Source: Aestuariivirga sp.
Lineage (GTDB): Bacteria; Pseudomonadota; Alphaproteobacteria; Rhizobiales; Aestuariivirgaceae
Reading direction: 5' to 3'
Length of the DNA stretch: 24,000 nucleotides
Assembly: GCF_046294715.1 (NCBI RefSeq)
Contig: NZ_JBKBKI010000001.1
Span: forward strand, 330,116-354,115
This document shows positions 1 to 24,000 of the stretch, piece by piece; the stretch's first letter is position 1, and each line of letters opens with the position of its first letter. The notes under the pieces are model-generated. The model was not told where the DNA came from, did no database searches, and worked only from the letters and a program-made list of their open reading frames with translations. A program made the translations under genes and the position numbers.

Positions 1-1589
1 AAGACCGCATCCCGGATTCGCTTGCAGAAGCGGTCAGGTCATTTGTGTTTGCCTGCGCTGTTCGCGCGCTCCGGGGTCAGGGTAACAGGCATTCTTCCAT
101 GCTCATCCACGTCACCCGGTTTACTTCCGTGCAGAATGTGGTTGTAAACCAGGTTGCAGAATACCTCCGCAATCTCAAGGGGCGATACACCCGTGGTATC
201 GATCTCGCCGATCTCGAAGCATCCATGAAGAGCGAGTACGAGACAGCTTTCCGGCCCAATATGCAGCGAATCCGCAGTGCGCTGGTGGAGGGAGAGACGC
301 TCGAAGACTTCAGCTGGGACGACTTGCGAAAAGTACTTCCGGATATCCTTTCAGACATCCGGGTGCGCGAAATCAATGGCACCGCGAAGGATGCGCTGGA
401 CTACGCGGAGAACGAGGGTACCGGACTCAAGGTGATCGCCATCGGTGGCGACAAACTGGCGCGTGGCCTTACACTCGAGGGGCTCTGCACTAGCTACTTC
501 CTGCGAACTGCACGCATGTATGACACGCTGATGCAGATGGGCCGGTGGTTCGGCTATCGGGATGGCTACCTCGATGTCTGTCGTCTCTACACGCCGACAG
601 AGTTAACAGAGTGGTTTGGCCACATCGCTGATGCTGCCGAGGAGCTGCGTCAGGAATTCGACAATATGGTTGCGGCAGGTGCAACACCGAAACAGTTCGG
701 TCTTCGGGTCAAGTCCCATTCGGTACTGACTGTTACATCACGCGCCAAAATGCGAAACGCACGTGCAATGCAGCTGACCTACTCCGGAGATCTGTTGCAG
801 ACAATTGTCTTTCCAAACCGGAAGGATGACATCACAGCCAATTTCCGCGCTGCGGAGCGCTTCATACAAGCTCTGGGGTCGCCGCTCGACCTGAATCAGC
901 AGTATTTCGTCCCAGACGGACAAAAGTGGAGCGGCCACCTGTGGAGGGACGTGCCAGTCTTGAACGTGATCACATTTCTTCGCGAGTATAGGACCCATCC
1001 TGCAAGCTTTCGGATCATGAGCCCTCTCATCGCCGACTTTATCGAAGAGATGAACAAGGATCAGGAGCTGATCAACTGGACTGTAGCGATGATTGGCAAG
1101 GAAAGCGGCCCGGATGAAATCAGCCGCATTGTCGGCGGCTGCGCGATCAACATGCTGCAGCGCAAGCGTACCACCGAACATGCTGACCGCTATTCGATCA
1201 AGGCACTGACTTCGCCCCGAGATCAGGCCATCGATCTCACCGAAGATCAATGGACAGCCGCCCTCGAGCTCAGCCGGAAAATCTGGCGCAATGATGTGGA
1301 CCGCAATGAGGGAAAGGACCCTCCAACGGAACCCCGGGGACCACAGATCCGCCGGATTCTCGGCGAGGGCAATCCTGATACCGGCCTGCCTCATCGTCGG
1401 GATCGCGGACTGCTGATGCTCTATCTCCTGGATCCGGCCGGGGCCAGTGTCCCGGAACTCGCTGACGCAGATCCCATCGCTGGGTGGGCAATCAGCTTCC
1501 CGTCGAGCACATCGGAGCGAAGGGTTTCGAATTCGAAATACATGGCCAACAGTGTCCTGTGGGGAGGACTAAATGACTGGGTGGAGTGA
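1..1589 (+). CDS. Z1 domain protein (SF2-helicase-like C-terminal core plus Z1 region), 5'-truncated by the window edge
   Basis: Frame 3 is open from nt 3 with no upstream stop, so the GTG at 45 in the ORF track is not the true start. It contains GGDKLARGLTLEGL...YDTLMQMGRWFGYRDGYLDVCRLY, a helicase motif-VI-like Q-x-GR-x-x-GYR block that I recognise as typical of Pfam Z1 (PF10593) proteins. Its TGA at 1587-1589 lies inside the next gene (17-nt overlap). Confidence 0.8.
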   Translation, partial: DRIPDSLAEAVRSFVFACAVRALRGQGNRHSSMLIHVTRFTSVQNVVVNQVAEYLRNLKGRYTRGIDLADLEASMKSEYETAFRPNMQRIRSALVEGETLEDFSWDDLRKVLPDILSDIRVREINGTAKDALDYAENEGTGLKVIAIGGDKLARGLTLEGLCTSYFLRTARMYDTLMQMGRWFGYRDGYLDVCRLYTPTELTEWFGHIADAAEELRQEFDNMVAAGATPKQFGLRVKSHSVLTVTSRAKMRNARAMQLTYSGDLLQTIVFPNRKDDITANFRAAERFIQALGSPLDLNQQYFVPDGQKWSGHLWRDVPVLNVITFLREYRTHPASFRIMSPLIADFIEEMNKDQELINWTVAMIGKESGPDEISRIVGGCAINMLQRKRTTEHADRYSIKALTSPRDQAIDLTEDQWTAALELSRKIWRNDVDRNEGKDPPTEPRGPQIRRILGEGNPDTGLPHRRDRGLLMLYLLDPAGASVPELADADPIAGWAISFPSSTSERRVSNSKYMANSVLWGGLNDWVE

Positions 1590-2577
1590 GGAAGGGCTCT
1601 CACGGGCCTGGAGGGCGCTCGCGCGCCAGGAGGCAGGTGAGGACTGGCGTTTTGTTCACCTCACGAAGATGGCTGAGGTTTCGGTGGAGGCTGGCTGCCA
1701 CTTTCCGGCAGGGCGTGAGGCACTGATAGTCACTTTCCCCGGGGCATGGCCGGTCAATCCGGCGCGCCTTCCGGAGGGCAAGGGCTTCGATGTCCACTGT
1801 ATTGCAGGTCAGCAGGCCTTCGCGGGGCAGACTGCGATCGCTCTTGTGCGGCGTGTCGAGGGATCGCCAGACATCTTCGCGGTCATGGCGGTGGACGTGC
1901 TGCGAACTCTCGGCGCTGCGGCATCCACATCTCACCGCAACACGCTGGACTCCTTCCTCGAGAGGGTCAGGGAGTGGCAGGCGTTCATGGCCAAAACCCA
2001 CCGGCCGCTCTCGCCCGACGCCCAGGTCGGGCTGATGGGAGAACTCTGGATGCTCCGGTTGCTGATGGAATCCCCGCTTGGGGTGGGGGCTCTTGACTGC
2101 TGGCACGGGCCACTGCGCGCCGCCCAGGACTTTCACGTGCGCGCGGGCGCCATAGAAGTGAAGAGTACCGTACGCACGGGCGCCTTTCTTGCTCGCATCA
2201 ACAGCATCGAGCAGCTGGACAGTGAGCGGACGCCGGTTTTCCTGTGTGCAATGCGCTTCGAGGAGAGTACAGAAGGAACCTCGCTTGTTGACCTCGTAAC
2301 CGCTCTTCGCGGCAGGTTCACAGAGGCAGGAACTGTGCGAGGCTTCGAAGCCCTCCTGATGGTGATGGGCTATCTTGATGAGCATTCTTCACTCTACGGG
2401 CGCTCCCTCGTGCTCAAGGACGCCAGGGCCTTCCTCTCGGATGGTAACATGCCACGCCTGACGCGGGCCGCCTTGCCAGCTGCAGTCCGCTCAGCGGCAT
2501 ATGTAGTCGATCTCGACGCCGTTGAGGTTCCTGCGGTCGCGATTCCGGACGTATTGCAAGCATTTGGACTGAATTGA
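1573..2577 (+). CDS. PD-(D/E)XK motif nuclease-fold protein (DUF4420-like)
   Basis: 334-aa ORF with a GGAGGA Shine-Dalgarno 5 nt upstream of ATG 1573. The C-terminal half carries AQDFHVRAGAIEVKST, a D...E-x-K restriction-endonuclease-fold signature. Its position between Z1 and AIPR genes is the usual context for the DUF4420 family (PF14390). Confidence 0.7.
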   Translation: MTGWSEEGLSRAWRALARQEAGEDWRFVHLTKMAEVSVEAGCHFPAGREALIVTFPGAWPVNPARLPEGKGFDVHCIAGQQAFAGQTAIALVRRVEGSPDIFAVMAVDVLRTLGAAASTSHRNTLDSFLERVREWQAFMAKTHRPLSPDAQVGLMGELWMLRLLMESPLGVGALDCWHGPLRAAQDFHVRAGAIEVKSTVRTGAFLARINSIEQLDSERTPVFLCAMRFEESTEGTSLVDLVTALRGRFTEAGTVRGFEALLMVMGYLDEHSSLYGRSLVLKDARAFLSDGNMPRLTRAALPAAVRSAAYVVDLDAVEVPAVAIPDVLQAFGLN

Positions 2578-2578
2578 T

Positions 2579-4390
2579 ATGAACCTCGAAGAATTTCACC
2601 GCAACTTCCGTTCTGACGTCCAACAGACTGTCGCAGACCGTGTTCGCGCTGACGACGGCCCCTTTCCTTCCGAAGAGCTTGTCTTTTCGGAGACAGTCAT
2701 GGAACACGTGGCAGAAACAGTAAGTTGTGAGACACCGGTTGTATGCCACTGGAATGGCACGATCGGAAACGCGAAGCTTCGCATCACCGGTTATGCCCTT
2801 TCTTCTGATGAGACGGCTCTGGATCTCTTCGTTTCAAACTACTTCGGGACCGAGGCGATAAGTGACCTGACCGATGCAGGTGCAGTCGCAACCGCCACTG
2901 AAGGCATCCGCTTCCTGTTCCGCGCTGCAGGGGGAAACCTCGAGAGCCGCATAGATCCCACGCACCCGGTTCGTGATCTTGTTTCAACGATCCGGTCAAG
3001 ATGGGCTAACCTTGATCGTCTCCGCGTGTTTGTAATCACTGACGGGCGCACAAAGGCAAAGCGGTTCGCTGACAAGGAAGTCCACGGCAAAATGGTCGCT
3101 GTGGAGGCGATGGACATCGAACGCCTGTTCCGCCACACCGAAGGCAAGCCGAGAGATGAACTCTCGCTCAGCCTTGTCCAGTCGGTCGGACGCCCGCTCC
3201 CATGTGTTCATGTCCCCGATCCCGACGCTGACTATGAATACGTGCTCACAGCAATCCCGGGCCAGATCATCAGGGATCTGTACCTCCGGTTTGGCTCAAG
3301 ACTTCTTGAGGCAAATGTACGTACGTTCCTCGGTACGAAGAAAACTGTGAACAGGGGCATCATCGAAACTCTCAGGATGGAGCCCGAACACTTTCTGGCC
3401 TTCAACAATGGTCTGGTTCTTGTCTGTGACAGGGCAGAATTCGAACAGACCAAAGATGGATACATCGGTCTTTCATTTGTCAAGGGCCTGCAGATAGTTA
3501 ATGGCGGTCAGACCACTTCCACCATCTACTTTGCATCCCGCGATGACCGCACCATCGATCTCAGCCACGTCATGGTGCCTGCAAAGATAATCATTCTGAA
3601 GGGATCAGACGACGACGCCCGCGAGAAGCTGATCAGCAACGTATCGCGCTTTGCCAACAGCCAGAATGCAGTCAAACTGTCAGATCTGTCTGCAAACCGG
3701 CCATTCCATGTTCAGCTCGAGAAGCTGGCGAACGAAACCTGGTGCCCTGACGGCTCGGCGAGGTGGTTTTACGAACGTGCTGCAGGCGCATATAATGTGA
3801 TGTTGCTGCGTGAGGGCACCACTCCTGCTCGCCGCAACAAGCTGAAGGAGATTGTCTCCCCAAAGCGCAAGCTGACCAAGAACGATATCGCCAAGTTTCA
3901 CGAGGCCTGGCGTGGCAAACCCAGTCAGGTGGCAATGGCAGGTGAAAAGAATTTCGCAGCATTCATGGCCGCTCTGGATGAAGACCCCTCGATTGTGCCC
4001 AATCCCCTTGATACGCGCTGGTATCATTCGATGATAGCCAAGGTCATACTCTTCAAGTCCATAGAGAGCATGATCAAGACCAAAGAGGCAAAGACGGTTT
4101 TTCGGCAGGGTTGGGTCAATATTGCAACCTACGTTGTTTCGGTCGTGGCAGACCGATTAGGCGACCGGCTTGATCTTGAACAGATCTGGCTCCGTCAGGA
4201 CATTTCCTCGGGTCTCCGCGATCTGTTGTGGGAGTGGGCTCTGGTTGTGAATTCGGTCTTTGGCAGCATCGCTCCGGGACAGCAGATTTCGGAAGTAGCG
4301 AAGCGCATCGATACTTGGAACAGGGTGCGCGCTGCCACATTTCCAGAACCGAAGGCTAACATTCCGGAACTCAGACAGCCATCGCACTGA
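2579..4390 (+). CDS. AIPR (abortive-infection phage resistance) family protein
   Basis: 603-aa ORF starting 1 nt after the preceding TGA. The central block LAFNNGLVLVCD...GLQIVNGGQTTSTIY resembles the conserved core of AIPR (PF10592). Size and neighbourhood (Z1, PD-(D/E)XK) fit that family. Confidence 0.75.
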   Translation: MNLEEFHRNFRSDVQQTVADRVRADDGPFPSEELVFSETVMEHVAETVSCETPVVCHWNGTIGNAKLRITGYALSSDETALDLFVSNYFGTEAISDLTDAGAVATATEGIRFLFRAAGGNLESRIDPTHPVRDLVSTIRSRWANLDRLRVFVITDGRTKAKRFADKEVHGKMVAVEAMDIERLFRHTEGKPRDELSLSLVQSVGRPLPCVHVPDPDADYEYVLTAIPGQIIRDLYLRFGSRLLEANVRTFLGTKKTVNRGIIETLRMEPEHFLAFNNGLVLVCDRAEFEQTKDGYIGLSFVKGLQIVNGGQTTSTIYFASRDDRTIDLSHVMVPAKIIILKGSDDDAREKLISNVSRFANSQNAVKLSDLSANRPFHVQLEKLANETWCPDGSARWFYERAAGAYNVMLLREGTTPARRNKLKEIVSPKRKLTKNDIAKFHEAWRGKPSQVAMAGEKNFAAFMAALDEDPSIVPNPLDTRWYHSMIAKVILFKSIESMIKTKEAKTVFRQGWVNIATYVVSVVADRLGDRLDLEQIWLRQDISSGLRDLLWEWALVVNSVFGSIAPGQQISEVAKRIDTWNRVRAATFPEPKANIPELRQPSH

Positions 4391-4426
4391 TCAAGTTCGA
4401 CTTGCTGATCTGGCGATGAGCTGGTG

Positions 4427-5390
4427 TCATCGTAATTGGTGCCACGCTTTCCAGCGGTTGCGCAAAGCTTCCCGCGACGGCGATAGATTACCAAGATCTT
4501 CGTAGCCGTGTCGGCGTACGCGCGTATCAAGATGAATCGCCAATGTGTCAGGATGGATGACCATCAGGTTCAGGTCGAACAAGGTATGCATATCCGTCCG
4601 AAGTAGCAGTCCGTTCTCGGGGTGATTATCCTGCTCGCTCCGATATGGCCAGATGTGGGTAAGCGTCCGGTCTCGGCCGCCTTGTTTTGGTAACAACACA
4701 CGTGCCATTGTATCGCCTGATGAGCGTGTTTCGGAATAAGCGCTGCCCTCTTCGCGTGGCAATCTCTCGCAGCACTCGTCTCCTCTGATTAAGCGTCGAA
4801 GGTTCAAATGGCGCTTCGGCACTGTCCTCAGCTGCATCGTCCGGCTTCAGTGCAGAAGTCATCGCACATACTGACACAGCCTCGGCAGCCCTCTTGGAGC
4901 GAAGTTGTAGTAGTACCTCAAGCCCGGCAAGGTCCAGCTCCTCGATTGAGATCTGGTCATTTGGACGGAGAGCCAATCCTTTGAGCTGCTGTGCCGTAAT
5001 CCCCTCTGGCAGTTGTTGAAATGTGTCCCCGAAATCGGCGGTGTATTGGACTACGGCTTCCTCCATAGCTATTGGAGTACCGAATACATGCCCCTTTGCA
5101 CAGCGCCAGGGTGGGCTCATCGTGGGTCGCCGTTTGATGCTCGTAGTGTTACACTCCGGGCACCGCTGAATAATCTTGGTTCCGGGTTCTTCCGAGATGG
5201 AAACTATCCGGGCCAACCCCTGCGCCACTTCGCGGTCCCGGACTACGACGAGGTCTCCGGAAGCCAGCTGCCGATGATTCGCAACGTTGCTGTCGTAGCG
5301 GTACTGGCGCCCGGGCATATCGGCGTAACCAGTGTTACCTCCGTACTGCCGGTCGTCACCCAGAGTGATGATGCTCCAAGCCCTTGCCAT
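4427..5390 (-). pseudogene. HNH endonuclease (HNH_2-type, putative modification-dependent/Type IV-like), disrupted by a frameshift
   Basis: Two overlapping minus-strand ORFs (4626-5402 and 4427-4837) together read as one protein. ORF1 ends ...RQRLFRNTLIRRYNGTCVVT, the conserved block that precedes the HNH core. ORF2, in another frame, continues ...GGRDRTLTHIWPYRSEQDNHPENGLLLRTDMHTLFDLNLMVIHPD, the HNH core. The frame change must lie between 4667 and 4694, where an A4 run (plus-strand T4, 4685-4688) is present. The likely start is ATG at 5390 rather than TTG at 5402. Confidence 0.75.
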
Positions 5391-5497
5391 GCTCACTATC
5401 AATCACGTCTCTCGGGATGGAAATCGCCATGATCTCAATTCGGCCGCGACGTTGAAGTCTTTGCTTCCGCTTTCCCCCTTGTACTTCAAACAGCCGG

Positions 5498-5512
5498 GTT
5501 GATGATATCAAC
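5498..5512. promoter_or_regulatory. 15-bp palindrome GTTGAT-GAT-ATCAAC in the divergent HNH/methylase intergenic region; candidate operator
   Basis: Perfect 6-bp arms with a 3-bp spacer, read directly. It sits ~150 bp upstream of the methylase gene, whose product carries an N-terminal HTH. The function is inferred only. Confidence 0.25.
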
Positions 5513-5637
5513 GGGCGGATGCAGTGCAAACCCTCGCCAACCACAACAACAGGCAGAGAGCCTGCAGATCGACAGAACAGTGGACAAACATAGAACAATC
5601 TTTTGGCAGGCGGGAAGTTTTGTGACACCCTGTCCAA

Positions 5638-5656
5638 AATCATCCCAGAGATGATT
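5638..5656. promoter_or_regulatory. Inverted repeat AATCATC-N5-GATGATT immediately upstream of the methylase start; candidate operator or RBS-occluding hairpin
   Basis: Perfect 7-bp arms ending 4 nt before GTG 5661 (10 nt before ATG 5667). It shares the GATGAT half-site with the palindrome at 5498-5512. Confidence 0.3.
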
Positions 5657-5660
5657 CGGG

Positions 5661-6941
5661 GTGCCCATGCCGAAAAAACCAAAGACCCACCTGAAGGACC
5701 TGCGGGAACGCGCAGGCCTGAGCCTTGCCGAGGCCGCCTTCCGGGCCGGGTGCAGCGAGCGCCAGATGCGGCGCTACGAGGACGGCACGCACGAGCCCTC
5801 CCCGCTCTATGTGAAGCTCCTGGAAGAGGAGATAGCGCGACGCGCGAAGCACGAGGCAGGCCCGCCCGCCTTCACCTTCATTGACCTCTTCGCCGGTATC
5901 GGCGGCCTGCGGCTGGGCTTCGAGAGCATCGGCGGCAAATGCGTGTTCACCAGCGAGTGGGACAAGTATTGCAACGAAACCTACCGCGCCAACTTCCCAG
6001 GCGATGACCACGAGATTGCCGGTGATATCCGGCCTTATGGCGAGCACCCGGAGAAGATACCGAAGTTCGACGTTCTCCTGGCAGGTTTTCCCTGCCAGCC
6101 GTTCTCCATTGCAGGCGTCTCCAAGAAAAACGCCCTGGGGCGGCCGCACGGCTTCGATTGCGACAAGCAGGGCACGCTGTTTTTCGAGATCGAGCGGATT
6201 ATCAGGCACCACCGGCCCGCCGCCTTTCTCTTGGAGAACGTGAAGAACCTGGAGCGTCATGACAAGGGCCGCACCTTCGCGGTTATCATGGACACACTGA
6301 CCCGCGAGCTGGGCTACAGGACGGTGAAGCACCGCGTCATCAGCTCTGACCCCTGGGTGCCACAGAAGCGCGAGCGCATCTTCATCGCAGGCTTCAGGGA
6401 CGAGAGCAGCTTTACTTTCGAGAACTTCGAGCCGGATGGCCCGCACCCGCGCCTAGGCAGCATCCTGAACGGCCATAACCGTGTGCCGGAGAAGTACACT
6501 CTCACCGCCCATCTCTGGCAGTATCTCCAGGACTACAAGGAGAAGCACGCCAGCAAGGGCAATGGCTTCGGATGCAGCGTGTTCGGTCCCAACGATGTGA
6601 CCCGCACGCTGTCAGCCCGCTACTACAAGGACGGCTCTGAAATCCTCATCGAGCAGAAGGGTACCAGACCGCGCCGCCTCATGCCCGACGAGTGCGCAAG
6701 GCTTATGGGCTTTGTGCATCATGACGGCCGCGACTGGATTATCCCTGTATCCGATACCCAGGCGTACAAGCAGTTCGGCAATGCCGTGGTGGTGCCGGTG
6801 GTGAAGGTCGTGGCGCGGCACATGGAGCCGCATATCCTGGAGGCTGTGGCGCGTGACCGGAAGAAGGTGACCCCCTTCCCTGCCCCGCCGAAGGCGGAGG
6901 CCGTGAAGGCGAAGCCGAAGAAGAAGGCCGCGCATGGCTGA
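5661..6941 (+). CDS. dcm: DNA (cytosine-5)-methyltransferase, Dcm/M.EcoRII-like, with an N-terminal XRE-type HTH and a Lys/Ala-rich C-terminal tail
   Basis: All canonical C5-MTase motifs are present: FIDLFAGIGG (I), GFPCQPFSIAG (IV, catalytic Cys), ENVKNL (VI) and QFGNAVVVP (X). Long blocks match my recollection of E. coli Dcm (SEWDK, GVSKKNALGRPHGF, QGTLFF, TRTLSARYYKDGSEILI, RPRRLMPDECARLMGF, IPVSDTQAYKQFGN). Residues ~8-60 (LKDLRERAGLSLAEAAFRAGCSERQMRRYEDG) form an HTH. The start is either GTG 5661 or ATG 5667. Confidence 0.95.
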   Translation: MPMPKKPKTHLKDLRERAGLSLAEAAFRAGCSERQMRRYEDGTHEPSPLYVKLLEEEIARRAKHEAGPPAFTFIDLFAGIGGLRLGFESIGGKCVFTSEWDKYCNETYRANFPGDDHEIAGDIRPYGEHPEKIPKFDVLLAGFPCQPFSIAGVSKKNALGRPHGFDCDKQGTLFFEIERIIRHHRPAAFLLENVKNLERHDKGRTFAVIMDTLTRELGYRTVKHRVISSDPWVPQKRERIFIAGFRDESSFTFENFEPDGPHPRLGSILNGHNRVPEKYTLTAHLWQYLQDYKEKHASKGNGFGCSVFGPNDVTRTLSARYYKDGSEILIEQKGTRPRRLMPDECARLMGFVHHDGRDWIIPVSDTQAYKQFGNAVVVPVVKVVARHMEPHILEAVARDRKKVTPFPAPPKAEAVKAKPKKKAAHG

Positions 6942-7389
6942 TATCGTCGCGCCCGAGGTCCGCAGCCGCATGATGGCGGGAATCCGGGGGCGCGACACCA
7001 GGCCGGAGCTTGTGCTCCGCCAGGGTCTGCATCGGGCCGGATTCCGCTACCGGCTGCATGTGAAGGGCATTCCCGGCAAGCCTGACATGGTGTTTCCGAA
7101 GCACCGCGCGGTAATCTTCGCGCACGGGTGTTTCTGGCACGGGCATGACTGCGCCCTCTTCAAATGGCCGTCGACCCGGCAGGAGTTCTGGCGCACCAAA
7201 ATCACCGGCAACGTGGCGCGGGACGCGAAGGTGAAAGAGAGCCTGCTGGCGGCAGACTGGCGCGTGCTCACCGTCTGGGAATGTGCACTGAAAGGGCCGG
7301 GCAGGCTCACGGCCGGGGACGTGATTGCCCGGTGTGCTGCATGGCTGCGCTCAGCACGGCAGCACGACGAGATAAGGGGGACGAAATGA
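6934..7389 (+). CDS. vsr: Very short patch repair endonuclease
   Basis: 151-aa ORF with Vsr hallmarks: RSRMMAGIRGRDTRPEL, GKPDMVFPKHRAVIFAHGCFWHGHDC, FWRTKITGNVARD and VLTVWECAL. ATG 6934 overlaps the methylase stop by 8 nt. Confidence 0.95.
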   Translation: MADIVAPEVRSRMMAGIRGRDTRPELVLRQGLHRAGFRYRLHVKGIPGKPDMVFPKHRAVIFAHGCFWHGHDCALFKWPSTRQEFWRTKITGNVARDAKVKESLLAADWRVLTVWECALKGPGRLTAGDVIARCAAWLRSARQHDEIRGTK

Positions 7390-8618
7390 GCCCGGTCCGC
7401 AGAGGCCTTGTGTCCGACCTTTTTGAAGGCGTGGTGGCCAAGCGGCTCACGCTGGTCGAGACGGTCACAGAGCGGTCCAACCAGCATGAGTTTCAGGGAA
7501 CGGAGCCGCTACGCGCCCTGTTCGGAGACGCCAACCGCAAGGGCATATCCACCCGTTTCATCCGCTTCACGACGGATGGCGACACCGTCAGCGAGGACGG
7601 TTTCATCAGTTGGTCCAACGTGCGCGAGGGCAAGCCCCGTGCCGCCGAGTATCACTGCTACTACAACGGCAATGCCGTAACGAACGCCATGCAGGTTGGC
7701 GAAACCCTGTTTCTAGCGCTCCGTCGCGACGGCACAGCGCTGGCCATCATCACGCCGCCCGACAGCACGACCCAGAGCCAGCTGGTCTGGCTGTTCGGTC
7801 TCACAGACGCAGCCGTGTCCGGCATCGAGTTCAGGGATATCGCCCACGAGCAGCCGAAGGAGCTGAGCCTTGCCGCCCGCTATGTGCTGGACGAGCTGGG
7901 CATCGTCATTGAGGAGGAAGGCGCAGACCTGGACGGCCTGACTGAGAAATTTGGCGTGGAGTTTCCGACGACACGGGTATTCTCGGAGCTGGCCCGCTCC
8001 TCTCTTGGCAGGGAGGTCGAGGCCCGCGACAATCCCGACACCGTATTGATGGCGTGGCTGGAACGCGAGGAGCTGCTGTTCCGTCGCCTAGAGCGCCGCG
8101 TGGTGGCCGAGCGCCTGAAGGGAGGCTTCATATCGGCCGGAGGCGAAGCCAATGTGGAAGACTTCATCGCCTTCTCTCTCAGCGTCCAGAACCGCCGCAA
8201 GGCTCGTGCAGGGCAGTCACTGGAGCTACACCTTGAGGCCCTTTTCAGCGCTCACGGTATCCGTTTTGCACGCGGGGGTGAGACAGAGAACAAGAACAAG
8301 CCGGATTTTCTGTTTCCCGGAGCGGCCGAGTACCGTGATGAGACCTTCCCCGTGGCCCGTCTCACCATGCTGGGAGCCAAGTCCACACTGAAGGACCGCT
8401 GGCGGCAGGTACTTTCAGAAGCCCGCAGGATCGAACACAAGCACCTTGTCACACTTGAGCCTAGTATCTCGGAAGCCCAGACGAACCAGATGCAGGCCGA
8501 GAAACTTCAGCTGGTAGTGCCGAAGCGGATTCAGGAGACATTCCGCGTCGGACAACGGACGTGGCTTATGACGGTATCGGATTTTGTCGGGTTGGTGAGA
8601 GAGCGGCAGGCATTATGA
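7386..8618 (+). CDS. Type II restriction endonuclease, EcoRII family
   Basis: The C-terminal half (SVQNRRKARAGQSLELHLEALF...NKPDFLFPG...YRDETFPVARLTMLGAKSTLKDRWRQVLSEARRIEHKHLVTLEPSISEAQ...LQLVVP) closely matches my recollection of the EcoRII catalytic domain (SNRRKSRAGKSLELHLE...KKPDFLFPS...MLAVKTTCKDRWRQILNEA...LVVP). ATG 7386 overlaps the vsr stop (ATGA). The 410-aa length compares with ~404 aa for EcoRII. The 7164-7385 extension in the ORF track lies inside vsr and is not credible. Confidence 0.85.
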   Translation: MSPVRRGLVSDLFEGVVAKRLTLVETVTERSNQHEFQGTEPLRALFGDANRKGISTRFIRFTTDGDTVSEDGFISWSNVREGKPRAAEYHCYYNGNAVTNAMQVGETLFLALRRDGTALAIITPPDSTTQSQLVWLFGLTDAAVSGIEFRDIAHEQPKELSLAARYVLDELGIVIEEEGADLDGLTEKFGVEFPTTRVFSELARSSLGREVEARDNPDTVLMAWLEREELLFRRLERRVVAERLKGGFISAGGEANVEDFIAFSLSVQNRRKARAGQSLELHLEALFSAHGIRFARGGETENKNKPDFLFPGAAEYRDETFPVARLTMLGAKSTLKDRWRQVLSEARRIEHKHLVTLEPSISEAQTNQMQAEKLQLVVPKRIQETFRVGQRTWLMTVSDFVGLVRERQAL

Positions 8619-8668
8619 CCAGTTTCCCGCCTTATTGTGCCGCTTCTCCTGTGTGTTAGGCTACCAGC

Positions 8669-9805
8669 ATGCCAAAAGAGGAAATCCCCATAAATCCGGC
8701 TATAGTCACGTGGGCGCGCGAGCGCTCCGGCTTGACTGTTGAGGATGCAGAGCAATCCTTCAAGAATATTGAAGCTTGGGAAGCGGGAGAAGTATTTCCC
8801 TCCTATCCCCAGCTTGAGCAGATGTCTGAAGCGTTCAAGATTCCAATAGCAGTTTTCTTTTTCCCATCCCCACCTTCGACTCCTCCGATAGCGGAAACAT
8901 TCCGCACCTTGCCGGACGCCGAGTTCTCACATCTTCCCAACCAGGTCAGGCTTCTTCTCAGGAAGGGCAAGGCGATGCAGATGAACCTTGCGGAGTTGAA
9001 TCAGGGGCGCAATCCGGCCGAGAGGCTTATAACCCGTGACCTGACCTTTCCCCCACAAATTGGCGTGGCAGACATGGCACGCGAGGTAAGGGAATATCTC
9101 GGCATTGACATTGAAACCCAGAAGTCTTGGGAGGATGCAGATACAGCGCTGAAGGAGTGGCGCAGCATCCTGCTCAAAGTTGGGGTCTACGTATTCAAGG
9201 AAGCTTTCAAGGCCAGGGACTTCTCAGGCTTCTGTCTGTATGATGAATTGTTCCCGGTCATCTACGTCAACAACAGCGCCTCGAAGACCAGGCAGATATT
9301 CACTATTTTCCACGAGCTGGCGCACCTCCTCTTCCATACCAGCGGCATAGACAAGATTCACGACGACTACATTGCCAAACTGGACGACCAGTCCCAGAGG
9401 ATTGAGATCCTCTGCAATGAATTTGCAGCCCGCTTCCTGGTACCTGAAGATGCATTCAGCAAGGAGCTTCTGGGCAAGCAGCCAACCGAGGCATCGGCAA
9501 CGCAGATTGCATCCCTGTTCCATGTCAGCAGGGAGGTCATCTTCCGTATGTTTCTGAGCCGACGGCTCATCACGGAACAGGTCTATACTGAGGCAGCGAA
9601 GCGTTGGGCAGAGCAGAAAAAGGAAGGAAGCGGAGGCGACTATTATCGGACCAAAATCGCCTATCTCGGCCGGGATTACATATCACTCGCATTCAATCAG
9701 TATTACCGCAATCGCATCGATAGAGAGCAGCTTGCGGAATACCTCGATACCAAGCCGAAGAACCTTGGTGCTCTTGAAGAGTATTTTGTCCGGGGTGGTG
9801 CATAA
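8669..9805 (+). CDS. XRE-family HTH fused to an ImmA/IrrE-type (COG2856, DUF955) zinc metallopeptidase
   Basis: The N-terminus (VTWARERSGLTVEDAEQSFKNIEAWEAGEVFPSYPQLEQMSEAFKIPIAVFF) is an HTH_XRE-like domain. The HExxH zinc motif is HELAHLLFH (nt 9311-9325 encode HELAH). This architecture is typical of HTH-COG2856 fusions. Confidence 0.85.
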   Translation: MPKEEIPINPAIVTWARERSGLTVEDAEQSFKNIEAWEAGEVFPSYPQLEQMSEAFKIPIAVFFFPSPPSTPPIAETFRTLPDAEFSHLPNQVRLLLRKGKAMQMNLAELNQGRNPAERLITRDLTFPPQIGVADMAREVREYLGIDIETQKSWEDADTALKEWRSILLKVGVYVFKEAFKARDFSGFCLYDELFPVIYVNNSASKTRQIFTIFHELAHLLFHTSGIDKIHDDYIAKLDDQSQRIEILCNEFAARFLVPEDAFSKELLGKQPTEASATQIASLFHVSREVIFRMFLSRRLITEQVYTEAAKRWAEQKKEGSGGDYYRTKIAYLGRDYISLAFNQYYRNRIDREQLAEYLDTKPKNLGALEEYFVRGGA

Positions 9806-10272
9806 TGTACGTGTTCGATACCTCCCCGCTGTCTGCGCTCTTCAAGAACTACTACCCTGCCCGCTTCCCATCGCTATGGACCAAGTTTGACGGGCTAGTC
9901 ACGAGTGGCGCCGTTGTATCAACGCGAGAGTGCTTCCGGGAACTGGTAGACGGCCCGGTTGAAAGTGCTGTGCAGTGGGCCTCGGATAACAAGCATATAT
10001 TCGCCACTCCTGTTGCCGATGAAGGCAAATTTGTTGCGCAGATTTATGGTGTGCCACACTTCCAGCAGAACATTGAGGCCCAAAAAATTCTGAAAGGGGG
10101 CAAGAATGCAGACCCCTTCATTATCGCCAAGGCAGCTGTGGAGAAACGGTCAGTTGTCACAATGGAGCAGTTCAAAACCAACGCTGCAAAGATTCCGAAT
10201 ATCTGCAAACACTTTGGCGTTTCGTGCCTGTCACTTGAAGAATTTATGGAAGCTGAAGGTTGGAAATTCTAG
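9805..10272 (+). CDS. DUF4411 family protein (PIN-like nuclease fold), putative toxin/effector partner of the upstream HTH-peptidase
   Basis: 155-aa ORF whose ATG overlaps the upstream TAA (TAATG). The N-terminal MYVFDTSPL and later KNADPFIIAKAA resemble the conserved acidic positions of DUF4411/PIN-like proteins. Adjacency to an HTH-ImmA/IrrE gene is the usual DUF4411 context. Confidence 0.7.
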   Translation: MYVFDTSPLSALFKNYYPARFPSLWTKFDGLVTSGAVVSTRECFRELVDGPVESAVQWASDNKHIFATPVADEGKFVAQIYGVPHFQQNIEAQKILKGGKNADPFIIAKAAVEKRSVVTMEQFKTNAAKIPNICKHFGVSCLSLEEFMEAEGWKF

Positions 10273-10358
10273 CGTGCCGAGCCCGCATGAGCACCTCTTG
10301 AAATCTGTGGTGCGGGCGGCCTAACGTATCTTCCAAGACAGGCTAGGTGACAATTCCA

Positions 10359-10733
10359 ATGGAAGATGACGAAGCATTTACAGGAAAAGCCGCTCCAAAG
10401 AACCCCAGAGCAAGTGCGCGTGGAAAACTTCGGCGCCGTCTGATGTGGCTTCAAGCATCCCTTCATGAGGTTGAACTCACTATTGAAGAGGTATTCTCCG
10501 CTCCGGGAAAAACATACAAGAAGGAGGAGCTCGAGCGGATAACGACTGCGATAGCAGATTTCCGCAATGTGACAGGTCTGACTGGAGACGGGCTTCCCCA
10601 AATTTCGCCAATCTCTAATGAAGCGCTTGAAAGGGCACTCTTCGGCCTTGGTGACAGCCTAGCGCCATACGAAGCCAACACAGCCCCGCTCATTGCAAGT
10701 ATCGGTTTGGCAAAAGACGACGACCCGGAGTAA
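10359..10733 (+). CDS. Hypothetical protein (no recognisable domain)
   Basis: ORF of 124 aa from ATG 10359 (128 aa from GTG 10347). It lies on the same strand, ~90 nt downstream of DUF4411, in a lower-GC stretch. I recognise no motif. Support is only ORF length and the absence of competing ORFs. Confidence 0.3.
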   Translation: MEDDEAFTGKAAPKNPRASARGKLRRRLMWLQASLHEVELTIEEVFSAPGKTYKKEELERITTAIADFRNVTGLTGDGLPQISPISNEALERALFGLGDSLAPYEANTAPLIASIGLAKDDDPE

Positions 10734-10790
10734 TTCGGCACGACAATCTTCACTGCAGAAGGTTTAGCCGCTCTGCATGCTGTTTCATAA

Positions 10791-10860
10791 GTCTCTAATG
10801 GCGCAACAGACCATTAGTCTCTATTGATCAATCTCGTGCCTGTTTTACAAGTCTATTGCA
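10791..10860. repeat. Three direct copies of GTCT(CT)ATTG plus a 7-bp inverted repeat (CTAATGG/CCATTAG) in an AT-rich non-coding gap
   Basis: GTCTCTAATG at 10791-10800, GTCTCTATTG at 10817-10826 and GTCT--ATTG at 10851-10858. CTAATGG (10794-10800) pairs with CCATTAG (10810-10816). Function unknown. Confidence 0.2.
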
Positions 10861-11123
10861 GATCACATTGTCCGTTTTCTTCCAACGGTCGCTTTGCCAA
10901 GTATTGTTATAAATGCTGTTCAAGAGGTCCGACGGGAGCATATCGCAGTCACCAGTTCTGCGCGAAGTACTGAGCCCTGTCTTCCATGACCCCCATTATG
11001 CGAACGGCAGCACACTCATTTCTGGCACCTCACTTGCTGTCAGTGAATAGAGAACGGCGCTATTACATCTTCATTCGCGAGTTGAAATATCTGACGGAAA
11101 GGCAGTTAGCTGATTCGCTGCCG

Positions 11124-11510
11124 TCATTTCTGTATGATCAGGTCACGAAATGCTACAAAGGCGCGATTGGTCTCTGCGGCGCGACGTGCCTTCTCCTCCA
11201 GGACTTCGATCAACGACACCTTGCGTGAGAGGACCTCGTACAGATCAAGCCCGTCGGCGCAAATCAGATTGGTTTGTCGTCCACGCGAAAATGCCTCCAA
11301 CCCGTCGGCCGAGAAGCCGGAATTGCTGACGAACAGACCGCGCGACCAAGAGGCTTTGCCGGCGACCTTCCCAGAGAACGTCATCAAGTCGGCGAATCCA
11401 ATCTGCGGCCCATGCCACTTAGCTTCCACCAAATAAGTCTGTCCCTGCAGATTAAAGCTGCCGTCGATCTGCTCGCCAACGAGGCGAAACGCACCGCGTG
11501 GCGCCAGCAT
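11124..11510 (-). pseudogene. C-terminal fragment of an Mrr-like (PD-(D/E)XK) restriction endonuclease domain protein
   Basis: [70 protein letters not shown] is a D...E-x-K Mrr_cat-type core. An in-frame stop sits 5 codons upstream of the first Met, and the N-terminal part normally found in this family is absent. Confidence 0.6.
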
Positions 11511-12273
11511 CGACCCGCGTCGGAGTTAGGCCGAGTGTGAGCGGAACGGCGTGCTGCTCACCCGCGATGGCGATCAGGCGGTCGCTGATCCGCTGCGCGG
11601 TAGCAACCACCTCGGCATGGCCGGCAAGCTCGGCTTGCGCCTCGTTTACTTGATCTTGGATTTCGTCGCGAGCGTCTTCGTCAAGCGAAGTGGCCAACTG
11701 TTCGATCAACGGCCTCAGCGGCGAATTTCGCCAGCTCGACAGGTCTTTCTCGGCGTCGCGCAGCGCCACCTGAACGTCGAGCGGTAGCATCCGGCGCAAG
11801 GATGACCCGATCGCCATATCGGGATCGTCGCCGCCGAAAATGACATACTCGTAGTCGGCCAGACTTTCGGGATTACGGCCGAGATTTCCCTTTGGCTGGA
11901 AGCGGTAAGTGAGACGCGCGACCATGGGCGGGCCTGGGTCCACTACGCAGTCGTTAAGGTGCGCCATCAGGCGCGGGTCGCCGGTGAAATCGGTCAGATC
12001 GACAGAGATTTCGATCGTCTCGCCTAGCTTGTCCTCGTTCAGGACGTCCCAGAAGTGTTCGAGGCCGAGTTGGCGATCACGCTCCGACAGCCCAGGATCG
12101 AGGATCAATTGCAAGGCGCGAATGAAGTTGCTTTTCCCAACCTTGTTTTCACCGACAATGACAATGCTGGAGCCAGTCTTTACTTCAAGGGCCGAAAAAT
12201 TGGCGAAGTTCTTGATCGTAATCGATGATATGTGCAATGCATTACACTCTATGTTCGGAAACTGAGACAACAT
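11452..12273 (-). pseudogene. N-terminal fragment of an OLD-family/ABC-type (AAA_15-like) ATPase
   Basis: ITIKNFANFSALEVKTGSSIVIVGENKVGKSNFIRALQLILDP is the N-terminal beta-strand plus Walker A of OLD/Gabija-GajA-like ATPases. ALRDAEKDLSSWRNSPLRPLIEQL is the typical mid-region. The ABC signature, Walker B and any nuclease domain are missing, and the ORF ends in out-of-context sequence that overlaps the Mrr fragment. Confidence 0.6.
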
Positions 12274-12330
12274 ACCCCGAAGTAAACTGGCGCGAATAGG
12301 TTTTTCGATAAGACTTCGTATTGACGCTGG

Positions 12331-12470
12331 ACTTCCTTCTTAAAGGAAGCATTGCTGTTGATCACTGCGTTCCAAAACCTAGACGACAACAGCAGAGGAC
12401 GCCCGCTATTGCGGGCTTAGGGTGGTACGAGGGCTGGATTGGCCAGCCATCGAGCTCAAGGAGCACCACC
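12331..12470 (+). promoter_or_regulatory. Structured leader upstream of DUF3489 gene (copy 1)
   Basis: Hairpin 1: CTTCCT(12332-12337)/AGGAAG(12344-12349). Hairpin 2: GCCCGC-TATT-GCGGGC (12401-12416). GGTGGT (12421-12426) is complementary to ACCACC (12465-12470), which abuts the ATG. Hairpin 3: GGCTGG(12432-12437)/CCAGCC(12443-12448). The same architecture recurs at 15249-15375. Confidence 0.4.
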
Positions 12471-12710
12471 ATGGCAAAGAAGGCAATCAAGTCCAAGAAG
12501 CAGGCAGCGAACAAGACCCAGCAGATCCTCGGATTGCTCCAGCGCCCAAATGGCGCATCGATCCCCGAACTGATCAAAGCCACTGAATGGCAAGCGCACA
12601 GCGTGCGCGGGTTCCTGGCCGGGACGGTCAGGAAGAAGATGGGCCTGGATATCACCAGCAGCCGGGAGGATGGCAAGGACCGCCGTTATCGCATCGCCGG
12701 AGCCCAGTGA
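12471..12710 (+). CDS. DUF3489 domain protein (module 1)
   Basis: AAGGAG Shine-Dalgarno before ATG 12471. LLQRPNGASIPELIKATEWQAHSVRGFLAGTVRKKMGLDITSSREDGKDRRYRI matches the GWQxHSVRGFxxGxxxKKxGL...RxYRI signature I associate with DUF3489 (PF11994). The 12321 start in the ORF track covers the non-coding leader. Confidence 0.75.
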   Translation: MAKKAIKSKKQAANKTQQILGLLQRPNGASIPELIKATEWQAHSVRGFLAGTVRKKMGLDITSSREDGKDRRYRIAGAQ

Positions 12711-13288
12711 TGGCTTGTCAGAAGCAACATGGCATCGGCAAGGCAGCGCCCGACACAGAGGTTGGGCGCCAGTTGCTGCAGCAGATCCACATGCTGCAGG
12801 ACAAGAGTATTGCCCAGTTAAAGTCACAGTGGAAGGAGTTGATCAGTTCAGAGCCGCCGCGGCATGCGAAGCGGAGTTTCCTGACGCAGACGATTGCGTG
12901 GGAGCTCAAGGCAAATACCTTCGGCAAGCTGAAGCCCGGCATCCACCGTCAACTCCTGCAAGCGGGTCGTGGTGGAGGAGATGAGAAGCCGCTGGTGTCA
13001 GAGTTTGCGTCTCCGATCTTGCGCCCCGGAGTAAAGCTGATCCGGGTCTGGAAGGGCGTGACCCACCATGTGCTGGTGACGGAGGATGGCTTCCTCTGGC
13101 AGGAGCGCTCATGGCGCAGCCTGTCGGTCATCGCCCGAGAGATCTCCGGCACGCCGTGGTCCGGGCCGGTATTCTTCGGTCTGAAGAAGTCGAAGACTGT
13201 TCGTGACGGGATGCGCAGCACTCTCGGGGTCGATGACGGCATTGGGGACCATTCTTTGGGCATCGATAAGGTGGCGTCCCATGGCTAG
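12710..13288 (+). CDS. DUF2924 domain protein (module 1)
   Basis: ATG 12710 overlaps the upstream TGA (TGATG). LKSQWKELISSEPP...RSFLTQTIAWELKANTFGKL...LRPGVKLIRVWKGVTHHVLVTEDGFLWQERSWRSLSVIAREISGTPWSGPVFFGL is the DUF2924 (PF11149) pattern. Confidence 0.75.
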   Translation: MACQKQHGIGKAAPDTEVGRQLLQQIHMLQDKSIAQLKSQWKELISSEPPRHAKRSFLTQTIAWELKANTFGKLKPGIHRQLLQAGRGGGDEKPLVSEFASPILRPGVKLIRVWKGVTHHVLVTEDGFLWQERSWRSLSVIAREISGTPWSGPVFFGLKKSKTVRDGMRSTLGVDDGIGDHSLGIDKVASHG

Positions 13289-14778
13289 CCCACCCAAGAC
13301 CGTCCGCTGTGCCATCTATACCCGAAAGTCTTCCGAAAAAGGCCTTGAGCAGGACTTCAACTCGCTGGATGCCCAGCATGAAGCCTGCGAAGCCTACATC
13401 AAGAGCCAGAAGCACGAGGGCTGGGAAGCCGTTCATCACAAGACGGGCCGCCTGACGCTCAATGTTCTGCTCTCCTTCGCTCAGTTCGAGCGCGAGGTCA
13501 CCGGCGAGCGCATCCGGGGCAAGATCGCAGCCTCCAAGAAGAAGGGCATGTGGATGGGAGGCTGCGTCCCGCTGGGTACCGGGTCGAGAAGCGGGAACTG
13601 GTCATCGACGAGCAGGAGGCCCAGCATATCCGGACGGTCTACGAGAAGTACCTCGAGCTTGGCTCGGTCCGCTCCGTAAAGGATGCGGTCGATACCTTGG
13701 GCATTACCAGCCGCCCCACCTCAAGGACGTCTGGCAGCTTTCTGGGCCGTGGTCACATCTACCGCATCCTGACCAACCCCATCTACATGGGCAAGATCTC
13801 GCACAAGGGTGTCTTGAGCGAGGGTCAGCACAAGGCGATCATTGAGCCCAAGACTTGGCAGAAGGTGCAGGAGATGCTGCAGGCCAACAATGCCCGGGAG
13901 CGGGACCAGCCCAATGCTGCGGTATCGAGCCCTCTCGCCAGCATCATCTTTGATGAACAAGGTAAGCGGCTCACCCCCAGCCATGCGGTCAAGGGTGGCA
14001 GGCGGTACCGGTACTACATCTCGAATGTTCTCGTGCGCGAGCCGGGCAACACAAGCGGCATCAGATTATCGGCGCCCGAGATTGAGACTGCGGTCTGCCA
14101 GATCATACACGGCGTTCTACGCGATACCCAGCAGGTGGCATCGATCATCGCAGCGCCCGATCCATCGCCATCCGAAATTGAAGAGTTTGTTGGCCGAGCC
14201 AAGACGTTCGTCAACAGCATCACCAAGAAGCCAGCCTATGAACTGCTGATCGGCCTCAAGCCCGCGTTGGCCCATATCGTTATTGGGACGCAGCAGATCA
14301 TCCTGTCGCTAAAGCGAAGCGCCTTGGAACCATTGTCCGTGGCGCACCAGGACAACAGTCTCACGGAGAACTCATCGCAGTATCAAGCGCGACGAATGAC
14401 CTCCTCACCCTCTCACTGCCGATCCGCGTAGGACGGCGCGGTCGCGAGACTCGCATCATCCTCCAAAGTGGCCAAACCCGGCAGCGGCCTGTCGACCAGT
14501 CACTCGTCACTATGATCGCGCGGGGCTATGCCTGGTGGCACCAGATTGCCGTTGGCGAGGTGAACTCAATGCTAGACATCGCCAAGCGTGAGAAGCTCAC
14601 CGACAGCTATGTGAGCCGCATCGTCACGCTCGGGTTCCTCGCGCCAGACATCATTACTGCAATTCTGGAAGGCACCGCCCCTGCAGAACTGACAGCCAAC
14701 CGACTGCAGGCGCTTCATGATCTCCCGCTCGACTGCCCGAGCCAGCGGCAGATCCTCGGGTTTGCAGCTGCGGGATAA
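13281..14778 (+). pseudogene. Large serine recombinase, decayed (internal deletion of the catalytic domain plus at least two frameshifts)
   Basis: The N-terminus VRCAIYTRKSSEKGLEQDFNSLDAQHEACEAYIKSQKHEGW parallels the intact paralog. It then jumps straight to GRLTLNVLLSFAQFERE, so ~80 aa are missing at ~13425-13447. A frame change occurs at ~13571-13580 (GGCVPLG | YRVEKRELVIDE). The reading frame breaks again near 14400-14511. The C-terminal homology (YVSRIVTLGFLAPDIITAILEG) resumes in ORF 14512-14778. Confidence 0.8.
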
Positions 14779-15248
14779 GTCGCAAGACCATCCGGTGAGT
14801 GAAGAGGCAGCTTTCGAACATGGCGCTGCCTTCACACGTTCCGGTCTCAATATCTGGCTGGGATCGACGACCGCCTGGCCTATAAATCCGAAGAGCGCAC
14901 CAGCTTCTCGCTTTCGATGAATTGCTAGGCAGTTGAACGATAAATGTCGTGGAACCCGATGCTCATGACTTTCACTGACTGCATCACCCCATGATGGTTT
15001 GCATCGGAGATCTTGACTGCCGAAACGCCAAACTAAGAATTCCGAGCAGATCGGCGCGAAAATCCAAGTTGTCTCGGGTGCGGTTCGAAGACCCCGATGC
15101 TAGCCGACGCAAAGCAGGCCCAATCCGCAGGCTTTTTGCGCTACCGACGATACACCTAAGGAATTTATGAAAACACTAGGAATTAATGACGGACCAGATG
15201 GAATTCGAACAGAAGGTACAGTCCCTCTTTCTTCCAGCTTTCCACTCG

Positions 15249-15375
15249 ACTTCCTGCCGAAAGGAAGCATGTGTGGGGACACGACGCCCGGCCAATTGGC
15301 TGACAGCGTCGATAGCCCGCCCCAAGCGGGCTTGCGGTGGTGGGAGGCTTTGGCCTCCGGAACAGGAGAACCACC
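15249..15375 (+). promoter_or_regulatory. Structured leader upstream of DUF3489 gene (copy 2)
   Basis: Hairpin 1: CTTCCT(15250-15255)/AGGAAG(15262-15267). Hairpin 2: GCCCGC-CCCAA-GCGGGC (15315-15331). GGTGGT (15336-15341) is complementary to ACCACC (15370-15375). Hairpin 3: GGAGGC(15343-15348)/GCCTCC(15353-15358). Compared with copy 1, hairpin 3 has three compensatory base-pair changes. Confidence 0.4.
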
Positions 15376-15681
15376 ATGACCATCAAGAAATCTGGCTCAA
15401 CCTCGAAGCAAACCAAGAATTCAGCGCCTGGCACTCGTTCGAAGCAACCCGCCAAGAAGCCGCCTCCCGCACCTCTGAGCAAGTCCCAGACCATCCGGGC
15501 GCTACTAGCTCGTCCGCAGGGAGCGACCACCTCGGAACTCTCGGAAGCTACCGGCTGGCAGGTTCATAGCGTGCGAGGATACCTGTCGAGGACGTTGAAG
15601 AAAAAGCTTGGTCTCATGCTTGATTCGTCCAAGGACGAAGGTGGCCGCCGTTATTGGCTCACCGAAGCTGTCCGCTCATGA
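15376..15681 (+). CDS. DUF3489 domain protein (module 2)
   Basis: CAGGAG Shine-Dalgarno before ATG 15376. It has a Lys/Pro-rich N-terminus followed by LLARPQGATTSELSEATGWQVHSVRGYLSRTLKKKLGLMLDSSKDEGGRRYWL. Confidence 0.8.
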   Translation: MTIKKSGSTSKQTKNSAPGTRSKQPAKKPPPAPLSKSQTIRALLARPQGATTSELSEATGWQVHSVRGYLSRTLKKKLGLMLDSSKDEGGRRYWLTEAVRS

Positions 15682-16127
15682 GTAGGACGGAAGAGCTCTT
15701 GGCAGGACTAGCCGGGGCGGATCTGCAGAGCCTGCGGGACGAGTGGAAGCGTCTTTCTGACGACGACGCTCCGCCCCCCATGAGCAAGGAACTGCTCAGG
15801 CTTGCCATCGCCTACAGGAGACAGGAACAGGAGTTCGGCGGCTTGAGCCGCCGGACCTCCACCCGGCTGAGGGCACTGCGCAATGGTGGCAATACGAGTG
15901 TGCACCTGAGTGGCGAGGCCTTGCCCCTGAAGCCGGGCGTCAAGCTGCTGAGGGAGTGGCAGGGCAAGGTTCATGAAGTTCTGGCTCTGGAGGACGGCCG
16001 ATTTGCCTACGGTGGAAAAGTCTGGAGATCGCTGAGCGAGATTGCCCGGGAGATCACCGGAGTGCGCTGGTCTGGTCCCCGATTTTTTGGGACCCGGGAT
16101 CGGAAGAGGACAGGGCCCCATGGCTGA
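15678..16127 (+). CDS. DUF2924 domain protein (module 2)
   Basis: ATG 15678 overlaps the upstream stop (ATGA). LRDEWKRL...LLRLAIAYRRQEQEFGGLS...LKPGVKLLREWQGKVHEVLALEDGRFAYGGKVWRSLSEIAREITGVRWSGPRFFG. Confidence 0.8.
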   Translation: MSRTEELLAGLAGADLQSLRDEWKRLSDDDAPPPMSKELLRLAIAYRRQEQEFGGLSRRTSTRLRALRNGGNTSVHLSGEALPLKPGVKLLREWQGKVHEVLALEDGRFAYGGKVWRSLSEIAREITGVRWSGPRFFGTRDRKRTGPHG

Positions 16128-17814
16128 GCGTCCAGTCATTCGCCGCTGTGCGATCTATACCCGGAAGTCCTCCGAGGAAGGGTTGGATCAGGCCTACAAC
16201 TCCCTTGCGGCGCAGCGAGATGCCTGTACGGCCTACATCGCCAGCCAGAAGCATGAGGGCTGGACCTTGGTCCCAAAGGCCTACGACGATGGCGGCTTTT
16301 CAGGCGGCAATCTCCAGCGGCCTGCGCTTGAGGAACTGATGGAGGATATCAGGAAGGGCGAGATCGATATCATCGTGGTCTACAAGATCGACCGGCTTAC
16401 CCGATCCCTAGCAGACTTCGCCAAGCTCACGGAGGTCCTAGACCGGCACAACGTGTCCTTTGTGGCCGTCACCCAGCAGTTCAACACCTCGACATCAATG
16501 GGTAGACTAACGCTCAACGTGTTGCTCTCCTTTGCCCAGTTCGAGCGTGAAGTGGCCGGCGAGCGCATCCGCGACAAGATCGCCGCTTCCAAGAGGCGGG
16601 GTATGTGGATGGGGGGCCATCCGCCGCTTGGCTATGAGGTGAAGGCGAGAAAGCTGGTCGTCGTTCCGGAGGAGGCCAAGACCGTACGACACCTCTTCCG
16701 TCGCTACCTGGACCTTCGTTCCGTGCAGCTCCTGCGCAGGGAGCTGGATAGCTCCGGGACACGATCGAAACGCAAGGTCTTGCAGGATGGCTCGGTGGTG
16801 GGTGGTGTGACCTTCTCCCGGGGCGCCCTGTACACGATTCTCAAAAACCCGCTTTACCGGGGCCGGATCCAACACAAGGGCGAGTGTTTTCCCGGGGAGC
16901 ACGAGCCAATCATCGAGGAGAAGCTGTTTTCGGAGGTCCAGCGGGTCTTGGAACAGCAGGGGCCCGGAGATGAGGCTCGCCGCAAGCTGGCCTCACCTGC
17001 CCTGCTCAAGGGGCTGGTGTTCGACGCTCAAGGCGAGCGGCTGCAACCAACCCATTGCAGCAAGGGGAGAACGAAGTACCGGTACTACACTTCGAAGTCG
17101 TTGTTGAAGGAGGGGAGGCCCCAGGCGACGAGCGGATTCCGGGTTCCCGCTCCTGACCTCGAGATGATCGTCATCCGTTCACTGGCGGGCCACTTGAGAA
17201 ACCAGCAATGGGTTGCTGCTCTCATACACAGTCCCAGAGACCTTCCGCCCGCACTGCAAAAGGCACAGGGCATTGCGGTCGATATCGAGAGGCAGCCGAT
17301 CATTAACACCGGGATGATCGGCGACCTCGTTACCCGCATCACCATGGATAAGAGAAACTTACATCTCAGGATCAACAGGGACCGGCTTGTCGCCCTCCTC
17401 ACCGGCCGGCACCCCGAGAAGACACAGTCGCCGCTGAATAGTCTGCCCCTCGAGATCGACATCACCAGCCACCTTCTCCGGTGTGGGAAGCAGGTACGCC
17501 TGGTGATCGACGAAACCGGGGGCCAGCCAGATTCCGACCCTCACCCCCGCCTTGTCGGCGAAATCCTGAGAGCCCGTCGGTGGTTCGATGCGCTCTCATC
17601 CGGAGAGGTCCCGACCATTGCAGCGCTAGCGCAAGCCGAGGGCGTCTCGGCGTCCTACATCAGCCTGAAAATCAGCCTCGCCTTCCTGGCACCAGACATC
17701 GTTGAGACCATCATCGACGGCATGCAACCGATGTCGCTCACGCCGGAACGGCTCAAGAAGGCCTGCCCACTGCCCGCTTCCTGGGAAGAGCAGCGCGCCT
17801 TGCTGCTGGCCTGA
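16120..17814 (+). CDS. Large serine recombinase (resolvase/invertase-type catalytic domain plus recombinase and zinc-ribbon-like C-terminal region), apparently intact
   Basis: ATG 16120 overlaps the DUF2924 stop by 8 nt. RCAIYTRKSSEEGLDQAYNSLAAQ contains the catalytic Ser region. Also present are IDIIVVYKIDRLTRS, GRLTLNVLLSFAQFEREVAGERIRDKIAASKRRG and the recombinase domain GGHPPLGYEV. Length is 564 aa. Confidence 0.9.
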   Translation: MAERPVIRRCAIYTRKSSEEGLDQAYNSLAAQRDACTAYIASQKHEGWTLVPKAYDDGGFSGGNLQRPALEELMEDIRKGEIDIIVVYKIDRLTRSLADFAKLTEVLDRHNVSFVAVTQQFNTSTSMGRLTLNVLLSFAQFEREVAGERIRDKIAASKRRGMWMGGHPPLGYEVKARKLVVVPEEAKTVRHLFRRYLDLRSVQLLRRELDSSGTRSKRKVLQDGSVVGGVTFSRGALYTILKNPLYRGRIQHKGECFPGEHEPIIEEKLFSEVQRVLEQQGPGDEARRKLASPALLKGLVFDAQGERLQPTHCSKGRTKYRYYTSKSLLKEGRPQATSGFRVPAPDLEMIVIRSLAGHLRNQQWVAALIHSPRDLPPALQKAQGIAVDIERQPIINTGMIGDLVTRITMDKRNLHLRINRDRLVALLTGRHPEKTQSPLNSLPLEIDITSHLLRCGKQVRLVIDETGGQPDSDPHPRLVGEILRARRWFDALSSGEVPTIAALAQAEGVSASYISLKISLAFLAPDIVETIIDGMQPMSLTPERLKKACPLPASWEEQRALLLA

Positions 17815-17883
17815 ACTCCACTCCAATAGTCAGTCTTTATCGCGACGCATCTATTGGAAGCGGTTCTACCCCCCTATCAGGAT

Positions 17884-17897
17884 GCGCAGCACTGCGC
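17884..17897. repeat. Perfect inverted repeat GCGCAG-CA-CTGCGC between the recombinase gene and tRNA-Gln
   Basis: 6-bp arms around a central dinucleotide, read directly. Assigning it as a candidate recombinase site is pure inference. Confidence 0.2.
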
Positions 17898-18014
17898 GTC
17901 ATAACCGGAATTGGGGGCAGCAGAGACTTTCCGAGTGAAATCCACCAGGCGGAGCGCCAAGTTCGTCTCTCCGGCATGCCTGCCGCCCCCTGTCCGGTCC
18001 AAGCCCCGGAAATG

Positions 18015-18030
18015 TCGGAGAGTTCTCCGA
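18015..18030. repeat. Perfect inverted repeat TCGGAGA-GT-TCTCCGA, 35 bp from the 3' end of tRNA-Gln
   Basis: 7-bp arms around a central dinucleotide, read directly. It could be an att-site core or a weak tRNA-Gln terminator hairpin. Neither is demonstrated. Confidence 0.2.
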
Positions 18031-18064
18031 CAGCTGTCATTCTCATGGTTCGACGTGGATGGAT

Positions 18065-18139
18065 TGGCTGGGGCGGGAGGGATCGAACCTCCGAATGGCG
18101 GAATCAAAATCCGCTGCCTTACCGCTTGGCGACGCCCCA
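18065..18139 (-). tRNA. tRNA-Gln (anticodon UUG), CCA encoded
   Basis: The reverse complement is UGGGGCGUCGCCAAGCGGUAAGGCAGCGGAUUUUGAUUCCGCCAUUCGGAGGUUCGAUCCCUCCCGCCCCAGCCA. It has a 7-bp acceptor stem, an anticodon stem GCGGA/UCCGC with loop UU-UUG-AU, and a GGUUCGAUCC T-arm. It is near-collinear with E. coli tRNA-Gln. Confidence 0.95.
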
Positions 18140-18220
18140 GCAGTGCGGGGTTCCTATAGCCAGAGGAACAGTGCTTGCCTAGCCCGAAAAGCGCCGCTAT
18201 AAGCCGCGCCGAGCCAAGGA

Positions 18221-18297
18221 CGGAGTGTAGCGCAGTCTGGTAGCGCACCTGCTTCGGGAGCAGGGGGTCGGAGGTTCGAATCCTCTCACTCCGACCA
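18221..18297 (+). tRNA. tRNA-Pro (anticodon CGG), CCA encoded
   Basis: CGGAGUGUAGCGCAGUCUGGUAGCGCACCUGCUUCGGGAGCAGGGGGUCGGAGGUUCGAAUCCUCUCACUCCGACCA. The acceptor stem is CGGAGUG/CACUCCG. The anticodon stem is CCUGC/GCAGG with loop UU-CGG-GA. The T-loop is canonical. Confidence 0.95.
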
Positions 18298-18309
18298 TTC
18301 GTAAAAGTC

Positions 18310-18341
18310 GGCGCGGGCGCCCTGAAGCCCCGCGCCGTTTT
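18310..18341. terminator. Rho-independent terminator, potentially bidirectional (tRNA-Pro on +, bioY on -)
   Basis: GC stem GGCGCGGG (18310-17) / CCCGCGCC (18329-36) is followed by GTTTT on the plus strand. On the minus strand it is followed by the complement of the AAAA at 18303-18306. Confidence 0.65.
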
Positions 18342-18356
18342 CCGTTCCGGAAGTGG

Positions 18357-18914
18357 TCAGTGGCGGGAGAGCAGCGCCCAGGCGGCGGGGAAGCCCAGGG
18401 CCGCCACCGCGGCCTTGACCACGTCACCTGCGATGAAGGGAAGAAGGCCGAAGGCAATGGCCTTTTCAGCCCCGATCCAGGCGGAGAGCCAGAGAAGGCC
18501 CGGCATGTAGAGCACGGCGGCGCCCAGCAGCATGGCGGCGAACATCCTGGGGGCCGACCGGTCCCAGCCGCGCTCGGCCAGGAACCCCACGACACAGGCC
18601 GCGGGGATGAAGCCCAGCACATACCCGAAGGTCGCCAGCATCACGCCGGACTGGAATCCGGCGAAGACGGGAAGCCCCACGGCTCCCTCGAACGCATAGA
18701 GCGCCAGGGTTGCCGCGCCGAGCCTTGCGCCATAGGCCGCCCCGATCATCAGCACGGCGAGCGTCTGCAGCGTCATCGGCACCGGCAGCATCGGCACGTT
18801 GACCTGTGCTGCAGCCGCGACCACCAGCGAGCCCAGGATTGCGAGGACCGCGCCGCGCCCGAGGGAAGCCCCGGAGGCGGGCCACAGGCGGTCGGAAAGA
18901 AGGCTGGTATTCAT
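18357..18914 (-). CDS. bioY: Biotin transporter BioY
   Basis: 185-aa hydrophobic protein. PVPMTLQTLAVLMIGAAYGARLGAATLALYAFEGAVGLPVFAG...TFGYVLGFIPAA...LPFIAGDVVKA matches the BioY family pattern. Confidence 0.85.
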   Translation of the reverse strand: MNTSLLSDRLWPASGASLGRGAVLAILGSLVVAAAAQVNVPMLPVPMTLQTLAVLMIGAAYGARLGAATLALYAFEGAVGLPVFAGFQSGVMLATFGYVLGFIPAACVVGFLAERGWDRSAPRMFAAMLLGAAVLYMPGLLWLSAWIGAEKAIAFGLLPFIAGDVVKAAVAALGFPAAWALLSRH

Positions 18915-18992
18915 GGTCGTTCACCCCTACCCTGTTGAAATCATGCCGTTCGACAGGTTTATAGGGATGCGGTCCCTGCGCCGCAACTCATC

Positions 18993-19874
18993 ATGACCGA
19001 CCTTCGCTTCGACCGCGACTTCGACCCCGCCCCGGGCGTGGCCGTTCCGCTCTCGCCCACCGTGCGGCGGGTGCTCGCCGGCAACCCCAGCCCCTACACC
19101 TTTCGCGGCACGTCGACCTTCATCGTGGGCAAGGGGCAGGTGGCGGTGATCGATCCCGGACCGGACGACGAGAACCACCTCGAAGCCCTGCGCCACGCGC
19201 TGCGGGGCGAGACGGTCACCCACATCCTCGTCACCCATTCCCACGCCGATCACTCCCCCCTCGCCCGGCGCCTCAAGGAGATGACCGGCGCCCGCACCTT
19301 TGCCTATGGACCGGTCGAGGCTCCTTCCCCCACCGGACTCCGCCTCGATGCCTCGATCGACCACGACTTCGCGCCGGACGTGAGCCTCGCCGAGGGCGAT
19401 GCGGTGACGGGCCCTGGCTGGACGCTCGAGGCGGTCTTCACGCCAGGCCACATGTCGAACCACATGTGCTTTGCCCTGACGGAGGAGAAGGCGCTCTTCG
19501 CCGGCGATCATGTGATGGCCTGGGCGACCAGCGTGATCGCGCCGCCCGATGGCGACATGGGCCAGTATTTCTCATCCCTTCGCAAGCTCCTCGAGCGCGA
19601 GGACCAGGTCTACCATCCAGGCCATGGGCCCTCGCGGCGCGAACCGCGGGCCTTGGTACGCGGCTATCTCGCGCACCGCCGCATGCGCGAGGAGGCGATC
19701 CGCACGCGCGTCGAGCAGGGGGCCCGCACGCTGGGCGAGATCGTCGCCGCCGTCTATGCCGAGGTCGACCCGAAGCTCCATGGCGCGGCGGCCCTCTCCG
19801 CCCAGGCCCACCTCGACCACCTCGTGGCGCAGGGCAAGCTCAGGGCCGCCGAGGGCAACTACGAGGCGGCATAG
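18993..19874 (+). CDS. MBL-fold metallo-hydrolase
   Basis: HILVTHSHADHS (HxHxDH zinc motif) with downstream TPGH and GD/HG motifs. Length is 293 aa. Confidence 0.85.
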   Translation: MTDLRFDRDFDPAPGVAVPLSPTVRRVLAGNPSPYTFRGTSTFIVGKGQVAVIDPGPDDENHLEALRHALRGETVTHILVTHSHADHSPLARRLKEMTGARTFAYGPVEAPSPTGLRLDASIDHDFAPDVSLAEGDAVTGPGWTLEAVFTPGHMSNHMCFALTEEKALFAGDHVMAWATSVIAPPDGDMGQYFSSLRKLLEREDQVYHPGHGPSRREPRALVRGYLAHRRMREEAIRTRVEQGARTLGEIVAAVYAEVDPKLHGAAALSAQAHLDHLVAQGKLRAAEGNYEAA

Positions 19875-19882
19875 GGGAAATC

Positions 19883-21616
19883 ATGGCCCGCAAGACACCC
19901 GAGAGCCTCCGCAGCGCCCGCTGGTTCGCGCCCGACGATCTCCGCGGCTTCGGCCACCGCTCGCGCCTGATGCAGATGGGCTACGCGAAGGAGGACTGGG
20001 CCGGTAAGCCCTTGGTCGCCATCGTCAACACCTGGTCCGGCATCAACCCGTGCCACGCCCACTTCCGCGAGCGTGCGGAGGATGTGAAGCGCGGCGTGCT
20101 GCAGGCCGGCGGTTTTCCAGTCGAGCTTCCAGCCCTCTCGCTGGCCGAAACCTTCGTGAAGCCCACCACGATGCTTTACCGCAACATGCTTGCGATGGAG
20201 GTGGAGGAGCTTATCCGCTCGCATCCGGTTGATGGCGTGGTGCTGATGGGCGGCTGCGACAAGACCACGCCCGGCCTCCTCATGGGCGCCACCAGTGCCG
20301 GCGTTCCGGCGGTCTTCGTGCCGGCGGGCCCGATGCTGCGCGGCAACTGGAACGGCAAGGTGCTGGGCTCCGGCAGCGACGCCTGGAAATTCTGGGACGA
20401 GCGCCGCGCGGGAAACATATCGGAAGCGGAGTGGATGGCGATAGAGGGCGGCATCGCGAGAAGCCACGGCCACTGCATGACGATGGGCACCGCCTCCACC
20501 ATGACGGCGATCGCCGACGTTCTTGGCATGACGCTGCCCGGCACCTCCTCCATTCCCGCCGATGACGTCAATCACATGCGCATGTGCGCATCAGCCGGCC
20601 GCCGCATCGTCGAGATGGTGTGGGAGGATCTGAAGCCCGCGGACGTCATGACCGGGGCCGCCTTCCGCAACGCCATCCGCGTCGCCATGGCCATGGGCTG
20701 CTCCACCAACGCGGTGATTCATGTCATCGCCATGGCGCGCCGGGCGGGCCACGCGATCGGCCTCGACGACTTCGACGCGGCGAGCCGCATCGTGCCGGTC
20801 ATCGCCAACGTCCGGCCCAGCGGCGAGACCTATCTCATGGAGGATTTCTACTATGCCGGCGGCCTCAAGGCGCTGATGAAGGCGATCGCGCCCCTCCTCG
20901 ATCTCTCGCAGCGCACGGTGTCCGGCCGGAGCTGGGAGGAGGAGCTCGAAGGCGCAAGAGTACACAACGCCGATGTGATCCGCTCGATCGAGACCGCGAT
21001 CTATCCCGAAGGCGCTCTCGCCGTGCTGAAGGGCAACCTCGCGCCGCGGGGCTGTGTGATCAAGCCTTCCGCCTGCGCCCCGCACCTGAGGAAGCATGCA
21101 GGCCCCGCCATCGTCTTCGACGACTACGCCGCCATGAAGGCTATGATCGACCGTGACGAATTCGAGGTGACGCCGGAACACGTCCTCGTCCTCCGCAACG
21201 CCGGGCCGCAGGGCGGGCCGGGCATGCCGGAATGGGGCATGCTGCCAATCCCGAGGAAGCTGGTGAAGCAGGGCGTGCGCGACATGCTGCGGATTTCCGA
21301 TGCGCGCATGAGCGGCACGAGCTACGGTGCCTGCATTCTCCACGTTGCGCCTGAATCCTATGTGGGAGGCCCGCTCGCCCTGGTGCGGACGGGCGACATT
21401 ATTGCCGTCGACGTCGCCGCCCGCTCGATCAGCCTCGAGGTGGACGAGGCTGAACTCCACCGCCGCAAGTCCGCGCTGAAGCCGCCGCCGCCCCGTTACG
21501 AACGCGGCTATGGCTGGATGTTCGCCCGGCACATCGGCCAGGCCGACGAGGGCTGCGACTTCGACTTCCTGAGGAGCGATTTCGGCGGCCCCACGGGCGA
21601 GCCGGCGATTTACTAG
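19883..21616 (+). CDS. IlvD/Edd family dehydratase (sugar-acid/dihydroxy-acid dehydratase-like)
   Basis: ATG 19883 is preceded by AGGGGA. LRSARWF...VAIVNTWSGINPCHAHF...GGCDKTTPGLLMGA...HCMTMGTASTM...RISDARMSGTSYG are hallmark IlvD/Edd blocks. The 19466-19882 extension in the ORF track is Arg/Pro-rich and lies inside the MBL gene, so it is rejected. Confidence 0.9.
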   Translation: MARKTPESLRSARWFAPDDLRGFGHRSRLMQMGYAKEDWAGKPLVAIVNTWSGINPCHAHFRERAEDVKRGVLQAGGFPVELPALSLAETFVKPTTMLYRNMLAMEVEELIRSHPVDGVVLMGGCDKTTPGLLMGATSAGVPAVFVPAGPMLRGNWNGKVLGSGSDAWKFWDERRAGNISEAEWMAIEGGIARSHGHCMTMGTASTMTAIADVLGMTLPGTSSIPADDVNHMRMCASAGRRIVEMVWEDLKPADVMTGAAFRNAIRVAMAMGCSTNAVIHVIAMARRAGHAIGLDDFDAASRIVPVIANVRPSGETYLMEDFYYAGGLKALMKAIAPLLDLSQRTVSGRSWEEELEGARVHNADVIRSIETAIYPEGALAVLKGNLAPRGCVIKPSACAPHLRKHAGPAIVFDDYAAMKAMIDRDEFEVTPEHVLVLRNAGPQGGPGMPEWGMLPIPRKLVKQGVRDMLRISDARMSGTSYGACILHVAPESYVGGPLALVRTGDIIAVDVAARSISLEVDEAELHRRKSALKPPPPRYERGYGWMFARHIGQADEGCDFDFLRSDFGGPTGEPAIY

Positions 21617-22515
21617 CTTCGCTCCCCCGGGAGGCCGATCCCCGTCATCTTCGCGATCATGCGGGCAACGGAAGCGTCGTCGTCGCGGCCCATGCCGGCG
21701 GCCGCGGTCATCAGGAACAGCTGCAGCGCCGTGGCCGCCACCGGCAACGGAAAATTTTCCTTCCGCCCCATGTCGCTGACGATGCCCATGTCCTTGGTGA
21801 AGATGTCGATGGCGCTCCTCGGCGAGTAGTCGCCTTCCAGGATGTGCGGCACGCGGTTCTCGAACATCCAGGAATTCCCCGCCGATGCCGAGATCACCTT
21901 GTAGACCGTGGCGAGGTCCAGCCCGAGTTTCGCTGCAAACGTGATGGCCTCGCAGGCCGCGGCGATGTGAACCCCGGCAAGCAGCTGGTTCACCATCTTG
22001 AATGCGGCGCCGATTCCCGCCGCGTCCCCCAGCTCATAGACCTTCGCCGCCATGGCATCGAGCGCCGGCCGCGCCGCGGCGAAGGCTTCCGCCGTGCCGG
22101 AGGCCATCACGGTGAGCTCGCCGGAAGCGGCCCTGCCTGCCCCGCCGCTGATCGGCGCGTCGAGATAGTAAAGCCCCATCGCCTGCGCCTTCGCCGCGAG
22201 CCGGCGCGCATCGTCGGGCGACATGGTGGGCGAGCAGATGACGACCCCGCCCTTCTTCATCGCCGCGGCAGCGCCTTTCTCGCCGAACAGCACCGCCTCG
22301 GCCTGCGCCGCGTTGACGACGACGACCACCACGATCTCAGCCTCCCGGGCCGCCTCGGCTGCGGATGAGAAGCCGCTGCCGCCCGCCGCCTCCAGCTTCT
22401 TCAGCGCCTCGGCGTTGAGATCCGCGCCCGTCACGGAAAAGCCCTTGCGCAGCAGCGACTGCGCCATGCCCAGCCCCATGGAGCCGAGGCCGATCACCGA
22501 TACCTTCGCCGTCAT
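21613..22515 (-). CDS. NAD(P)-dependent oxidoreductase, 3-hydroxyisobutyrate dehydrogenase (HIBADH) family
   Basis: N-terminal Rossmann motif VSVIGLGSMGLGMAQSL, followed by LDAPISGG and KMVNQLL blocks typical of the HIBADH / 6PGDH-NAD-binding family. Its stop shares the palindrome CTAG (21613-21616) with the convergent dehydratase stop. Confidence 0.85.
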   Translation of the reverse strand: MTAKVSVIGLGSMGLGMAQSLLRKGFSVTGADLNAEALKKLEAAGGSGFSSAAEAAREAEIVVVVVVNAAQAEAVLFGEKGAAAAMKKGGVVICSPTMSPDDARRLAAKAQAMGLYYLDAPISGGAGRAASGELTVMASGTAEAFAAARPALDAMAAKVYELGDAAGIGAAFKMVNQLLAGVHIAAACEAITFAAKLGLDLATVYKVISASAGNSWMFENRVPHILEGDYSPRSAIDIFTKDMGIVSDMGRKENFPLPVAATALQLFLMTAAAGMGRDDDASVARMIAKMTGIGLPGERS

Positions 22516-22539
22516 GATCCAGAAACACCCCTCGAAAAA

Positions 22540-24000
22540 TCAGGAAAACCGGTAGTCCTTGAAGCGCTCGCGCAGCTCCATCTTGGAAATCTTGCCGGTG
22601 GCGGTGTGCGGAATCTCCGCCACGAAGGCGACGTCATCCGGCATCCACCACTTCGCCACCTTGCCCTCGAGATGCGTCAGGATCTCCTCGCGCGTCACGG
22701 CGGAGCCCTCCTTGCGCACGATGACGAGGAGCGGCCGTTCGTCCCACTTGGGATGCGGAAGGCCGATTGCCGCGGCCTCGGCCACGCCCGCACAGCCCAG
22801 TGCGGCATTCTCGAGGGCGATCGAGGAGATCCATTCCCCGCCCGACTTGATCACATCCTTCGAGCGGTCGGTGATGTGCATGTAGCCATATTCATCGATG
22901 GTCGCGACATCGCCCGTGTCGAACCAGCCTTCGGCGTCGAATGCGGAAAGCCCCTCGCCCTTGTAATAGCTCTTCGCCACGCCTGGGCCCTTCACCTTGA
23001 GCCGGCCGAAGGTCTTGCCGTCGTGCGGCAGCGTGTTGCCCTCGTCGTCGGTGATCTTCATGTCCACCATGAACGGCGGCCGGCCCTGCTTCAGCTTGAG
23101 CCGCCACCAGGCCTCCGGCGGAAGCTGCGCCGCGCGTCCCGACTGCACGCCGAGCGAGCCGATGGGGCTCATCTCCGTCATGCCCCAGGCGTGGATCACG
23201 TCGCTCTCGTAGTTCTCGACGAAGGCCCTCATGATCGATTCGGGGCAGGCCGAGCCGCCGATCACCACGCGCTCCAGATGCGGCAGCCTCAGCGCCGGGT
23301 TCTGCTCGAGATATTGCAGCAGCATGAGCCACACCGTGGGCACTGCCGCGGTGATGCTGACGCGGCCCACCTCCAGCATCTCGTAGAGAGACTTGCCGTC
23401 GAGCTTCGGCCCGGGCATCACGAGGGCGGCCCCCGAGAGCGGTGCGGAGAAGGCGATGGACCACGCATTGGCGTGGAACATGGGCACAACCGGCATGGCC
23501 ACATCGCGGCTCGAGAGCGCCATGGCATCGCCCAGCGCGCACATCAGCCCGTGCAGCACGTTGGAGCGGTGGGAGTAGAGAACACCCTTGGGATTGCCCG
23601 TCGTGCCGCTAGTGTAGCAGAGGCCGCAGGCGGTGTTCTCGTCGAACTCCGGCCAGGTGAAGCCCTCGTCGCCCTCGGCGATCAGGCTCTCGTAGCACAC
23701 GGGGTTCCTGAGGCTCGTCGAGGCCGGCATATGGGCCTCGTCGGTCATGATGACGAAGCCCTTGACGCGCGGCAGCTTCTCCTGCAGCGCCTCGAACAGC
23801 GGCACGAAGCTGAGGTCGATGAAGATCCACTGGTCATCGGCGTGGTTGACGATGTAGGCGAGCTGCTCGGTGAAGAGCCTGGGGTTCAGCGTGTGGACGA
23901 TGGCGCCGAGCCCCATGAGGCCATACCAGATCTCGAGGTGCCGCCAGCTGTTCCATGCCATGGTGGCGATGACCGAGCCCATTCGGAGGCCCAGCCGCCG
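22540..24000 (-). CDS. AMP-dependent acyl-CoA synthetase/ligase (fatty-acid-CoA ligase-like), N-terminus beyond the right window edge
   Basis: [16 protein letters not shown] (AMP-binding motif), [12 protein letters not shown] and SGGEWIS blocks. The frame stays open to nt 24000, so the Met at 23982 is probably internal. Confidence 0.9.

Follow-up and report, generated by a model that had tools for sequence, protein, structure and literature searches.

The analyzed window, a 24,000-nucleotide stretch of an Aestuariivirga sp. contig, carries a compact operon of three genes encoding a DUF3489 protein, a DUF2924 protein, and a large serine recombinase (LSR). The genes overlap: DUF3489 and DUF2924 share an ATGA at 15678–15681, and DUF2924 and the recombinase share 8 nt at 16120–16127, as read directly from the sequence. 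A second copy of the locus lies upstream, where frameshifts and the splitting of the recombinase gene mark the operon as decayed; hereafter it is referred to as copy 1, and the intact locus as copy 2. In both copies the DUF3489 gene is preceded by a leader in which a bipartite 5' motif, several hairpins, and a long-range helix designated Pc can be placed (Table 1).

Table 1. Features of the two leaders, their operons, and the element termini (window coordinates).
Feature	Coordinates	Strand	Details and basis
Copy 1, decayed tRNA-3'-end-like sequence	12288–12308	+	left end of the decayed tandem copy
Copy 1, bipartite motif	12321–12358	+	GCTG, GACTTC 12330–12335, 13-nt spacer, GCATTGCTGT 12349–12358
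Copy 1, -10-like AAGCAT	12347–12352	+	
Copy 1, hairpin 1 (H1)	12332–12337 / 12344–12349	+	12332–12349, inside the motif
Copy 1, structured 3' module	12401–12473	+	MFE structure has all three helices; covariance model match, 50.8 bits
Copy 1, hairpin 2 (H2)	12401–12406 / 12411–12416	+	
Copy 1, Pc	12421–12426 / 12465–12470	+	GGTGGT / ACCACC
Copy 1, hairpin 3 (H3)	12432–12437 / 12443–12448	+	GGCTGG / CCAGCC
Copy 1, Shine-Dalgarno (SD)	12458–12463	+	
Copy 1, start codon	12471–12473	+	ATG
Copy 1, DUF3489	12471–12710	+	Pfam
Copy 2, tRNA-3'-end-like 24-mer	15187–15210	+	TGACGGACCAGATGGAATTCGAAC, reverse orientation; left terminus of the intact unit; sequence comparison
Copy 2, bipartite motif	15234–15276	+	51 non-redundant instances, fixed spacing
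Copy 2, motif parts	15241–15246; 15248–15253; 15267–15276	+	TCCACT (-35-like); GACTTC; 13-nt spacer; GCATGTGTGG
Copy 2, -10-like AAGCAT	15265–15270	+	
Copy 2, H1	15250–15255 / 15262–15267	+	CTTCCT / AGGAAG; 15250–15267, inside the motif; sequence
Copy 2, variable middle hairpin of the 5' UTR	15282–15311	+	CGACGC...GCGTCG with an inner hairpin
Copy 2, H2	15315–15320 / 15326–15331	+	GCCCGC / GCGGGC; sequence
Copy 2, H2 full extent	15314–15332	+	AGCCCGC / loop CCCAA / GCGGGCU
Copy 2, Pc	15336–15341 / 15370–15375	+	GGTGGT / ACCACC, adjoining the ATG
Copy 2, H3	15343–15348 / 15353–15358	+	GGAGGC / TTTG / GCCTCC; 15343–15358, inside Pc
Copy 2, SD	15364–15368	+	AGGAG
Copy 2, start codon	15376–15378	+	ATG
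Copy 2, DUF3489	15376–15681	+	Pfam
Copy 2, DUF2924	15678–16127	+	ATG at 15678; Pfam (domain match 15654–16127)
Copy 2, LSR	16120–17814	+	ATG at 16120; Pfam (domain match 16042–17814)

The intact operon belongs to a mobile unit. Positions 15185–18070 are 88% identical over 2890 bp to positions 2807–5693 of a locus of Aestuariivirga litoralis (L001), and the sequences flanking the two are unrelated. The resulting 2.9 kb unit contains three genes only, and its right end is fused to the 3' end of a tRNA-Gln (18065–18139, minus strand). The same arrangement was found in at least 15 of the 60 scanned GTDB loci, in which a minus-strand tRNA lies 2.6–2.9 kb downstream of the DUF3489 gene, with differing tRNA species. 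Direct repeats of the tRNA are not expected upon insertion by a serine recombinase, and none were found at the other element end; because they are absent, the element ends were taken from pairwise homology boundaries. The tRNA-3'-end-like 24-mer at the left terminus was not called as a tRNA and could represent either an attP/attL arm or a displaced tRNA end. Copy 1 (approximately 12287–15184) represents an older, decayed tandem insertion, the other copy in the window being intact. The leader thus lies approximately 30–190 bp inside an element terminus.

Modules of DUF3489, DUF2924, and a serine recombinase are widespread, with at least 588 confirmed loci in a one-genome-per-species GTDB collection and many more on viral contigs; the hosts are mainly Alphaproteobacteria. 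A metagenome scan with a single protein returned distant relatives alone among the matches listed, and close (80%) relatives were seen separately. A homolog on a Ralstonia megaplasmid has a different upstream region and is unannotated. A full-text literature search by domain name recovered four papers naming DUF3489 or DUF2924, no functional study among them, and searches on the Pfam accessions or on serine recombinases with tRNA gave nothing relevant. AlphaFold2 modeling of DUF3489 predicted a winged helix with a basic disordered tail (pLDDT 73), for which the top Foldseek matches were TFE-alpha and MarR-type regulators (probability 0.99–1.0, E of about 0.02–0.2).

The first-pass annotation, made from the sequence alone, had described the same ordered set of elements in both leaders, and all of them are present. 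The six bases touching the start codon can indeed pair with an upstream GGTGGT in each copy, enclosing the SD; the three compensatory differences between the H3 arms of the two copies are real, and the open reading frames drawn across the leaders are, as had been stated, not conserved as protein. In the window, exactly two occurrences of the 23-nt string GACTTCCTN6AGGAAGCAT were counted, compared with an expectation of 0.00 from 100 shuffles. Both leaders fold more stably than their dinucleotide-shuffled versions (z = -3.9 and -2.7), and H1 forms in the MFE structure of both. The middle hairpin of the 5' UTR differs in length and sequence among relatives and is absent from two of them (L051 and L078).

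The annotation had further proposed that selection acts on structure and that the covariation be tested on a wider set of homologs. Alignment of raw upstream sequences with MAFFT and RNAalifold gave no meaningful structure, and structure-aware realignment was needed. A covariance model comprising H2, Pc, and H3 was therefore seeded with copy 2 and L001 and iterated once. The resulting model (R2) gave 25 matches among 100 protein-retrieved loci, in every case on the sense strand and with its 3' end at the predicted start of the first gene; it also matches upstream of DUF2924 genes where DUF3489 is absent or located elsewhere. Among some 40 relatives, found in other genomes and on viral contigs, about 88–90% of cells were paired, compared with 28–50% in slid controls.

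The covariation appeared in two independently retrieved sets of sequences. In the protein-retrieved set, 89.5% of cells were paired (35–44% with slid partners), 94 cells showed double changes (15–25 when slid), the covariation score was 0.504 (0.06–0.08 when slid), and a double change was seen in 19 of 20 pairs; among 500 shuffles, the observed value was reached by none on four of five measures and by one on the fifth. The second set, 14 distinct sequences retrieved solely via the 5' motif, gave 87.6% of cells paired against 28–50% slid, 46 double-change cells against 1–9, a covariation score of 0.402 against at most 0.07, and double changes in 17 of 20 pairs. By element, H2 showed double changes in six of seven pairs with 91–93% of cells paired and H3 in all seven with 89–93%, counts that are inflated for local hairpins since alignments derived from the covariance model are fitted to the structure; covariation was seen at all six pairs of Pc. 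H2 is the most widely kept structural element and has an invariant GGCU after it. The loops of H2 and H3 range from 4 to more than 20 nt.

Given this leaning of the alignments towards the model, Pc was also assessed without using pairing, by matching two segments, the 14 nt preceding the start codon and the 9 nt whose 3' end is the conserved GGU, within and between leaders. Strands from the same leader paired at -7.6 kcal/mol and swapped strands at -5.2 kcal/mol (z = -5.0; 0 of 20,000 permutations), and the effect persisted once near-duplicates were removed (z = -4.4). Compensated versions of the helix include GGTGGT/ACCACC, GAGGTG/CACCTC, GGCTGG/CCAGCC, GGGTGG/CCACCC, TCGGT/ACCGA, CCTCGGT/ACCGAGG, and CGCCTC/GAGGCG. 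The paired columns contain 27 G·U against 8 A·C combinations, an excess that favors RNA of the sense strand. The mean MFE z-score of 39 homologous leader modules was -2.4, with 69% falling below -2. One subfamily (L003, L013, L016, L022, L045, and L067) keeps H2 but has a short hairpin in place of the Pc/H3 structure, leaving the SD free. Overall, the covariation, the strand-swapping test, the G·U excess, and the variable loops strongly support H2, H3, and Pc as covarying sense-strand RNA structure and not as double-stranded palindromic protein sites.

The same does not hold for H1, for which the proposed selection on structure failed. When 51 non-redundant relatives were aligned on this hairpin, the conserved feature proved to be a bipartite motif, an A/T tract followed by (T/C)C-ACT[CG]GACTTC-N13-GC[AG]TnnnTG, in which GACTTC and GCRT are separated by exactly 13 nt in all 51 instances. 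The inner pairs of H1 are kept in 18, 20, and 25 of the 51 relatives, which is about the chance level; a 5-bp H1 is possible in just nine, and the stability of the segment does not exceed that of spacer-shuffled controls (p = 0.28). Variants, GCAAG opposite CTTCC among them, are frequent and uncompensated. The outer three pairs are compatible in all relatives (U·G in 31 of 51), but they join two invariant boxes and so carry no information. The H1 stems owe their invariance to being parts of a bipartite motif with a fixed spacer. A coding explanation of this conservation, in a TSxxKEALL frame with wobble-like variation, was rejected, as stop codons lie within or close to it in relatives such as L012 and L049, and no open reading frame is consistently kept.

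The distribution of the box resembles that of a transcription signal. A single low-GC viral contig can carry as many as five copies of it, in either orientation, each lying 4–63 nt before a different open reading frame, including DUF3489-like proteins, DUF2924, and several small proteins; the upstream hexamer there is TTGACT, TTAACT, or TTTACT. Of 120 matches to the pattern, 72 are directly upstream of DUF2924–recombinase genes, often without DUF3489. Two independent families of small open reading frames start 11–12 nt past the -10-like T and have no Shine-Dalgarno sequence, which suggests leaderless or near-leaderless mRNAs.

Two registers fit the box about equally well. In the first, T(T/C)nACT-N18-RAGCRT, the A and T at the -11/-7-like positions are invariant; the second is T[CG]GACT-N17-RTnnnT, equivalent to an ECF-like GGAC(T)-N16-CGT. 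Neither register matches the standard consensus well, and a sigma-70 consensus scan did not call the box. A sigma-54 reading of GG...TTGC was discarded by inspection owing to wrong spacing. The box shares with ECF-sigma and sigma-70 promoters two blocks at a fixed distance, an A/T tract, and gene starts located from a few to approximately 110 nt downstream; it differs from sigma-70 promoters in its near-invariant GGACTTC, which is conserved far above any sigma-70 spacer and is not accounted for by sigma-70 rules. Its presence in hosts ranging from 40% to 70% GC suggests a reader encoded by the element itself, and the predicted winged helix makes DUF3489 a candidate for this role.

Two observations count against the reading of the box as a transcription signal. 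A subfamily from soil metagenomes shows complementarity between the 13-nt spacer and a stretch immediately beyond the right box, with four compensated versions, and the self-versus-cross test across the whole family gives z = -2.8, which suggests that the spacer can be part of an RNA; pairing of the right box itself with downstream sequence was not significant (z = -1.45). In addition, between soil elements of 95% identity the homology ends precisely where the box begins. On account of these two points, we consider a promoter or operator role of the box no more than fairly probable. The box was also considered as an att site of the large serine recombinase, for which a single site per element, at the recombination junction, would be expected, but as many as five copies precede different genes on one contig; in the window it lies approximately 60 nt inside the homology boundary.

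Taking these results together, we propose, with moderate confidence, a two-part control region just inside the left end of the tRNA-inserted unit, composed of a 5' DNA signal and an RNA leader. The first part, approximately 45 bp long and coextensive with the bipartite motif, would act as a DNA-level transcription signal made up of the A/T tract, a -35-like T(T/C)nACT, GGACTTC, the fixed spacer, and a -10-like RAGCRT (alternatively RTnnnT). H1 would be an accidental by-product of its two conserved boxes and probably lies upstream of the transcription start, which is predicted at approximately 15277–15281 (12359–12363 in copy 1). The transcript would then carry a 5' UTR of 60–110 nt containing the variable middle hairpin, H2, and finally a cage formed by Pc and H3, in which GGUGGU and the AUG-touching ACCACC close a three-way arrangement around H3 and the SD.

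Such a cage would make the ribosome-binding region costly to open, so that initiation on the first gene may be damped or gated. As in translation-occluding 5' UTRs, conserved pairing is present over the SD–AUG region: in L059 and L077 the SD is within Pc itself, in the W-type leaders it is placed in an internal loop and not in a helix, and the same is true of the two window copies, where the six bases adjoining the AUG take part in pairing. Opening the region from -14 to +5 costs on average 9.1 kcal/mol, compared with 7.1 kcal/mol when the upstream sequence is shuffled, and the native value is higher in 22 of 25 cases (p = 0.0004); for the SD–AUG region of copy 2 the values are 7.5 and 5.0 kcal/mol. 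The native upstream sequence contributes only about 2 kcal/mol of occlusion over GC-rich shuffles, which, like the internal-loop position of the SD and the subfamily lacking the cage, counts against the model. Given that the three genes overlap, we propose that the effect of the cage passes on to the recombinase by translational coupling, and the region may thus serve to damp or gate translation throughout the coupled operon.

Structure in the leader is kept more strongly than occlusion by itself requires, as seen in the invariant GGCU after H2 and an invariant GGU(R), which makes a bound factor or a switch possible. In an extended version of the model, the leader would be the RNA half of a self-contained expression circuit belonging to a hitherto undescribed class of minimal, tRNA-inserting serine-recombinase elements. 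DUF3489 or DUF2924 encoded by the element would read GGACTTC, and H2, Pc, and H3 would set the timing of recombinase synthesis as a switch under the control of a protein or of the excision state, instead of a static damper; we regard this as a tentative idea, with the odds against it.

An unlikely alternative is a single structured 5' UTR running from H1 to the AUG, in which transcription starts upstream of H1 and the hairpin acts as a 5'-terminal RNA hairpin or as an RNA motif recognized by protein or RNA and common to several element genes. The appearance of H1 in the MFE structures of both window copies, the constant compatibility of its outer three pairs with their frequent U·G, and the complementarity between spacer and downstream sequence, suggestive of a transcribed spacer in some families, would all fit. 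However, the inner pairs are at chance, few relatives can form a 5-bp H1, and spacer shuffling reveals no excess stability; moreover, conservation extends beyond H1 on both sides, with fixed spacing and an upstream A/T tract, and some open reading frames lacking an SD begin 11–12 nt past the box.

Structured leaders that occlude the SD or AUG of transposase or recombinase genes are known from the leader stem-loop of IS200 and the fold-back of IS10 and IS50. The present leader is like them in lying at the end of a mobile element and in placing RNA structure over the initiation region, and by analogy a low, buffered expression of the recombinase may be expected. It differs in possessing H2 and a long-range helix around a hairpin and the SD, in serving an enzyme of the large serine recombinase type along with two accessory genes, and in having a Pc 5' strand that apparently belongs to the transcript of the element itself. 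The two are unrelated in sequence and by Rfam. The placement of the Pc 5' strand bears on an IS10/IS50-type fold-back inhibition, whereby the cage would form only in read-through transcripts from outside and the element's own transcripts, starting inside the cage, would be freely translated. The position of the leader at the very edge of the unit suits such a scheme, as do the short leaders L083–L085, where the right box and the 5' strand of Pc (TTCGTC) overlap, so that this strand may be outside native transcripts. In the majority of members, both window copies among them, the 5' strand of Pc nevertheless lies 60–70 nt downstream of the box; the predicted start at approximately 15277 precedes it in copy 2, and no second conserved promoter-like signal is present inside the cage, so fold-back inhibition appears improbable.

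The suggestion that the hairpins are palindromic DNA sites proved half right for H1, which is part of a DNA-level signal with no requirement for a palindrome, and wrong for H2, whose pairs covary and include G·U and whose loop length ranges from 4 to about 20 nt. In the general form of this explanation, the palindromes would be bound by dimeric DUF3489, DUF2924, or recombinase as operators or accessory recombination sites. The resemblance of the predicted DUF3489 winged helix to MarR-type DNA binders and the location within 30–190 bp of the element end speak for it, as does the precedent of Tn3/gamma-delta, where the serine recombinase binds sites overlapping promoters. There, res overlaps the tnpA and tnpR promoters, and a recombinase transcription signal likewise lies tens of base pairs from a recombination site; the box described here differs in also occurring in multiple copies before other genes, away from recombination sites, and binding of the recombinase to it is hypothetical. 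The covarying arms and variable loops of H2 and H3 are, however, unsuited to a dimer, as is the geometry of Pc strands lying 30–60 nt apart; the asymmetry of G·U over A·C points to RNA, and the 5' box is non-palindromic and recurs repeatedly on a contig at a distance from recombinase genes. We consider this explanation very unlikely.

An RNA thermometer or other physical sensor, with a cage that melts upon heat or stress and frees translation of the recombinase operon, receives equally little credence. Like the ROSE and fourU elements, the leader is an alphaproteobacterial multi-hairpin 5' UTR holding the ribosome-binding region in its 3'-most structure, and the hosts are mainly Alphaproteobacteria. 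Unlike them, it matches no ROSE or other thermometer model at E ≤ 10, its Pc is usually a perfect GC-rich helix of 5–7 bp stacked on a GC-rich H3, free of mismatches and bulges, and the downstream genes (DUF3489, DUF2924, and recombinase) are unrelated and not heat-shock genes; neither window leader has, opposite the SD, the bulged G and U(U/C)GCU anti-SD of ROSE elements. Also very unlikely is that H2 is an attenuator or terminator limiting read-through into the operon. Its stability, GC-richness, strongest conservation, and invariant 3' flank would fit, but it is followed by only two or three U (CUU or CUC) and then G-rich sequence, its 3' flank is the start of the Pc 5' strand, and a terminator scan does not call it.

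The view that the leader belongs to no named RNA family was borne out. The only window matches reaching the Rfam gathering score were two tRNAs, and even at E ≤ 10 the leader gave no match to Rfam 15 save one weak one, to the Atu_Ti3 sRNA on the minus strand (18.6 bits, the gathering score being 50). Since this match is weak and antisense and Agrobacterium plasmids yielded no homolog of DUF3489, it was rejected as probably due to chance. The leader family is thus absent from Rfam 15; the general class to which it belongs, that of mobile-element leaders occluding the ribosome-binding site and of multi-hairpin leaders, is already known.

As a motif supported by covariation, the leader is suited to an Rfam-type family, and the candidate 45-bp transcription signal, kept across very different hosts, offers a second experimental handle. 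The history of H1 adds a caution for reading sequence on its own: stems that are identical around unconstrained loops may represent two boxes of a promoter instead of a hairpin. With a site so near the putative promoter, as in Tn3/gamma-delta, occupancy of the recombination site could affect expression of the element. The DUF3489–DUF2924–serine recombinase module is widespread and uncharacterized, and large serine recombinases are sought for genome engineering; how such a compact element is controlled, together with its generic target at the tRNA 3' end, could guide their mining and use. The compact tRNA-targeting unit and its cross-phylum transcription box may in the end outweigh the leader itself in interest.

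The discrete 2.9 kb unit contains only the genes for DUF3489, DUF2924 and a large serine recombinase; its insertion point is the 3′ end of a tRNA-Gln gene, and it is present in the window as two tandem copies, one intact and one decayed. At many GTDB loci, a minus-strand tRNA gene of varied identity is located 2.6–2.9 kb from the same three-gene module. In appearance the unit is a minimal integrative element that targets tRNA genes, and no description of such an element was found.

Comparison of the end segments revealed that the left end of the element mimics a tRNA 3′ end and that an inverted GTTCGA is present at its right end. Measured from the junction, TCGAAC is situated at about 17–22 nt in the element and at about 13–18 nt on the tRNA side. 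Large serine recombinases are known for an attP/attB geometry with such an offset, and the resemblance of the 4–5 bp shift to this geometry suggests that the T-loop sequence serves as the recognition motif. The sequence GTCGGAGAGTTCTCCGAC, located about 35 nt from the right end of the element, is an 18-bp perfect palindrome that is unchanged in the Aestuariivirga litoralis locus L001 despite differing neighbouring bases.

Adjoining the left end of the decayed copy are ORFs encoding Mrr_cat restriction-endonuclease and AAA_15/AbiEii-like ATPase domains; these may be defence-island remnants at the same tRNA hotspot. The intact copy also overlaps a weak Rfam match, scoring 18.6 bits where the gathering score is 50 (E about 0.1), to Atu_Ti3, an sRNA of Agrobacterium. 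This match is probably due to chance, since a search for a DUF3489 homolog on Agrobacterium plasmids found none.

The ACTGGACTTC-N13-GCRT box, a bipartite promoter/operator-like motif, occurs in 2–5 copies per contig and in both orientations on IMG/VR contigs of 39–45% GC (L179, L227, L235, L261, L196), where the copies have conserved flanks and are followed by different genes; the box looks like an element-wide regulon signal. In the soil metagenome family L121–L137, the 13-nt spacer is complementary to the segment just beyond the right (GCRT) half of the box, with four compensating versions, and homology between 95%-identical elements breaks off precisely where the box begins, at its first base. 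In L124 two boxes are separated by 284 nt, an arrangement that looks as though an element had landed in the leader of a second one.

In some elements, a conserved small helical ORF (60–80 aa) with its own copy of the box precedes DUF3489. Some of these ORFs begin 11–12 nt past the T of the −10-like element of the box without a Shine-Dalgarno sequence, which suggests that their mRNAs may be leaderless.

The covariance model of the RNA leader (hairpin 2, long-range helix and hairpin 3; H2/Pc/H3) also matches directly 5′ of DUF2924 where DUF3489 is missing or placed elsewhere; hence the structured leader accompanies whichever gene comes first in the recombinase operon rather than DUF3489 as such.

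Coordinates of the element copies, their ends and associated features
Feature	Sequence	Position	Strand
Intact unit	window	15185-18070	
Decayed unit	window	about 12287-15184	
Corresponding unit	L001	2807-5693	
End segments compared	window	15187-15210, 18044-18070	
tRNA segment compared	window	18065-18090	
Palindrome	window	18014-18031	
Mrr_cat and AAA_15/AbiEii-like ORFs	window	11124-12273	minus
Atu_Ti3 match	window	15214-15281	minus
Two boxes	L124	967, 1251	
Small helical ORF	L083	2237	
Small helical ORF	L085	2189	
Small helical ORF	L084	2439, 904	
Small helical ORF	L173		
Small helical ORF	L225		
Small helical ORF	L153		
H2/Pc/H3 match 5′ of DUF2924	L223	1523-1597	
H2/Pc/H3 match 5′ of DUF2924	L231	971-1036	
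H2/Pc/H3 match 5′ of DUF2924	L156	5314-5388	
H2/Pc/H3 match 5′ of DUF2924	L167	2445-2519
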